From a candidate division WOR-3 bacterium (GTDB taxonomy: Bacteria > Hydrothermota > Tepidihabitantia > Tepidihabitantales > Tepidihabitantaceae), in NCBI GenBank assembly GCA_965649225.1, contig CBFGJX010000008.1, positions 21,512 to 85,511 on the forward strand: a DNA stretch of 64,000 bases, read 5' to 3'. The translations under genes and the position numbers were made by a program. Of this stretch, positions 1-64,000 are shown one piece after another; the first letter of the stretch is position 1, and each line of letters opens with the position of its first letter. The notes under the pieces were generated by a model that saw nothing but the letters and a program-made list of their open reading frames with translations, made no database searches and was not told the DNA's origin.

Positions 1-135
1 CTGGGACAGATGGCCAATACTCAGGACCAGAAGGAATTGCGCAAACTCGCCGATCAGGCACACGAGGCCAATATCGCTGCACGAAAGGCATTGAAAGCCG
101 CAACCGGCAGCGATTCGGACGACGAAGGAAACTAG
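1..135 (+). CDS. 3' end of an unidentified protein (5'-truncated by the window edge)
   Basis: Frame 1 is open from the window edge to TAG at 133-135 (…KELRKLADQAHEANIAARKALKAATGSDSDDEGN*). A stem-loop follows downstream. There is no recognisable domain. Confidence 0.35.
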   Translation: MGQMANTQDQKELRKLADQAHEANIAARKALKAATGSDSDDEGN

Positions 136-149
136 CGTCCGTCCGCCGG

Positions 150-205
150 GCGGTTGAGAGCGGTCCGGCTCAGTCGGCGTAAACGGCTGGGCCGGACCGT
201 TTTCG
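150..205 (+). terminator. Stem-loop downstream of the truncated CDS (GGTCCGGC…GCCGGACC followed by GTTTTCG)
   Basis: An 8-bp inverted repeat with a long loop, followed by a short T-rich run. Confidence 0.3.
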
Positions 206-215
206 TGGTGGTTGC

Positions 216-243
216 TTGACGGGACAGGCGGGGCGGGGATAAT
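216..243 (+). promoter_or_regulatory. Putative sigma70-type promoter (TTGACG -N16/17- GATAAT) upstream of the 277 gene
   Basis: TTGACG at 216-221 and GATAAT at 238-243. A GAGGAGG ribosome-binding site at 265-271 precedes the TTG start at 277. Confidence 0.3.
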
Positions 244-276
244 TGCCCTGACCGGCAATGCGTTGAGGAGGTAAAT

Positions 277-525
277 TTGAACTGTCGAATCATCATGGCA
301 ATCCGTATTGCCCGCCGCAGTCAGGCGGCGGTGAAGGTACAGGAAGTCCTCACCCGGCACGGCTGCATCATCGGTCTGCGCATCGGTCTGCACGAGATCG
401 GTAATGTCTGTGCCGAGGATGGGCTGGTACTGCTGAATGTCTGTGGCAAGCCGAAGGAGGTCGCGGCCCTGAAAAAAGACCTGCGCGCCATCAAAGGGGT
501 GCGGGTCAAGTCGATGGAGGTTTAG
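277..525 (+). CDS. Small (82 aa) ACT-fold-like regulatory protein. It resembles the TM1266-type 'Fe-only hydrogenase system regulator' / NikR-C-like family.
   Basis: TTG start with a strong GAGGAGG ribosome-binding site. The pattern …CIIGLRIGLHEIGNVCAEDGLVLLNVCGKPKEVAALKKDLRAIKGVRVKS… matches, from memory, the small βαββαβ regulators of that family. The homology is recalled, not computed. Confidence 0.4.
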   Translation: MNCRIIMAIRIARRSQAAVKVQEVLTRHGCIIGLRIGLHEIGNVCAEDGLVLLNVCGKPKEVAALKKDLRAIKGVRVKSMEV

Positions 526-531
526 GGCGGC

Positions 532-1125
532 TTGAGCATTCTGAAGCGGCTGGGCGTGCCGGTATTCTACGCCGAGGGCATTCCGGCCAGCACAGAGCGG
601 GCTTTGTGGTTACTGACTGTTGATGGACTGGTCAAGGCTGCGCCGCAGCGGTACAGCTTTGCCGAGATCGAAGCGCTGCCATTGACAACGGTCAATGCCC
701 GGCTGACGTCAGTGAGCGGCTGGAGTGTCCGTTGCAACTGGCAGGGTGTGCGGTTTCTTGATCTGCTGGCCCGGCTTGAGCTGTTGCCCGGTGCCAGCCA
801 CGCGCTCTTTTCCAGTGCCGGCGGTTACACGACATCCCTGCCGCTGACGGCGCTGAGCTATGAGAAAGTGCTTCTGTGCTATCGCGTTGACGATGAATAC
901 TTGGAGCCGGAGTACGGCGGACCGCTGCGTCTGCTGGTTCCTCAGTTGTGGGGTTACAAGAGCGTGAAGGGACTGCAAACAATTACTTTCACCAGCCGGT
1001 CGGTGCCCGGCTGGTGGGAGAGTCGCGGTTATTCCGATGACGCGCGGATTGAACCGGGAGTCACGTTTGACATCAACACCCGCATGCGCCGACCGATACC
1101 CGGCGGTGAGGTTACCAGCTTCTAG
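532..1125 (+). CDS. Molybdopterin-binding oxidoreductase domain protein (sulfite-oxidase/YedY-fold, short form)
   Basis: GGPLRLLVPQLWGYKSVKGLQTITF matches the conserved C-terminal motif of the Oxidored_molyb family. TTG start at 532. Confidence 0.65.
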   Translation: MSILKRLGVPVFYAEGIPASTERALWLLTVDGLVKAAPQRYSFAEIEALPLTTVNARLTSVSGWSVRCNWQGVRFLDLLARLELLPGASHALFSSAGGYTTSLPLTALSYEKVLLCYRVDDEYLEPEYGGPLRLLVPQLWGYKSVKGLQTITFTSRSVPGWWESRGYSDDARIEPGVTFDINTRMRRPIPGGEVTSF

Positions 1126-1135
1126 GGGGTAGTCG

Positions 1136-1702
1136 ATGGATGTGACAACAGCAATTCACGAGCGGCGGGCCTTTCGGTCACTGGAGCCGGTACCAGTCGG
1201 TGAGGAACTGGCGCGCGACCTCGCCCGTCACGCGCAGCTTGCACCGAGCTGTTTCAATAATCAGCCGGCCCGGTTCTGCTTCGTCTGGGAACCGGCGGCG
1301 CTGGCGGCGGTAAAGGCGGCGCTGAACAAGGGTAACGACTGGGCCCGCGACGCATCGATGATTGTCGCGGTTTTCGCCGAAAAGGAGGCCGACTGCGTCA
1401 TCCGCGACCGGGAGTACTATCTCTTCGACACCGGACTGGCAACAGCTCTGTTGATCCTGCGGGCGACTGAGCTAGGGCTGGTGGCGCATCCAATCGCCGG
1501 CTATGACCCGGACAAGGTCCGGGTGGCACTGGCGATACCGGCCGAAATGCAGGTGATTACGCTGGTGATTATCGGCCGGCGTGCGCCGGAACCCAGTCCC
1601 GGGCTGAGCGAAGCTCAGCTCGAGGCCGAGCGGCAGCGGCCGGCACGTCTGCCGCTGGAGAGCGTGGCTTTTTTTAACCGCTGTCAGGAGGTCGAGGGGT
1701 GA
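1136..1702 (+). CDS. Nitroreductase-family NAD(P)H-flavin oxidoreductase
   Basis: IHERRAFRSLEP…CFNNQPARFCFV… are N-terminal nitroreductase signatures. The length is 188 aa. Confidence 0.8.
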   Translation: MDVTTAIHERRAFRSLEPVPVGEELARDLARHAQLAPSCFNNQPARFCFVWEPAALAAVKAALNKGNDWARDASMIVAVFAEKEADCVIRDREYYLFDTGLATALLILRATELGLVAHPIAGYDPDKVRVALAIPAEMQVITLVIIGRRAPEPSPGLSEAQLEAERQRPARLPLESVAFFNRCQEVEG

Positions 1703-1986
1703 ACCTGCTGCGTCGAGTGCATCTTTATGTCGGTGCGCTGGTGGCGCCTTTTCTGCTGGTTACGGCTGTTACCGCAGTTGTGATGCTTCTGGACATCGAT
1801 CACGACGCACTGCTGTTTCTGCGTCTGCACAGCTGGCGCATCATCCAGCAATACCTCGGCGTTGCAGTGGCAGCGGGGCTGGTGGTGCTGGCAGTGACCG
1901 GCGGCATTCTCTATGCCCAGTTCCGCATCAACCAGTTCCGACGGCTGCGGGCAAAGCGGGCGGCGCAGAAGGTAGCGGCGGGCTGA
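1699..1986 (+). CDS. Small integral membrane protein (2 TM helices), hypothetical
   Basis: GTG start overlaps the upstream stop. Two long hydrophobic stretches. Translationally coupled position within the operon. Confidence 0.35.
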   Translation: MNLLRRVHLYVGALVAPFLLVTAVTAVVMLLDIDHDALLFLRLHSWRIIQQYLGVAVAAGLVVLAVTGGILYAQFRINQFRRLRAKRAAQKVAAG

Positions 1987-2534
1987 TGGCGTACGGGTCG
2001 GGACGGGTTGTACGAACACTGGGTGGGCGGGTTGAGGTACGGGTGAATCCGCCCTCGGCATGCGGCGGCTGTGCCAACCGGGCCGGCTGTGCCGTTTTCG
2101 GCACGCCGGAACGGACGGTGCTTGCTGAGAATCCGATTGGTGCCGGAGTCGGCGAGCGGGTACTGCTGGTGACAACCGGGCAGGCCGGTTCGCTTTCGGC
2201 GCTGGCGGCTTTTGGCCTGCCGGCCGGACTGCTGCTGGCTGGTATCGTCGTCGGTAACCTGCTGGCCGGCGACATTGGCGCCGGACTGGGCGGTGGTGCC
2301 GGGCTGGGCATCGGAGCGGCGGCGGTGGTGTGGATCAACCATCGGTTCAGCGGTCGAATGCTGCCCCGGGTGGTGCGCCGGCTGGGCAATGACGAGGTGA
2401 GCGAACAGGAATTGACGGAGAATTGTCAGCAACTTCCCGGAGGTCTTAGCAATGAGATGGTTGATGGTAATCGGACTGGTGCTGGTGACGGTGGTCGCTC
2501 ACGGGCGGCCGGCGAAGGGCAACGTGGTTTTTGA
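1986..2534 (+). CDS. RseC/MucC-family protein (SoxR-reducing-system / sigma-E positive-regulator-like)
   Basis: VVRTLGGRVEVRVNPPSACGGCANRAGCAVFG carries the CxxC…C motif of the family. Gly-rich transmembrane helices follow. The 3' end overlaps the next gene by 83 nt. Confidence 0.5.
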   Translation: MAYGSGRVVRTLGGRVEVRVNPPSACGGCANRAGCAVFGTPERTVLAENPIGAGVGERVLLVTTGQAGSLSALAAFGLPAGLLLAGIVVGNLLAGDIGAGLGGGAGLGIGAAAVVWINHRFSGRMLPRVVRRLGNDEVSEQELTENCQQLPGGLSNEMVDGNRTGAGDGGRSRAAGEGQRGF

Positions 2535-3378
2535 CAACCCGGAGCAGGGCGAGCGGACACTCTGGCGGGATGTGAAATTTGTACCGGATTCGACTGACCC
2601 GACCGGCAAGCGCGGCAGCTGGCAGGGCTGGTTTCATCAGGACAACATTGATTTGTCGCGCCGGTCCGAGGGAATAATCCGGGCCCGGATTGAAGGCAAG
2701 TGGCGCGAGCTGCGGATTGTCGAGCTGCCGCAGGATTTTCTGGACTGGAACTTCGGCCGGCGGCTGGAACAGCTGGCCGAAATCAAGAAGATGATGAGCG
2801 GTGACGAGACAGCCGGTCGGCCCGAGGTTGCCGGACCGCACAACGCAATTGTCGCATCACACGGAGCCAGACGCCGGGACTCGGAGTTTACCCTCAACAA
2901 TGCGGTCAAGGGTACCGGCTGGCTGCCCCGGCCCGAGAAGCTGGCCGAGCTGATCGAGCTGCTGCGGCGTACTTGGGATGATCCGATGCCGGCGAAGCTG
3001 GCGCTGCTGGAAAGCCTGTACACCAAGGAGACCGCGATTTACGACCGCACCAAGCAGGTTTCACTTGAGTTGTATGCCCGGCCGGACTTTGCGACCCACA
3101 GTTTCCTCAACCAGATGGCCGATCCCGGAGTGGCAGTCGTGTTTCTTGACCTGCCGAAGTCGTACGAACTGCGTTGTGTGGTTCAGATGCTGCATCCGGA
3201 TGACCCCGGGCTGAGCGAATACGAACGGCAGGTGGTCGATTACATCAATCTTGTCCACGACTACTTTCACGGTGCTGCACCGCATCGTTCGATTGGTGTG
3301 ATTTACCATGTCGTCCAGGTGTTTGACAACTCGCCCGGCCGGGGCCGGGGGCGTCGGATTGTGCCGTCGCTGCCTTAG
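2452..3378 (+). CDS. Secreted hypothetical protein (signal peptide). It sits immediately upstream of an ECF sigma/anti-sigma pair.
   Basis: MRWLMVIGLVLVTVVAHG is a signal peptide. No domain is recognised. Codon usage is GC3-rich. Confidence 0.5.
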   Translation: MRWLMVIGLVLVTVVAHGRPAKGNVVFDNPEQGERTLWRDVKFVPDSTDPTGKRGSWQGWFHQDNIDLSRRSEGIIRARIEGKWRELRIVELPQDFLDWNFGRRLEQLAEIKKMMSGDETAGRPEVAGPHNAIVASHGARRRDSEFTLNNAVKGTGWLPRPEKLAELIELLRRTWDDPMPAKLALLESLYTKETAIYDRTKQVSLELYARPDFATHSFLNQMADPGVAVVFLDLPKSYELRCVVQMLHPDDPGLSEYERQVVDYINLVHDYFHGAAPHRSIGVIYHVVQVFDNSPGRGRGRRIVPSLP

Positions 3379-3380
3379 TT

Positions 3381-4115
3381 GTGGATAGAGAAAACACCAC
3401 CGTGAGCGATGATGGTCCCGGGTTGATGCCGGTCGTGCTGCCCGGTGATGCCGAAACTGAGGCGTCACCGCGCGATGTTCAGACCGGGACACCGGCGGCC
3501 GGGGCTGGAGAAGTCAGAGCCGGGCCACTGCTGCCGGCCCCGCAGGCGCTGCCGGTTACCGACGAAGAACTGGTCCGGCGGGCACAGGCCGGCAACGGCG
3601 AAGCTTTTGAGGAGCTGGTGCGGCGTTACGAACGCAAGGTTTACAATATTGCCTACCGGCTGATGGGCAACGAGCGGGACGCCAGCGAGGTGTTGCAGGA
3701 CACCTTCCTGCGGGCCTACCGCTTCCTGCCCAAGTTTCAGTTCAAATCGTCGTTTTTCACCTGGCTGTACCGGATTGCAACCAATGTCAGCCTGACGCGG
3801 TTGCGGCGGCGCGAGAAGGTTCAGCTGGTATCGCTGGACGAGCCGGCTGACAGCGACGGCGGTACGCCGCTGGACCTGCCTGACTACCGCTACAATCCAG
3901 AGAAGCTGATGCAGCAGCGGGAGCTGCGGGAGGCGCTGAATGAAGCAGTTGAGAAACTGCCTCCCGAGTATCGGTCGGTGGTGGTACTGCGTGACCTGGA
4001 GGGATTGAGTAACGAAGAAGCGAGCAAGGTGTTGAATCTGACCGTGGCGGCGGTGAAGTCGCGGCTGCATCGCGGGCGACTGGAGCTGCGCAAGGCACTG
4101 GCCAAATATCTTTAG
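3381..4115 (+). CDS. ECF (group IV) sigma-70 factor, RpoE-like, with about 60 aa of low-complexity N-terminal extension
   Basis: Sigma region 2 (FEELVRRYERKVYNIAYRLMGNERDASEVLQDTFLRAYR…FFTWLYRIATN) and region 4 (VVVLRDLEGLSNEEASKVLNLTVAAVKSRLHRGR). The start codon is uncertain (GTG at 3381 or ATG near 3426). Confidence 0.85.
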   Translation: MDRENTTVSDDGPGLMPVVLPGDAETEASPRDVQTGTPAAGAGEVRAGPLLPAPQALPVTDEELVRRAQAGNGEAFEELVRRYERKVYNIAYRLMGNERDASEVLQDTFLRAYRFLPKFQFKSSFFTWLYRIATNVSLTRLRRREKVQLVSLDEPADSDGGTPLDLPDYRYNPEKLMQQRELREALNEAVEKLPPEYRSVVVLRDLEGLSNEEASKVLNLTVAAVKSRLHRGRLELRKALAKYL

Positions 4116-4123
4116 GACAAACG

Positions 4124-4399
4124 ATGAAACCAATGGACACTAATTCCTGCCCGGATTGTCGCGAACTGGCGGACTGGGCGGCCGAATTTGTTGACGGCGA
4201 GATGAGCCCCGAGGCCCGGCGGGAGCTGTTGTTGCATATCCAGTCGTGCCGGGAATGCGCCGAGCTGCTGCGGTCAATGAAGCGGCTGGTGCATTACTGC
4301 ACGCTGGTGCCGAATTGCGAAGTGCCGCAATCGGTGCATCAGCAGCTGTGGTTTTCAATCCGCCGCGAAATCAGTTACCGTCAGGAAAAGTCCGACTAG
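4124..4399 (+). CDS. Zinc-finger (zf-HC2, ChrR/RsrA-type) anti-sigma factor
   Basis: CPDCRE…H…C..C is a Cys/His motif of putative zinc-binding anti-sigma factors. It lies directly downstream of the ECF sigma, which is typical co-transcribed placement. Confidence 0.7.
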   Translation: MKPMDTNSCPDCRELADWAAEFVDGEMSPEARRELLLHIQSCRECAELLRSMKRLVHYCTLVPNCEVPQSVHQQLWFSIRREISYRQEKSD

Positions 4400-4438
4400 A
4401 ACCACTGGTCCGGTGTCGGCCGGACAGGAGTACCAGCA

Positions 4439-5515
4439 GTGCGAGTTGTCGTAGCGATGAGCGGTGGGGTTGATTCGGCGGTCGCTGCGGCAATACTGAA
4501 AGAGCAGGGGCATCAGGTAATCGGCATTACGATGCGGTTACTGGAACAGCCGGCCGGGGCTGACGGGCGGGGCTGCTGTGGCGACGATGCGGTTGAGTCG
4601 GCCCGCCGAACTGCCGGTCAATTACGGATTCCCCACTATGTGCTGGACATGCGTGCCGAGTTCGAGCGGGAGGTCGTTGCCGATTTTATCGCCGAGTATG
4701 CCCGGGGGCGAACGCCAAACCCGTGTATTCGCTGCAACGAAGCGTTGAAGTTTCGGCGGCTCGTTGAGCGAGCTGAAGCACTGGGGGCACAGGCAGTCGC
4801 GACCGGCCACCATGCCCGGATCCGACTGCATCCCGGTGGTGGCTGGCGGTTGTTGCGGGGGCGGGATGCGGCAAAGGACCAGAGCTACTTCCTCTACCGG
4901 CTGACACAGGACCGGCTGGCGCGGGTGCTGATGCCGGTTGGTGAGTTGACCAAGGCCGAAGTGCGCGAACGGGCGCGGGCGCTGGGGTTGACCGCGGCCG
5001 CCCACCGACCGGAAAGCCAGGAGGCCTGTTTTATTCCGGACAACGACAGCGTGGCATTTCTGCAACGGCGCCGGCCGGAGCTGTTTCGGCGCGGGCCGAT
5101 ACTGGACGAGAACGGCCGGCAGGTGGGCACTCACGATGGAATTGCCGGTCTGACCCTCGGGCAGCGACGGGGAATCGGCGTGGCACTGGGTGAACGACGG
5201 TATGTTGTGGCGATTGATGTTGAGCGAAATACTATCGTTGTCGCCGGGGCAGCATCAGCGCGGGTGCAGGGTGTGGAAGCCGGCGATATCTGCTGGGTCT
5301 GGCCGGGGGCGCGGGAACTGCGGACCGGCGTAACCGCCCGAGTGCGGTCGCAGGGTCAGGATGTGCCGGTGCGGGTTGACTATGCTGCGCCGGACCGGTT
5401 GCTGGTCTTCTTTGAAGAACCACAGTGGCTGCCGGCACCGGGCCAGGCGGTGGTGTTGTGGCAGGGGGCAGTTGTACTCGGGGGCGGGGTGATTGAGCGG
5501 GCAATCCGGGAATGA
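4439..5515 (+). CDS. mnmA: tRNA-specific 2-thiouridylase MnmA
   Basis: The PP-loop VVAMSGGVDSAVAA, the catalytic NPCIRCNE, and a YFLY motif. Confidence 0.9.
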   Translation: MRVVVAMSGGVDSAVAAAILKEQGHQVIGITMRLLEQPAGADGRGCCGDDAVESARRTAGQLRIPHYVLDMRAEFEREVVADFIAEYARGRTPNPCIRCNEALKFRRLVERAEALGAQAVATGHHARIRLHPGGGWRLLRGRDAAKDQSYFLYRLTQDRLARVLMPVGELTKAEVRERARALGLTAAAHRPESQEACFIPDNDSVAFLQRRRPELFRRGPILDENGRQVGTHDGIAGLTLGQRRGIGVALGERRYVVAIDVERNTIVVAGAASARVQGVEAGDICWVWPGARELRTGVTARVRSQGQDVPVRVDYAAPDRLLVFFEEPQWLPAPGQAVVLWQGAVVLGGGVIERAIRE

Positions 5516-5566
5516 ACTGCCGCCGCCGGTGGTAAGTCGGGCAGACAGTTTAGCTGAGGAGGTTTC

Positions 5567-7126
5567 GTGATCTGGATTTTTCTGGCGGCGATGACGGTGA
5601 GTTCGCGGGTGGACTCGGCAATTGTGTATCCCAATCAGGTGGTGGTGGTGCGGCGGGCCGAGCTCAACATTGCCGGGGCAACCGAAGTGGTACTGCCCGG
5701 TCTGCCCGGGGCGCTGGACGACAACACGGTCCGGATTGCTGCCAGCGGGCTGCGGATTGGCGAGGTTCAGGTGCGGCGCGGTTATCAGGCTGAACCGACG
5801 CCTGAGGTGCGACGACTGGAACTACGGGTGCAGCTGCTGGAAGACTCGCTGGCGGGACTGGACAACGAAGCGACGGTGCTGAAGGCAAGAGAAGACTTTC
5901 TGACTTCGGTCAAGCTGGGGACACCGGAGATTATTGCCCGGGAACTGCAGCAGGGCCGGGTGGCACCGGAAGCGTGGCGGTCGGCACTGGTTTTCGTCGC
6001 CGACGAACTGACGCGGGTGAAGGCACGGGCGGTGAAGCTGGCGCGGGAACGCGGTGAACTCGACCGCCGGCTGACGGCGGCGCGGCAGGAGTATGCCGAT
6101 GCCCGGGCCGCAATCGAAAACCGCAAGGAAGTACGCTTCGACTGCACCGGCACGGGCAGTTTTACCCTGCGGCTGTCGTATGCGATTGCCGGTGCGGCGA
6201 GCTGGGCGCCCTACTATGAATTGCGCGCGCGACCCGGCGACAACCGGGTGACAGTCGGCTACTTCGCCCGGCTTGGTCAGCGCACCGGCGAAGACTGGGA
6301 ACGAGTGAAGCTGGTGCTCTCGACGATGCAGCCCAGCGGCGGCAATGTTCCTCCCGAGCCGCAGCCCTGGTATGTTGCGGCGGAAGAGCCAGCGCGGCCG
6401 CGCCGGGCGTTTTCGGCCAAGGCCACGGCCGAATCAGGAGTGATGATGGCGCCGGGGTATGACGGGGTTGCCGAAGCGGAACCGGAGCTGGCGGTTGTTG
6501 AAACCGGCATTGCGCTGCAGTATTCGATTCCGGGTCGCGTGAGCCTGAAGAGCGGTGAGCCGGCAAAGAAGCTCGCCCTCGATGAATCAGGACTGCCGGC
6601 CGATTTTGAGTATCTGGCGGTGCCACGCCAGCGCCCGGCCGCTTTTCTCACTGGTCGGCTGGTCAATTCCGGCAACATGGTATATCTGGCCGGACAGGGC
6701 AACACCTATGTCGGCGATGAGTTTACCGGCAGTGCCTGGTTACCGGCAGTGGCACCGGGCGAGACCGTGCCGGTGGCCTTCGGCGTCGATGAACGAATCC
6801 GGGTGAAACGGGAACTGGTGCGGACGTTCAGGTCACGGGCGGGTCTGTTCAGCAAAACCGAAAGAACCAAGTTTGTCTATCGGACAACGGTGGAGAATTA
6901 TCAGCCCGGCACCGTGCGGCTGCGGCTGGTGGAGAATGTGCCGGTATCACAGGACGAACGGGTAAAGGTAAGTGTCGACCGGGTTGAGCCGCGGCCGGAC
7001 GAAGAAGACCGTGACCGGGGACTGCTGACGTGGCGGCCTGAACTCGGAACGCAGAACCGGTTCAATGTCGAGATTGAGTTTACGGTTGAACATCCGGCCG
7101 GCCAGCCGGTCAACGGGCTGTTCTAG
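5567..7126 (+). CDS. DUF4140/DUF4139 protein (mucoidy-inhibitor MuiA-like family), secreted
   Basis: N-terminal signal-like segment. An N-terminal β domain, a central coiled coil, and a C-terminal DUF4139-like domain (…VRLRLVENVPVSQDERVKVSV…FNVEIEFTVEHP). Confidence 0.65.
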   Translation: MIWIFLAAMTVSSRVDSAIVYPNQVVVVRRAELNIAGATEVVLPGLPGALDDNTVRIAASGLRIGEVQVRRGYQAEPTPEVRRLELRVQLLEDSLAGLDNEATVLKAREDFLTSVKLGTPEIIARELQQGRVAPEAWRSALVFVADELTRVKARAVKLARERGELDRRLTAARQEYADARAAIENRKEVRFDCTGTGSFTLRLSYAIAGAASWAPYYELRARPGDNRVTVGYFARLGQRTGEDWERVKLVLSTMQPSGGNVPPEPQPWYVAAEEPARPRRAFSAKATAESGVMMAPGYDGVAEAEPELAVVETGIALQYSIPGRVSLKSGEPAKKLALDESGLPADFEYLAVPRQRPAAFLTGRLVNSGNMVYLAGQGNTYVGDEFTGSAWLPAVAPGETVPVAFGVDERIRVKRELVRTFRSRAGLFSKTERTKFVYRTTVENYQPGTVRLRLVENVPVSQDERVKVSVDRVEPRPDEEDRDRGLLTWRPELGTQNRFNVEIEFTVEHPAGQPVNGLF

Positions 7127-7168
7127 TGCCGGGGCGGCGGTGTAAGAAGGGCCAGTGACCCGGAGCGG

Positions 7169-8491
7169 ATGAAGACCGTTACTGTCGTCGGCGCCGGCCT
7201 GGCCGGCTGCGAGGCGGCACTGCAGCTGGTCCGGCGTGGTGTCAGCGTGCGGCTGGTGGAGATGCGACCGGGGAAGATGACCGAAGCGCATCAAACCGGC
7301 GAACCGGCCGAACTGGTCTGTTCCAATTCGCTGAAATCCGAGGAACCGGTAAATGCCCACGGGTTGCTCAAGGCCGAGCTGCGCCGGTTGGGCTGCGAGC
7401 TGCTGGAATGTGCCGAACAGGCAAGGGTGCCGGGAGGCAAGGCGCTGGTGGTGGACCGACGTCGGTTCTCGGCGCTGGTTGCGGCCCGGCTGGCGGCGGC
7501 CGGGATTGCAGTTGAGCAACGGGAAGCGGTTGATTTGCCCGAAGGGATAACGATCGTCGCCACCGGGCCGCTGACCTCGCCGGCGCTGGCCGATGCCTTG
7601 AACCGGCTGGTCGGCGTCGGGCGGCTGTTTTTTTACGATGCCATCGCGCCGATTGTGCTGGCAGAGACGCTTGACCGTTCCCGAGTGTTTGCCGCATCGC
7701 GCTACGGCGCGGGTGCCGATTATCTCAACTGTCCATTGACCGAGTCTGAGTATGACCGGCTGGTGGACGAGCTGCGCAATGCCGAGCTGTATCCGCTGCA
7801 CGATTTCGAGAGTGCCGGTTTCTTTGCCGGTTGTCTGCCGGTGGAGGAAATGGCCCGGCGCGGCCGGCTGGTACTGGCATTTGGCCCGCTGAAGCCGGTG
7901 GGGCTGATTGATCCGCGTACCGGTCGGCGGCCGTTTGCCGTTGTCCAGCTCCGGCCGGAGAACGAGACCGGCACGATGTACAATCTGGTTGGTTTTCAGA
8001 CCCGGCTGCGCCACGGCGAACAGCAGCGGGTGTTCCGGCTGATTCCGGGTCTGGAAACGGCCGAGTTTGTCCGCTTCGGCAGCATTCACCGCAACACCTA
8101 CCTGGACGGGCCGAAAACGCTGCGGCCGACACTGCAGACACGGGTAAGACCCGATTTGTTTGTTGCCGGTCAGCTTACAGGTGTTGAGGGTTATGTCGAG
8201 TCGATTGCTGCCGGGCTGGTAGCCGGAGTCAATGCCGCCCGGCTGGCGCTGGGCAGAGAACCGGTTGTGCTGCCGCCCGAAACGATGATTGGTGCGCTGC
8301 TGGCCTACGTCAGTGCGCCCAACAGCAGTTTCCAGCCGATGAATGCGAATTTCGGGCTGCTGCCACCGATCGGCAGGAGGTTGCGCGGCCGGGACCGCAA
8401 GGCAGCACAGGCCGAGCTGGCACTGGCGGCTGTCGCCAGTGTCTCCGGGCTGTTGAACAGTGAGACTGAACAAGTTTGTTTGCCGGGGTAA
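7169..8491 (+). CDS. trmFO: Methylenetetrahydrofolate--tRNA-(uracil54-C5)-methyltransferase TrmFO
   Basis: The FAD-binding VTVVGAGLAGCEAA, LVCSNSLK, and the conserved FFAGQLTGVEGYVESIAAG. Confidence 0.9.
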   Translation: MKTVTVVGAGLAGCEAALQLVRRGVSVRLVEMRPGKMTEAHQTGEPAELVCSNSLKSEEPVNAHGLLKAELRRLGCELLECAEQARVPGGKALVVDRRRFSALVAARLAAAGIAVEQREAVDLPEGITIVATGPLTSPALADALNRLVGVGRLFFYDAIAPIVLAETLDRSRVFAASRYGAGADYLNCPLTESEYDRLVDELRNAELYPLHDFESAGFFAGCLPVEEMARRGRLVLAFGPLKPVGLIDPRTGRRPFAVVQLRPENETGTMYNLVGFQTRLRHGEQQRVFRLIPGLETAEFVRFGSIHRNTYLDGPKTLRPTLQTRVRPDLFVAGQLTGVEGYVESIAAGLVAGVNAARLALGREPVVLPPETMIGALLAYVSAPNSSFQPMNANFGLLPPIGRRLRGRDRKAAQAELALAAVASVSGLLNSETEQVCLPG

Positions 8492-8495
8492 CGTA

Positions 8496-10004
8496 ATGAA
8501 GCAGTGGCTGACTGTTCTGGTGTTGGTGTGGGCCGGACTGGTGTCCGGGCGCGAGTGGCTGGCCCGACTTGACGGGCCAGAGCCCGGGACCGGGGTTGTC
8601 TTTGCGGCTGACGGCTGGAGCCTGGTCGTGGCCGGGGATGATGAACTGTCCCGGCGGGAAAGCGGGATGGTGGTGCTCGAACCGTGGGACGAACGGGCCG
8701 ATTACCTGTACGTTTTCTGCGACAACGAAGCTGTCCGCACTGCGGCGGCAGCCTGCGGTCGCGTGCTGACCGGGGATAGCAACGGACTGGTGCTGGCAAC
8801 CGACACGGCGGGGATAGTGGCGCTCAACCGTCTGCCGGTCCAGTTGTGCGGCATCGGGCGGACCGAGCGTCGGCTGCCCGGGAATGGGGAAAGCACCCTC
8901 AACCCGGCGGTGGTGCCGGACAGTCTGGTCTGGCGGCTGGTCGGCCGGGTAAGTGCCGATTCAGTCGGCGGGACGATTCAGCGGCTGTGGGATTTCCGAG
9001 TCCGTTACAGTGATACCGATTCCTGCCGGCGGGCAATGGACTGGGTGCGGCAGCGGTTGCAGGAGCATGGCTGTGACAGCGTCTGGCTTGATACCTTTCG
9101 CCGTGAGTGGGCGCCGAACGTGGTCGGTTTGAAACGCGGGACAATCAATCCGGACAGGTACTATGTTGTTTGTGCCCATGCCGACGCGACGTCGGAGTCT
9201 CCGCGAATCTATTCGCCCGGTTGTGAGGATAACGGTTCGGGTGTTGCCGCAGTGCTGGAGCTGGCCCGGGTGCTGGCCGATGCCACGGTCGAAAACAGTC
9301 TGCTTTACTGCGTGTTCGCAGGTGAAGAGCAGGGGCTGGTGGGTTCGGATTCACTGGCCCGTCGGGCGCGTGACCGTGGTGATTCAATCCGGCTGGCCAT
9401 CAACTTCGACATGATTTCCTACGGCCGGGCCGGTCGCGACAGCATCGTCATCTACGGTGCACGCAACCCGCCTAACTCGGAGGCGTTTGTGGCGTTTTTC
9501 CGGGCGCAGGCCGATACCTTTTCCAGTCTCAAACACTATGCGACAATCGAGAACACGCCGGCGGCGCGGTCTGACCATTACAGTTTCTGGAAGTATGGTT
9601 TTCCGGCAATCCGGGGCGGCTTTCATGACCGCACGCCGCTTTACCATACCACCGGTGACACCATCGGCCCGCTTTATTACGAACAATGCGGCACCAACAA
9701 CATTCCGATGGAGACCGAGCTGGTCAAAGCGCTGGTGGCGACGGTCGCTCGACTGGTCGGCACCGGGCTGCCGGTGGGAGTTGCGGCCGATCGGCCGGAA
9801 AGGACTGTCCGGCCCGGACTGCCGGCACTGGTTTCGGGTCAGCTGCTGCTGGCCGGCGACCGGCCGGCAATGCTCTGTGATAGGAGCGGGCGGCGGGTGC
9901 AGGTTGTCCGGCCGGGGGTAAACGATATCAGTCGGCTGCCGGCGGGAGTGTATTTTGCCTGCGGAATCGGTCTCCGGCCGCGGCGGGTGATTCTCTGGCA
10001 TTGA
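8496..10004 (+). CDS. M28-family Zn aminopeptidase, secreted, with a short C-terminal sorting-type tail
   Basis: Signal peptide MKQWLTVLVLVWAGLVSG. The M28 motifs …CAHADATSES…GCEDNGSGVAAVLELARV…FAGEEQGLVGS…NFDMIS…DHYSFW… The tail is …DRSGRRVQVVRPG…LPAGVYFACGIGLRPRRVILWH. The in-frame upstream GTG at 8460 overlaps trmFO, so ATG 8496 is preferred. Confidence 0.8.
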   Translation: MKQWLTVLVLVWAGLVSGREWLARLDGPEPGTGVVFAADGWSLVVAGDDELSRRESGMVVLEPWDERADYLYVFCDNEAVRTAAAACGRVLTGDSNGLVLATDTAGIVALNRLPVQLCGIGRTERRLPGNGESTLNPAVVPDSLVWRLVGRVSADSVGGTIQRLWDFRVRYSDTDSCRRAMDWVRQRLQEHGCDSVWLDTFRREWAPNVVGLKRGTINPDRYYVVCAHADATSESPRIYSPGCEDNGSGVAAVLELARVLADATVENSLLYCVFAGEEQGLVGSDSLARRARDRGDSIRLAINFDMISYGRAGRDSIVIYGARNPPNSEAFVAFFRAQADTFSSLKHYATIENTPAARSDHYSFWKYGFPAIRGGFHDRTPLYHTTGDTIGPLYYEQCGTNNIPMETELVKALVATVARLVGTGLPVGVAADRPERTVRPGLPALVSGQLLLAGDRPAMLCDRSGRRVQVVRPGVNDISRLPAGVYFACGIGLRPRRVILWH

Positions 10005-10080
10005 TGGTCCGACGACTTGACAACCGCAGTGGTCACACCAAGATTAATCAGGGCTGTCCGCAGCCCGGACAGGAGCAGCA

Positions 10081-10359
10081 ATGGATGAACAGCCAAAAGA
10101 AGAACGTACCAGGACCGAGGAGTTTGAGGTCGATGCCGGTGAGCTGGTTGATCGGGTAAAAGCACTGGTCGAGGCCGGCAATGTCCGGCGGTTGGTGATA
10201 AGGATGCCCGATGGCCGGGTGCTTTTCGAAGTGCCGCTGACCGCTGGCGTGGCGGTGGGCGGTGCGGTGGTTCTTCTGGCGCCGGTGCTGGCGGCACTGG
10301 GAGCACTGGCGGCAGTAGTGGCCCGCGTCAAGGTTCAGGTGGTGCGGGCAGTAGAGTAG
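10081..10359 (+). CDS. DUF4342-like small protein
   Basis: EEFEVDAGELVDRVKALVEAGNVRRLVIRMPDGRVLFEVPLTAGVAVGGAVVLLAPVLAALGA matches the remembered DUF4342 pattern. Confidence 0.5.
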   Translation: MDEQPKEERTRTEEFEVDAGELVDRVKALVEAGNVRRLVIRMPDGRVLFEVPLTAGVAVGGAVVLLAPVLAALGALAAVVARVKVQVVRAVE

Positions 10360-10428
10360 CAAAACAGGTTCAGCGAAACTGACGCCCGGGAGCTTTGCGC
10401 CGGCCCGGGCGTTGTTTATAATCCAACC

Positions 10429-11886
10429 ATGGCAGAATGGAATGGACCGCTGGAAAGGATTGACGACTGGCGGCTGAAAATACCGCGGACATACAAGCCG
10501 ACGATGCGGGTCGATGGCGTAATCTACGCCGATGCCCGGTTGCTTGATGATATCAAGGCTGATCAGGCGCCGGAGCAGGTGGCGAATGTTGCCACGCTGC
10601 CCGGAATCGTAGGTCAGTCAATGGCAATGCCGGATATTCACTGGGGGTACGGGTTCCCCATCGGCGGTGTGGCCGCCTTTGACGCCCGGGAGGGAGTGAT
10701 ATCGCCGGGCGGGGTCGGCTACGATATCAATTGCGGGGTGCGGCTGCTGCGGACGCAGCTGATGGCAGCGGAACTCAAACCGGAAGTACTGGAACGGCTG
10801 GTGCAGACAATCTACCAGAACGTTCCTTCCGGCGTGGGGTCAACCGGCAAGATCCGCATCAGTCAGCAGACGGTCGCCGAGGTACTGACCCACGGCGCGC
10901 GCTGGGCGGTTGACAACGGCTACGGTTTCGAAGAGGACCTCGAGTACACTGAGGAACACGGACAGATGGCCGGGGCCGAACTCGCCGGGGTGTCGAAGCG
11001 GGCGCTGGAGCGGGGGATGCCGCAGCTGGGTACACTCGGCGCGGGCAATCACTTTCTGGAAGTACAGGTTGTTGATGAAATCTACGATGCGACAGCGGCG
11101 GCAGCGCTCGGACTGGTATTGGGCGGGGTGACAGTGATGATTCACACCGGTTCGCGCGGGCTGGGGTATCAGATCTGCGACGACAATGTCCGCGAAATGG
11201 GCGCCGCCGCCCGCAAGTACGGGATCGAGCTGGTTGACCGTCAGCTGGCATGTGCGCCGGTGGATTCGCCCGAGGGCCGGCGTTATTTCGGAGCGATGGT
11301 CTGCGCCGCAAACTATGCCTGGGCAAATCGACAGGCAATCGCCCACTGGGTGCGGGAAGCTTTCGCCCGGGTTCTGGGTGTGCCGATTGAGCGACTGGGA
11401 ATGAGTCAGGTTTATGACGTCGCTCATAACATCGCCAAGTTCGAGGAACAGGTTGTCGGCGGTGAGCGCCGGCGGCTGTGCGTTCACCGCAAGGGAGCGA
11501 CCCGGGCATTCGGCCCTGGCCATCAGGCATTGCCGGCCCGCTATCGTCATCTCGGCCAGCCGGTGCTGATTCCGGGCGACATGGGTTCTTATTCCTATGT
11601 TCTGGTTGGCACCGCCGTTGCCGACCGGGAGACATTCGGTTCGGCCTGCCACGGGGCGGGCCGGGTCTGGTCGCGCACCCGGGCGCTGAACGAAACGAAG
11701 AAGCGCGATGTCGCCGCCGAACTGCGGCAGAAGGGCATCCGGGTGATGGCCGCGAGCCGGGAAGTGCTGCGTGAGGAAGTGCCGGATGCCTACAAGGATG
11801 TCGAAGCGGTGGTGGCGGTCTGTCACAATGCCGGGATTGCCCGCCGGGTCGCCCGGATGCGGCCGCTGGGGGTGGTCAAGGGTTAG
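10429..11886 (+). CDS. rtcB: RNA-splicing ligase RtcB (3'-phosphate/5'-OH RNA ligase)
   Basis: MPDIHWGYGFPIGGV…GYDINCGVR…GAGNHFLE…HNIA…CHGAGR are metal- and GTP-site motifs characteristic of RtcB. Confidence 0.9.
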   Translation: MAEWNGPLERIDDWRLKIPRTYKPTMRVDGVIYADARLLDDIKADQAPEQVANVATLPGIVGQSMAMPDIHWGYGFPIGGVAAFDAREGVISPGGVGYDINCGVRLLRTQLMAAELKPEVLERLVQTIYQNVPSGVGSTGKIRISQQTVAEVLTHGARWAVDNGYGFEEDLEYTEEHGQMAGAELAGVSKRALERGMPQLGTLGAGNHFLEVQVVDEIYDATAAAALGLVLGGVTVMIHTGSRGLGYQICDDNVREMGAAARKYGIELVDRQLACAPVDSPEGRRYFGAMVCAANYAWANRQAIAHWVREAFARVLGVPIERLGMSQVYDVAHNIAKFEEQVVGGERRRLCVHRKGATRAFGPGHQALPARYRHLGQPVLIPGDMGSYSYVLVGTAVADRETFGSACHGAGRVWSRTRALNETKKRDVAAELRQKGIRVMAASREVLREEVPDAYKDVEAVVAVCHNAGIARRVARMRPLGVVKG

Positions 11887-11888
11887 CG

Positions 11889-13721
11889 GTGGCTGACGTT
11901 GTGGCCGGCAGCACCGAACGAACGGGCGGAAACAGGTTGACGACGCTGGCCGAAAAGATTGCGTCGGCGCCGGAAAGCCCCGGGGTTTACCTGCTCAAAG
12001 ACGGGCGGGGCCGGGTGGTCTATGTCGGCAAGGCCCGGGTTCTGCGCGAGCGGCTGCGGGCCTATGCCGGTCCGCAGGACAATCCGCGGCTGCGGGCGCT
12101 GGTGAAGACGGTCGGCGACGTCGAAACTGTCGTAACCAGTTCTGAAGTCGAAGCGCTGGTGCTGGAGGAAAACTTCATCAAGTTTCACCGGCCCCGCTTC
12201 AATGTCCGGCTGCGGGACGACAAGAAGTTTCCGTACCTGAAACTGACGGCTGCCGAGCCTTTTCCCCGGATTTTTGTTACGCGCAACATCGCTCCCGACG
12301 GGTCGCTGCTGTTCGGGCCTTACACCAATGCCCGCGAGCTGCGCAAGGCACTGCGGGCGGTGAAACGGGTGTTCCGGCTGCGTACCTGTTCCTGGGCACT
12401 GCCGGAGAACCGGCCGCCCCGCCCCTGTCTGGAGTTTGATGTCGGCCGCTGCAGCGGGCCCTGTGCCGACCGGGTATCGGCGGCCGATTATGCCGGGCAG
12501 GTCAACGATGCGGTGCGATTTCTGTCCGGCCGGTCGGATGCGGTGGTGGCGGAACTGGAAAGGCGGATGTGGCAGGCCGCGCAGGCCCAGGAGTTTGAAG
12601 TGGCGGCGGCACTGCGTGACCAGTTGCTGGCACTGCGCGAGATTCGGCGCGAACAGCATGTTGCCGCGCCGGACCGGGCCAATCGTGACGTCATCGGACT
12701 GGCCCGCGGCGAACGAACGGCACTGGCGGTCGTGCTGCGAGTGCGTGAGGGCCGGCTGGTGGCGAAAGAGGAGTATCCGCTGGCGGCAGAACGGAACGTG
12801 CCCGACAGCGAGGTCGTTGCCGGGTTGATTCGTTCAGTACACACCCATACCGCCGACATCCCCGACGAGATTGTGGTGCCGACCGAGCCCGATGACCGGG
12901 CGACACTGGAAGAGTGGTTTGTCCGGCGCCATGACCGGCGGGTGGCGATTACCGTGCCGGAACGGGGCGGCAGGACGAGGTTGCTGGAACTGGCGCGGGT
13001 GAATGCGGAAAAGGCGCTGGTGGAGCTGGCGCCGGAACAGCGGGTGCCGGCGGCCAACGAGGAGCTGGCACGGATTCTCGGCCTGACAGCAGTGCCGCGG
13101 CTGATTGAGGGTGTTGACATTTCCAATACCCAAGGGACTAATGCGGTTGGTTCGGTGGTGGTGTTCCGCGACGACCGGCCGCTGAAACAGGGCTACCGAC
13201 TGTTCAAAATCCGGAGTGTCCAGGGGCCAAACGACTTCGCGATGATGGAAGAGGTGCTGGCGCGGCGGGTGCGCGGTCTGCTGGAGAAAAATCAGCCGTT
13301 GCCGGACCTGGTGCTGGTTGACGGCGGTAAGGGCCAGCTCTCGGCCGCAGTGCGTGCCTATCGCCGGTTTGATGCCGAGATTCCGATCCTCGGACTGGCC
13401 AAGCGCACCGACACGCTCTACTACGAAGACGGCCGGGAGATTTCGATTCCAGTTTCATCGCCGGCGCTGAAACTGCTGAAACGGGTGCGCGACGAGTCGC
13501 ACCGTTTCGCCAACACGTTTCACCGCAAGCTGCGGGGCAGGGCGATGACCTTCTCGGCGCTTGACACGATTCCGGGGCTGGGACCGGCACGCAGGAAGGC
13601 GCTGATCCAGCATTTCGGTTCGCTGGACAGGGTCAAGGCGGCCGGAATCGCGGATATTGCCCGTGTGAAGGGTATCGGCCCGGCGCTGGCCGAGCGAATC
13701 AGTCGAACGCTGCGGGAGTGA
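11889..13721 (+). CDS. uvrC: Excinuclease ABC subunit C (UvrC)
   Basis: GIY-YIG at the N-terminus (PGVYLLKDGRGRVVYVGKA), the UvrBC-interaction region, an RNase H-like endonuclease domain, and C-terminal (HhH)2 (GIGPALAERI). Confidence 0.9.
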   Translation: MADVVAGSTERTGGNRLTTLAEKIASAPESPGVYLLKDGRGRVVYVGKARVLRERLRAYAGPQDNPRLRALVKTVGDVETVVTSSEVEALVLEENFIKFHRPRFNVRLRDDKKFPYLKLTAAEPFPRIFVTRNIAPDGSLLFGPYTNARELRKALRAVKRVFRLRTCSWALPENRPPRPCLEFDVGRCSGPCADRVSAADYAGQVNDAVRFLSGRSDAVVAELERRMWQAAQAQEFEVAAALRDQLLALREIRREQHVAAPDRANRDVIGLARGERTALAVVLRVREGRLVAKEEYPLAAERNVPDSEVVAGLIRSVHTHTADIPDEIVVPTEPDDRATLEEWFVRRHDRRVAITVPERGGRTRLLELARVNAEKALVELAPEQRVPAANEELARILGLTAVPRLIEGVDISNTQGTNAVGSVVVFRDDRPLKQGYRLFKIRSVQGPNDFAMMEEVLARRVRGLLEKNQPLPDLVLVDGGKGQLSAAVRAYRRFDAEIPILGLAKRTDTLYYEDGREISIPVSSPALKLLKRVRDESHRFANTFHRKLRGRAMTFSALDTIPGLGPARRKALIQHFGSLDRVKAAGIADIARVKGIGPALAERISRTLRE

Positions 13722-13727
13722 GGCCGG

Positions 13728-14222
13728 CTAGTATTCGTCCCGGCTGCCGGTCAGCTCCTTTTCCATCGCATCGGCGCACTTGATGACTGCGGTGATCACC
13801 GCCTGCAGCGACTGGGGATCGGCATCGGCGTCAATCTTGGCGACATACTTGGCAACGTAGGCGTTGTCATTGTCACGGTAAACCGCCCAGGCACCGATCT
13901 TGTTTTCGTCGCTGTCGATAAGCAGGCGGTTGGCGACTGCCGCCGAGAACGGGTTTTCAGACTTGTAGGCCGGAGCCCAGACTTCACGGATTTCCAGACC
14001 GTGATAGGTTTCGGTCTTGGAGTTGATGAAGACGAGCTGGGTGCGGTCTTCATCCAGCGAGAATACCATCCGGAAATTGCCGAGCTCGGTTACCTTGTAA
14101 TTGAGGTCAAGCTGGTCGAGCGCCGAGCGGATTCGGGCATCGCCGGTGGCACTCTTGCCGAGCTGGGCAAACACCGGAACGGCACAGATCAGCAGGACCG
14201 CGACAGTCGAGCGAACAGACAT
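13728..14222 (-). CDS. Periplasmic YbjN-domain protein (putative sensory-transduction / T3SS-chaperone-like fold)
   Basis: ATG at 14222 is preceded by GGAGGAAG. Signal peptide MSVRSTVAVLLICAVPVFA. The central region carries YbjN-like patterns (…VFSLDEDRTQLVFINSK…AVYRDNDNAYVAKYV…). The ORF-track N-terminus (to 14525) is a spurious extension. Confidence 0.55.
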   Translation of the reverse strand: MSVRSTVAVLLICAVPVFAQLGKSATGDARIRSALDQLDLNYKVTELGNFRMVFSLDEDRTQLVFINSKTETYHGLEIREVWAPAYKSENPFSAAVANRLLIDSDENKIGAWAVYRDNDNAYVAKYVAKIDADADPQSLQAVITAVIKCADAMEKELTGSRDEY

Positions 14223-14401
14223 GCTTCCTCCTTGGTAAGTAAAATAATTATACCCGATAAACAGTGGTAGCGGCAATGGCGACGGCGGTGAAATCCGAAC
14301 TTGCCAGGACCGGTCGGGCCGGGTTATCATTTCACCAGTGCGGAGGACAGGGGGCATGTGGGCAGGCAACTGGTTTTTCCGGTAAAGAGAGGAATCAGAG
14401 T

Positions 14402-17392
14402 ATGAAGAGAACGGTGTTGCTGTGTGTGCTGGCGGTTTGTCTGGCGTTGGCCGCCAACCCGCTGAAACCGTCAGCCCGCGGCAGTTTTCTGCCGGCGGCA
14501 GGTCCCGACGACTTCCGGGTCGCATTCTGGGGCGAGCAGAGGTTTGATCCGCGTGATGGGCTGCCGTCGCTGGATGTGCCGACCATCAGTGCCTATCCGG
14601 GCGACGGTACCGGCTGGTATCTGGTGCAGTTTTCCGGCCCGGTGTTTGGCTATCAGATTGATGCCCTGCGCCGAACCGGTGCCTATTTTCACGGGTTTCA
14701 CTCGCGGTCGGTGGCGTTTGTCAAGGCCAGCGCGGCTCAGATGGAGGCGGTCAACGCATTGCCGTTTGTGCGCTGGACCGGCATCTACCAGCCGGGGTTG
14801 AAGTTCTGGCCGGGCACACTTGCCGATGAGGGCTATGGCCGGGTGGCGGTGATTCTGTTCTACCCCGAGGACATTGTTGCCGCCGAGGCGGCGATTCGCG
14901 CCCTCGGTGTTACCGTCGTCGCGACCGGTGTGTCCGAAGCGTGCAAGGCGATCGACGTCGAGTGCAGCCGCGCCGATGTCGCCCGACTGGCCGCACTGCC
15001 GTTTGTCCAGTCGCTGGAAGAGTGGCATCCGGCCGAGGCCGAGAATGAACAGTGTCAGTGGGTCGCCCAGACCTGGGCCCAGAATCAGCGCCGGGTGTGG
15101 GAGCAGGGACTCTACGGCGAGGGTGAAATCCTCGGCTATTCCGACGGCCAGCTGGACCATGCCCACTATGCGATGTACGACCCGACAGTGACGATTGCTG
15201 ACACCGGCGAGTTTCCGACCCACCGCAAGATTGTCGCACTGAAGAAATATCCGCCGGCCCGGCTGGGTTCGAGTGATTCGCACGGCAGTCACGTTGGCGG
15301 GACAATCGCCGGCGACGATTCCATCAACGGCGGCACCAATCTCAACGACGGCCATGCCAAGCGGGCCCGGCTGGTCCAGCTTTCGCCGATTCCACAGCCG
15401 ACCGGCAATGACTTCACCGAGCCGCTGAACATCATCTCCAACTATCTGCGTAATCCGGAGCTGCGGCCGCATACGATGTCGCACTCGTGGTGGACGCTGA
15501 CGATGGGACAGTACACCAATGCCGCAGCGACTTTCGACCAGTTCTCCTGGCGGAACAAGGACATCCAGCAGATCAAGTCCTGCGGTAATCAGGGCCAGTC
15601 GAGCCAGTACCGAATCACCGAACCGGGCAATGCCAAGTCAATCATTTCGGCGGCCTCGCTGCAGAACGGTACCAGCTCGACCGTGCTGTCGAGCTATTCA
15701 TCGCGCGGGCCGGCCCCGGACGGCCGGATCAAACCGGACATCAGTGTGCCGGGCGAAAACATCATGTCGGTGCAGTACCGGACGACCAATTCCTACACTG
15801 CGATGAGCGGCACCTCGATGGCGGCACCGGCCATCAACGGCAACATCGGGCTGCTGCGCAACTATCTGCGCAAGGGTTACTATCCGTCCGGTGCCGCCAA
15901 CCCGGCGGACACGTTCGGCTATGTCTCGGCGGCGCTTTTGAAGGCGATGGTGCTGGTTTCGGCCGACCCGAACATTGGTTCCTATGTGATACCTTCGGAG
16001 TACGTCGGCTGGGGCCGGATTGACCTCGACTCGGTGCTTTATTTCTCGACCCCGACCCCGGACTACCGCAAACTGCTGCTCGATGACGATACGCTCGGGC
16101 TGGCAACCGGCGAGTATGTCGAATACCAGTTGCAGGTGACCGATTCAATCCCGCTGCGCATTGCCGTGGTCTGGACCGACACGGCGGCGGCTGCCGGCGC
16201 GAATCCGGCGCTGATCAACGACCTGAACTGTCTGCTGACCGGACCGGACGCAAGCTTCTACAAGGGTAATCTCTACAGCGGCGGACAGTCGGTGCGTAAT
16301 CCGGCCGGTGCGTACGATGCGCTGAATCCGAACGAGCTGTTTCGCGTCAACCGGCCGATGCCCGGTACCTGGACGCTGCGGGTGGCGGCGCAGAATGTCG
16401 TTACCACGCGTCAGCCTTTTGCAGTGGTGGCAACCGGTGCGTTCTCGACCACCCGGCATGATGTCGGGGTCAGTCGGATTATTGCGCCGGTGGGCCGGAT
16501 TGACACCGGCACGGTGGTCACGCCGGCCTGCTCGGTGTACAATTACGGCACCGAGACCGAGAGCTATTCGGTGCGACTGCGCATCGCCGCTGACTACGAT
16601 ACGGCGGTGGCGGTTACCGCCCATCCGGCGGGCAGCGCACTGCGGGTAGAGTTTCCGCAGTGGACCGCAACCGCTCTGGGCAGCTTCGCGGTGAAGTGCT
16701 CGACAATGCTCGATGTTGACTTCAACCCGGCCAACGATTTTATTGCCGATTCGTTCACGGTACGCCGGCCGGTTCACGATGTCGGCGTGATTGCCGTGCT
16801 GGCACCGGGCGACACGGTCGAGGCCGGCACGGTGATTGTGCCGCGGGCACTGGTGCGCAATTTCGGCTCCTATCCGGAAAGCTTCCGGGTGCAGCTGACT
16901 ATCGGGCGCTGGGGCTCTTTCGACAGTCTCAGCCTCGAGCCGGGTGCAGTCGATACGGCGGTGTTCGAGGAGTGGATTGCCGGGCCGATTGGCAGTCTGG
17001 CACTGGCCGGCTACACGATGCTTGCCGGCGATGCCGACCCGGCCAACGATACGGTGCGGGGTACGGTTGTTGTTATCCCCGGTACCGGCGTCGAAGAGCT
17101 GCGGGGCGTGCCGCGCGAGTTCACTCTCGACCGGGCGGCTCCGACGCCGTTCGCCGGCCGGACGTCGGTGCGCTACGGTCTGCCGTATCCGACACCAGTG
17201 ACCGTGGCGGTGTATAACACTGCCGGCCGGCAGGTGCGGCGACTGTTTTCGGGCAGCGCCGAAGCCGGATATCACCGTGCCGAATGGGACGGCCGGGACG
17301 ATTCCGGTCAGCCGGTCGGGCCGGGGATTTACCTCTGCCGGATAGCGGCCGGCGGATTCCGGGCAATGACCAAGCTGGTCAAGCTTGACTAG
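14402..17392 (+). CDS. Subtilisin-like serine protease (peptidase S8) with two CARDB-like modules and a type-A T9SS-like C-terminal sorting domain
   Basis: ATG at 14402 after AGAGAGGAAT. Signal peptide MKRTVLLCVLAVCLALA. The catalytic triad reads DTGEF (Asp), HGSHVGGTIAG (His) and GTSMAAP (Ser). CARDB-like repeats are HDVGVSRIIAPVG… and HDVGVIAVLAPGD…. The C-terminus is …PTPFAGRTSVRYGLPYPTPVTVAVYNTAGRQVRRLFSG…WDGRDDSGQPVGPGIYLCRIAAGGF…TKLVKLD. Confidence 0.85.
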   Translation: MKRTVLLCVLAVCLALAANPLKPSARGSFLPAAGPDDFRVAFWGEQRFDPRDGLPSLDVPTISAYPGDGTGWYLVQFSGPVFGYQIDALRRTGAYFHGFHSRSVAFVKASAAQMEAVNALPFVRWTGIYQPGLKFWPGTLADEGYGRVAVILFYPEDIVAAEAAIRALGVTVVATGVSEACKAIDVECSRADVARLAALPFVQSLEEWHPAEAENEQCQWVAQTWAQNQRRVWEQGLYGEGEILGYSDGQLDHAHYAMYDPTVTIADTGEFPTHRKIVALKKYPPARLGSSDSHGSHVGGTIAGDDSINGGTNLNDGHAKRARLVQLSPIPQPTGNDFTEPLNIISNYLRNPELRPHTMSHSWWTLTMGQYTNAAATFDQFSWRNKDIQQIKSCGNQGQSSQYRITEPGNAKSIISAASLQNGTSSTVLSSYSSRGPAPDGRIKPDISVPGENIMSVQYRTTNSYTAMSGTSMAAPAINGNIGLLRNYLRKGYYPSGAANPADTFGYVSAALLKAMVLVSADPNIGSYVIPSEYVGWGRIDLDSVLYFSTPTPDYRKLLLDDDTLGLATGEYVEYQLQVTDSIPLRIAVVWTDTAAAAGANPALINDLNCLLTGPDASFYKGNLYSGGQSVRNPAGAYDALNPNELFRVNRPMPGTWTLRVAAQNVVTTRQPFAVVATGAFSTTRHDVGVSRIIAPVGRIDTGTVVTPACSVYNYGTETESYSVRLRIAADYDTAVAVTAHPAGSALRVEFPQWTATALGSFAVKCSTMLDVDFNPANDFIADSFTVRRPVHDVGVIAVLAPGDTVEAGTVIVPRALVRNFGSYPESFRVQLTIGRWGSFDSLSLEPGAVDTAVFEEWIAGPIGSLALAGYTMLAGDADPANDTVRGTVVVIPGTGVEELRGVPREFTLDRAAPTPFAGRTSVRYGLPYPTPVTVAVYNTAGRQVRRLFSGSAEAGYHRAEWDGRDDSGQPVGPGIYLCRIAAGGFRAMTKLVKLD

Positions 17393-17410
17393 CTTGACTG
17401 ACCGAGCCGC

Positions 17411-17443
17411 GCGCGGGCGGGGGTGACCCCGCCCGCGCCCTTT
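17411..17443 (+). terminator. Stable GC hairpin (12-bp stem GCGCGGGCGGGG/CCCCGCCCGCGC, GTGA loop) followed by CCTTT. Likely intrinsic terminator of the S8 gene.
   Basis: A perfect inverted repeat 19 nt downstream of the stop. The T-run is weak. Confidence 0.45.
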
Positions 17444-17470
17444 GACAACCGCCACTGCCTCTCTAAGCTG
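17442..17470 (+). promoter_or_regulatory. Putative sigma70 promoter TTGACA-N17-TAAGCT, ending 5 nt before the ATG of the ABC-F gene
   Basis: -35 TTGACA at 17442-47 and -10 TAAGCT at 17465-70 with a 17-nt spacer. There is no Shine-Dalgarno sequence before ATG 17476. Confidence 0.35.
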
Positions 17471-17475
17471 GGCCG

Positions 17476-19173
17476 ATGCTGGTGCGCGCGGAACGAATCA
17501 GCAAATCGTTGAACGGCCGGACGGTGCTGACCGGGGTTTCGTTTGTCGTCAACCGCGGCGACAAGATTGGCATTGTCGGCGCGAACGATGTCGGCAAGAC
17601 AACACTGCTGCGGCTGATTGGCCGTGAACTGGAACCGGACGAGGGGGAAATCGTCGTTGCCGGGCGGCCGGAAGTTGGCTGGTTTCGGTCCGAGCTGCCG
17701 ACGACAGTGGAAGCTACGCTTTATTCGGCCGTGCTGGGGGAGCTGGAGCAGATTCAGCGCCGGATTGATTCGGTCCGGCGGGAACTGGCCGAAGACCCGG
17801 CCGATGAGGCGGCACAGGCCAAGCTGGAAGCGTTCGAGGAGGAACTGAATCTGCGATTCGGTCCGGACTACCGTCGCCGGGCCGAGAAGGTTCTCGCCGG
17901 GCTGGGTTTCGGTCCGGAACGTTACCAGGATGCGGTGTCGGCGATGGCAGCGGGCGAGCGGGCGCGACTGGCGCTGGCACGGGTGCTGATCAGCCGGGCA
18001 GAACTGCTGCTGCTGGATGAGCCGACAGGCTGTCTCGACATCGGTCAGCGTCAGTGGCTGGAGCGGTATCTGGAAGACTACCAGGGCACGGTGCTGACTG
18101 TTGCCCGGGACCGGGCTTTTCTGAACGAAGTCGCCAACCGGATTTTCGAGCTGCGCGACGGCCGGCTGACGGTGTACGATGGTGGCTACTACGATTACCT
18201 GTTCCAGCAGGAGCAGGAGCGGCGGCGGCAGGAACGGGAGCAGGCGGAACATGACCGGGAAATCGCCCGGCTTGACCGGATTGCCCGGCGCCAGGATGCG
18301 CTGGTCAGTGGCCGGCAAAAGACCGGGGCCGGCGGCAAGAAGGCCAGAGCTGCTGCTGCCGGTCGGCCGGCCCGAAACGGCGGCAGGACCCCAGCGCGGG
18401 CTGAGACAGTCAGCACCAGCCATCAGGGTGAGTTCCGCGTGAGCGACAATCAGCCTGTGTCGGCCATTTTCCGGACAGTGGAGCCGGGCCGCCGGGCCGT
18501 GCTGGTCAAGGGACTGAGCAAGAGCTTCGGCGGGCGCTGCATCGTCCGCGATGCCGGATTTGAGATTCGCACCGGTGAACGTGTGGCACTGGTCGGGCCG
18601 AACGGCTGTGGCAAAACCGTGCTGCTGCGGATGCTGGTTGGCGAGCTGAAGCCGGACCGGGGAACGGTAACGACCGACGCGGCCACCCGGATTGGCTACT
18701 TTCCGCAGGACCTCGGCACGCTTGACCCCGAAAGTACCGCGTTGGAAAAAGTGATGAAATCCGGAGTGGAGCCGGATATTGCCCGGGTGGTGCTCGACCG
18801 GCTGCTGTTTGCCCGGGATTTGGCTGAGCGCCGGCTGAGCGAGCTTTCAGTCGGGGAACGGGCGAAAGTGCTTCTGGCGCGGGTGCTGACCGGCGGCGCC
18901 GACCTGCTGGTACTGGACGAGCCAGCGGCTCATCTTGACCTTGAAGCGATAGTCGCTCTGGAAACGCTGCTGCTGGGTTGTTCGGGCGCGATTGTGTTTG
19001 CCACGCATGACCGGGCGATGCTGGACCGGCTTGCCGGTCGTGTGTTTGAACTGCGTGATGGTCGACTGGTTGATTTTCCGGGCAGCTGGCAGGCATTTCT
19101 CGCCCAGCGGTCGGAGAGCATCCGGCCGGCCGGTCAGGAAAAAGACGACAGCGGCTGCCGGCCCCGGTCCTGA
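17476..19173 (+). CDS. ABC-F family ATPase (two tandem ABC domains, no TM domain; Uup/EttA/YheS-like translation factor)
   Basis: Two Walker A motifs (GANDVGKTTL, GPNGCGKTVL), signature motifs, and an inter-domain charged linker (QQEQERRRQEREQAEHDREIARL). Confidence 0.85.
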   Translation: MLVRAERISKSLNGRTVLTGVSFVVNRGDKIGIVGANDVGKTTLLRLIGRELEPDEGEIVVAGRPEVGWFRSELPTTVEATLYSAVLGELEQIQRRIDSVRRELAEDPADEAAQAKLEAFEEELNLRFGPDYRRRAEKVLAGLGFGPERYQDAVSAMAAGERARLALARVLISRAELLLLDEPTGCLDIGQRQWLERYLEDYQGTVLTVARDRAFLNEVANRIFELRDGRLTVYDGGYYDYLFQQEQERRRQEREQAEHDREIARLDRIARRQDALVSGRQKTGAGGKKARAAAAGRPARNGGRTPARAETVSTSHQGEFRVSDNQPVSAIFRTVEPGRRAVLVKGLSKSFGGRCIVRDAGFEIRTGERVALVGPNGCGKTVLLRMLVGELKPDRGTVTTDAATRIGYFPQDLGTLDPESTALEKVMKSGVEPDIARVVLDRLLFARDLAERRLSELSVGERAKVLLARVLTGGADLLVLDEPAAHLDLEAIVALETLLLGCSGAIVFATHDRAMLDRLAGRVFELRDGRLVDFPGSWQAFLAQRSESIRPAGQEKDDSGCRPRS

Positions 19174-19501
19174 ACCGAGCCCGGCCGGGTTGCAGTTGAA
19201 GCTAAATCCGGCATTTGGGGAGTAATGTCTTAACGCATTGACCACGCGTCAGTTGTCAAACGGCAATCCAACATCCCCCTCTCGTTCCCCCGGCGGTGAT
19301 GACGCAAGCTTGTGCCGGTGCCGCTGAACCGGTTTCAGTCAGACCTGTCAGCAAGCCGGACCGTGCGGCAGCCACTGGTTGCCGGATTGAGGTCGCCGGT
19401 GGGGCGGGACAAAAGCGATGATTGGTATCCGCGGCAGGCGAGTGTCCGAAACGGCGGTTGAGAGTCGGGCCGGACCGGTAATGGTGTATCAGGTCCGGCT
19501 G

Positions 19502-22500
19502 ATGCGTCTCGTGCGGCTCCTGCCACTGGCTGCGGCTGTCGCGCTCGGCGGCTGGTTGAACGAGGAACGCATCACCGCGCGCACCAACGCCGCCGACCGC
19601 ACCTCGCCTAACAACGCCCGCTGCCTCGCGGTCGATTCGGCCGGCAACGTCCACGCGGTGTGGTATGGCGAGGTCGGCGGAACACGCCAGATATGGTACT
19701 CACGGCGCGAGGCGGCGACAGGCGAATGGAGCGCAGACACCGCGGTCACTGCCGGCGTGAGGGATGCCGTCTTCCCTTCGGTCTCGGCCGACCCGGCCGG
19801 GAACGTTCACGTCATCTGGCAGGCGAATACGACCATCCCGGCCATCTGCTACAGGATGCGTGCGGTTGCAAGCGGGTGGGGCGCGGTCGAGACGGTCTGG
19901 CGCGGGTCGGGCGCGGCCAGCCCGAGCATCGCCAGTCCGGGCATGAGCGTGGCGCAGGCCGTTTGGATCGCCACTTTCCCGGCGCAGCACCAGAATGTCC
20001 TGTTCGCAGTCCGGGACAGCGCGGGCTGGCGGTCGCCGAGCGTGTTGAGCGAGGACAACGGGAGCGCGCACAGCAACCCGTGCATCGCCGCGGCATCGGA
20101 TACTCACGCAGCAGTCGTGTGGAATCGCGCGCCCACTCCACGCCTGGTGTGTGCCCGGTTGCTCGTGGACCATCAGCCTCAGACGCTGGAAACTCTCAGT
20201 GTCGGCGGGGGGCTGGCAAGCATCAGTGCCGGGCGCGGCGGCGTCTACAGGGCGGTCTGGAGCAAGTCCGGCGGGACAGCAGACTCTCTGCGCATCCGGA
20301 CATGGGCCGGGGGCGGCTGGCAGGCTGTTGCGCGCGTCGAGTGCGCCGGCCGGCAGGCCGGGCCGGCGTCCGTTGCCGACGACGCCGCAGGCCGGCCGAA
20401 CCTGTCGTGGTGCGCGCCCGGGCTGACATCGGTCGCCCAGGTCCATCACGCCGTTGCCGACTCCGCAGGTACGCAGTGGCATGACGCGCAGAGACTCACC
20501 GAGGCGTCAATCGGCCGGGAGAACCCGTCGATCGCGTGCGGGCCGGACGGCAGCATTCAGGTCATCTGGACCGACCAGCGGCACAGCAGCAGCAACACCG
20601 ATGTCTACTTCCGCCGGTGGGAGTTCGTGCGGGATGTGGCAGTGTTGGGATTTGAGGCGCTGGAGGACACCGTGGACTCGGGCGACGTTGTCGTGCCGAG
20701 GGTGAGCGTGGTGAACCTGGGCGATACGGTCGAACGGAACGTCCTGCTGTGGTTTCACGGGCCGGGCGTGAGCGCGGACACGGTGCTGGATACGATTGCC
20801 CGTGGTGACACGGTCGTTGTCCGGTTCGATTCGCTGGCCGGCCGCGTGCGCGGGTGGAACGTTGTTGTCTGTTCGACCCGCATCGAGGGGGACCGCCGGC
20901 GCGGCAACGATGCGGCGCGCGACAGCTTCTTCGTCGCGGTGCGGGATGCGGCGGTGGATTCGATTGTCGCACCGCGCGGGCAGGTGGTCGAGGATTCGGT
21001 CGCGCCGGAGGTGCTGCTCGCCAACCGCGGCAATCTGGCGGCGCGCTGCACCTGCATCGTGAGCATCGCGCGCGATTCCGCAGTTGTCTACGAGGCGGAT
21101 ACGGTGCTGGGTATCGCGCCGGGGTCGAGTGCGCGGATTGTGCTGCCGTACTGGCGAACCGCGCCGGGCGAATACGCGCTGCGCGCATCGGTACGGCTGG
21201 CCGGCGATATGGTGCGGGCCAATGACACGCTCTCGGCGCGGTTTTCGGTGCCGCGGCGCGATGTCGGAGTTGCCGGAATCATCGCGCCGGTCGGACAATT
21301 TGACTCGGGCGCGGCGGTCGAGCCGCAGGTCGTGGTGTTCAACGCCGGTGCGGCAGAAGAGTCTTTCGCCGCGCGACTGTGGATCGGGCAGGGCTGGCTC
21401 GACTCGGCGCGGGTCGAACGGCTTGGACCGGGCGAGAGCCTCGCGGTGCGATTTCGCGAGTGGCGGGCACTCGAACGCGGCGAGAGCGAGGTGCGCTGCT
21501 CGCTCGCGGTGCGGCCCGACCACGAGCCGGGCAACGACACCGCGGCCGGGGCGGTGTTCGTGCGGGTGATTGACGCGGCCGCGCGGTCAATCGAGCTGCC
21601 GCCCGAGGAGGTCGGGTTCGGGACGCTGTCGCCGCTGGTGAGGGTGCAGAACTCCAGCACGCAGGCAGAGTCGGTGCAGTGCCGGTTCGAGATCCGGGCC
21701 GGGGATTCGCTGGTCTGGGCCGATTCGGTCGCGGCCGGGCTGCCGGCCGGGGTTGACAGTACGGTTGAGTTCGGCGCGTGGGAGACGCGCGGCGGCTGGT
21801 ATCGCGCGGTCCTGCGGGTGAGCGCGGGTGGAGACATGCGGCCGGAGAATGATTCAGTCACGGTAGTGTTTCGCGTGCACCCGATTGATGCCGCGGCGCG
21901 CGCGATTGTTGCCCCGCGCGGGGTGATTCGCGCGGGCCTGGTCGCGCCGGCAGTGCGCATTGCCAATCTCGGGGACGAGACCGAGGACATCCGGCTTCGG
22001 CTCGGCATCGGTGCGGGCGGCGGCACGGGCTACGACGAGTCGACGCTGGTGACGGTCGAGCCGGGCCGGGAGACGACCGCAATGCTGCCGGCGTGGCGCG
22101 CGACGTGCGGCGAGTATTCGGTTTTCGCGCGCGTGGCCCTGCGCGGTGACATCAACCCGGGCAATGACCAGTTGGCGGGAAACGTCGTCGTGGAGTCGAC
22201 CGTGGTGTTGCGCTGGACCCGGCTGGCCGACATTCCGGCCGGGCCGCGCGGATTGCCGGTGCTGGACGGCGGCGCGCTGGCCGGGGCCGGCGGCAGGGTC
22301 TATGCACTCAAGGGCGGGTCGAGCGAGCTGTGGGCTTACTCACCACCAGAGAGCGTGTGGACCGCGCAGGCCGCGCTGGGCGAGAGCTGCCGGACCGGTG
22401 GCGGTGCCGCGCTGGCCTGGGACGGCGAGCGCTGGCTGTACGCGATTCGCAGCCGGCAGAGCGGTGAGCTGTGGCGGCTTGACCTTGCGGCCGATTCGTG

Positions 22501-23317
22501 GCAGGCGTGCCCGTCCCTGCCGCCCCATGTGCGGCGGTTCGGACACGGTGCGACGCTCGCATGCTGGCGTGGCGATACGCTCAAGCTTTTTGCGCTGCCG
22601 GGCGCGGGTTCGCTGGAGTTTTTCTGTTACCTGCCGGGACTGCGGCGCTGGCACGCGCGCCGGCCGCTGCCGGCCGGGCCGACCGGACGCCGTCCGCGCC
22701 GCGGCAGTTGTCTTGTCAGTGCCGGCAACCGGCTGTTCTGTCTGAAGGGTGGCACCGGCGAATTCTACGAGTATTTTCCCCGCCGCGATTCCTGGGTTGA
22801 ACGTTCCGGAATGCCGCGCATCAGCCGTGCCGGTCGGACCCGAAGCGGCGGTGACGGTGCCGCGGCGGGATGGGATGGCGGTGACCTGATTTACTTTACC
22901 AAGGGCCGCGGTCTGGAGTTCTGGCGTTATCGCATCAGTGCCGATACCTGGGAACAGCTTGAGGACGTGCCGCGGTCGGTGCCGCGCCGGGCCTGCCGCA
23001 AGGGTACCGGTCTGACCGTGCTGGGTGGCAACGTGTATCTGTTGCGCGGCAACGCAACGCGCGAGTTCTGGTGCTATGACCCGGACGCAAACAACCTCGG
23101 CACTCTGGCGGTCTTGCCGCCAGCCGGGCATGAGCCGTCGCGGGTCGGGCTGCGGCGCGGGCCGCTGGCGCACAACGGGAGCGATGCTGCCGGCTGGCGC
23201 TGGTACGACGCAGCCGGCAGACGGGTTTTGCCGGGCCGGCGGGCCGGGGTGGTGTTTGCGGTTGGGCCGGGTGGAGCAGTGAAGCTGGTTCTGGTGCGGC
23301 CACCGGCCGGGAGATAA
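19502..23317 (+). CDS. Giant secreted multidomain protein. It combines a sialidase/BNR-like β-propeller, 6× CARDB-like Ig modules and a Kelch-like β-propeller.
   Basis: Signal peptide MRLVRLLPLAAAVALGGW (ATG at 19502; the ORF-track start at 19418 is an extension). N-terminal blades resemble …D.AGN.H.VW…, e.g. AVDSAGNVHAVWYGE, SADPAGNVHVIWQAN, CGPDGSIQVIWTDQ. CARDB-like repeats include DVGVAGIIAPVGQFDSGAAVEPQVVVFNAG…. The C-terminal repeats follow G…Y…GG…ELW.Y.P..D.W (Kelch-like). The tail is …YDAAGRRVLPG..AGVVFAV…KLVLV…. Confidence 0.75.
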   Translation: MRLVRLLPLAAAVALGGWLNEERITARTNAADRTSPNNARCLAVDSAGNVHAVWYGEVGGTRQIWYSRREAATGEWSADTAVTAGVRDAVFPSVSADPAGNVHVIWQANTTIPAICYRMRAVASGWGAVETVWRGSGAASPSIASPGMSVAQAVWIATFPAQHQNVLFAVRDSAGWRSPSVLSEDNGSAHSNPCIAAASDTHAAVVWNRAPTPRLVCARLLVDHQPQTLETLSVGGGLASISAGRGGVYRAVWSKSGGTADSLRIRTWAGGGWQAVARVECAGRQAGPASVADDAAGRPNLSWCAPGLTSVAQVHHAVADSAGTQWHDAQRLTEASIGRENPSIACGPDGSIQVIWTDQRHSSSNTDVYFRRWEFVRDVAVLGFEALEDTVDSGDVVVPRVSVVNLGDTVERNVLLWFHGPGVSADTVLDTIARGDTVVVRFDSLAGRVRGWNVVVCSTRIEGDRRRGNDAARDSFFVAVRDAAVDSIVAPRGQVVEDSVAPEVLLANRGNLAARCTCIVSIARDSAVVYEADTVLGIAPGSSARIVLPYWRTAPGEYALRASVRLAGDMVRANDTLSARFSVPRRDVGVAGIIAPVGQFDSGAAVEPQVVVFNAGAAEESFAARLWIGQGWLDSARVERLGPGESLAVRFREWRALERGESEVRCSLAVRPDHEPGNDTAAGAVFVRVIDAAARSIELPPEEVGFGTLSPLVRVQNSSTQAESVQCRFEIRAGDSLVWADSVAAGLPAGVDSTVEFGAWETRGGWYRAVLRVSAGGDMRPENDSVTVVFRVHPIDAAARAIVAPRGVIRAGLVAPAVRIANLGDETEDIRLRLGIGAGGGTGYDESTLVTVEPGRETTAMLPAWRATCGEYSVFARVALRGDINPGNDQLAGNVVVESTVVLRWTRLADIPAGPRGLPVLDGGALAGAGGRVYALKGGSSELWAYSPPESVWTAQAALGESCRTGGGAALAWDGERWLYAIRSRQSGELWRLDLAADSWQACPSLPPHVRRFGHGATLACWRGDTLKLFALPGAGSLEFFCYLPGLRRWHARRPLPAGPTGRRPRRGSCLVSAGNRLFCLKGGTGEFYEYFPRRDSWVERSGMPRISRAGRTRSGGDGAAAGWDGGDLIYFTKGRGLEFWRYRISADTWEQLEDVPRSVPRRACRKGTGLTVLGGNVYLLRGNATREFWCYDPDANNLGTLAVLPPAGHEPSRVGLRRGPLAHNGSDAAGWRWYDAAGRRVLPGRRAGVVFAVGPGGAVKLVLVRPPAGR

Positions 23318-23321
23318 AGCA

Positions 23322-23351
23322 GGCAGGGGATGGAGGAATGCATCCCCTGCC
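23322..23351 (+). terminator. Hairpin (11-bp stem GGCAGGGGATG/CATCCCCTGCC) 5 nt after the giant gene's stop
   Basis: A perfect inverted repeat. No U-tract. Confidence 0.35.
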
Positions 23352-23459
23352 TGAGGCAACGCGGAGTCTTGCCCCCCTGTGCGTGCTGAGCGACTTGCGG
23401 ATTGAGTCTGCCCGGCGGCGTTTTGCTGGTAGAAACTGCCAGTTAAGATACCGCAAAGA

Positions 23460-23488
23460 CCGGCGGGGTGTGGTCAGCACCCCGCCGG
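23460..23488 (-). terminator. Hairpin (11-bp stem CCGGCGGGGTG/CACCCCGCCGG) about 18 nt downstream of the M14 gene stop, on the minus strand
   Basis: A perfect inverted repeat. On the minus strand it is followed by GTCTTTGCGGTATCTT, which is T-rich. Confidence 0.45.
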
Positions 23489-23505
23489 ATGTGGTAAAGC
23501 TCTGA

Positions 23506-26500
23506 TTAATCCAGTCTTACCGCTTTGACCGTTGTTCGCTGCCCCGCGGCTTCAAGCTGCAGGAAGTAGATGCCCCGGGCAAGGGGTTGGCCGGCAGCGT
23601 CGGTGCCGTCCCAGCGGACAGTGCCGGCGCCGGCCGGCTGGTTGCCGGAAAGCAGTTGTTTCACCATGCGGCCGGAGTTGTCATAGACGGCCAGATTCGC
23701 TATGCCCGGCTGAGGCAGAACATAGCGGATTGAGGCCGGATCGCGCAGCGGGTTGCGGTCGATGCCAAGAACCGGCAGCAGGGTGGGACCGGTCAATGGT
23801 TCGCTGATGGCGGTGGACTGACTGGTGGTGTACCTGATCGCGCGGCCGGGCCCGAGCGGCGCTGCGCCGCGATGATAGGTGCCATCAAACAGGCAGTTGA
23901 TGCCGATGGCGCAGGTCGGGTCTTCGATCCCCACCGTCGCCGAGCCGAAGTCGTTGCCGCCGCGGTACTGCAGGATTATCTCGTTGTCGCGGGTCGGGGT
24001 CTGCACCGTGGTGTCGTAGATGATGAACTGGCCAATGACATAGCTGGTGCGCGGGCTGTACTTGCAGACCGAGTCGTATTCGATGATGAAGCGATGGTTG
24101 GTTGCATCGTGCCAGTACCACACCCCGCGCCCGGCCTGAGGATACAGGTCGTCCCAGAGCAGACAGAGGTTGGCCGGCTGAGCACCGTCGGGCAGACTGA
24201 CATTGGAGTAGCTCGAGCTGGTGGTCGAGCCGGGCGCTATCCAGCCGTTGGAGCAGATGCTGACCTGCGTGAAGCTCTGACCGTAGTAGCGCCAGGGCCC
24301 GAACGCCGGCGGCAGACTGACAACCGCGGTCTGGTCGTCGGAGAGCGTCAACCGGGTGCCGACACCGTTGATTTCCACCCACTCGAACTGGGGCCGCTGG
24401 GCATAGCCCGAATCGACGTCGTCGTAGGCCCAGTAGCGGGCCGGCTGCCGCGGCCCGTCCGGTATCGGGTCAACCGCCCGCAGTTCACCGACGACGATGT
24501 CGAAGGCAAGCGTGTCGGTGTAGCCGGTGCCGGCAACGAAGAGCTGCATCGTAACCGGATATTCGCGCGGCGTGAAGGGCGAGGAGCGGATTTGAAACCG
24601 GTCGGACCAGTTGGTCCGGCTGGAATCGGGCAGGATGGTGCCGTAGCTTGCCTGGGCGTCGATTACCGTGATGAGGGTATCGGGACTGAACAGTGTTGCA
24701 ACGACATTCTGAGCCGGCAGGCGGCCGACGTTGCCGAGGCGGACAGCGAGCTCGGCGGTTTCGCCCGGATCGAGCCGGTTGTTGTTGTTACCGCCGGGCG
24801 GAGAGTCGATGATATATTGCTGCTGGTACACCAGCGCGGCTGAATTGGTGGCAATCGCTTCGACCGCATCGAGGTCAAAGCCGGCAGTGGCGCCGGAGAC
24901 CGCGCCGGAGTCGTCAACAATCTTGATGAAGCGAAAAGCGCTGACGCTGCCGCGGCTGAGGTCGAAGCTGTCGGTGCCGGTGGCCCAGCCAAGGCTGGTC
25001 CAGGGGCCGGCCCAGTCCAGTGCGACTTCGACGCGGTAGCCTTCGGGGTCGGCGTCGTCCTCATACACCGTGAAGTCGCTGCCCGGGCCATTGACCAGAG
25101 TGCGGCCGAAATCGTAGATGGCGAAGCCGCCGCGGCCGAGCGAGAAGCGGCGGCCGTCGCGCGGGCCGAGGGCCCAGTCCGGGGTCGAAACGATCAAAGT
25201 GTCGCTGACCCCGCGGCCGCTGATGAACTGGTGCAAGGCGACGGGCAAAGTGGTGTCGGGCACGAGCGCAACATTGAGGCGGGTAACCGTGTCGGCGGTG
25301 ACCGTGACACCGGTGATGGTCTTGCTGCGATAGCCGTTGGCTTCGAAGACCACGTCATAGGTGCCCGGCCGCAGATAGCGGTGGTAGTCGCCGATGCTGT
25401 CGCAGAAACTGGGAAAATTGATGGGCATCGGCCGGACCCGGGCACGCACCGGCGCGCCGGTGACCGAGTCGGTGACGATGCCGCGGATGCCGCGGTCGAT
25501 GTTGGCCAGTATCATCTTCATCGCGGCGTGCTCGCGTGCGATTATCTGGGCGAGCGACTCGACCGGCGGAGTCTTGTAGATGCAGGTTTCGACGGTCCAG
25601 CCGATGGCGCCGGTAGTGCCGTAGGCGTAGTCCTTGGACGAGCCGTTGATGCGGTACATTCCCCGGTACCCGGGGGCGTTGGGGTAGCCGGTGATGTCGT
25701 GGTAGCGGCCGCCCAGATACCAGAACTCCATCGAGTCGCGCGTGCCGAAGGGCGAGTAGCTCCAGGGCGTGGAGATGAAGTAGGTGCCGCCGTGGCCCGA
25801 CTGCCAGAAGTTGAAGCAGTTGCGCTGCATCAGCCGGAGCTGGACCCGGGTCTCGGGCTGGGTGAAGCCTTCGCGCGCCGAGGTCTCGTACCACCACATG
25901 AAGCCGTAGTCGCGGTTGCAGTCGTAGCCGTTGCGGTTGGTGCGCGCGCCGGCGATGTGGCCGTATGGGTTGGTCGGGCAGAGCACCCAGATTTCCCGGG
26001 TGTTGACCCAGTAGGTGACGTCGGGGTCGACCCCGTAGTTGCGCGCGAGGTAGACCGCGAACTCGAAGGCGGGTTCGGTGGCGCATTTTTCGTCGCCGTG
26101 GATGGCGGCTTCAAACATCAGTTCGGGCTCGTCTTCTTCGAGCTGCGGGTTGTCGGTTATTTTCAGGGCGAAGATGAGGCTGTCGTTGGATGCGAACCCG
26201 AGCGTCTCGAACTTGATGAAGGTCGGGTTGTTCTGCGCCATCAGCAGAAAAGTGTCTTTAATCTGAGTGTAGGTGTGAAACCGGTAGTCGAGCGCGTTCT
26301 TCTCGTAAAAGCCGGTGATGTCGCGCTTGAGTACCGCGACACTCCAGCCGTCGCGCTCGAGCCGGGCGACGCGGTCCTGGGGCACCTCGACGAGCATCCG
26401 GCCGTCCGGTCCCGGGCCGTTGATGATGCAGCCGAGGTCTTCAAGCTCGCGGATGTCCTCGCGGGTACGGACATCGACGGTGACAAGGTCGTAGCGCGGT

Positions 26501-26550
26501 GCGGCCGAAGCCGCGAGCGCCAGGGCGGCAAGGACAAGAACAATTCTCAA
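23506..26550 (-). CDS. M14-family Zn carboxypeptidase with a carboxypeptidase-regulatory-like domain, extra β domains and a type-A T9SS-like C-terminal sorting domain
   Basis: TTG at 26548-50 follows AGGAGG. Signal peptide MRIVLVLAALALAASA. The M14 Zn motif HGDE in …AIHGDEKCATEP…. A CarbopepD_reg-like segment (GIVTDSVTGAPVRARVRP…). The C-terminus is …PASIRYVLPQPGIANLAVYDNSGRMVKQLLSG…WDGTDAAGQPLARGIYFLQLEAAGQRTTVKAVRLD. Confidence 0.75.
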   Translation of the reverse strand: MRIVLVLAALALAASAAPRYDLVTVDVRTREDIRELEDLGCIINGPGPDGRMLVEVPQDRVARLERDGWSVAVLKRDITGFYEKNALDYRFHTYTQIKDTFLLMAQNNPTFIKFETLGFASNDSLIFALKITDNPQLEEDEPELMFEAAIHGDEKCATEPAFEFAVYLARNYGVDPDVTYWVNTREIWVLCPTNPYGHIAGARTNRNGYDCNRDYGFMWWYETSAREGFTQPETRVQLRLMQRNCFNFWQSGHGGTYFISTPWSYSPFGTRDSMEFWYLGGRYHDITGYPNAPGYRGMYRINGSSKDYAYGTTGAIGWTVETCIYKTPPVESLAQIIAREHAAMKMILANIDRGIRGIVTDSVTGAPVRARVRPMPINFPSFCDSIGDYHRYLRPGTYDVVFEANGYRSKTITGVTVTADTVTRLNVALVPDTTLPVALHQFISGRGVSDTLIVSTPDWALGPRDGRRFSLGRGGFAIYDFGRTLVNGPGSDFTVYEDDADPEGYRVEVALDWAGPWTSLGWATGTDSFDLSRGSVSAFRFIKIVDDSGAVSGATAGFDLDAVEAIATNSAALVYQQQYIIDSPPGGNNNNRLDPGETAELAVRLGNVGRLPAQNVVATLFSPDTLITVIDAQASYGTILPDSSRTNWSDRFQIRSSPFTPREYPVTMQLFVAGTGYTDTLAFDIVVGELRAVDPIPDGPRQPARYWAYDDVDSGYAQRPQFEWVEINGVGTRLTLSDDQTAVVSLPPAFGPWRYYGQSFTQVSICSNGWIAPGSTTSSSYSNVSLPDGAQPANLCLLWDDLYPQAGRGVWYWHDATNHRFIIEYDSVCKYSPRTSYVIGQFIIYDTTVQTPTRDNEIILQYRGGNDFGSATVGIEDPTCAIGINCLFDGTYHRGAAPLGPGRAIRYTTSQSTAISEPLTGPTLLPVLGIDRNPLRDPASIRYVLPQPGIANLAVYDNSGRMVKQLLSGNQPAGAGTVRWDGTDAAGQPLARGIYFLQLEAAGQRTTVKAVRLD

Positions 26551-26630
26551 CACAGCCTCCTGAGTTGCTGAAAATGACAGACAGTTGATTTTAAAGTCGG
26601 CCCCGGGCCGGTCAACCCGGCCGGCTGTCA

Positions 26631-27332
26631 TCACATCCGAAACGGCGGTCGTGCCGCGGAGCCGAACCGCAGGCCGGCATCCCAGGACAGCCCGCCCAGG
26701 CCAAAACGCGGCGGCTGACCCCGGCCGGTGTAAACTTCGGGGCCGCCGATTGGAATGAACCAGCCGGCGCGGGTATAGAGCGCAACGTAATGCTCTTCGC
26801 CGTAGCGCAGCCGTCCCATCAGTTCGAGCGCCGGCATGACGCCGACGGTCCAGCCCCAGAAAACATCCCAGATGTCCGGGTCAGCAACAAACAGCGCGCC
26901 GTCTTCGATGGAGTGGGCATAGAGAAACCAGGCGCCGAAACCGACATTGACATGGGGTCGGACCCAGAAGAAATCACGCGGTACCCAGGCGTAACCACAG
27001 TCGAAGCTGCCGCGCAATCCGACCAGTTCGGCCGCCAGCGAGTCGGCCCGCTGGGTGGAGGCGGTGACAGAACCCTCACCACCGAGGGTGATGTTGCCAA
27101 CCGCGCCGGCACGATGGCCGCCCAGCCACCATACCGGCCGGCGCAGGCGGAACGAGTCGTTGCCGCGATAGCGGTCCGGGTCGCGGTTGAGCCGGGAAAG
27201 GGTCTGGTTCAATCCTGATGTTCTGAGCCAGGTGGCACTGATGCCGAAGCCACCATAGCCGGCCAGGGCGGTGCCGGTGAGCAGAAAAAACAGTACAGCC
27301 GGAGTGAGATTCCGGCGGATTTCAGTTGTCAT
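26631..27332 (-). CDS. Putative outer-membrane β-barrel protein (hypothetical), upstream of and co-oriented with the M14 gene
   Basis: ATG at 27332 is preceded by AAGGAGA. Signal peptide MTTEIRRNLTPAVLFFLLTGTALA. Alternating aromatic/Gly-rich β-strand-like segments and a C-terminal …F-R-M aromatic end. The ORF-track N-terminus (to 27665) is spurious. Confidence 0.45.
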   Translation of the reverse strand: MTTEIRRNLTPAVLFFLLTGTALAGYGGFGISATWLRTSGLNQTLSRLNRDPDRYRGNDSFRLRRPVWWLGGHRAGAVGNITLGGEGSVTASTQRADSLAAELVGLRGSFDCGYAWVPRDFFWVRPHVNVGFGAWFLYAHSIEDGALFVADPDIWDVFWGWTVGVMPALELMGRLRYGEEHYVALYTRAGWFIPIGGPEVYTGRGQPPRFGLGGLSWDAGLRFGSAARPPFRM

Positions 27333-27891
27333 CTGATTCTCCTTCGGGCCGGCCCGCACGGCCGACCGGGTTGGTGAAGTCGTATTCAGTGTTGCCAATC
27401 CGGACCGCGTCGCCGCCGATGCCAGCGGGGCGCAGCGAGCGGGAGAGCCCCGGGTCGGTCCAGATTGCCATTGCCCGCCATTGCATCGGCCGAGCCGAGT
27501 CGCTTTCGACCAGGTAGGCCCAGACCACCCGGACGCGGCGGCGCTGACGACGGTTGGCCATTTCCAAAGTTGTGTAGAGCAACCGGTCGAGCGCAATGCG
27601 CAGGGCGGAGTCGGAAAGCCCGGCCGGGACAACGGCCCGAACCGTGAGTCGCTCGATGCTGCCAAGCGGCTGTTCGATTGTTTCGAGCAACCGCCACTGC
27701 GGTCCGGGTTCGGTCGGCTCCGGCGGCACCAGGCCGGGACGCCGGGGGGGCGATATGAGTAACAGTCCGGCGCCGACCGCCGACAGTATCAGAACGAAAA
27801 GCCAGTAACGGCTGCGGCCGCGGCCCCAGCGCATCCGGTCAACAAGCGAGGGCTTTTCGAGCTGGCGTGGCCGGGAGCGCAAAGATATCAT
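27322..27891 (-). CDS. Hypothetical membrane-anchored protein (N-terminal TM helix)
   Basis: YWLFVLILSAVGAGLLLIS is a TM segment. It overlaps the downstream gene start by 11 nt (operonic). No domain is recognised. Confidence 0.4.
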   Translation of the reverse strand: MISLRSRPRQLEKPSLVDRMRWGRGRSRYWLFVLILSAVGAGLLLISPPRRPGLVPPEPTEPGPQWRLLETIEQPLGSIERLTVRAVVPAGLSDSALRIALDRLLYTTLEMANRRQRRRVRVVWAYLVESDSARPMQWRAMAIWTDPGLSRSLRPAGIGGDAVRIGNTEYDFTNPVGRAGRPEGESDDN

Positions 27892-27993
27892 TACCCGCTG
27901 GTAATTCTATCGGTGTCGGCGCGTCGCGCAAGCCGGACCGGGCGGCCAGTCGCCTTGACAGGCCAGAGGTCGTGACTAGTATTGGGCGCAATC

Positions 27994-28066
27994 GCCGGCG
28001 TAGCTCAGTCGGCAGAGCAGCGGTTTCGTAAACCGCAGGTCATCGGTTCGAATCCGATCGCCGGCT
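27994..28066 (+). tRNA. tRNA-Thr (anticodon CGU)
   Basis: GCCGGCGTAGCTCAGTCGGCAGAGCAGCGGTTTCGTAAACCGCAGGTCATCGGTTCGAATCCGATCGCCGGCT folds as a cloverleaf with the anticodon loop TTCGTAA. The ORF track translates straight through it. Confidence 0.85.
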
Positions 28067-28107
28067 TGACTGGCACGGCAGTGCCGTTATTCTCTGCGCA
28101 CCTGGGT

Positions 28108-30057
28108 ATGGAACGTAAACTGGTCCTGCTCTTCGGACTGTTGCTGGTGCTGACTCCGTCGGCGTCGGCGGCAACGCGCCGGGCCGCCCCATTCGCGCTT
28201 GCCTCACCACTGCTTTTCGCCGCGATTCTGAGCCGTGGCCGCGACCCGCGGCGTGAGGCCGAGGAACAGGCGGCGTTTGAGGAGGCCGAACGTCAGCGGG
28301 CCGAACGCCGGGCCCGGGCAGTCTTCGATCACTTTGTTGATGCCAGCCCGGTCAGCATTGAGATTTTTGACCCGAAGGGCAAACCCCTGCGCAGCAACAA
28401 GGCGGCCGAGCGGCTGCTGGGCAAGGTGCCACCACCGGGCATTTCGCTTTTTGAGCCGCGCGGACTGAAGCGGGCCGGGCTGCTCGAGCCGCAACTGAAA
28501 CGGGTGCTGGCCGGCACCCGGGTCGAGACGCCGCCAACATGGTACGACCCGACCGAAATCGGCCTGCCCGGCATTCCGGGGCGCAAGGTTTGCTTCCGGG
28601 CAACGGTTTTCCCGCTGTTCGACAACGAGGGCAGGCTGGTTGGTATCGCGGTGATGCATGAGGACCTGACCGAGCTCAAGGCAGCTCAGCAGGCGGCAAA
28701 AGAGGCGGAAGAACGGGCACGGGAAGCCGCGGCGGCGGTGCCGGAGCCGGTACCCGAGCCGGTGGTGCTGCCGCCGGATGCCGACCCGCGCGATATCGAG
28801 TTTCAACGGCGCAAGCTGGAAGCGGCGCTGCGCGAGAGTGAGGAGCGGTTCCGGTCGGTGTTTGATTCGGCGCGCGGGTACGCGCTGGTTCGATTCGGCG
28901 AGCCGGGGCAGATTATCTGCGCCAGCCCGACCGTGGTCGAAATCTGGGGCGTTGCCCGGGACGATATCGTCCGCAACGGCACGCTGTACTTTGCTCAGGT
29001 CCATCCGCAGGACCTGGATCGGGTAATGGATGTTGAAGCCCAGGCCCGTCGGGCCGGTGCCTATCCGGTCGGCTACGAGTTTCGGGTTGTCAACAAGACC
29101 ACCGGGGCCGTACGCTGGGTCGAGGTGCGCGGTTCACAGGTCGCAATCGGCAACCGCAAGGTGATGGATGCGCTGATTCAGGACGTTACCGATCGCCACG
29201 CGGTTGAAGCGGCACTGAATCAGCGGCAGCAGGATATCGGTGTTCTGATCAACAGCGCCATTGACGGAGTCGTAACCGTTGACCGGGAGTGGGTTGTCAA
29301 GGCCTGGAGTCCGGGAGCAGAGCGGGAAACCCGGCTGCCGGCAGCGGCTACGGTCGGCAAGCGGCTCTGGGATGTCTATCCGCAGCTGGAGCAGGCGGGT
29401 TTTGCCGCCGGCCTGCGGCGGACGATGACCGATCGGACACCGGTGACTTTTGAAGGATTCTATGGCGATGGCCGGGAGCGTTTTTCCGGCTGGTTCTGTT
29501 TCAGTTCCTATCCTCTTGATGACGGGCTGCTGCTGTTGGTGCGCAATACCACCCAGCGGCGCCGGGCGGAACTGGCCTGGCAGGAGGCCGAAACCCGGCT
29601 GCGGTCGCTGTTTGACCAGCCCGGGCTGGCGATAACTCTGAAAGACCTGCAGTTGCGTTACATTCTGGCCAATGATGCCGCGTTGAAGGCCTATGCCGTT
29701 TCGGCCGGAGAGGTGGTGCTGGGCAAAACCGACCCCGAGCTGTTCAATGCCCGGGTTTCAGCGCTGCTGGCAACTCACGACCGGCAGGTGATTGAAACCG
29801 GTCGGCCGGTTGAAATTGAAATCGCCCTCCCAGATGGCGCCGCCGCCAACGCAATGTGGTATCACATCGTCAAGCAACCGTGGAAAAACGCCGCCGGCGA
29901 AGTGCTGGGCGTTTTTGACATCGCCTGGGATATCACTGCCCGGGTCAATGCGCAGAACGAACTGGCCCGCCGGCGTGAGTATGTTGCCGGTCTGGTTGCC
30001 GAGGGCAGCCAGCTGTTGCAGCGGGCGCAGGAAGACCTAAAGCGCTGGTCGAGCTGA
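28108..30057 (+). CDS. Multi-PAS-domain sensor protein (about 4 PAS/PAC modules, coiled coil) with no recognisable output domain
   Basis: ATG at 28108 (MERKLVLLFGLLLVLTPSASA is a signal/TM segment). The repeated PAS signatures are …VSIEIFDPKGKP…, …GQIICASPTVVEIWGV…, …GVLINSAIDGVVTVDREWVVKAW… and …LAITLKDLQLRYILANDAALKAY…. No HisKA, HATPase, GGDEF, EAL or HTH follows. Confidence 0.7.
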   Translation: MERKLVLLFGLLLVLTPSASAATRRAAPFALASPLLFAAILSRGRDPRREAEEQAAFEEAERQRAERRARAVFDHFVDASPVSIEIFDPKGKPLRSNKAAERLLGKVPPPGISLFEPRGLKRAGLLEPQLKRVLAGTRVETPPTWYDPTEIGLPGIPGRKVCFRATVFPLFDNEGRLVGIAVMHEDLTELKAAQQAAKEAEERAREAAAAVPEPVPEPVVLPPDADPRDIEFQRRKLEAALRESEERFRSVFDSARGYALVRFGEPGQIICASPTVVEIWGVARDDIVRNGTLYFAQVHPQDLDRVMDVEAQARRAGAYPVGYEFRVVNKTTGAVRWVEVRGSQVAIGNRKVMDALIQDVTDRHAVEAALNQRQQDIGVLINSAIDGVVTVDREWVVKAWSPGAERETRLPAAATVGKRLWDVYPQLEQAGFAAGLRRTMTDRTPVTFEGFYGDGRERFSGWFCFSSYPLDDGLLLLVRNTTQRRRAELAWQEAETRLRSLFDQPGLAITLKDLQLRYILANDAALKAYAVSAGEVVLGKTDPELFNARVSALLATHDRQVIETGRPVEIEIALPDGAAANAMWYHIVKQPWKNAAGEVLGVFDIAWDITARVNAQNELARRREYVAGLVAEGSQLLQRAQEDLKRWSS

Positions 30058-30103
30058 CCCGCGACAGCTTGGATTCATTTCCGAACGGTTCGCGGACACT
30101 ACC

Positions 30104-31840
30104 GTGAAAAAGAAGCAGCGACCACCGGTGACAGCAAAACCTCAGGCTGAGTCAACCGGCCTGACCCGGTTCGCGCGCCGGTGGGGACTGCTGCTGGCGG
30201 TTGCCATCGCAGTGCTGGGTCTGGCGCTGCGGGCGTCAGACCTGCGCGCTGACCCGCCGCCCGATCTGAGCTGGAGTTTTGCACCCTACACCGACGAGGG
30301 GCTGAATACCTATTCGGCGCGCAATTTCGTCCTCTACGGTGCGTGGAAAACCGACGACTTTTTCCCGTTTGTGGTGTATCCGCTGGTGAATTATCTGGTG
30401 GCACTGGTGTTTCGACTGTTTGGCATCGGTTTTGTCCAGGTGAAGCTGGTGTCGCTGGTCGCAGCGGTGCTGGGCGTGCTGGCCGCCTGGTTGCTGGCCC
30501 GCGAGGGCGGTGGTGAGTTGGGCGGGGTACTGGCGGCACTGCTGGTCGCGACGTCCTATCCGCTGGTAATGTATGGCCGGCTCGGTCTGATCGAGACCGT
30601 GCAGATTCTCTTCCTGCTGTTTACCGGCTGGTGCTGGGTGCGGGGGCTTGACCGGCCGCTGCCGATGATTCTGGCCGGGTTTTTTGCCGCAGCCACGGTG
30701 CTGCTGGTCAAAATCTCGGCAGTATTCATCGCCCCGGTAATGGTGGTGGTGTTCGCCTGGGAGTTTTTCGAGCGGCGCGACCGGGCCGGTCGGGTTGAAC
30801 TGCTGCGCCGGCTGGGACTGTTTATTGCCGGGGTTGGCGTCGCAGTTGCGGTCTGGCTGATTGCGGTCTTGCTGCCGCATCGGGCCGACTATCTGCGTTA
30901 TGTGCTGCGTCACTCGTTTGAGTCGCCGGCCGGACATCCTGAGGGGCTGACGGCTTATCTGTTCAATACTTTCACCGTCGGCGTGCGTTCCCGAATCGTG
31001 CCGCGCACTGCCTGGACCGCATTGCTGGGAATCATCGCCCTGCCGGTGCTGGCGCTGGGTCGCCGACCGGCGCTGCGCTATGTGCTGGCATGGTTCGTCT
31101 TTGGAGTCCTGCTGCTGGGCTATATGAACTACCGGCCGCCCCGGTACGAGATTATCATCATTCCGGCACTGGCCGTTGCGGCCGCGGTGATGCTTGCCCG
31201 GCTGCTTGAAGGCGGTGTGCTGCTGCCCCGGCTCCGGCCGACAATTGGCAAGAGCATCCTCGCCGCGCTGTGGCTGTGGCCGGTTTGTCTGCAACTTGCC
31301 CTGTACACGGGCGGGTTTTGGGGTCTGCTCAAACCGCGCAGCGAGGGCGAACTGCTGGTGGCGGCGGCGGTCGTTGCGGCAGTGCTGGCGGCGCTGGCTC
31401 ATCTGCTTTTCCGCATCGTCAAGTCGCCGCGGCTGGTGCGGGGGACGTTTGCCCGGCTGGCGCTAGCCGCAGTGCCGCTGCTGCTGATACTGCAGCTGGA
31501 CCTGGGTCAGTATGGCCGCTGGTTTGAGAATCGGACCCACAATATGGTGGCATTCGCGCGCGAACTGGATGCCGCTTTGCCCGAAAAGGCGGTGCTGGCC
31601 GGCGGCTGGGCACCGGCGCTGTTGCTGGAGTCGCGCAAGCGGGCCTTGTGTATTACCGACTGGGCCAACATCGACGACCCGGTGGGGCGGTTTGGTGTTA
31701 CGCACCTGGTTTCGCCGGAAAACGGCTTCGACTATCGGCTGTTCAGCGAGCAGTATCCGGAACTGATGGCCCGTGCCGAAGTGCTGCGCCGGTTCAATGT
31801 CCGGGGCCTGGTGCTGACCGTGTACAGTCTGCCGCGCTAG
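30104..31840 (+). CDS. GT-C membrane glycosyltransferase of the GT39/PMT_2 (ArnT / protein O-mannosyltransferase-like) family
   Basis: At least 10 predicted TM helices. An N-terminal loop with DE (APYTDEGLNTYSARN), reminiscent of the PMT/ArnT catalytic loop. The C-terminal periplasmic domain is about 120 aa. Confidence 0.6.
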   Translation: MKKKQRPPVTAKPQAESTGLTRFARRWGLLLAVAIAVLGLALRASDLRADPPPDLSWSFAPYTDEGLNTYSARNFVLYGAWKTDDFFPFVVYPLVNYLVALVFRLFGIGFVQVKLVSLVAAVLGVLAAWLLAREGGGELGGVLAALLVATSYPLVMYGRLGLIETVQILFLLFTGWCWVRGLDRPLPMILAGFFAAATVLLVKISAVFIAPVMVVVFAWEFFERRDRAGRVELLRRLGLFIAGVGVAVAVWLIAVLLPHRADYLRYVLRHSFESPAGHPEGLTAYLFNTFTVGVRSRIVPRTAWTALLGIIALPVLALGRRPALRYVLAWFVFGVLLLGYMNYRPPRYEIIIIPALAVAAAVMLARLLEGGVLLPRLRPTIGKSILAALWLWPVCLQLALYTGGFWGLLKPRSEGELLVAAAVVAAVLAALAHLLFRIVKSPRLVRGTFARLALAAVPLLLILQLDLGQYGRWFENRTHNMVAFARELDAALPEKAVLAGGWAPALLLESRKRALCITDWANIDDPVGRFGVTHLVSPENGFDYRLFSEQYPELMARAEVLRRFNVRGLVLTVYSLPR

Positions 31841-32670
31841 GCACGGGGCCGGCCGCAGACCCGGCAGGGGCGGCGTTTGGGCGAGAAGATGGCCGCGAGT
31901 GCAAACAGTGCCGTCGCAACGATCACAATCGCCGCACCCGACGGCAGTTCAAGAAAGTAGGAAAGCGCCAGACCGGCGACGCACGACAGCACCGCTGCCA
32001 GCCACGACAGCACGAACAGTCGGCGGAAACTGGTGGTGAGCTGGAACGCGGTCGCGGCCGGCGTCACCAGCAGCGCTTCGACCAGGATGATGCCGACCGC
32101 CTTGATGGCGATGACTACCGAGAGCGCGAGCAGGCCGAGCAGTACCGCACCGAGCCGGCCAGTGGCGAGGCCGCTCGCCTCGGCCATTTCTTCATCGAAA
32201 GCGAGAAACTGCAGTTCCTTGAACAGCAGTGCGACCGTGGCGAGCACGACGACCGCGAGGACGGCCATCAACGCAAGATTCCCGGGTGTGATGCCCAGCA
32301 CGTTGCCGAAGAGGTAGCCATAGACCCGTGCGTCGTAGCGCCGCATCAGGCCGATGAAAAGCACGCCCAGCGCCATGGTGAAGGCAAAGAAGATACCGAT
32401 GGCCGAGTCGGCGCGCAGCCGGGTGCGACGGATTGCGACCTGAATGAGCCCGGCGGTACCGAGACAGAACATTATCGCCGTCACCAGCGGGTTGAGTGCG
32501 AGGAGAAACCCGAGCGCAACTCCGCCGAAAGAGGCATGGGCTAGTCCCGACCCGGCGAATGCCATCCCGCGTAGCACCACGAACACGCCGACGATTGAAC
32601 AGACGGTGGCGACCAGGAGCGCCCCGGCGAGTGCCCGCTGCATGAATGTCTGTTCGAGGAACTCAAGCAT
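31837..32670 (-). CDS. ABC-3 family metal (Zn/Mn) ABC transporter permease (ZnuB/MntB-like)
   Basis: ATG at 32670. A polytopic permease with the conserved …NPLVTAIMFCLGTAGL… and …ILVEALLVTPAATA… segments. Confidence 0.8.
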   Translation of the reverse strand: MLEFLEQTFMQRALAGALLVATVCSIVGVFVVLRGMAFAGSGLAHASFGGVALGFLLALNPLVTAIMFCLGTAGLIQVAIRRTRLRADSAIGIFFAFTMALGVLFIGLMRRYDARVYGYLFGNVLGITPGNLALMAVLAVVVLATVALLFKELQFLAFDEEMAEASGLATGRLGAVLLGLLALSVVIAIKAVGIILVEALLVTPAATAFQLTTSFRRLFVLSWLAAVLSCVAGLALSYFLELPSGAAIVIVATALFALAAIFSPKRRPCRVCGRPRA

Positions 32671-33445
32671 GGCTGTCACCGACGTAGATATAGCGGCGCC
32701 CGGCCTCTTCACTGATCATCACCGGCGCACCGTAGAGCCGTTCAAGCATCGAGCGGGTGAGCACCTCGGTACAGGGGCCGAAGGCCTGAACCGTGCGCTT
32801 CAGGTACATCACTTTGTCGACACAGGACATCACTTCGTTGATGTCATGGGTGACATAGAGCGTGGTCAGGCTGCGCTCAGTGTGAAGCCGGCGAATCAGT
32901 TCGACCATCGTCTGGCGCGTGGCAGCATCGACAGCCGAGGTCGGTTCATCGAGCAGCAGTACCGCCGGTTCGTTGACGAGAGCACGGGCCAGAAGCAGGC
33001 GTTGCTGTTGCCCGCCGGAGAGATGGCCGGCGACATGGCCGGCGGAATCGGCGAGGCCAACTGCGGCCAGCGCCGCTAGGGCACGTTCCCGCTCACGCCG
33101 GCCCGGGCTCCGCCCGATGCCCAGCCGGGGATAGGTACCCATCAGTACCGCTTCCAGTACCGAAATCGGAAAGTCCGGGTCAATCGCCCGGCGTTGCGGC
33201 ACGTAGCCGATGCGAGACCGGGCTCTGGGCGGGGTGGTGCCGAGCACCGTTATCCGGCCGGCAGCGGGTTTTACCAGTCCGAGGATTGCCTTGAACAGCG
33301 TGGTCTTGCCCGAGCCGTTCGGGCCGACCACACCGAGAAACTCGCCCGAGTCAAGCCGGAAGGTGATATCTTCAAGTGCCGGCCCGCGCGAAAAGACCAC
33401 GGTCAGTCGGTCGCAGTCGATTGCCGGCGGCGGGGCGGTATTCAC
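32663..33445 (-). CDS. Metal ABC transporter ATP-binding protein (ZnuC/MntA-like)
   Basis: GTG at 33443-45 overlaps the pepA stop (GTGA). Walker A GPNGSGKTTL, signature LSGGQQQR, Walker B LLLDEP. Confidence 0.85.
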   Translation of the reverse strand: MNTAPPPAIDCDRLTVVFSRGPALEDITFRLDSGEFLGVVGPNGSGKTTLFKAILGLVKPAAGRITVLGTTPPRARSRIGYVPQRRAIDPDFPISVLEAVLMGTYPRLGIGRSPGRRERERALAALAAVGLADSAGHVAGHLSGGQQQRLLLARALVNEPAVLLLDEPTSAVDAATRQTMVELIRRLHTERSLTTLYVTHDINEVMSCVDKVMYLKRTVQAFGPCTEVLTRSMLERLYGAPVMISEEAGRRYIYVGDSHA

Positions 33446-34926
33446 TGGCCGTGGGCGTGGACGAGGGCAATCATCGTGCGCAGGGGCACGCCAGTGGCGC
33501 CGGCCGGAGTGTATTCCCAGTCTTCCTTGGTAAACGAGGGGCCGGCGATGTCGATGTGCACCCAGGGTGTGCCCTCGGTGACGAACTCCTGCAGAAACAG
33601 GCCGGCGGTGATGGTGCCGGCGACGCCCGGCTTGCCGGTGTTTTTGATGTCGGCAACCTTGCTCTTGATGTGCTCGCGGTAACGTTTCACCAGCGGCAGT
33701 TCCCAGAAAAACTCGTCCTCTGCCAGTCCAAGCCGGATGATCTGTTCGATTGCGTTGCGGTCGGTTCCCAGCACTGCCGAGTATTCGTCGCCGAGTGCGA
33801 CGACACAGGCACCGGTGAGAGTGGCGATGTCCACAATCAGGTCGGGTTTGAACTGCCGGCAGGCGTAGGCGAGGGCGTCGGCCAGTATCAACCGGCCTTC
33901 GGCGTCGGTCGAGATTATTTCCGAGGTCTTGCCGCCATAGTGACGGACAACATCGCCCGGTTTGTGGGCGCCGCCACCGGGCATGTTTTCGGCCAGCGGA
34001 ACAAGGCCGTGCACCGCTACCGGAACGTCCACTTTCCGGAGATAGTGAAACAGACCCAGCACCGCGGCGGCGCCAGCCATGTCGTCTTTCATTGTCTCCA
34101 TGCCGGCGGCCGGCTTGATTGAGAGACCGCCCGAGTCGAAGGTGATGCCCTTGCCGATGAAGCAAAGGGTCTTTTTGGGTTTCGTCTTGGGCCGATAGGC
34201 GAGATGGACCAGACAGGGGGGTTCGTGCGAACCCCGGCCGACACCGAGGATGCCGCCCATGCCGAGTTTTTTCAGTTCGGCAGGCGTGAAAATCCGGACA
34301 CTGATACGGTTCGGCTGGGCCAGTTCGCTGCAGCGACGGGCCAGTCTGGGCGGTACTTTCGGGCTGGGGGGTTCATTGACGAGGTCGCGGGCAAAAGCCA
34401 CGGCGGCACAGCGCGTCGTGGCCAGTTCCACTGCCCGGGTGAGAGCAGTGTTGCGGGCTTTGGGGTCAGGCAGCACGAGTTCAAGCGTCTGCGGCGGACA
34501 GGGTTCATCGGGTTTCGGCGTGCGCCAGGCATCGAAGCGGTAGGTTGACAACGCGAATCCTTCGATTCCCCATGCAGCCCAGCGGTCCGGCTCGTTGGGA
34601 GTTTCGCCGGACACGGGTAACAGCAGACTGACTTTCTCAAGGCCGAGTTCGGCAGTGCGCCGGGCAGCGTTGGCCAGTGCGGCGCGGGCGCGCAGCGGCT
34701 CGAATTCCGCCCGCCGGCCGAGGCCACAGAGCAGCAGCCGGTATCCGCCGGCGTTGACCAGCGCGGTGCGTTTGAACTGGCCCTTGAAGTTTTCCGCCCT
34801 CGCGGCGGCAAGCAGTGGCGCAGCCTCGGACGCAGCGATGCCCAGCGGCGTTTTCTCATCCTCAAACAGAAGTGCAGTGAGTACCGGGCCGGCCCACCGC
34901 TGGCGATTGACAATCGTTACTTTCAT
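33442..34926 (-). CDS. pepA: Leucyl aminopeptidase (peptidase M17, PepA)
   Basis: ATG at 34926 is preceded by AAGGAG. The M17 signature NTDAEGRL is present as STDAEGRLILADAL, with GKGITFDSGG and MKDDMAGAAAV metal-site motifs. Confidence 0.85.
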   Translation of the reverse strand: MKVTIVNRQRWAGPVLTALLFEDEKTPLGIAASEAAPLLAAARAENFKGQFKRTALVNAGGYRLLLCGLGRRAEFEPLRARAALANAARRTAELGLEKVSLLLPVSGETPNEPDRWAAWGIEGFALSTYRFDAWRTPKPDEPCPPQTLELVLPDPKARNTALTRAVELATTRCAAVAFARDLVNEPPSPKVPPRLARRCSELAQPNRISVRIFTPAELKKLGMGGILGVGRGSHEPPCLVHLAYRPKTKPKKTLCFIGKGITFDSGGLSIKPAAGMETMKDDMAGAAAVLGLFHYLRKVDVPVAVHGLVPLAENMPGGGAHKPGDVVRHYGGKTSEIISTDAEGRLILADALAYACRQFKPDLIVDIATLTGACVVALGDEYSAVLGTDRNAIEQIIRLGLAEDEFFWELPLVKRYREHIKSKVADIKNTGKPGVAGTITAGLFLQEFVTEGTPWVHIDIAGPSFTKEDWEYTPAGATGVPLRTMIALVHAHGQ

Positions 34927-35146
34927 TTCCAACTCCTTGTGCGGTCTGGCTGTTATCGAGCGTATCATACGCCGGTGTGTGCCACGGGCAAGTCCAGTCA
35001 ACGTTTTGTCCGGCTGCCGGCGGCGAAGTTCGGCCGGCAGACCGGCGGTTAGTCGGCTGAGAAGATCGGTGAAACCGCTAGTTTCTGGCTGATTGACGTT
35101 GCCAGTTTGGGCAATAGCATTTCTCGTCCAACCGACAGGAGGTAAT

Positions 35147-36697
35147 TTGCTGCTTGTCCTGCTGACGATTCTTACGCAGACGCCGACTGTGCCGATGCGC
35201 TGCGCGACGCCGCTGTTCGAGAGCCTGAAGGCCGGCGGGTTGCCGCCGGCGCCGAAGCCCCGTCCGGCCGGCGAACGACTGCGCGTGGGCGATTCGCGCG
35301 TGATGTGGCTGCAGAACATGAGCGTGATGCCGCCGGTTCAGTTTCAGGCCAGTCTGACCTGTCGCGCGGTCGGCCCGCACTGCTACGTGATGGTCGAGGA
35401 CTCGGCATGGAACGCCGGCCAGGTTGATTCAGCCGACGTCGCGCGCATCGTCGAACGGTTCGATTTCTCCAGCCCGCGCGACAGCACGAAGGGCGTGTGG
35501 GGGCACAACACTTCGGTGCTGGGGATGCCGCCCGACGCCATCGACAACGACTCGGCCATCTACCTGCTCTACTACGACGTCGGCTCTTTCCACGGCTACT
35601 CTTTCGACGGGTTCTGGCAGTACTTCGACCAGTACTACGATACGACCGCGATGCGGCTGTGGGGCTACCATTCCAACGAGGTCGAGTGCGTGTACCTTGA
35701 CTGCTGGCCCAACAATCCGGCCGGCGATTACCGCATCGCCATTGTCGCGCACGAGTTCGGCCACATGATTCACTGGAACTATGACCCGGCCGAGTCGCTC
35801 TGGGTGGTCGAGGGCAACTGTGAGCTGGCGATGTGGCTGTACGGCACGCCCGACCCGGTGTCTTCCTTCCCGTCCAACCCGGACAATGACCTGACGAGCT
35901 GGACTGGGGCTTGGGCCGATTACATCAAGACCTACCTGTTTTTCCTCTACCTTTACGAGCAGTATGGCGGCCGGGTTGGTCTGGACCTGATTCACAATGT
36001 CATTGCCTCGCCGTTTGTCAGCATCGAGGGTATTGACTCGGCCTTCGCTGCAACCGGGCGGGACGAGCGGTTTACCGATGTCTTCGATAGCTGGGTGCTG
36101 GCCAACCGCATCAACGACACATCTTTCGCCGGCGGCCGGTACGGCTACTACGGTGAGCGCGTGCCGCGGTTCGGGGTTGCCGGTTACCATTTCACCTTCC
36201 CGGTAGCACGCAGCGGCGACCTGAACCGCTGGGCCGGCGAGTACATTCTCTTTCAGGGTGGGACCGGGCTTGCCGCGACTTTTGATGCCGCCGACAACGC
36301 CGATTTCCGGTTGTTTGTTGTCGGGCTGGACACGGTGAGACGGCGGCTGTTTCTGGACACGATTACGCTCGACTCGGCGGGCCGGGCCGACATCAGCGTG
36401 CCGGGGTTTGGCACGGACTGGCAGTCGGTATATCTCGTGCCGGTAAACCACACGCTTTCAGGGCGGCGGTCGTACAGCTACACCGCGAACGCTTCCGGTC
36501 TCGCCGAAGCAACGTCGGCCGGGCGTGGCCGTCTGTCTGTGCCAACGGTCTGTCGGGCAGGAGATTTGCGGCCGGGACTTGCCGACCGCCTGTTCGCTGC
36601 CGATGGACGCGTGATCCGGTCGCCCGCAGAACTCAAACCCGGAGTCTATTGGCTCAAGGCCGGCGAGGAGATTCGCCGGGTCGTGCTGGTGCCCTAG
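35147..36697 (+). CDS. Secreted HEXXH gluzincin metallopeptidase with a short class-B C-terminal sorting-type tail
   Basis: TTG at 35147 after AGGAGG (the alternative in-frame TTG at 35093 has no Shine-Dalgarno sequence). The zincin motif is AIVAHEFGHMIHWNYDP…E. The tail is …FAADGRVIRSPAELKPGVYWLKAGEEIRRVVLVP. Confidence 0.65.
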   Translation: MLLVLLTILTQTPTVPMRCATPLFESLKAGGLPPAPKPRPAGERLRVGDSRVMWLQNMSVMPPVQFQASLTCRAVGPHCYVMVEDSAWNAGQVDSADVARIVERFDFSSPRDSTKGVWGHNTSVLGMPPDAIDNDSAIYLLYYDVGSFHGYSFDGFWQYFDQYYDTTAMRLWGYHSNEVECVYLDCWPNNPAGDYRIAIVAHEFGHMIHWNYDPAESLWVVEGNCELAMWLYGTPDPVSSFPSNPDNDLTSWTGAWADYIKTYLFFLYLYEQYGGRVGLDLIHNVIASPFVSIEGIDSAFAATGRDERFTDVFDSWVLANRINDTSFAGGRYGYYGERVPRFGVAGYHFTFPVARSGDLNRWAGEYILFQGGTGLAATFDAADNADFRLFVVGLDTVRRRLFLDTITLDSAGRADISVPGFGTDWQSVYLVPVNHTLSGRRSYSYTANASGLAEATSAGRGRLSVPTVCRAGDLRPGLADRLFAADGRVIRSPAELKPGVYWLKAGEEIRRVVLVP

Positions 36698-36718
36698 ATC
36701 GCTGACAATGGAGGCTCT

Positions 36719-38272
36719 ATGACACGCATCGTGATTCTGAGTGCAATGCTCTGTGCCGCTGCCGCCGCGCAAACCGGTGTGGTCGACACCGTCGGTGGCA
36801 CGACGTTTGACAACCAGAACACCGGACCGGCCCTGCAGTGGATAATCAATGACCCGCATAACGGCATCCATGTGACCTGGCTTTACAGCGCGCTGGCGCG
36901 CGGATCGAACTGGCCTGACCGGACGATGAAGTACAACTATCTGGACCGCGCGACCGGCGAGTGGAACTGGATGGATCCGAATGATTACATGCTGTCGGGC
37001 CTTAACTCCCAGAACCGGCGCACCGGGTACGGAACGATGGAAATTGACCCGACCGATGGTGCAGCGTTGATTGCGGCACACTACAGCTTGGGCGGGATGC
37101 CACCGCAGTGGTGCCCGGTCGTGGCGCGGGACGTCGCTCCAGGGGGTGGAATCTTCGACTGGTGCGTTGGCGAGCCGAACTTGGTGAATCACTTCCTGCC
37201 CGTAGTGGCGGTCTCGCCGGGCGGCATCATCCACCTGCTGCACATTCAGTTTGCCACTTCGGACAATCTGTTCTACTCACGCTCGACCAGCTGGTGTAAC
37301 TGGGACGGACCGCAAGGCTGGCAGCAGTCAGGCGCGTACGGCCACAATCTGTGCGCGTCGCACCAATCCGACGCCGTGGTCGCATCTTGGCTCCGTGGTT
37401 CGGGTAGTGAAGCGGCCCTGTTCGTGCGAATGTCGACCGACGCGGGCGCGAGCTGGGCCATACCCACCGAACTCGTGCCGCCGAGCGTATACGGCGGCGA
37501 TACGGTCACCGCCTGCGGCCAGGGCGCGAATGTACTGTTTGACCGCAATGACGACTGGCTGCTGGCGACCGTGCTGGTGCCAGTGGTGGCCGAGACCGCA
37601 CGCAGCAACCCGGCCGAGATATGGGTGTTCAAATCGGCCGGGGCAAGCTGGCACCGGGTGCGCCGGGCCGGCGCACGGACGCCGGCAGGGTCTTTGGGGT
37701 CGAACGCGACATTCTGCGGCCGGCCTTCGCTTGGGCAGAATCCGGTGACCGGGCGATTCTGGATCACTTGGGAAGAGTTCGACTCACTCGACGTTGAGCC
37801 GAGCACCGGACTGTTGCGAGCCGAGGTCTGGTGCGCATGGTCGGACGACGGAGCTGCCTGGTCAGAGCCGGTTCGGCTGACGTCGCCTGACGGCACCTCA
37901 AAGCGGTTCCCGGTTCTGGCGCGTGACTGCACGGACGATTCGCTGGCGGTGTTCTACGTCCAGGACCTCATTGCCGGATTCAACTCCGATTCGGTCGGGG
38001 CAGTGTCGAATAACCCGGTTTGCGTCTGGCGGGGCGCGCTCGCGGGTATCGCCGAGGCTGCCAGAAGCGGGCCGCACATCCGTCTGGCCGGGCACGGTAT
38101 CGCGCGCGCCGGTGTGTCGCTGACAGTTGCCGGCCGGGCAAGGCTGCTCGGGCCGGATGGCCGCGTCGCGGTCGCAGGCCGGGGCGGGCGCGTTGCGACG
38201 GCCGGACTGAGAGCCGGCGTTTACTGGCTTGATGACGGGGTCGCGCGCCGCCGGTTTGTTATCCTGCGCTGA
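36719..38272 (+). CDS. Secreted BNR/Asp-box sialidase-like β-propeller protein with a class-B C-terminal tail
   Basis: Signal peptide MTRIVILSAMLCAAAAAQ. Asp-box-like STDAGASW and SDDGAAWS. Blades similar to the N-terminus of the giant protein (…DPHNGIHVTWLY…). The tail is …LLGPDGRVAVAGRGGRVATAGLRAGVYWLDDGVARRRFVILR. Confidence 0.65.
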   Translation: MTRIVILSAMLCAAAAAQTGVVDTVGGTTFDNQNTGPALQWIINDPHNGIHVTWLYSALARGSNWPDRTMKYNYLDRATGEWNWMDPNDYMLSGLNSQNRRTGYGTMEIDPTDGAALIAAHYSLGGMPPQWCPVVARDVAPGGGIFDWCVGEPNLVNHFLPVVAVSPGGIIHLLHIQFATSDNLFYSRSTSWCNWDGPQGWQQSGAYGHNLCASHQSDAVVASWLRGSGSEAALFVRMSTDAGASWAIPTELVPPSVYGGDTVTACGQGANVLFDRNDDWLLATVLVPVVAETARSNPAEIWVFKSAGASWHRVRRAGARTPAGSLGSNATFCGRPSLGQNPVTGRFWITWEEFDSLDVEPSTGLLRAEVWCAWSDDGAAWSEPVRLTSPDGTSKRFPVLARDCTDDSLAVFYVQDLIAGFNSDSVGAVSNNPVCVWRGALAGIAEAARSGPHIRLAGHGIARAGVSLTVAGRARLLGPDGRVAVAGRGGRVATAGLRAGVYWLDDGVARRRFVILR

Positions 38273-38444
38273 GCAGTCGGCAACAGCCGGCTGGGCCGGG
38301 CATGCAAGCGGTCGTGATGAGAGGCAAGGACGACATCGGCCCGGGTCAGACGCGGCGATCGAAATGAGCGGCAAAACCGGAAGCGGCTCGCCTGGACTGC
38401 CGTTGATTGACGAGCCGAATGAGATTGTCAACCAGGAGGAATAA

Positions 38445-38765
38445 GTGGCAGGTGACAAACAGAAGTCGTTGTGGGATGAGGTTGCCGGCTGGCTGACCGG
38501 TACGGCCGATTCGGCAATCCGCGAGGCTGAAGACCTGACCCGGCGCGGCCGGCTGAAAATGGAGATGATGCGGCTGAGCCGGGATATCGAGAAGGTGATG
38601 GCCCGGCTGGGCGCGCGAGTTTACCGGCTGATCGAAAGCGGTGAGGATGCTCTGACGACTGACGACGAAGTCGTAAAACTGGCAGCCGAGCTGCGGGAAC
38701 TGGAGGCCGAACTCAAACAGCGCCGGGCCGAGTACGAGGCAGAGAAGAAAAAGAAACGCCGTTAG
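38445..38765 (+). CDS. Small coiled-coil protein, hypothetical
   Basis: GTG after AGGAGGAATAA. Highly charged helical sequence (…ELRELEAELKQRRAEYEAEKKKKRR). Confidence 0.45.
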   Translation: MAGDKQKSLWDEVAGWLTGTADSAIREAEDLTRRGRLKMEMMRLSRDIEKVMARLGARVYRLIESGEDALTTDDEVVKLAAELRELEAELKQRRAEYEAEKKKKRR

Positions 38766-39337
38766 CCGGCACGCTTGCCGCTGCGGCCGGGTTCCTCCAG
38801 CGGCAGGCCGGCGCGGCAGAGCGGACAGTCCTCGGCCGCGTAGGTGGTAACCTGTTGCCGGTAGGCGCTGAACAGCGTCAGGCCGAAGTCAACGCCCGGG
38901 CTGCGATCGATGAAGACACCGACGCCGATGATGCCGGCTCCGGTGGCCTGTACTGCGGCAATGGTTTCCCTAATCGAACCGCCGGTGGTCATCACGTCGT
39001 CCACGACCAGCACCCGGTCGTCCGGTCCGAGTCTGAACCCGCGGCCGATGCGGCGGCCGGTGTCGGCTTTTTCGGCGATGATGCAGCGGGTGCCGAGCTG
39101 ACGCGCGACCTCGTAGGCGATGATGACGCCGCCGGTGGTCGGGCCGCAGACCGCGCTCGGAGCACTGGCGCGAAACCGGTCGGCGACCGTCCGGGCGAAA
39201 GCTTCACATACCGGCGGTTGTTCCAGAATACGGAACTTCTCGAAGTAGCGGTCCGAGTGCCGGCCTGAGGTCAGAAGGAAATGGCCCTCGCGCAGCACCC
39301 CGTATTGTTTCAGCAGGGCGGCAAGCTCAGCGTTCAC
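38762..39337 (-). CDS. pyrE: Orotate phosphoribosyltransferase
   Basis: The PRPP-binding motif VLVVDDVMTTGGS. Typical PyrE length of 191 aa. Confidence 0.9.
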   Translation of the reverse strand: MNAELAALLKQYGVLREGHFLLTSGRHSDRYFEKFRILEQPPVCEAFARTVADRFRASAPSAVCGPTTGGVIIAYEVARQLGTRCIIAEKADTGRRIGRGFRLGPDDRVLVVDDVMTTGGSIRETIAAVQATGAGIIGVGVFIDRSPGVDFGLTLFSAYRQQVTTYAAEDCPLCRAGLPLEEPGRSGKRAG

Positions 39338-40038
39338 TGCGCTCCTCCCGGTTTGAGTTCCTGGCGGATTCGCTCCAGTGCGGCCAGGGGGTCAGCCGCA
39401 GCATACACCGGCCGGCCGACCACGATGTAGTCGGCACCGGCCCGCGCCGCCTCGGCCGGGGTCATGGTGCGGGCCTGGTCGTCAGGCGCGTCCGTGCTCA
39501 TTCTGATGCCCGGAGTGACAATTTTCAGCGTGCTGCCGCAGACGGAGCGAATCACGGCAATCTCATTGGGCGACGATACGACGCCACCGCAGCCCGCGTC
39601 CCGCGCCATCCGGGCAAGCGCCGCCACCCGCTCCGTTACCGGCTGGCGCCGGCCGGTAACCTGCTCCAGTGCCGCCACGTCAAGACTGGTGAGGACGGTT
39701 ACGCCGAGGACCAGCGGCCGGGTCGGCGATTTTTCGGCGGCCTGTGCTGCGGCCTCCAGCATTTTCGGCCCGCCCATCGTGTGCACGGTCAGCATGTTCA
39801 CGCCGAGTTCGGCTGCGGCACTCACCGCCCTGGCCACGACCGAGGGAATGTCCGAGAACTTCAGGTCGAGAAATACCGCTGCCTTCCGGCTGGTAAACTG
39901 CTGCACCAGCGCCGGGCCGGAACGGGTAAACAGGTCAATGCCGATTTTGTAAACATCGACTGCACTGCCGAGTCGGTTCAGCCAGCCGAGTGCCTGTTCG
40001 GCGGTGTCAACATTGAGGGCGAGAACAATTCTGGTCAT
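39334..40038 (-). CDS. pyrF: Orotidine-5'-phosphate decarboxylase
   Basis: YKIGIDLF…LDLKFSDIP…VHTMGG are ODCase active-site motifs. Confidence 0.85.
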   Translation of the reverse strand: MTRIVLALNVDTAEQALGWLNRLGSAVDVYKIGIDLFTRSGPALVQQFTSRKAAVFLDLKFSDIPSVVARAVSAAAELGVNMLTVHTMGGPKMLEAAAQAAEKSPTRPLVLGVTVLTSLDVAALEQVTGRRQPVTERVAALARMARDAGCGGVVSSPNEIAVIRSVCGSTLKIVTPGIRMSTDAPDDQARTMTPAEAARAGADYIVVGRPVYAAADPLAALERIRQELKPGGAQ

Positions 40039-40940
40039 TGGTCACTCCGTTGAGTTCGTCCAATCAGTTCTCCGATGGTTCTGATGCCGTGTTGCCGACA
40101 CCAGCCGGCAAGTCCGTCGGCGATTTCGGCCGCAGCCGCCGGATTGGCCAGACTGGCGGTGCCGACCTGGACCAGCGTTGCGCCGGCGGACAGGAAGTCA
40201 ATGGCATCGGCAACCGTCATGATTCCACCCGAGCCGATGATCGGTATTTTCACTGCCCGGGCGACCCGGTCGACGCAGAAGAGAGCAAATGGTTTGATTG
40301 CCGGGCCGGAGATGCCGCCGCTGCGGCCGCCCAGAAAAGGCCGACCCGCGGCATCCAGTGCTAGACCGAAAAGGGTATTGATGAGCGTTACTGCGTCAGC
40401 GCCGCCCTCGGCCGCCGCCGCGGCCGTTTCGACCGGGTCAACAAAGTTGGCGGTCAGTTTGACCGCGAGAAACTTGGCCGTTTTCTCTCGGCAGGCACGG
40501 GTGATGCGCTCGACCGCAGTGGCCGACTGGCCGAACTGGGTGCCGCCGGATTTGACATTGGGACAGGAGACGTTCAGTTCGAAGCCGTCCACCGGCGTGG
40601 CAGTCAATCGTTCGACGATGGCGGCATATTCCTCGAGGCCGAAGCCGGCGACGTTGACAATCAGCCGGGTGCGGCGGCGGCTGAGACCGGGCAGGATGTC
40701 GGTTATGAATGATTCCAGACCGGGATTCTCCAGCCCGACCGAGTTCAGGATGCCACCGGGAAATTCAAAAATCCGCGGCGGCGGGTTGCCGGGTCGGGGC
40801 AGCAGTGAAACACCTTTGGTGACGATGCCGCCGAGCCGGGCCGTCACCGTCGGAAAGTCGTTGCCGAAACCGAAAGTCCCGGATGCCGTCAGCACCGGAT
40901 TGGCAAATTCCAGCGGCCCGAGCCGGACGGTCAGGTTCAC
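40035..40940 (-). CDS. pyrD: Dihydroorotate dehydrogenase (class 1B) catalytic subunit
   Basis: NPVLTASGTFGFG…GGI…NVSCPN…GSGGI are class-1 DHOD motifs. It overlaps pyrK and pyrF by 4 nt each. Confidence 0.9.
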   Translation of the reverse strand: MNLTVRLGPLEFANPVLTASGTFGFGNDFPTVTARLGGIVTKGVSLLPRPGNPPPRIFEFPGGILNSVGLENPGLESFITDILPGLSRRRTRLIVNVAGFGLEEYAAIVERLTATPVDGFELNVSCPNVKSGGTQFGQSATAVERITRACREKTAKFLAVKLTANFVDPVETAAAAAEGGADAVTLINTLFGLALDAAGRPFLGGRSGGISGPAIKPFALFCVDRVARAVKIPIIGSGGIMTVADAIDFLSAGATLVQVGTASLANPAAAAEIADGLAGWCRQHGIRTIGELIGRTQRSDQ

Positions 40941-41671
40941 AACACCACCTCGTTCAGCAGCAGTACCGGGCCGTCACGGCAGAACCGGGCCCAGCCACCG
41001 TCACGCCGGGGCAGGGCACAGCAGTAGCAGATGCCGGTGCCGCAGCCCATTCTTTCCTCGACAAATCCCCAGACCGGAATCGGGTCAAGACGCCGTACCA
41101 GCTCGGCCAGCATCGGTTTCGGGCCACAAGCGTAGACAACCGGATCGCGGGCAGCGCGGGCGGCCGGAATCGCGAGGTCGGTGACCGGGCCCTGCCGGCC
41201 GCGGCTGCCGTCATCGGTGGCGATGTGTGGTCGGACGCCCAGTCGGCGAAACTCGGCCGCAAGCACTATTCCGGCAGCCGTGCGGGCACCCAGAAATGCC
41301 TGCAGGTGGTTCTGCCGATGGGCATGGCGGGCGAGAAACAGCAGTGGCGGGATGCCGATGCCGCCGCCGCAGATGATGACGTCGCGGCCGGTTGGAATCG
41401 GCGCCGGCCGGCCGAGTGGGCCGAGGAGGTCGAGTCTGTCGCCAGTACGGACCCGGGACAGCAGTTCGGTGCCACGGCCGGCGATTCGAAACACCAGCCG
41501 CAGTCGGCCGCCGGCGCAATCAGCGACCGAAAGCGGTCGGCGCAGCAGCGGATCGAGGCCGGGACTGACCCGGACGTTGAAGAACTGGCCGGGGTGGATT
41601 TTTCGGGCCGGGAGCGGTTGTTTGAGCCAGAGAGAAATGATATCCGGGGCCAGGTTTCGGCGCGCCAGCAC
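40937..41671 (-). CDS. pyrK: Dihydroorotate dehydrogenase electron-transfer subunit (FAD/NAD + [2Fe-2S])
   Basis: RPLSVA, GGGIGIPPL, and the C-terminal cluster CGTGICYCC. Confidence 0.85.
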   Translation of the reverse strand: MLARRNLAPDIISLWLKQPLPARKIHPGQFFNVRVSPGLDPLLRRPLSVADCAGGRLRLVFRIAGRGTELLSRVRTGDRLDLLGPLGRPAPIPTGRDVIICGGGIGIPPLLFLARHAHRQNHLQAFLGARTAAGIVLAAEFRRLGVRPHIATDDGSRGRQGPVTDLAIPAARAARDPVVYACGPKPMLAELVRRLDPIPVWGFVEERMGCGTGICYCCALPRRDGGWARFCRDGPVLLLNEVVL

Positions 41672-41688
41672 GGGACACTGGTGTGGCC

Positions 41689-43584
41689 CTAGCGAAGTTC
41701 GAATTCCACCCTCCGGTTAAGCGCGTACTGCCGGGGGTCAAGAGTTACCGGTCGACTCTCACCTTCACTGGCAGCCTCGAGCCGGTCCGGATTGATCCCC
41801 TCGGCGATCAGCAGTGCGCGGACAGTCTCGGCGCGGCGCTGGCCGAGAGCCTGATTGTATGATTCGGAGCCCCGCGGGTCACAGTGGCCGACGAGTCTGA
41901 TCCGGGCAGTGATGCTGTCCTGAATCAGCCGGGCGTTGCGGCGCAGTTTTTCCAGCTGGTCGGAACGGAGCGAGGCACTGTCGGTGTCGAAGTAGAGCGG
42001 CAGGAGCTGACTTGCAGTTGTCGGGGTTGTGTCGGAGGCTGGCAGCGGCCTGGCGGGTTCCGGCGCCGGGGTGGATTCGCCAGCCAGCTGTTGCAGTTGC
42101 TCCGGCTGCTCCGGTTTGGGTTCGGGTTGGTCCGGAAGCGGCGGCGTTGCCGGCTGAGAGCGGGCGGGCGGGGTCGAGTCGGCCTTTTCCGGCAGAGCAG
42201 TTGACGCAGTTCGACGCTGCGGTACCGGCAGCCCCAGCCAGCGCCGGGCTTCATCGGCGTGCTCGCTGTCCGGATATCGGGCAATCAACCGGTGCAGCAG
42301 CGGTTCGGCGGCAGCGCTGTCGCGCAATGGCGTTCGGAGTATCCAGGCCTGTGCCAGCATCGCCTGGGGTGCGAAGGGACTGTCGGGGAAGGAATCGCTG
42401 ACCTGACCGTACAGTTCGAGTGCCTGCTGGTATTCACCGAGTGCCGCATTGTAGGCTTCGGCGAGCAGAAACAGTGCTTCATCGGCCGGCCGGGTATTGT
42501 TGTTGCGGGCATCGAGCGCTTCGACCAGCAGGCCGCGTCGGGCGGCGTTGATGCCCCAGACCGATTCCGGGCGGCGCAGGCGGGCGGTGTCGTAGCAGGC
42601 CCGGGCAGTGGCGAGGTCGCCGCTGGCCTCAAAGTGGCGGCCGATGCGGAACATCGCCTCGGCGCCATAGTCGTTCTGGCCGCGGACACTGCGCCAGGTC
42701 GTTACCGCTTCGTCGGTGCGCCCCAGTGCCGCCAGCGCGCGGCCGAGCAGCAGGTTGGCCTGGTCGTCGAGTTGAGGATAGCGACCGACGACTTCCCGGG
42801 CCGCCCGTGCGGCCGGCGCCGCCTTGCCCTGTTCAAGGAGCGCGGCGGCCAGCCGGAGCTGGACTTCGGCGCGGCGCCGGGGGTCGGGTGCGGCCCGCAG
42901 GTATTCACGGTAGTTGCGCTCGGCTTCGGCGTAGCTGCCGGCGTCAAAACGGGCGTCGGCCAGCAGTTTCAGTGCTTCGGTGCGCCAGCGTGAGCGGCGG
43001 GAGCGGTTGAGCAGTACCGAAAGCGAATCGAGGCCCCGCTCGGTGTCACCGTGTTCAATCAGGGCAAGTGCGGCAGTGTAGGCGGCGGCATCGGCTTCAC
43101 GCGGCCAGTCGCGCCGGACCGTTGCCAGCGCCAGCATCGCCTCGGCAAAACGTTTCTCGCCCAGCATTGCCCGGGCGCGCCAGAGCGAAGCCGGGCCGGT
43201 GTAGCGCGATTTCGGAAAGGCAAGCAGCAGCCCGTCAAACTGCCGGATGGCCCGGCCGTACTGGCCGGTTTCAAAGTAACTGCGACCGATGAGAAAGAGG
43301 GCATCGTCCACCCAGCGGGAATTGGGCCAGCGCTGGACAACCCGGGCCGACTTTTCAATCGCTTTGTCAAACTTGGCCTTGGCCTGCACCTGCTGATTCT
43401 GTTCCTTCAGGCGCAGGCCTTCGTTGAAGCTTTTCTGGGCATTGTAGAAGGTGTTGAAGTAGGCGCAGCCGGTAATGAACGGCAGCACGAACAGCAGCGG
43501 TACCAGCAATAGTTCCGACCGGAATGCCCAAGGCAGACGCCGGTTCCGGCTAGGAGTTCTGGTGACGCGCAGGGGATGGGTCAA
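41689..43584 (-). CDS. TPR-repeat lipoprotein with a C-terminal OmpA/MotB peptidoglycan-binding domain
   Basis: Lipobox …LPFITGC. More than 8 TPR-like repeats. The C-terminus reads …LYFDTDSASLRSDQ…LVGHCDPRGSESYNQALGQRRAETV…NRRVEF, the OmpA_C signature. A Pro/Glu-rich linker precedes it. Confidence 0.75.
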   Translation of the reverse strand: MTHPLRVTRTPSRNRRLPWAFRSELLLVPLLFVLPFITGCAYFNTFYNAQKSFNEGLRLKEQNQQVQAKAKFDKAIEKSARVVQRWPNSRWVDDALFLIGRSYFETGQYGRAIRQFDGLLLAFPKSRYTGPASLWRARAMLGEKRFAEAMLALATVRRDWPREADAAAYTAALALIEHGDTERGLDSLSVLLNRSRRSRWRTEALKLLADARFDAGSYAEAERNYREYLRAAPDPRRRAEVQLRLAAALLEQGKAAPAARAAREVVGRYPQLDDQANLLLGRALAALGRTDEAVTTWRSVRGQNDYGAEAMFRIGRHFEASGDLATARACYDTARLRRPESVWGINAARRGLLVEALDARNNNTRPADEALFLLAEAYNAALGEYQQALELYGQVSDSFPDSPFAPQAMLAQAWILRTPLRDSAAAEPLLHRLIARYPDSEHADEARRWLGLPVPQRRTASTALPEKADSTPPARSQPATPPLPDQPEPKPEQPEQLQQLAGESTPAPEPARPLPASDTTPTTASQLLPLYFDTDSASLRSDQLEKLRRNARLIQDSITARIRLVGHCDPRGSESYNQALGQRRAETVRALLIAEGINPDRLEAASEGESRPVTLDPRQYALNRRVEFELR

Positions 43585-43707
43585 GCTGTGCTCAGGGCTA
43601 TCTTAATCGGCGCCGCGCCGACCTGTCAAGCCGGCCGCCCCACTTGCCAGAACGACGGTATCGGGCATAATCACTACTGCACTGGCAGATAATCATTAGG
43701 AGTCATT

Positions 43708-45186
43708 GTGAACCGAGAATCGATCGCTGCGGCAGTCAGGTCTGAACTGGACCGAATGGGTGCGGCAGGGTGCAGCTTTGCCGATGCCCGCTTCTACGAT
43801 GAGGACCGGAGTGAAACGCTGGTTTTGCGCGATGGCAACCTCGAAGCCAACCACGGGGCGCTGGAGCGCGGCATCGGCGTGCGCGTGCTCTGTGACGGGG
43901 CGTGGGGTTTTGCCGCTTCGGCGGAACTGGGGGCGATAGCTTCGGTGTTTGACCGGGCGCTGGCCAATGCCCGTGCCGCCGCCCGGCTGCCTGGTTTTCC
44001 CAAGACCATGGGTACGGCCAGTCCGGTCAAGGGCAGTTACCGGCCGCCGGTTGAGCGTGACCCGTTTGAACTACCGCTCGCCGACAAGCTCGGACTGCTG
44101 AAGGGCATCGATGCGGCACTGGCCGACCCGGCGGTGGCGCACCGGATGGTGATGGCCCGGTTTCAGCGCCGACGGATTCACTACTGGAACAGTGAAGGAA
44201 CGGAAATTGACCGGGCGGTGCTCAACATTTTCGCTCAGATGATGGTAATGGCGCCGGATGCCGATGGCCGGATGCAGCGGCGCAGCTGGGAGCTGGCCGG
44301 CGACGGTGGCGGTACCCGTGGCTGGGAGTGGTTGGCCGATGACAACTGCTTCGGCGGCCACGCCGAGCGGATCAAGTCCGAACTCGGTCAGATTGTCGCG
44401 GCGCCGCCGATGCCGCCCGGGCGCCGGCAACTGATCATTCTGCCCGGCCAGGGGTTTTTGCAGGTGCACGAAACCATCGGCCACGCGCTCGAGCTTGACC
44501 GCATCCTCGGCTACGAGCTGTCGTTTGCCGGCGGTTCGCATGTCCGGCCGGAGATGATTGGCAGTCTGCGCTACGGTTCGAAGCTGCTCAACTGCCGGGC
44601 CGGAGTGACACCCAATTCGCCCGGCACCTTCGGTTATGACGACGAGGGTACGCCGCAGTACGAATACTATCTGATCAAAGAGGGGATACTGGTCAACGTG
44701 CTGTCGTCACGCGCCGACCTGGCCGAAGCCAATGCCAAGGCCGGTCGGACAGTGGTGAGCCGGTCCGGGGCCGCGGCGCGGGCCTGCGCATTCTACCGGA
44801 CACCGATTGACCGGATGACCAACATCAACATCGACCCGGGCGACGGCGGAACGCTTGAAGACATTATCGCCGCCACCGAGGACGGCTGTATCGTCGATGT
44901 GCCGGTGTCGTGGTCGATTGGCTCCAACCGCGAGCATTTCCACTTCGGCTGCGAGATTGCCTGGCAGGTGAAGGACGGCCGCCGGCTGGGGGTCTGGAAG
45001 AATGCGACCTATCACGGCCACACGCTGGAGTTCTGGAATTCGCTCGACCGGGTCGGTTCGGCGCCGACCTGGCGGCTGCAGCAGGTGCCCAATTGCGGCA
45101 AGGGCGAGCCGAACCAGATTATGGAACTTGGTCACGGCATCCCGGTGATGCGTTTCGCCGGCGTCGAGACCGGGGAGAAGGAGTAA
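43708..45186 (+). CDS. tldD: TldD-family metalloprotease
   Basis: HETIGHALELD is the TldD HExxxH zinc site. Length 492 aa. Confidence 0.85.
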   Translation: MNRESIAAAVRSELDRMGAAGCSFADARFYDEDRSETLVLRDGNLEANHGALERGIGVRVLCDGAWGFAASAELGAIASVFDRALANARAAARLPGFPKTMGTASPVKGSYRPPVERDPFELPLADKLGLLKGIDAALADPAVAHRMVMARFQRRRIHYWNSEGTEIDRAVLNIFAQMMVMAPDADGRMQRRSWELAGDGGGTRGWEWLADDNCFGGHAERIKSELGQIVAAPPMPPGRRQLIILPGQGFLQVHETIGHALELDRILGYELSFAGGSHVRPEMIGSLRYGSKLLNCRAGVTPNSPGTFGYDDEGTPQYEYYLIKEGILVNVLSSRADLAEANAKAGRTVVSRSGAAARACAFYRTPIDRMTNINIDPGDGGTLEDIIAATEDGCIVDVPVSWSIGSNREHFHFGCEIAWQVKDGRRLGVWKNATYHGHTLEFWNSLDRVGSAPTWRLQQVPNCGKGEPNQIMELGHGIPVMRFAGVETGEKE

Positions 45187-45189
45187 GTC

Positions 45190-46566
45190 ATGCTGGAAAA
45201 TCGCATCCGTGAAATGCTGTGCGATGCGCGCGACCGCTGCCGCAAAGCCGGGATGCAGGTTGAGTTTCTGTTTCACCGCGAACGGTCTTCACTGATCCGG
45301 CTGGGAAATTCTGCCGTGGCGCTTGCGACCGCCGAGCAGCTGACCCGGCTCGATGTCGCCGTGACCGACGGCCGGCGGACCGGTTCCTATTCGCTGACCG
45401 CGGACCTGGCGTCGCGGGCGATACTGGACGACGCGATCGAACGGGCCCGGGCGGCGGCAGCGGCAGCACTGCCGAAGGATTACGATCCGATTTTCTGCAC
45501 GGTGCAGGAGCCGGTTGATGACAGCCGGGGGTTTGACCCGGCGCTGGAGGCACTCTCGCCCGAAGCCAAGACCGCACTCTGCGCCGAGGTAATCCGGGAA
45601 CTGGGGCCGCGCGGCCATTATGACTTCTCCGGTTCGTGGTCAACCGGTTCGACCGAGATTTACCTTGTCAGTACCGCCAACGACAACGAGGCCTACCGCC
45701 GGCTCACCGACGGCCGGCTGGTGATTGTGCTGAAAGAGCAGAACCGGAAATGGGAGCTGTCGGTCGAGCGTACCCAGAAGGCCGCGGGCGGTTTTTCGGC
45801 CGCCGATATCATCGCCGAGTTTGCCGCGCTGCTGCCGCTGTATGAGCGGAATGCCGGCTACAAGACGCCGACCGGCCGGCAGCGGGTGGTTTTTGCCGGA
45901 CAGGCGGTGGCGGAACTGGTGGCGCTGGCGGTCTGGGGCGGGTTCATCGGCCGGATGTGGGAAGAGAAGCGTGCTTATACCGCCGGACTGAAGCCGGGGG
46001 AGCGGCTGTTTGCCGAATCAATCACGCTGGTGGATGACCCGGAGAATCCGGACTGCTTCGGAATGCCGTTTGACTTCAACGGCATGCGGCGGCGGCGTTT
46101 CACCATGGTCGAAAACGGAGTTTTCCGTTCGGTGATGTATGACAGCAACACCGCGGCTAAATACGGCCGGAAGCCGACCGGTCACGACGGCCCGAACGAC
46201 CTGGCGCTTTTGCCCGGCAACGGACCGGCCGGTATCGAAGCCGGGCTCAAACTTGCCGGTGATGCGCTGTTCATTCCCCATCTGCACTACATTCATCTGC
46301 CTGACCCGACCCGGGGGCTTTTTACCGGTTCGTCACGGTTCAACGCGCTGCGGGTCGAGGGCGGCCGCCTGACCGCGCCGCTTTTTTCCACCCGGGTGAC
46401 CGATGAGATACCGTCGGTTTTCAACCATGTCGTTGCGGTCAGCTCGAAGTCGGTGCCGGTGAATGTCTCGGCGACCTATGACCGGCGCTCGCCCGACGCG
46501 GTCAGCGTGCCCGAGTACATCGTTTGTGATGAAGTGCGGATTAACGATGTAGCGGACAGCTTCTAG
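45190..46566 (+). CDS. pmbA: PmbA/TldE-family protein (TldD partner)
   Basis: PmbA_TldD fold without the HExxxH site. Translationally coupled 4 nt after tldD. Confidence 0.8.
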   Translation: MLENRIREMLCDARDRCRKAGMQVEFLFHRERSSLIRLGNSAVALATAEQLTRLDVAVTDGRRTGSYSLTADLASRAILDDAIERARAAAAAALPKDYDPIFCTVQEPVDDSRGFDPALEALSPEAKTALCAEVIRELGPRGHYDFSGSWSTGSTEIYLVSTANDNEAYRRLTDGRLVIVLKEQNRKWELSVERTQKAAGGFSAADIIAEFAALLPLYERNAGYKTPTGRQRVVFAGQAVAELVALAVWGGFIGRMWEEKRAYTAGLKPGERLFAESITLVDDPENPDCFGMPFDFNGMRRRRFTMVENGVFRSVMYDSNTAAKYGRKPTGHDGPNDLALLPGNGPAGIEAGLKLAGDALFIPHLHYIHLPDPTRGLFTGSSRFNALRVEGGRLTAPLFSTRVTDEIPSVFNHVVAVSSKSVPVNVSATYDRRSPDAVSVPEYIVCDEVRINDVADSF

Positions 46567-46667
46567 ACCGGGTTTTTCGCGCGGCGGGCAGGTTTTTCTG
46601 TCCGCCGCGCTGCTTGTCCTTGACTGATAAAAGTCGTCGGCTATTCTTAGCGTGTCCGACAATCTTT

Positions 46668-46751
46668 GCCGAGGTGGCGGAAATGGCAGACGCGCTAGCC
46701 TCAGGAGTTAGTGGACTCACCTCCATGGGGGTTCAAATCCCCCCCTCGGCA
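46668..46751 (+). tRNA. tRNA-Leu (anticodon CAG), type II with a long variable arm
   Basis: GCCGAGGTGGCGGAAATGGCAGACGCGCTAGCCTCAGGAGTTAGTGGACTCACCTCCATGGGGGTTCAAATCCCCCCCTCGGCA is near-identical in architecture to the E. coli tRNA-Leu(CAG) I remember. The anticodon loop is CTCAGGA. Confidence 0.85.
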
Positions 46752-46935
46752 TAATCATAAGGTGGGGATTTGCTGCGGCGGGCCAGAAAGCCGCCGCAGT
46801 GCACCTCCCCCCCTCAGCTCAATCGTAAGGCCGGGATTTGCTGCGGCGGGCCAGAAAGCCGTCGCAGTGCACCTCCCCCCTCGGCATAGAGCTGCAGTCA
46901 GCTGCGGCGGGATGAAGCCCCGCCGCAGTACAGTT
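46752..46935. repeat. Tandem repeats that re-iterate the tRNA-Leu 3' end (TCCCCCC(C)TCGGCATA) plus a conserved 9–10-bp GC hairpin (CTGCGGCGG…CCGCCGCAG), three copies
   Basis: Units run about 46751-46815 and 46816-46888. A third degenerate hairpin lies at 46889-46933. Unit consensus: ATC[AG]TAAGGnnGGGATTTGCTGCGGCGGGCCAGAAAGCCG[CT]CGCAGTGCACCTCCCCCC(C)TC. Confidence 0.6.
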
Positions 46936-47309
46936 CTGAGCGAGCGGTTTCTTTCAGTGTTGACGCCGACAGGGACTGCCTGACCGGCACTCCCCATCAT
47001 TAGAGCCGCGCCAGCGTCTTTCGGCGACAATGACGATGGCAGAAAAGTCGGGCAGCGGCGGCCAGCTCGATGATTTTCAAGCAGTTGCTTTTCTGAGCTG
47101 GAGCAGGAAAAGGGGTTGGTTACCCCACCGTTCCCATGGGGGTGCTGGCCGGTGTGGGGCCAGGTGCTGCCGGCAGGCAGGGTGAGAGCCGGGACGGGTG
47201 AAAGTTCAAAGAGTCGAGACGGACATTGCCGGCTGGCGCCGGCGACTGTCTTCGGGGTGGCATCGGGTTATCAGTGAGCTGATGGTCAGGTGCGAGTGCG
47301 GCCGCGGTG

Positions 47310-48044
47310 TCAGTCCCGGCCGAACCAGCGGCGCAGTCGCAGTTTGATGACCAGCCAGAACGCCTGCCAGATGATCCGGCGCGACATCTTTGAGACGCCG
47401 GCCGAGCGTTCGGTGAAGACGATTGGAGTTTCGATGAACTTCAGCCCCCGGCGCACAATCGCGAAGACAATCTCAATCTGAAAGCCGTAGCCGTCAACGC
47501 GGAGCCGGTCGAGGTCGATCGATTCCAGCGCCCGGCGGGTGTAGCCCTTGAAGCCGGCGGTGAGGTCCCGCACCGGGATGCCGGTGCCGATGCGGGCATA
47601 AATCGATGCGCCGTAGGAGAGCAGCAGCCGCTTCATCGGCCAGCGAACGATCGAGATGCCGTCGCAATAGCGCGAGCCGATGACCAGGTCGTGGTCTTTG
47701 AGCAGCTCCAGCATCACCGGCAGCCGGTCGGCCGGGTGGGAGAAGTCGGCATCCATCTCAAAGAAGCGGTCGTAGTCCCGCGCCAGGCCCCACTTGAAGG
47801 CAGCGACATAGGCCGTGCCCAGTCCCTGTTTGCCGGAGCGACGCAAGAGATGAACCCGCGGATTGTTGCGGGCCAGTTCGGCGACGATGTCGGCGGTGCC
47901 GTCCGGCGAGCCGTCGTCAATCACCAGAACGTCCAGCTCGGGTGACTGAGCGAGTACGAGCGGAATGATGCGGCCGATGTTTTCGGCCTCGTTGTAGGTG
48001 GGGATGCAGACCAGCGCGCGCGGCACGGGCAATGATATTGACAT
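47310..48044 (-). CDS. GT2 polyprenol-phosphate mannosyltransferase (Dpm1/Ppm1-like dolichol-phosphate mannose synthase)
   Basis: VCIPTYNEAENIGRI…LVIDDGSPDGT…EMDADFSH are the DPM1/GT2 DXD signatures. Length 244 aa. Confidence 0.8.
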   Translation of the reverse strand: MSISLPVPRALVCIPTYNEAENIGRIIPLVLAQSPELDVLVIDDGSPDGTADIVAELARNNPRVHLLRRSGKQGLGTAYVAAFKWGLARDYDRFFEMDADFSHPADRLPVMLELLKDHDLVIGSRYCDGISIVRWPMKRLLLSYGASIYARIGTGIPVRDLTAGFKGYTRRALESIDLDRLRVDGYGFQIEIVFAIVRRGLKFIETPIVFTERSAGVSKMSRRIIWQAFWLVIKLRLRRWFGRD

Positions 48045-48119
48045 ACCGGAGAGGTGTCAACCGCCAGTGACCGGCCGAACAGGGGCAGGATTTGCGAAGT
48101 TTCGCAATAACAGGCGGTT

Positions 48120-48180
48120 AGTGGTTAAGAAATGCTAACGGCCAGCTTATTGCCCGATAACCGACGGTCTTAACATCAGG
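48120..48180 (+). promoter_or_regulatory. About 11-bp-periodic direct repeats (TTAAG…TAAC…TTAT…TAAC…TTAAC) upstream of the porin-pst operon. Candidate PhoB binding (Pho-box-like) array.
   Basis: Repeat cores at about 48125, 48136, 48147, 48158 and 48170. They lie 30-90 nt upstream of the GTG start at 48209 (ribosome-binding site AAGGAGG). Confidence 0.3.
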
Positions 48181-48208
48181 CCAAACCCGACCGCAAAAGG
48201 AGGCATGT

Positions 48209-49396
48209 GTGAAGAAGACCGTCGTCATTGCGCTGCTGGCGCTGCTGGCAGCCGGCGCACTGGCCCAGGACCCGGGCCACACGCAACTGGAGATGAACGG
48301 CTGGTTCCGCTACACGAATCAGTCCAGCAACTTCAGCATTACCGACCCGACGGTGAGCCGCTTCGCTCTCGAGCGCGGCTACATCCGTCTGGCACACCGC
48401 TGGACTCCGGCACTGTATTCCAAGTTCACGGTTGACATGTTTTCGTCCGACAAGTATCCGGAAGGGTCAACGGTCCGGCTCAAGGAAGGATACATGGATT
48501 TCGCGATTCCCTTCCTGCCGGATTTTCTGCTGACCGCGGGTCTGCAGAAGCACTACTTCGGACTGATGTACTCCTGGGACTATCTGAACCCGGACAAGGA
48601 CCTGGCGGACGACCGCGGCGTATGTTCCAGTGCCGACTACGGTATCACGCTCAATGGTTTTCTGCCCAGCGGTCTGGGTGAACTGCAACTCGGTGTCTAC
48701 AACGGCGAAGGCTACAAGATGGCTGGCAAGTACGTGAGCACCTCGCCCGAGCTGCTGGCCAACCTGCGACTCAATCCGTTTGCCGGCTTGCAGTTCGGCG
48801 GCTCGGTCTTCACTCACGACCGGGACATCTCGCATTACAAGAACGATGTTGCCGGCGGCAAGCGTTCAAGCGACAACAAGCTGCGGCTGATGCCGGATAC
48901 GGCCAATACCAAGCGGCTGGCGTTCAGCCCGATGGTGCGGCTGGCGGTCGGTCCGGTTTACGTGCTGGGCAGCTATATCGGCTACAGCTACACCCGTTCC
49001 TACAGTCAGTACAAGCTTGTTTACGACACCGCCAATGTGCTGATTGATTCGACGCTTGAGACCAAGACCAAGGACTATGCGATGGGCGGGTTCGACGTGA
49101 TGCCGGTCGTGACACTGCTGGGGCGCAGGCTCGAGGCCTGGGGCCGGTTCTCGACCTGGGAGCGCAAGGAGCAGTCGGGTGATTCGATGCCGGTCAATCT
49201 CGGGGTGAGTTTTTCGCGCATCGGCGCGGGAGCAAACTGGCATTTCTACCGCCGCAGCGGCGGCAAGCCCGGTGCCGTGCTCCAGCTGGCCTGGATAAGG
49301 GAAAACTCACGCCAGGAAGGCGTGGACCCAAAGGATACTTTCATGGCCCAGTTCCGGTTTGAGTGGGTTGCGGACGTTCCGCCGCCGCAGAATTAA
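48209..49396 (+). CDS. Phosphate-selective porin O/P family outer-membrane protein
   Basis: Signal peptide MKKTVVIALLALLAAGALA. The β-barrel-like sequence ends …RFEWV-type aromatic C-terminus. It sits immediately upstream of pstS, which is the conserved position. Confidence 0.55.
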   Translation: MKKTVVIALLALLAAGALAQDPGHTQLEMNGWFRYTNQSSNFSITDPTVSRFALERGYIRLAHRWTPALYSKFTVDMFSSDKYPEGSTVRLKEGYMDFAIPFLPDFLLTAGLQKHYFGLMYSWDYLNPDKDLADDRGVCSSADYGITLNGFLPSGLGELQLGVYNGEGYKMAGKYVSTSPELLANLRLNPFAGLQFGGSVFTHDRDISHYKNDVAGGKRSSDNKLRLMPDTANTKRLAFSPMVRLAVGPVYVLGSYIGYSYTRSYSQYKLVYDTANVLIDSTLETKTKDYAMGGFDVMPVVTLLGRRLEAWGRFSTWERKEQSGDSMPVNLGVSFSRIGAGANWHFYRRSGGKPGAVLQLAWIRENSRQEGVDPKDTFMAQFRFEWVADVPPPQN

Positions 49397-49411
49397 ATAA
49401 AGGAGACCAAG

Positions 49412-50269
49412 ATGAAGCGATTCGGTACAATTCTTGCGCTGGCCGCACTGGTCGGTGCTGCCCTGGCCGGCGAGATACTGGTCAAGGGCTCGGACACGAT
49501 GCTCAATCTGACCCAGCGGCTGGCCGAGGCGTTCTCGGCCACCCGGGGGGATGTGACCGTATCCATCACCGGCGGTGGTTCCGGGGTCGGTATCAACGCC
49601 ATCACCAACCGTGAGGCCGACATTGCCAACGCCTCGCGGCCGATCCGGTCGAAGGAAATCGGTACGGCCCGGGCCAATGGCGTCAATCCGGTCGAGATTG
49701 CCATTGCCATTGACGGGCTGTCGGTGATTGTCAATCAGTCAAACACGGTCGAGCGGCTGACAATCGACCAGCTGGGCAAAATCTACCGCGGCACGATCAA
49801 GAACTGGAAGGAAGTCGGCGGGCCGGACCGGAAGATAACACTCTACGGCCGCCAGCCGTCTTCGGGTACGTTCATGTTCTTCCGTGACGAAGTCTTGCGG
49901 GGCGAGTATTCGTCGGCGATGCGCCAGATGAACGGCAATGCCCAGATTATCGAAGGGGTCAAGGCTGACCTCGGCGGTATCGGCTATGTCGGTCTTGGTT
50001 ACCTCAATGATGCAACCGGCATCAAGCCGGTGAAGCTGTCGCGGGACGGGACGACCTACGTCTCGCCGCTGGACGAGGAACTGGTGAAGTCGGGACGCTA
50101 TCCGTTGACCCGGCCGCTGTTCCAGTACACCAACGGCAAACCCAAGGGTGATGTGCGGGCGTTCATCGAGTTCGAGCTCAGCCCGGCCGGCCAGCGGATT
50201 GTCGAGGAAGAAGGCTTCCTGCCGGTCACCCAGGACTGGGTCGAAAAGAACAACGCCAAGTTGAAGTGA
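49412..50269 (+). CDS. pstS: Phosphate ABC transporter substrate-binding protein PstS
   Basis: Signal peptide. The PBP motif GSDTM…ITGGGSGVG…GYVGLGY. Confidence 0.85.
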   Translation: MKRFGTILALAALVGAALAGEILVKGSDTMLNLTQRLAEAFSATRGDVTVSITGGGSGVGINAITNREADIANASRPIRSKEIGTARANGVNPVEIAIAIDGLSVIVNQSNTVERLTIDQLGKIYRGTIKNWKEVGGPDRKITLYGRQPSSGTFMFFRDEVLRGEYSSAMRQMNGNAQIIEGVKADLGGIGYVGLGYLNDATGIKPVKLSRDGTTYVSPLDEELVKSGRYPLTRPLFQYTNGKPKGDVRAFIEFELSPAGQRIVEEEGFLPVTQDWVEKNNAKLK

Positions 50270-50315
50270 GGTTGTCCGGTGGCGGGAGGCCGGCCGGCCT
50301 CCCGCCACCGGTACC

Positions 50316-51206
50316 GTGATGAAGACACGCTATCTGGCTGACCGGACCGCCCGGGCGGTTTTCTTTCTCAATGCCCTGGTCGGGTCGCTGACGCTGCTGG
50401 GGATTCTGGCGTTTCTGGCGGTCTACGGGTTGCGGGCATTCCGGGAAACCAGCCTGCTGAAGTTTCTCTTCGGTACGGTCTGGAATCCGGACGCTTATGG
50501 CGAGCCCAGCTACGGACTGTTGCCGATGCTGGTGGGCAGCCTGGTGACGACACTGCTGGCGCTGCTGATCGCGGTGCCGCTGGGGATTGCTGCGGCCGTA
50601 TTCATTTCCGAGCGGCTGCGCGGCTGGCGGCGGGTGGCGGTGAAGACAGTCGTTGAGCTGTTTGCCGGTTTCCCGTCGGTGGTGCTGGGGTTCTTTGGCC
50701 TGGTGGTGGTGGCGCCGTTCATTGCCCGGCTGTTCAATGTGCCGTCCGGGCTGGGGGTGCTGAATGCCGGGTTGCTGCTGGCGCTGATGGCACTGCCGAC
50801 AATCATCTCGGTGTCGGACGACGCCCTGCGGGTTGTGCCGCATTCCTACCGGGAGGCGGCGGCGGCGCTGGGTGCGACCCCGTGGACGACTGCAACCCGG
50901 GTGGTACTGCCGGCAGCCAAGTCCGGGATTCTCGCCGGCTGTATGCTCGGCTTCGGTCGGGCAGTGGGCGAGACCATGGCAGTGCTGATGGTGGCGGGCA
51001 ATGCTCCGCACATGCCGAAATCGCTGTTTGATGCCACCCGGACGATAACGACCACCATCGCGATCGAGCTGGGGGAGACGCCGTTCTTCACCACTCACTA
51101 CTATGTGCTTTTCGCGCTCGGGCTGGTGCTGTTTATCATTACCCTGAGTACCAATCTGCTGGCCGAGGCGATGATCCGGCGCGAGAAACGGAGCTTCATG
51201 CTGTGA
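50316..51206 (+). CDS. pstC: Phosphate ABC transporter permease PstC
   Basis: 6-TM permease with the EAA-like loop …SYREAAAALGATPWTT…. Confidence 0.85.
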   Translation: MMKTRYLADRTARAVFFLNALVGSLTLLGILAFLAVYGLRAFRETSLLKFLFGTVWNPDAYGEPSYGLLPMLVGSLVTTLLALLIAVPLGIAAAVFISERLRGWRRVAVKTVVELFAGFPSVVLGFFGLVVVAPFIARLFNVPSGLGVLNAGLLLALMALPTIISVSDDALRVVPHSYREAAAALGATPWTTATRVVLPAAKSGILAGCMLGFGRAVGETMAVLMVAGNAPHMPKSLFDATRTITTTIAIELGETPFFTTHYYVLFALGLVLFIITLSTNLLAEAMIRREKRSFML

Positions 51207-52114
51207 GCGTGACAAGGGAAAAGCCGCGGCCGGCAATTTCCGACCGACAGGAGCTGCGGCGGGCGCGCTATGCCTCGAACGCGCTGTTTGCGCTGCTGGC
51301 ACTGCCGCTGGTGCTGTTTGTCGGCTTTATCGTGCTGATGGTGGTCTATCTGCTCGGCAACGGGTTGTCGGTGCTGTCGTGGCGTTTTCTCAGCCAGCCG
51401 CCGCTGGAAGGCATGACCGCCGGCGGCATCCTGCCCTGCATCGTCGGTACTGCGTTCGTCACTTTCATTTCACTGGTGTTCTCGATACCGGTCGGGGTAA
51501 GCGGCGGCATCTATCTGGCCGAATACGCACCGGCCAACTTTGCCACCCGGCTGCTGCGGACCGCAATCCGCAGCCTGGCCGGGATTCCGTCGATCGTCTA
51601 CGGCCTTTTCGGGGTGGCGCTGTTCGTTGCGGCGCTGCGGTTCGGCATGTCGGTGCTGGCATCGGGAATGACGCTGGGGCTGATGAACCTGCCCTGGATC
51701 ATCACCACCGCCGAGGAGGCAATCACCGCCATCCCGTCGTCGTTCCGCGAGGGCGCGCTGGCACTCGGGGCGACGCGCTGGGAGGCAATCCGCAAGAACG
51801 TCCTGCCCTATGCGTTCCCCGGCATTCTGACCGGGGTGCTGCTGGCACTGGCGCGGACAATCGGCGAGACGGCGCCGATACTTTTCACCGGCGTCACCTA
51901 CTACACCAGGCAGCTGCCGACTTCGCTTTCCAGCAAGTTCATGGCCCTGCCTTACCATCTTTTCACGCTGTCAACCCAGCACGACAAGATCATGCAGGTG
52001 CGGCCGCTGGCATTCGGCACTGCGATTGTGCTGCTGGTGGCGGTGCTGGCGTTCGATGCGCTGGCCTTTGCCATCCGACTGCGAATCGCCCGCACCAACA
52101 GCTGGCAGGTATAG
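51203..52114 (+). CDS. pstA: Phosphate ABC transporter permease PstA
   Basis: Second permease with the loop …[16 protein letters not shown]…. It overlaps pstC by 4 nt. Confidence 0.85.
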
Positions 52115-52121
52115 GAGCAAG

Positions 52122-52880
52122 ATGGCGGAACAAACTCGAATCTCAATCCAGAATCTCTCGCTGTGGTTCGGCACCAACCATGTGCTGAAGTCCTGCAGTC
52201 TGGACATTCCGGCCAATGCGGTTACCGCAATCATGGGGCCGTCGGGCTGCGGCAAGTCGACGCTGCTGCGCACGATTAACCGGATGAACGACCTTGTCGC
52301 CGGGGTGCGCATCGAGGGCCGGATAATCATCGACGGTCAGAACATTTTTACCGATGTCGACGTCATCGAGCTGCGCAAACGGGTCGGGATGGTCTTTCAG
52401 AAGCCCAATCCGTTTCCGAAGTCAATCTTCGAGAACGTTGCTTTCGGGCTGCGGATTCACCATCAGGGTGACCGCAGCGAGATCAGCGCCCGGGTTGAGG
52501 AGGCGCTGCGGGCGGCCAACCTCTGGGACGAGGTCAAGGACCGACTGCATGACAGCGCTTTCAGCCTTTCCGGCGGCCAGCAGCAGCGGTTGTGTCTGGC
52601 CCGGGCGATTGCCGTCCGGCCCGAGATTATCCTGCTCGACGAGCCGGCGTCGGCACTGGACCCCCATTCGACCGCCCGGCTGGAGGAGCTGGTGATTCAA
52701 CTCAAACGCGATTACACCATCGTCATCGTTACTCATAACATGCAGCAGGCAGCGCGGGTTTCCGACTGCTGTGCGTTTCTGATGCTGGGCGAAATCGTCG
52801 AGACCGGGCCGACTTCGACCGTGTTTACCCGGCCGCGTGACAAACGCACCGAGGATTTCCTGACCGGCAAGTTCGGATGA
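52122..52880 (+). CDS. pstB: Phosphate ABC transporter ATP-binding protein PstB
   Basis: ATG at 52122 after AGGAG. Walker [10 protein letters not shown], signature LSGGQQQRL, and the characteristic RMNDL and [13 protein letters not shown]. Confidence 0.9.
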
Positions 52881-52946
52881 TGGCGCTTGCATTGTTTCGC
52901 CGGCTGGATGATAATCATCTGACCGCGACCGGAACAGGAGTCTAAT

Positions 52947-53636
52947 GTGACAGTACTTGAAGGCCGAATCGCCGAGGTGAAGGAACGACTGCTGGAGATG
53001 GCGGGCATCGTCGAGGACATGGTCGCCAGCAGTGTCAAGGCACTGGTGGAACGTGATGCGGCGGCGGCACGCCGGATCATCGATGAACAGGAAGCCCGGG
53101 TCAACCGGCTGGAAATCGAAAACGAAGACGCGATCATCAGTCTGCTGGCGCTGCACCAGCCCGAGGCAGGCAATCTGCGGACACTGGCTGCCTGCATCAA
53201 AATCAACAACGATCTTGAGCGCATCGGCGACCATGCCGTCAACATTGCCGAGGCGGCAGATTTTCTCGTCGGTCTGCCTCAGCTCAAGCCGCTGGTCGAT
53301 ATTCCGCGGATGGCCGAGCAATCGGTGGCGATGCTGAAAGATGCCCTTGATGCCTTCACCCGTTCCGACCCCCGGCTGGCCCGCGATGTCTGTGCCCGCG
53401 ACAGTATCGTCGATGCTCTCAACGACCAGATCAAGCGCGAACTGGTGACCTACATGACATCGGATGCCCGGGCAATCGACCGGGCGCTGAAGCTGATGAT
53501 GGTTTCGCTCAACCTGGAGCGCATCGCCGACCTGGCGACCAATCTCGCCGAGGACGTCATCTACATGACTACCGGCGAGGTCATCAAGCACCATTTCACG
53601 GATAGTGATGAACAGCCGGCTGGTGGCAATCGTTGA
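52947..53636 (+). CDS. phoU: Phosphate signalling complex protein PhoU
   Basis: Two PhoU repeats (…INNDLERIGDHAVNIAE… and …VSLNLERIADLATNLAE…). Confidence 0.85.
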   Translation: MTVLEGRIAEVKERLLEMAGIVEDMVASSVKALVERDAAAARRIIDEQEARVNRLEIENEDAIISLLALHQPEAGNLRTLAACIKINNDLERIGDHAVNIAEAADFLVGLPQLKPLVDIPRMAEQSVAMLKDALDAFTRSDPRLARDVCARDSIVDALNDQIKRELVTYMTSDARAIDRALKLMMVSLNLERIADLATNLAEDVIYMTTGEVIKHHFTDSDEQPAGGNR

Positions 53637-54294
53637 CGACGAGCCCGACCTGCTTGAGCTCGTTGCCGGCGCCTTTGAGCGCGCCGGGTTTCGCACCGTT
53701 GAGTTCGCTGACCTGGAGCGTTTCCAGCGCTGGCTGGACGAAAACCTGCCCGATGTGCTGATACTGGATCTGATGCTGCCGGACGGCGACGGGATGGAGT
53801 TCTGCCGCCGGCTTCGCGCCGACTCCCGGACCGCGACGGTGCCGGTGGTGATGCTCACCGCCCGGGCGGAAGAAACCGACAAGGTGCTCGGGCTGGAACT
53901 GGGCGCCGACGACTACGTTACCAAACCGTTCTCGCCCCGGGAACTGGTGGCGCGGGTGAAGGCGGTGCTGCGGCGCCGCGAGGCACCGGCGCCGGGCGCG
54001 CCGCGGGAGATCGCTCCCGGGCTGTCAATCGATACCAACCGCTACGCCGTGACGGTGGACGGCGAGCGGGTCAACCTGACCACCACTGAGTTCCGGATTC
54101 TGAACATTCTTGCCGAACATCCGGGCTGGGTGTATTCGCGCGACGAGATTCTCAACCGGCTCTGGGGTCACGACAAGGCGGTGATTGACCGCACCGTCGA
54201 TGTTCACATCACCAATCTGCGGCGCAAACTCGGCCGACACGGCGCGCTGCTGCGCAATGTCCGCGGTGTCGGCTACAAGCTCGAACTCGAGTGA
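53605..54294 (+). CDS. phoB: OmpR-family response regulator, PhoB-like
   Basis: Receiver domain (VDDEPDL…LILDLMLPDGDG…KPF) plus a winged-helix C-terminus (…LTTTEFRILNIL…). The start may be the internal GTG about 53623. Confidence 0.8.
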   Translation: MMNSRLVAIVDDEPDLLELVAGAFERAGFRTVEFADLERFQRWLDENLPDVLILDLMLPDGDGMEFCRRLRADSRTATVPVVMLTARAEETDKVLGLELGADDYVTKPFSPRELVARVKAVLRRREAPAPGAPREIAPGLSIDTNRYAVTVDGERVNLTTTEFRILNILAEHPGWVYSRDEILNRLWGHDKAVIDRTVDVHITNLRRKLGRHGALLRNVRGVGYKLELE

Positions 54295-55610
54295 ACCGTC
54301 CGCTGGTATTTGCGCTCGCCGGTTTCTGGCTGCTGGGGGCGGTTGCGCTGCTGTTGCTGCCCGGGCTCAGGCAACTGGGCCCGGCGCCACTGCTGGTCTG
54401 GCTGGCGCTGGGCGCCGTTGCCGGGCTGCTGCAATTGCTGGTTACCGACCGGCGGCTGGCTGAGTTTGTGCGGGCATTCCGGCGGGTGGGCGAAGGCGAC
54501 TTTTCGGTCCGACTGGAACCGGGGTCACACCGGCTGCTGCGCGAGCTGGCCCGGGCGTTCAACGACTCGGCGTTCCGCACCGGTGAGATGGTGCATCGGC
54601 TGGAGGCGCAGCGCGAGATGCTGGACAGCGTCATCGCGGCGATGGATGACGGAGTTCTGGTCGTTGACCGGCTCGGGCGCATCACGCTGGCCAATGCGGC
54701 ATTCCGCCGGCTCTGCGGCCGCGATGATGTCGATAACCGGTTTCACTGGGAAGCGGTGCGGGAGCCGGAACTGGCCGAGGCACTGCGGACGGCCGGCACG
54801 GTCGAGAGCGCGCAACCGCGGCGGATGGAAGTCGGCGGCCGGGTCTGGCTCTGTCGCGCGGCCCGGCTGGAGCGTACCAGCAGCGTGCTGGTGACTTTTC
54901 ACGACATCACCGACATCGAAAAGACCGTGCAGATGAAGCGCGAGTTCGTGCGCAACGTCGCCCATGAACTGCGCACGCCGCTGGCGGCGATCAAAGGTTT
55001 CGTCGAAACGATGGAGGAGAACGTCAGCCCGCCGAACCGGCGGCCGCTGGAGATTATCGGGCGCCATACCGACCGGCTGGTGCGGCTGGTGCAGGACCTG
55101 GCGCTGCTGGCCGAGGTGGAGGAGGGCCAGTCGGCCGGCCGGGAGCTGGAGCCGGTTGAGCTGGCCGATGTTGTCCAGTCGGTGGTGGCGCTGTTTGAGG
55201 CGCGGGCGCGCGAACGCGGCATCACCCTGACAGTCAGCGCCGAAGCCGGGCTGCCGCCGGTGCCAGCCGACCGTTACCGGCTGGAACAGGTTTTCGTCAA
55301 TCTGGTTGACAATGCCTTGAACTACACCGAACGCGGCGGCACGGTGACGGTCCGGCTGCGCCGTGACGACGGCCGGGTAGCGGTTGATGTCGCCGACACC
55401 GGCATCGGCATCGAGCGCCGGCATCTGAGCCGGATTTTCGAACGTTTCTATGTCGCTGACAAATCGCGGTCACGTCAGGCCGGGGGCACCGGGCTCGGGC
55501 TGGCAATCGTCAAGCACATCGTCGCGCTCTATGGCGGCGAGGTGACGGTACAGAGCGAACCCGGGGTGGGTTCGACTTTCACGGTCCGGCTGCCGACCGT
55601 GGCGGTTTGA
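54291..55610 (+). CDS. phoR: Sensor histidine kinase, PhoR-like (TM-HAMP-PAS-HisKA-HATPase)
   Basis: GTG overlaps the phoB stop (GTGA). H-box NVAHELRTPL. The N, G1 and G2 boxes are …DNALNYT…DTGIGI…GGTGLGL…. Confidence 0.8.
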   Translation: MNRPLVFALAGFWLLGAVALLLLPGLRQLGPAPLLVWLALGAVAGLLQLLVTDRRLAEFVRAFRRVGEGDFSVRLEPGSHRLLRELARAFNDSAFRTGEMVHRLEAQREMLDSVIAAMDDGVLVVDRLGRITLANAAFRRLCGRDDVDNRFHWEAVREPELAEALRTAGTVESAQPRRMEVGGRVWLCRAARLERTSSVLVTFHDITDIEKTVQMKREFVRNVAHELRTPLAAIKGFVETMEENVSPPNRRPLEIIGRHTDRLVRLVQDLALLAEVEEGQSAGRELEPVELADVVQSVVALFEARARERGITLTVSAEAGLPPVPADRYRLEQVFVNLVDNALNYTERGGTVTVRLRRDDGRVAVDVADTGIGIERRHLSRIFERFYVADKSRSRQAGGTGLGLAIVKHIVALYGGEVTVQSEPGVGSTFTVRLPTVAV

Positions 55611-55643
55611 CGCCGGACCGCTGGTCCTCTATCATATCGCTCT

Positions 55644-56588
55644 ATGGCTGACAGACCGACGGCAGTGCTGGCGATCGGCGGCAATTCGCTGATCCGCACC
55701 AAGGACAAGAGTTCTTTTGCCGACCAGCTCGAGACGGTGACCGAAACCAGCCGACACATTGCCGCGCTGGTCGAGTCGGGCTGGGAAGTCGTTGTCACCC
55801 ACGGCAACGGACCGCAGGTCGGTTTTCTGCTGCTGCGTTCTCATCTTTCTCGCCAGCGGCTGCCAGAGATTCCTCTCGATGCCTGCAATGCCCTGACTCA
55901 GGCCGAGGTCGGCTACATGATTCAGCAGGCGCTCGGCAACGAGCTGCGGCGGCGCGGGATCGACAAAGGGGTGGCAACGGTTGTCACTCAGGTGATCGTC
56001 GACCCGTCCGATCCGGCCTTTGGCGAGCCGTCGAAGCCGGTGGGACCATTCTACACCAAGGCGGAGGCGAACCGGCTGGTCAAGGAGCTCGGCTGGCATG
56101 TCCGTGAGGACGCCGGTCGGGGTTTTCGCCGGATGGTGGCGTCACCGCGCCCGCAAAGAGTGGTCGAGCGCGACCAGATCGTGCGGTTACTGGAGAGCGG
56201 TACCGTGGTCGTGGCCTGCGGCGGGGGCGGGATTCCGGTGGTCGAGACCGCGGCCGGCCTGCGCGGAGTGGCGGCAGTGATTGACAAGGACCTGGCTTCA
56301 AGCCTGCTGGCGGGTGCAATCGGTGCCCGGCGGCTGGTGATTACCACGGCGGTCGATGCCGTGTATCTGAACTGGGGACAACCGGAACAGAAGCAGCTTG
56401 GGCGGGTGCGGGCGGCCGAGATGGAACGTTACGCCGCCGCAGGCCATTTCGCCCCGGGCAGTATGGGACCGAAGGTCGAGGCGGCGCTGGACTTTCTTGC
56501 CCGCGGCGGCGAGGAAACGATTATCACCGACCCCGAGCACCTGCCAGCGGCGATGGCGGGCCGGGCCGGTACGATCATCACTGCCTAG
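55644..56588 (+). CDS. arcC: Carbamate kinase
   Basis: AVLAIGGNSL…VTHGNGPQVG…VACGGGGIPV are carbamate-kinase family motifs. Confidence 0.85.
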   Translation: MADRPTAVLAIGGNSLIRTKDKSSFADQLETVTETSRHIAALVESGWEVVVTHGNGPQVGFLLLRSHLSRQRLPEIPLDACNALTQAEVGYMIQQALGNELRRRGIDKGVATVVTQVIVDPSDPAFGEPSKPVGPFYTKAEANRLVKELGWHVREDAGRGFRRMVASPRPQRVVERDQIVRLLESGTVVVACGGGGIPVVETAAGLRGVAAVIDKDLASSLLAGAIGARRLVITTAVDAVYLNWGQPEQKQLGRVRAAEMERYAAAGHFAPGSMGPKVEAALDFLARGGEETIITDPEHLPAAMAGRAGTIITA

Positions 56589-56607
56589 TCACAAACCGGG
56601 AGCAGCG

Positions 56608-57897
56608 TTGTTGAGACACAATCAGCCGGTTCGCCAGCCGAAAGTGCGCACCGCCGGCGTAGTGGCAGCGCTGCTGTTGCTGGCCGGGCTGGCACTGGCG
56701 CAGGAGATGGTGCTGATTCCGATGGACCTGACGCAGACTGACCATCTGAAAGCCTACGGCGTCGCCTGGCGGCTGCTGCAGCGTGGCAATACGGTTGAAT
56801 GGCTGCTCAACTACCGGGGCGGGTCGTTCCTGTTTCGCTACGACCAGCAAGCGGTTGAGGAATGCCGGCTCAACGGTGTTCTCTGCCGGACAGTCGGTCC
56901 GGCCGAGCTGGCTGGCATTCGTTCGACCATCGAGGCCGGCAATATGGAGTCGGTGCTGTTGGAGCGGGCGACCCGGCTGGCAGTGTACGTGCCGCCGACC
57001 GCCGATCCGTGGGACGATGCGGTGCGGCTGGTACTGGATTATGCCGGCATCAAGTATGACCGACTGTGGGATGACGAAGTGCTGGCCGGCCGGCTGAGTG
57101 AGTACGACTGGTTGCACCTGCATCACGAGGATTTCACCGGTCAGTTTGGCAAGTTCTATGCCGGTTACCGGCAGGAGCAGTGGTATCAGCAGGAAGTGGC
57201 AATCAACCGGCGCTCGGCGGCAAAGCATGGCTTCAACAAGGTCAGCCGGTTGAAGCTGGCGGTGCTGGAACAGGTGCGGCGCTATGTCGCTGAGGGCGGG
57301 ATGCTGTTTGCAATGTGCTCGGCAACCGACACGCCGGATATCGCCTGGGCCGCGCGCAATACCGATATCTGCGCCGCGGTCTTCGACGGCGACCCGGTTG
57401 ATCCCGACTATGCCGCCAAGCTGAACTACGAGGGTTGTTTCGCGTTCGAGAATTTTTCGGTGGTTACCGATCCGCTGGTTTACGAGCATTCCGACATCGA
57501 TACCTATCTCGAGGCCACTGCCCGCGGGCCGGACGTGTACTTTTCGCTCTTTGACTTTTCGGCCAAGTATGACCCGGTGCCGACGATGCTGGTGCAGAAC
57601 CACGTCGGACTGGTGAAAGAATTTCTCGGCCAGAACTGCGGGTTTCGTCGCAGCCGGCTGAAGCCGGATGTGCTGGTGCTGGGCGAAATCGCCAACACCG
57701 AGGAAGTGAAGTATATCCACGGCAAGTTCGGCACCGGCACGTTCACTTTCCTCGGCGGCCACGACCCGGAAGACTACGCACACCGGATTCATGACAAGCC
57801 GACCGAGCCGGGGCTGCACCGCAATTCCCCCGGTTATCGACTGATACTGAACAACGTGCTGTTCCCGGCGGCGGAGCAGAAGAAACTGAAGACCTGA
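56608..57897 (+). CDS. Secreted hypothetical protein (about 429 aa)
   Basis: TTG at 56608/56611 after GGGAG. An N-terminal hydrophobic signal (TAGVVAALLLLAGLALA). The internal …DWLHLHHEDFTGQFG… resembles a class-I-glutamine-amidotransferase-like/ThuA-like fold, but I cannot assign it. The ORF-track N-terminus (56398) overlaps arcC and is spurious. Confidence 0.45.
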   Translation: MLRHNQPVRQPKVRTAGVVAALLLLAGLALAQEMVLIPMDLTQTDHLKAYGVAWRLLQRGNTVEWLLNYRGGSFLFRYDQQAVEECRLNGVLCRTVGPAELAGIRSTIEAGNMESVLLERATRLAVYVPPTADPWDDAVRLVLDYAGIKYDRLWDDEVLAGRLSEYDWLHLHHEDFTGQFGKFYAGYRQEQWYQQEVAINRRSAAKHGFNKVSRLKLAVLEQVRRYVAEGGMLFAMCSATDTPDIAWAARNTDICAAVFDGDPVDPDYAAKLNYEGCFAFENFSVVTDPLVYEHSDIDTYLEATARGPDVYFSLFDFSAKYDPVPTMLVQNHVGLVKEFLGQNCGFRRSRLKPDVLVLGEIANTEEVKYIHGKFGTGTFTFLGGHDPEDYAHRIHDKPTEPGLHRNSPGYRLILNNVLFPAAEQKKLKT

Positions 57898-57904
57898 CCG
57901 AGCA

Positions 57905-58798
57905 GTGAAATCGCATCCCGATTGCTTTGACTGTGCGCTCAGGCAGTGCCGGCGGATTGCCGAGCTGGCGGGCGGCGATGCGACCGTTGCCGACCGGGTG
58001 GCCGCCTATGTCGCCGCCGGCGCGCGCGGTCTGAACCAGGACGACCCGCCCAGTACCTATACTTCGCATATGCTGCTGGCCGCGATGGAGCTGCTGGATG
58101 AGCCTGACCCGTTTGCCGAGATGAAGCGACAGCAGAATCAGGTTGCGGCAGTGGTGGCAGCCCGGTTTGACCGTGAGCTGGACCGTCAACCGGAACCGCT
58201 GCGGGCGGCGCTGGAGCTGGCGGCCGCGGGCAATGTACTGGATTCAGGGCCGCGGCGGAGTTTCAGCCTCGACGCGGCGCTGGCCGAACTGAGTTTTGCC
58301 CACGACGACACGGCACAGTTGTTGGCCGCGCTGGCCAGGGCGCGACGGGTGATGTATATTCTCGACAACGCCGGCGAGGTGATGTTTGACCGGCTGGTGC
58401 TCAAACGTCTGCCGCGGGTCGAACTGACCATCGTCGCCCGCAGCAGCCCGATACTCAATGACGTGACGGTTGACGAGGCAAGAGAGCTGGGACTGAGTGA
58501 TTACGGCCGGGTGATCGGCACCGGTTCGCGCCTGCTCGGTATCGACTTCGGTACGGTGTCGGATGAGTTCAGGGCGGCCTATGCTGCTGCGGATGTCGTA
58601 ATCGCCAAGGGCCATGCCAACTTCGAGTCACTGGTTGACGATGGCCGGGACGGCTGGTATCTGCTCAGGGCCAAGTGCGAGTATGTTGCAGAGCGGCTGA
58701 GGGTCGAGCCGGGTCAGGCGGTGTGCATCTATTCGGCGGGCAGACAATCGGCCACCGGAGTCTTGGGTTCGGCGGCTGGTACGCCGGAAGGCAGGTAG
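57905..58798 (+). CDS. DUF89 (ARMT1-like damage-control phosphatase) family protein
   Basis: CFDC…C at the N-terminus. The core YILDNAGEVMFD and IAKGHANFE match the DUF89 metal-site motifs. Confidence 0.7.
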   Translation: MKSHPDCFDCALRQCRRIAELAGGDATVADRVAAYVAAGARGLNQDDPPSTYTSHMLLAAMELLDEPDPFAEMKRQQNQVAAVVAARFDRELDRQPEPLRAALELAAAGNVLDSGPRRSFSLDAALAELSFAHDDTAQLLAALARARRVMYILDNAGEVMFDRLVLKRLPRVELTIVARSSPILNDVTVDEARELGLSDYGRVIGTGSRLLGIDFGTVSDEFRAAYAAADVVIAKGHANFESLVDDGRDGWYLLRAKCEYVAERLRVEPGQAVCIYSAGRQSATGVLGSAAGTPEGR

Positions 58799-58802
58799 TC
58801 GG

Positions 58803-59057
58803 ATGTGCCTGGCGGTTCCAACCCGGATTGTTTCAGTCAAGGGCGACATGGCAGTTGGCGAGGTCGGCGGGGTCGAGCGTGACATTTCAATCGTGCTCAC
58901 TCCCGACGTCAAACCCGGCGATTACGTGATTGTTCATGCCGGCTTCGCCATCCAGACGATTGATCAGTCGGAGGCCCGGGAGAATCTCGATATCCTGCGG
59001 CAGCTGGCGGCGGCAGCCGCGGCGCGGCAGAGAGCGGTTCGCCGCCGGCGCGATTAG
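58803..59057 (+). CDS. hypC: [NiFe]-hydrogenase maturation chaperone HypC/HybG/HupF family
   Basis: N-terminal MCLAVPTRIV is the invariant MC(L/I)A(I/V)P motif. The 84 aa have a Pro/Ala-rich C-terminal extension. Confidence 0.8.
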   Translation: MCLAVPTRIVSVKGDMAVGEVGGVERDISIVLTPDVKPGDYVIVHAGFAIQTIDQSEARENLDILRQLAAAAAARQRAVRRRRD

Positions 59058-60157
59058 GCGCGGCGTTCCCCGAAACTGACAACCAGTTCGATGATGCGGT
59101 CGACCGCAGCGTCGGCAAGACTGGCGCGGACAGGCAGATTCAGGACCGCGCGGGCGGCCTGCTCGGTGACAGGCAGCGAGCCGGGTGCAAGCCCGATGGC
59201 CGGCTCGAGATGACAGGGGTAGTCGTAGTAGCTTGCGGTTTCGACGCCGTTCTCGCGCAGGTATGCGCGCAGGGCGTCGCGTTCGGTGGTGAGCAGGGCA
59301 TACTGGTGGCGGTTGGAAACGACCTCGGGCGGCAGAGCGAGCGTGCGGAAGCGGCCCGAGAACGCGGCATCATAGCGGGCGGCGATGGCACGGCGACGCT
59401 CGTTCTCGGTCGCGACCGCGCGCAGCCGCTCGCGCAGGAAAGCGGCCTGCAAGTCACCAAGCCGGGAGCTGTAGCCAATCGAAGCGTAGCGGCCAGACGA
59501 ATCAATGCCGTGACGGCGCAGGCTGTCGATGCGCGGGGCCAGTTCGGGCCGGTTGGCCACCACGGCACCGGCGTCGCCCAGCGCGGCGAGGTTCTTGGTC
59601 GGGTAGAAACTGAACGCCGCGATGTCGCCGAACGAGCCGAGGCGCCGACCGCGCCACTGCGAGCCGATGGCCTGACAGGAATCTTCGACCAGCGCGATGC
59701 CGCGGTCCTTGCAGAGCGCGATGATTTCATCCAGCCCGGTGCAATGGCCGTACAGCTCGACCAGCAGGACCGCCCGGGTATGCGGCGAAAGCACCGGTTC
59801 GATTGTCGCGGCGGTGATGCAGAGCGTGGCCGGGTCGATGTCGGCGAACACCGGCCGGGCGCCGACGCGCAGAATCGACTCGGGCGTGGCGAAGAAGGTG
59901 AACCCGGTGGTGATGACTTCGTCGCCGGGGCCGATGCCCAGCGCCATCAGCGCCATCACCAGGGCGTCGGTGCCGGTGTTGACGCCGAAGACCGGGCCGG
60001 AACCAAGATACCAGGCCAGCTCGCGTTCGAACGCGGCCGCCTCGGGCCCGAACACGAACTTGCCCGAGTCGAGCACGCGGCCGAACGCAGCCTCGAGCGC
60101 GGCCCGGTCGCGGGCGGTGTCGCCGGCGACGTCGGAGAAGCGAATGAGGTCAGGCAC
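59054..60157 (-). CDS. DegT/DnrJ/EryC1/StrS-family PLP-dependent sugar aminotransferase
   Basis: …GFTFFATPESI…, a lysine-containing …FSFYPTKNLAALGDAGAV… segment, and typical length. Confidence 0.8.
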   Translation of the reverse strand: MPDLIRFSDVAGDTARDRAALEAAFGRVLDSGKFVFGPEAAAFERELAWYLGSGPVFGVNTGTDALVMALMALGIGPGDEVITTGFTFFATPESILRVGARPVFADIDPATLCITAATIEPVLSPHTRAVLLVELYGHCTGLDEIIALCKDRGIALVEDSCQAIGSQWRGRRLGSFGDIAAFSFYPTKNLAALGDAGAVVANRPELAPRIDSLRRHGIDSSGRYASIGYSSRLGDLQAAFLRERLRAVATENERRRAIAARYDAAFSGRFRTLALPPEVVSNRHQYALLTTERDALRAYLRENGVETASYYDYPCHLEPAIGLAPGSLPVTEQAARAVLNLPVRASLADAAVDRIIELVVSFGERRA

Positions 60158-60247
60158 GGTTCAGGATAGGCGCGCGGCGAAGGGAGTCAAAGGGGGCAAC
60201 CGGCAGCGAAAGGAGATAACCGCCCGTAACGAGCGCCGGCAGTTGGC

Positions 60248-62314
60248 TTGACCGCCCGGGGTGGTGTTCTAGAATTGGCCGTGGACGATTCCCCGAAGAA
60301 ATTCAGACTCGTCGCGTCCTACGAACCGGCCGGCGACCAGCCGGCGGCCATCGAGCGGCTGGTCGAGTTTCTGCAGCCCGGGGCGAAGTTCTCGACCCTG
60401 CTCGGGGTGACCGGGTCGGGCAAGACGTTCACGATGGCCAACGTCATCGCGCGGTTGAACCGGCCGACGATCGTCATCTCGCACAACAAGACACTCGCGG
60501 CCCAGCTCTACGGCGAGTTCAAGGGATTCTTTCCGGAGAACGCGGTCGAGTATTTCGTGTCCTACTATGACTACTACCAGCCCGAGGCGTATGTGCCCGA
60601 GCACGACCTCTACGTCGAAAAGGACGCCAGCATCAACGAGGAGATTGAGCGGCTGCGCCTGCGCGCGACCTCGAGCCTCATCGAGCGGCGCGATGTCGTG
60701 GTCGTGGCGTCGGTGTCGTGCATCTACAATCTGGGCGAGCCCTGGGAGTTCCGTGATTCGCTTTTCCCGATCGAGCTGGGGCGGGACCTGGACCGCGAAC
60801 GGCTGCTGGAACAGCTCGTCAAGCTGCAGTACACCCGCAACGACTTCGAGCTGAAGCGGGCGACGTTCCGCGTGCGCGGGGATACCGTCGAGTTGCACCC
60901 GTCGCACCGCGACTACGGCATCCGGGTCGAGTTTGACGGTGACCAGGTCGGGCGGATTTCGATATTCGACGTGCTGACCGGTGACACGATCGAGCGGATG
61001 CCGCGGATAGTCGTCTATCCGGCCAAGCAGTTCGTGACGACGGACGAACAGATCAGAGCGGCAAGCGTGACGATTGAAGAGGAGCTCGCGCAGCGGGTCG
61101 CGGAACTGGAAGCTCAGGGGAAACTGCTGGAAGCCCAGCGGTTGAAGACGCGCACCCGGTTCGACCTCGAGATGATGCAGGAATTCGGCTACTGCCCGGG
61201 TATCGAGAACTACTCACGCCACCTGCTGGGCAAGGCGCCGGGTGAGCGGCCCTACACGCTGCTGGACTATTTCCCGGCCGACTATCTGATGATTATCGAC
61301 GAATCGCACGTCACCGTGCCGCAGGTGCAGGGAATGTACAACGGCGATCGCGCCCGGAAACAGACGCTGGTGGATTATGGTTTCCGGCTGCCGTCGTGCC
61401 TGGACAACCGGCCGCTGCGATTCGATGAGTTCGAGACACTGATCAACCAGGCCGTTTTCACCTCGGCCACGCCCGGGCCGTACGAGGTGCTGCGGTCGCA
61501 GGAGCGGGTGGCCGAGCTGGTGGTGCGGCCGACCGGGCTGGTTGACCCGAAGATGACGGTGCGGCCAACCGCCGGTCAGGTTGATGACCTGATCGGCGAA
61601 ATCAGAAAGCGGGTGGCGCGCGGCGAGCGGACGCTGGTAACGACACTGACCAAGCGGATGGCCGAGGACCTTGCCGAGTATCTGACCGAGATGGGTGTCC
61701 GGGTGCGCTATCTGCATTCGGAAATCGATGCCATCGAACGGGTCGAGATACTGCGCGGTCTGCGGCTGGGCGAATTCGACGTGCTGGTCGGCATCAATCT
61801 GCTGCGCGAGGGGCTGGACCTGCCCGAGGTTTCGCTGGTCGCGATTCTCGATGCCGACAAGGAAGGGTTCCTGCGCGACGAGCGTTCGATCATTCAGACC
61901 GCCGGCCGGGCCGCGCGCAATGTCCGGGGCGAGGTGATTCTTTATGCCGACCATCTGACCGGGTCAATGCGCCGGGCCCTGCGCGAGACCGAGCGTCGGC
62001 GGCAGAAGCAGCTTGCCTATAACGAGGCGCACGGGATTGAACCGAAGTCAATCAGCAAGTCGGTTGACGAGGTGCGATTGACGACGGCAGTGGCCGATGC
62101 CCACGCGGTTGAGTTGCCACAGGAAACCGAGCCGGACACCACTGAAGACAGGCTGTCGTTGCTGGCCCGGCTGCAGCGGGAGATGGAGCGGGCGGCGGAG
62201 GCGCTCGAGTTCGAACAGGCAGCGAAGCTGCGTGACCGCATTCGTCAGCTGCGGCAGGAGCTGGACGAGGAAGATATCAAACGCAGCCGTCGGCGCCGGA
62301 TGAAAAGAAGGTAG
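60248..62314 (+). CDS. uvrB: Excinuclease ABC subunit B (UvrB)
   Basis: [15 protein letters not shown], the β-hairpin region [10 protein letters not shown], helicase motifs, and the C-terminal UVR domain ([14 protein letters not shown]). The true start is possibly the GTG/TTG near 60275-60284. Confidence 0.9.
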
Positions 62315-63424
62315 CTAGCGGCGGAAGAGGTTCTGGGCGACGCCGCCCCAGAATCCGGGCACGCGCATCGCCTTCACCGGGCAAATTTCGGCACAACAAT
62401 AGCAGCGGATGCACCGGGTCCGGTCGATGACCGGCAGGGGCGACATTGTGATGGCTTTGGCCGGGCAGTTGTCGGCGCAGCGGCGGCACTTGATGCACAC
62501 GCGCTTCTGCACGGCTGGCCAGCGGCGCATCAGCAGGTAGACCCAGCGAATCGGGCCGGACATCGCGCGCAGAATGCGGCGTGTGGGCAGGCGGAATCCC
62601 GGTATCGGCGCGAAGTCGCCCACCACCTCGACGTCGCCGGGCGCAATCGGGCCCAAACCCCGCTCGGCCGCGATGCGGACCATCGGAATCGTTTCGGGCG
62701 CGACCCCGGCCATGCGGGCCAGCACCGAATCGACCGCGACCGGATTGGCGCCGGCGATGAGCTTGCCGATGGCCAGCACCCGGCCGCCGCTGGGGCCGTT
62801 CTGGCCGTCCATCCCGCGTTGGGCGTCGACGATGGTCAGCACCGGCACGGGCACGGCCTGGTAGATGTCGATGAGCAGTTCCGCGAAGTCGAACGGGTCG
62901 GGCGCAAGTGTGTGCAGATGGCCTTTCTGCCCACCCGGGACAATGCCGAAGAGGTTCTTGACCGCGCCGGTGAGCAGGGTGAGCGCGTGGGTCTTGAACA
63001 CCGGCAGATTGACGATGACGTCGACCTCGGTCAGAATGCGCGAGACGTGGACTTCCGGCACGAAGCGGGAGTTGAGCCTGAGCGGCACCGGCGTGCGCGA
63101 GATGTCGCGGAAACTGTCGGGGCAGGCCGCGGGCACGCCGGTTTTCGCGATGTAGTCGGCGACGCTGCCGTGGAGCGCGCCGCCCGGGTTGTCCGCGACC
63201 CAGACCTCGGCCGCACCGCGTCGGCGCAGTCCGGCGACGACCAGACGGACGAGCTCGGGGTCGGTCGTGACCGAGGCCTCGGGTCGGTGCGGGGCGAGCA
63301 GGTTGGGCTTGACCCAGACCCGTCTGTCCTTGAAGTCGTAGCCGAGGAAATCGAGCGCCTCTTCAACTGCGGCCGCGAGGTCGCCGATCCGACGTACCAG
63401 AACACGGGCAGCAGGCGGGTTCAC
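62315..63424 (-). CDS. DUF362-domain protein with a C-terminal 2×[4Fe-4S] ferredoxin domain
   Basis: A DUF362-like core (…WVKPNLL…VNLPVFKTH…) and C-terminal CIKCRRCADNCP…CIRCYCCAEICP. Confidence 0.7.
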   Translation of the reverse strand: MNPPAARVLVRRIGDLAAAVEEALDFLGYDFKDRRVWVKPNLLAPHRPEASVTTDPELVRLVVAGLRRRGAAEVWVADNPGGALHGSVADYIAKTGVPAACPDSFRDISRTPVPLRLNSRFVPEVHVSRILTEVDVIVNLPVFKTHALTLLTGAVKNLFGIVPGGQKGHLHTLAPDPFDFAELLIDIYQAVPVPVLTIVDAQRGMDGQNGPSGGRVLAIGKLIAGANPVAVDSVLARMAGVAPETIPMVRIAAERGLGPIAPGDVEVVGDFAPIPGFRLPTRRILRAMSGPIRWVYLLMRRWPAVQKRVCIKCRRCADNCPAKAITMSPLPVIDRTRCIRCYCCAEICPVKAMRVPGFWGGVAQNLFRR

Positions 63425-63440
63425 TGGCTGGCGATAGTGG

Positions 63441-63626
63441 TCAGCGGCCCGGAATGATGTAGAGGATATTGGCCGGCGAGATGTCGGCGTTGCTCATTGC
63501 CGATTTCTCCTCCGGAATGCCGGGTACGTCATTGAACTTGACATCGACGGCTCGAATCATTCCTTCCTTCAGAGTGTAGGCGGTGCAGCTGACAGTGCCA
63601 CCGGATTTGAGATGGATGACGGGCAT
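63441..63626 (-). CDS. Small (61 aa) hypothetical protein downstream of the DUF362 gene
   Basis: ATG is preceded by AAAGGAG at an 8-nt spacing. GC3-rich codons. Confidence 0.4.
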   Translation of the reverse strand: MPVIHLKSGGTVSCTAYTLKEGMIRAVDVKFNDVPGIPEEKSAMSNADISPANILYIIPGR

Positions 63627-63629
63627 GGT

Positions 63630-64000
63630 TCAGACTCCTTTGCCGGTTGGGGTCGGTCGTTCAACAGATCTCAGGCCGGCCCGATTGTAGACGGCGTTGA
63701 CATGGCGCAGCAGCCGATTGAGGTCAAATACCCGGGCGAGCTGGCGCCGGTCGAGACGGGCGGTGATTGCCGCTTCGGCTGCGGCAAGTTCGGCCAGCGG
63801 CCGGTTTTCGGCGCGGGCGCGGAATGCCAGCGACTGGACAAGCCGGTAGGCTTCGTCGCGGTCGAGGCCGGCTTTTACCAGTGCCAGCAGGAGTGCCTGG
63901 GAGAAAAAGACCCCGCCGCTCAACTGCAGATTGGCGGCCATCCGGTCGGTGCGGACCACCAGCCCGCTGAGTACCGGCGTGAACTTGACCAGCATGTAGT
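63630..64000 (-). CDS. purB: Adenylosuccinate lyase, C-terminal part (5'-truncated by the window edge)
   Basis: The ADSL C-terminal domain reads …LVKAGLDRDEAYRLVQSLAFRA…. The reading frame continues beyond nt 64000. Confidence 0.7.
   Translation of the reverse strand, partial: YMLVKFTPVLSGLVVRTDRMAANLQLSGGVFFSQALLLALVKAGLDRDEAYRLVQSLAFRARAENRPLAELAAAEAAITARLDRRQLARVFDLNRLLRHVNAVYNRAGLRSVERPTPTGKGV

Follow-up and report, generated by a model that had tools for sequence, protein, structure and literature searches.

We analyzed a 64,000-nt stretch of DNA from a candidate division WOR-3 bacterium (hereafter the window), for which the closest public loci are found in WOR-3 MAGs. As the preliminary description had recognized, a tRNA-Leu(CAG) gene begins at 46668. 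It is preceded by a sigma-70-like promoter, from which transcription probably starts, and is followed directly by a tandem array of short, hairpin-bearing units. Genes for TldD-like and PmbA-like proteins lie 5' of the tRNA gene. On the 3' side of the array are a convergent family-2 glycosyltransferase gene, an unknown ORF, pstSCAB-phoU, phoBR-like genes, and housekeeping genes up to uvrB. The same tRNA-Leu(CAG), nearly invariant in sequence, is present in all WOR-3 relatives examined, and both promoter hexamers are kept in three related loci (L001, L002, and L026). The features of the locus are as follows, with bit scores of the repeat units taken from a covariance model (R1) that we built from five units.

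46579-46610, + strand: hairpin after the upstream pmbA-like gene, context outside the array (repeat search; R1 12.5 bits, E 0.43)
46620-46647, + strand: sigma-70-like promoter of the tRNA gene, TTGACT, 16-nt spacer, TATTCT (consensus scan)
46668-46751, + strand: tRNA-Leu(CAG), class II, no encoded CCA (Rfam RF00005, 53.6 bits, E 4e-10; ARAGORN)
46738-46753, + strand: repeat copy 1, TCCCCCCCTCGGCATA, the last 14 nt of the tRNA and the next two bases (repeat search)
46752-46819, + strand: trailer unit 1, 68 nt (Tandem Repeats Finder; repeat search; R1 79.1 bits)
46820-46886, + strand: trailer unit 2, 67 nt (Tandem Repeats Finder; repeat search; R1 71.3 bits)
46887-46938, + strand: third, diverged module (repeat search; R1 partial match, 26.5 bits, E 1.4e-4)

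Tandem Repeats Finder placed a period-68 array at 46738-46880 (2.1 copies, 90% matches, score 237). The array consists of a 68-nt and a 67-nt unit, each ending in a copy of the tRNA 3' end (a pseudo-3' end), and then a third related hairpin. The two units are arranged head to tail and are 85-90% identical to each other. The preliminary description had given a unit of about 55 nt and had placed the first pseudo-3' end at 46803-46816; the period is in fact 68/67 nt, and this degenerate copy, TCCCCCCCTCAGCTCA, lies at 46806-46821. The other copy that it listed, at 46875-46888, was recovered as an exact match of the 14-mer CCCCCCTCGGCATA, which also occurs at 46740-46753 in the tRNA itself. When up to three mismatches were allowed, the tRNA-end 16-mer had three sites in the 64 kb, all in the array, compared with about 0.96 expected per window. 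Two extra matches that lie within 140 nt and in 68-nt phase are far beyond chance, so the resemblance of these ends to the tRNA stands.

Unit 1 starts with an AU-rich segment (TAATCATA), followed by a G-rich arm (AGGTGGGGATTTG, 46760-46772), a perfect 9-bp hairpin (CTGCGGCGG-loop-CCGCCGCAG, 46773-46799), the junction TGCACC (46800-46805), and the degenerate pseudo-3' end. In unit 2, the arm is degenerate (AGGCCGGGATTTG, 46828-46840) and the hairpin at 46841-46867 (CCGTCGCAG) contains a single G.T mismatch that RNA would accommodate as a G.U pair; of the two unit hairpins earlier described as perfect inverted repeats, only the first is perfect. The junction TGCACC (46868-46873) is followed in this unit by an intact pseudo-3' end (TCCCCCCTCGGCATA, 46874-46888). 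The third hairpin was confirmed at 46902-46928 (10-11 bp). It is preceded by an unrelated 13-nt spacer and is predicted to be clamped by an outer helix of its own (UAGAGCUG/CAGUUCUG). No pseudo-3' end follows this hairpin and TACAGTTCTGAG is found there instead, so that two units, and not three as first described, re-create the tRNA 3' end. The third module is likely a distal stop or stability hairpin. No T-run follows any of the three hairpins, and a terminator scan called no intrinsic terminator.

The arm of unit 1 is the reverse complement of the tRNA segment CAAATCCCCCCCT at 12 of 13 positions, a score that none of 500 shuffles reached. This segment runs from the 3' portion of the T-loop through the 3' strand of the T-stem to the third base of the acceptor 3' strand, and we refer to its complement as the anti-T-arm. 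The basic module, present as a single copy in L026, consists of an AU-rich start, the G-rich arm, a GC hairpin of 9-11 bp, GUGCACC, and the tRNA-end copy; this copy comprises the 3' strands of the T-stem and acceptor through the discriminator plus UA. Two other readings of the unit were tried and rejected. As a decayed copy of a whole tRNA, its spacer matched the 5' acceptor and D-arm of the tRNA at chance level (p 0.14-0.47). For tpr-like coding potential, a basic ORF of 39 aa was found at 46770-46889, and its frame is not kept in L002.

For structure prediction, each fold unit was taken from the base after one discriminator (or pseudo-discriminator) to the next. In all five full units available from the window and its relatives, the predicted fold encloses the GC hairpin in an outer helix that joins the arm to the pseudo T-stem-acceptor strand. 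AUUUG and GUGCACC form an internal loop in these predictions, and 5-8 nt of the pseudo-acceptor are unpaired. In unit 1 of the window, the outer helix around the hairpin is predicted as AGG.GGGGA/UCCCC.CCU. The z-score lies between -3.2 and -4.6 for all complete units but one. The minimum free energies (MFE) and z-scores are as follows.

Window, unit 1: MFE -33.2 kcal/mol, z -3.2
Window, unit 2: MFE -26.5 kcal/mol, z -0.9, not better than shuffles; outer helix with two mismatches
L002, unit 1: MFE -34.3 kcal/mol, z -4.6
L002, unit 2: MFE -37.3 kcal/mol, z -3.6
L026, single unit: MFE -38.3 kcal/mol, z -3.95
Window, third module (46887-46938): -31 kcal/mol, z -4.2

The substitutions among these units are few. 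The sole change in a hairpin stem gives G.U, and a C-to-A change in the pseudo-ends of L002 (both copies), L026, and L020 gives a U-A pair with the U of the arm; the helices concerned are 6-7 bp long. The real tRNA is not free to change in this way. These G.U and U-A substitutions fit an RNA helix, but are only suggestive, as covariation is minimal: the five full units have invariant stems and one one-sided change, and no two-sided covariation was found in them. The pairs of the outer helix were read from the individual folds, and the MAFFT alignment has a register shift of one column between lineages in this region. In the predicted folds, the arm can alternatively pair with the true T-arm strand in the nascent precursor, so an effect on the folding of the tRNA itself is possible.

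We collected related loci via the neighboring PmbA gene and, for a sister clade, from the other side via its ABC-F neighbor. Besides the window, three further lineages of the same WOR-3 clade carry the module 3' of this tRNA, and these score 88-91 bits with R1. L002 has two units and a terminal pseudo-end, and L026 has a single unit and a terminal pseudo-end. Of six Logan contigs from the L020-L025 group, five stop at the repeated CGCCGCAGTGCACCTCC; L020 has two pseudo-ends about 125 nt apart, giving at least two units in this group. L001 has no module, and its tRNA is followed by a different hairpin of 15 bp and an inserted 23S_rRNA_IVP gene. Relatives with PmbA identity of 72% or below also lack the module; their tRNA is followed either by unrelated sequence or by a simple hairpin whose tail is T-rich. 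Across the clade, copy number is 0, 1, 2, or 2 with a further hairpin.

Judged by PmbA identity, the window (78-82%) branches outside L001, L002, L026, and L009 (84-93%), so the module predates the split of the clade; it was lost once, in L001, and this loss indicates that it is dispensable. The two-unit arrays of the window and L002 share the same degenerate internal pseudo-end (TCAGC), and the terminal pseudo-end is intact (CTCGGCATA) in all three complete arrays (window, L002, and L026). This pattern favors inheritance and unequal recombination over independent slippage. The preliminary description had allowed for a local slippage artefact in case orthologous loci lacked the repeats. Comparison of the sister loci showed that the repeats are present there, and the recurrence of the module behind this tRNA in three further lineages rules out an artefact of assembly or slippage.

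The array is better conserved than its surroundings. The window and L002 are identical at 115 of 128 aligned columns of the array and 83% identical overall, compared with 53% at four-fold degenerate sites of the pmbA-like gene (n=216). The tRNA leader, including its hairpin and the promoter, is 64-72% identical, and the DNA 3' of the array cannot be aligned. Within the array, the stems, GGGGATTTG, and GTGCACC are invariant, and the hairpin loops differ between lineages. The identity of 83-90% against 53% at four-fold sites indicates that the array is under purifying selection. Copying from the tRNA by gene conversion could account for similar pseudo-ends even if these had no function, but not for the conservation of the 52 nt that lie outside the tRNA copies. 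Such conservation of primary sequence would fit a DNA- or protein-binding role as well as it fits an RNA role.

We also searched for traces of a mobile element. Of the 20 ORFs scanned at 41.7-63.4 kb, 17 had a Pfam match and none is an integrase, which extends the earlier observation that none is encoded in the 560 nt or so after the array to the ORFs tested in the 17 kb that follow. With filters off, R1 had no other copy in the 64-kb window (next match, E 0.43), and its matches in 14 related loci were confined to those of tRNA-Leu. Within the window, no second locus has the hairpin and pseudo-end patterns. A metagenome scan for the hairpin with GTGCACC returned three unrelated loci without tRNAs; the R1 score of 31.5 bits at L006 was mostly forced by the search pattern. 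Scans of viral contigs for the tRNA end in an att-like setting gave no match or chance matches in coding regions. BLASTN against phages and plasmids found no match, and a search for further arrays via spurious ORFs that span such arrays found none. The unit ends have no terminal inverted repeats, the inverted repeats present being the inner hairpin and the pair of anti-T-arm and tRNA. By inspection, we also rejected type III toxin-antitoxin RNA repeats, there being no co-oriented gene after the array, and an integron attC or dif/Xer-like site, for which the spacing and core motifs do not fit.

The RtT repeats of E. coli have been known since the late 1970s and their function is unsettled. At the tyrT locus (NC_000913), Tandem Repeats Finder gives a unit of 178 bp in 3.1 copies with 95% identity; each unit begins with the 3' end of tRNA-Tyr (AATCCTTCCCCCACCACCA), and the array closes in a partial copy. 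The sRNA rttR is annotated from 8 nt after tyrV and ends exactly on a pseudo-ACCA. The Rfam family RtT (RF00391) matches four E. coli copies at 133-137 bits. Its consensus structure, which has partial covariation support, consists of an outer helix (GgGaaGG/CCuuCcC) around inner hairpins and an unpaired tail (ccaCCACCA). In the literature, rtT is one repeat unit of the tyrT operon that processing sets free and that may be connected with the stringent response (PMC3318445; PMC2965389).

The WOR-3 array has the same plan. Both arrays are tandem, lie on the same strand as the tRNA gene and immediately 3' of it, and have units that carry the last 15-19 or so nt of the tRNA with the first bases of the trailer; in both, the closing partial unit is a pseudo-3' end. 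The E. coli segment GGGGAAGGAT is the complement of the same T-loop/T-stem/acceptor segment as the arm of the WOR-3 unit, and in both the anti-T segment is predicted to pair with the next pseudo-end, clamping the inner hairpin or hairpins and leaving the tail unpaired. The two differ in unit size (68 nt with one inner hairpin in WOR-3, 178 nt with several in E. coli), in the tRNA (Leu(CAG) without an encoded CCA versus Tyr), and in the host (the phylum WOR-3 versus Enterobacteria). Moreover, the WOR-3 array has no counterpart of the tpr ORF, as the reading frames of the window are not kept in L002, and processing is documented for E. coli only (Bosl and Kersten, 1991, as cited in PMC3318445). 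At E <= 1, cmscan found no match to RF00391 in 45500-48000, where only the tRNA and a chance match to P31 were reported. The WOR-3 element is therefore outside the RtT family, and the likeness is one of architecture only.

Other known systems resemble the array in part. The 3'ETS-LeuZ of glyW-cysT-leuZ is likewise a hairpin-ended tRNA trailer that persists as a functional RNA (PMC6191717), but it is a single copy without a pseudo-tRNA end and pairs with sRNAs via Hfq. The "I-shaped" terminators without a U-tract in GC-rich bacteria and the REP/BIME elements likewise place strong GC hairpins with no U-run where transcription units end. However, neither I-shaped terminators nor REPs are phased with copies of the 3' end of the upstream gene, and REPs are dispersed in many copies, whereas the WOR-3 unit occupies one locus within the 64-kb window.

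The WOR-3 trailer repeat is thus real, conserved, and clade-specific, and has an RtT-like design. As to its role, we hold it moderately probable that this is a lineage-specific and copy-number-variable module for processing or termination of the 3' trailer of tRNA-Leu(CAG). We infer that the array is transcribed, that the transcript is processed, and that discrete RNAs result. The tRNA promoter would drive a precursor that runs through the array, and every unit would fold into a hairpin clamped by the helix of arm and pseudo-end, leaving the pseudo-acceptor tail unpaired. The 3' end of a tRNA encoded without CCA is made either by an RNase Z-type cut after the discriminator or by an RNase E-type cut followed by exonuclease trimming. 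Because the pseudo-ends copy the start of the trailer as well, they presumably re-create the cut site of the tRNA 3' end, and an RNase Z-type endonuclease, an RNase E-type enzyme with exonuclease trimming, or both could act on them. The precursor would be resolved in this way into the tRNA and one or two stable by-product RNAs of about 68 nt. The GC hairpins, chiefly the distal one, may block 3' exonucleases and may also help to stop transcription ahead of the convergent glycosyltransferase gene; since they have no U-tracts, such termination may be factor-dependent. At the DNA level, the array would have expanded and contracted through unequal recombination or slippage between units.

A plainer account is tandem duplication of the tRNA 3' end together with a terminator hairpin, by slippage or unequal crossing-over. 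The array would then be tolerated, with no more of a role than the original terminator had, and the pseudo-ends would be passengers, kept similar by gene conversion with the tRNA. We regard this as somewhat unlikely, even though it agrees with the head-to-tail units of 85-90% identity, the range of copy numbers among close relatives, the single hairpin after the tRNA in the outgroups, and the fact that L001 manages without the module. The single unit of L026 already has a pseudo-end and an anti-T-arm, and the pseudo-end must therefore be more than a by-product of array expansion. Nor can gene conversion with the tRNA account for the spacer arm, stems, and GTGCACC, in which conservation is about 90% compared with 53% at four-fold sites. 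The terminal copy is intact in three of three complete arrays, and the internal copy is degenerate in both two-unit arrays. A role at the DNA level is highly improbable in our view. The inverted repeat of CAAATCCCCCCCT and AGGTGGGGATTTG and the GC palindromes could form a site for protein binding or recombination, acting as a decoy or landing pad for tRNA-targeting integrases or as a barrier to replication or transcription. This would suit the significant inverted repeat around the tRNA terminus and stems that are conserved in primary sequence without covariation, but the lone stem substitution is G.T in DNA and G.U in RNA, and an RNA-type helix gains from the C-to-A change. Tyrosine recombinases have overlap regions of 6-8 bp, which the 13-nt spacing here does not fit, and no recombinase gene lies nearby.

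The preliminary description had offered three readings of the array: excision scars stacked on one another, a MITE-like element that targets tRNAs, or a series of terminators. Identity blocks of att sites at tRNA genes typically run from the T-loop/T-stem through the 3' end, as the duplicated segment does here, which would suit remnants of integrase-mediated insertion that lost their interior and were possibly co-opted. Partial tRNA copies derived from integration are common (PMC9897764), and the array likewise has direct repeats of the tRNA 3' portion downstream of an intact tRNA gene. The foreign-looking DNA with the 23S_rRNA_IVP gene directly after the tRNA in L001 also marks a recombination-prone site. 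Yet known repeats of about 44 bp bracket elements of 9-23 kb with an integrase (PMC9897764), compared with copies of 15-16 nt that lie 52 nt apart here. The "inserts" are copies of each other, which makes the array a tandem repeat without foreign DNA, and neither an integrase among the 20 ORFs scanned nor a viral, phage, or plasmid match was found. Dead scars also fail to account for the conservation of the 52-nt "insert" beyond four-fold sites (83-90% versus 53%), as neutral evolution would not preserve it. An origin from integration is thus distinctly improbable. A small mobile repeat of the MITE or REP type that targets tRNA 3' ends is scarcely credible. The unit is short, bears a hairpin, and is flanked by duplicated target-like sequence, and E. 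coli rtT partly resembles BIME/REP elements (PMC2965389). Against this, R1 found no copy elsewhere in the 64 kb or away from tRNA-Leu in the 14 loci, the tRNA-Thr gene of the window (27994-28066) has none, the metagenome scan gave three unrelated hairpins, and the units lack terminal inverted repeats. With no nearby integrase, dispersed copies, or phage or plasmid match, both the excision-scar and the MITE readings are unsupported. The terminator stack came closest of the three, but the hairpins have no U-tracts, and the pseudo-3' ends and anti-T-arm would be left unexplained.

The plan of the RtT repeats has so far seemed an enterobacterial oddity. Its occurrence with unrelated sequence in a deeply separate, uncultured phylum, under purifying selection, suggests that the plan itself is selected. 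A more speculative possibility, which we consider unlikely, is that WOR-3 and enterobacteria independently evolved mimicry of the tRNA end in the trailer, producing small stable RNAs with a tRNA-like acceptor tail. If so, the mimic RNAs could serve to titrate, or to report on, factors that recognize tRNA 3' ends, such as the CCA-adding enzyme, 3' exonucleases, or RNase Z/P, other candidate readers being tRNA-targeting toxins and sensors of uncharged tRNA, and the output of tRNA-Leu(CAG) would be coupled to a regulatory by-product. The compact unit of 68 nt in WOR-3 offers a handy minimal model for working out the role of trailer copies of a tRNA end, be it processing signal, exonuclease stop, or decoy. 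In practice, repeats of this kind interrupt the assembly of short reads, as seen in the Logan contigs whose ends lie in the repeat, and a search for islands at tRNA genes can take them for att sites.

Outside the array, the other tRNA gene of the window, tRNA-Thr, is followed by a plain small hairpin without a repeat. A further candidate for tRNA-like similarity, CCATGGGGGT at 47134, was rejected as being at chance level (p 0.10). Other similar hairpins occur in this lineage, for example, the one at 46579-46610 after the pmbA-like gene, which has a GCGGCGGGC...GCCCGCCGC core in common with the hairpins of the units.

Downstream of the tRNA-Leu(CAG) gene, a glycosyltransferase gene is found both in the window (47310-48044) and in a distant relative (L004). 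In the sister clade (L001, L002, and L026), this place is occupied by a gene for an ABC-F ATPase that carries a low-complexity, lysine/proline-rich tail. Because the gene following the tRNA differs in this way, the tRNA 3′ side marks a rearrangement boundary. The tRNA and the glycosyltransferase gene are separated by only ~60 nt in L004, whereas in the window ~375 nt lie between the end of the array and the stop of this convergent gene. This interval contains no ORF of at least 80 aa and no Rfam match at E ≤ 1.

window:46936-47310, gap of ~375 nt between the array and the glycosyltransferase stop
window:47126-47112, minus strand, terminator-like site

The sister MAG without the repeat (L001) has a different 15-bp GC hairpin directly 3′ of the tRNA. 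The interval from the tRNA to the ABC-F gene holds both this hairpin and the gene listed below, which suggests that a small piece of DNA was inserted, or replaced another, at the 3′ end of the tRNA.

within L001:5577-6070, minus strand, gene encoding a four-helix-bundle protein of the 23S rRNA-intervening-sequence type (PF05635, E 2e-16)

Hairpins resembling those of the units were found at two further sites.

window:46579-46610, hairpin 3′ of the pmbA-like gene; like the unit hairpins, it has the core GCGGCGGGC...GCCCGCCGC and a 5′ flank rich in T
L006:1350-1413, minus strand, CTGCGGCGG-loop-CCGCCGCAGTGCACCTCCAC upstream of guaA, on a metagenome contig without any tRNA

In the 64 kb, the core pattern is matched exactly three times: by hairpin 1, by hairpin 3, and by the pmbA hairpin. 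These matches are no more than 350 nt apart and may point to a shared origin or to a local family of hairpins. The L006 site scored 31.5 bits against the unit covariance model, most of which was forced by the search pattern.

A short ORF also passes through the units of the window and recalls the protamine-like tpr ORF located inside the E. coli rtT repeats. Its frame is not kept in the two-unit relative L002.

window:46770-46889, 39-aa arginine/proline-rich ORF with a TTG start

Beyond the terminal pseudo-end (the last copy of the tRNA 3′ end), sister-clade contigs carry tracts with the short repeated motifs CAGCCTACGGC, CTGACATCTG, and CATTCTGCATTCTG.

L026:3150-3285, minus strand, C-rich, G-poor sequence downstream of the terminal pseudo-end
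L020:1860-2070, minus strand, the same type of sequence in the same position

These tracts resemble Rho-utilisation-type sequence or a further family of repeats, and in L020 the C-rich block appears to have been duplicated together with a pseudo-end. Five of the six Logan contigs with the module (L020-L025, from different runs) end at CGCCGCAGTGCACCTCC, and thus the repeat breaks up short-read assemblies.
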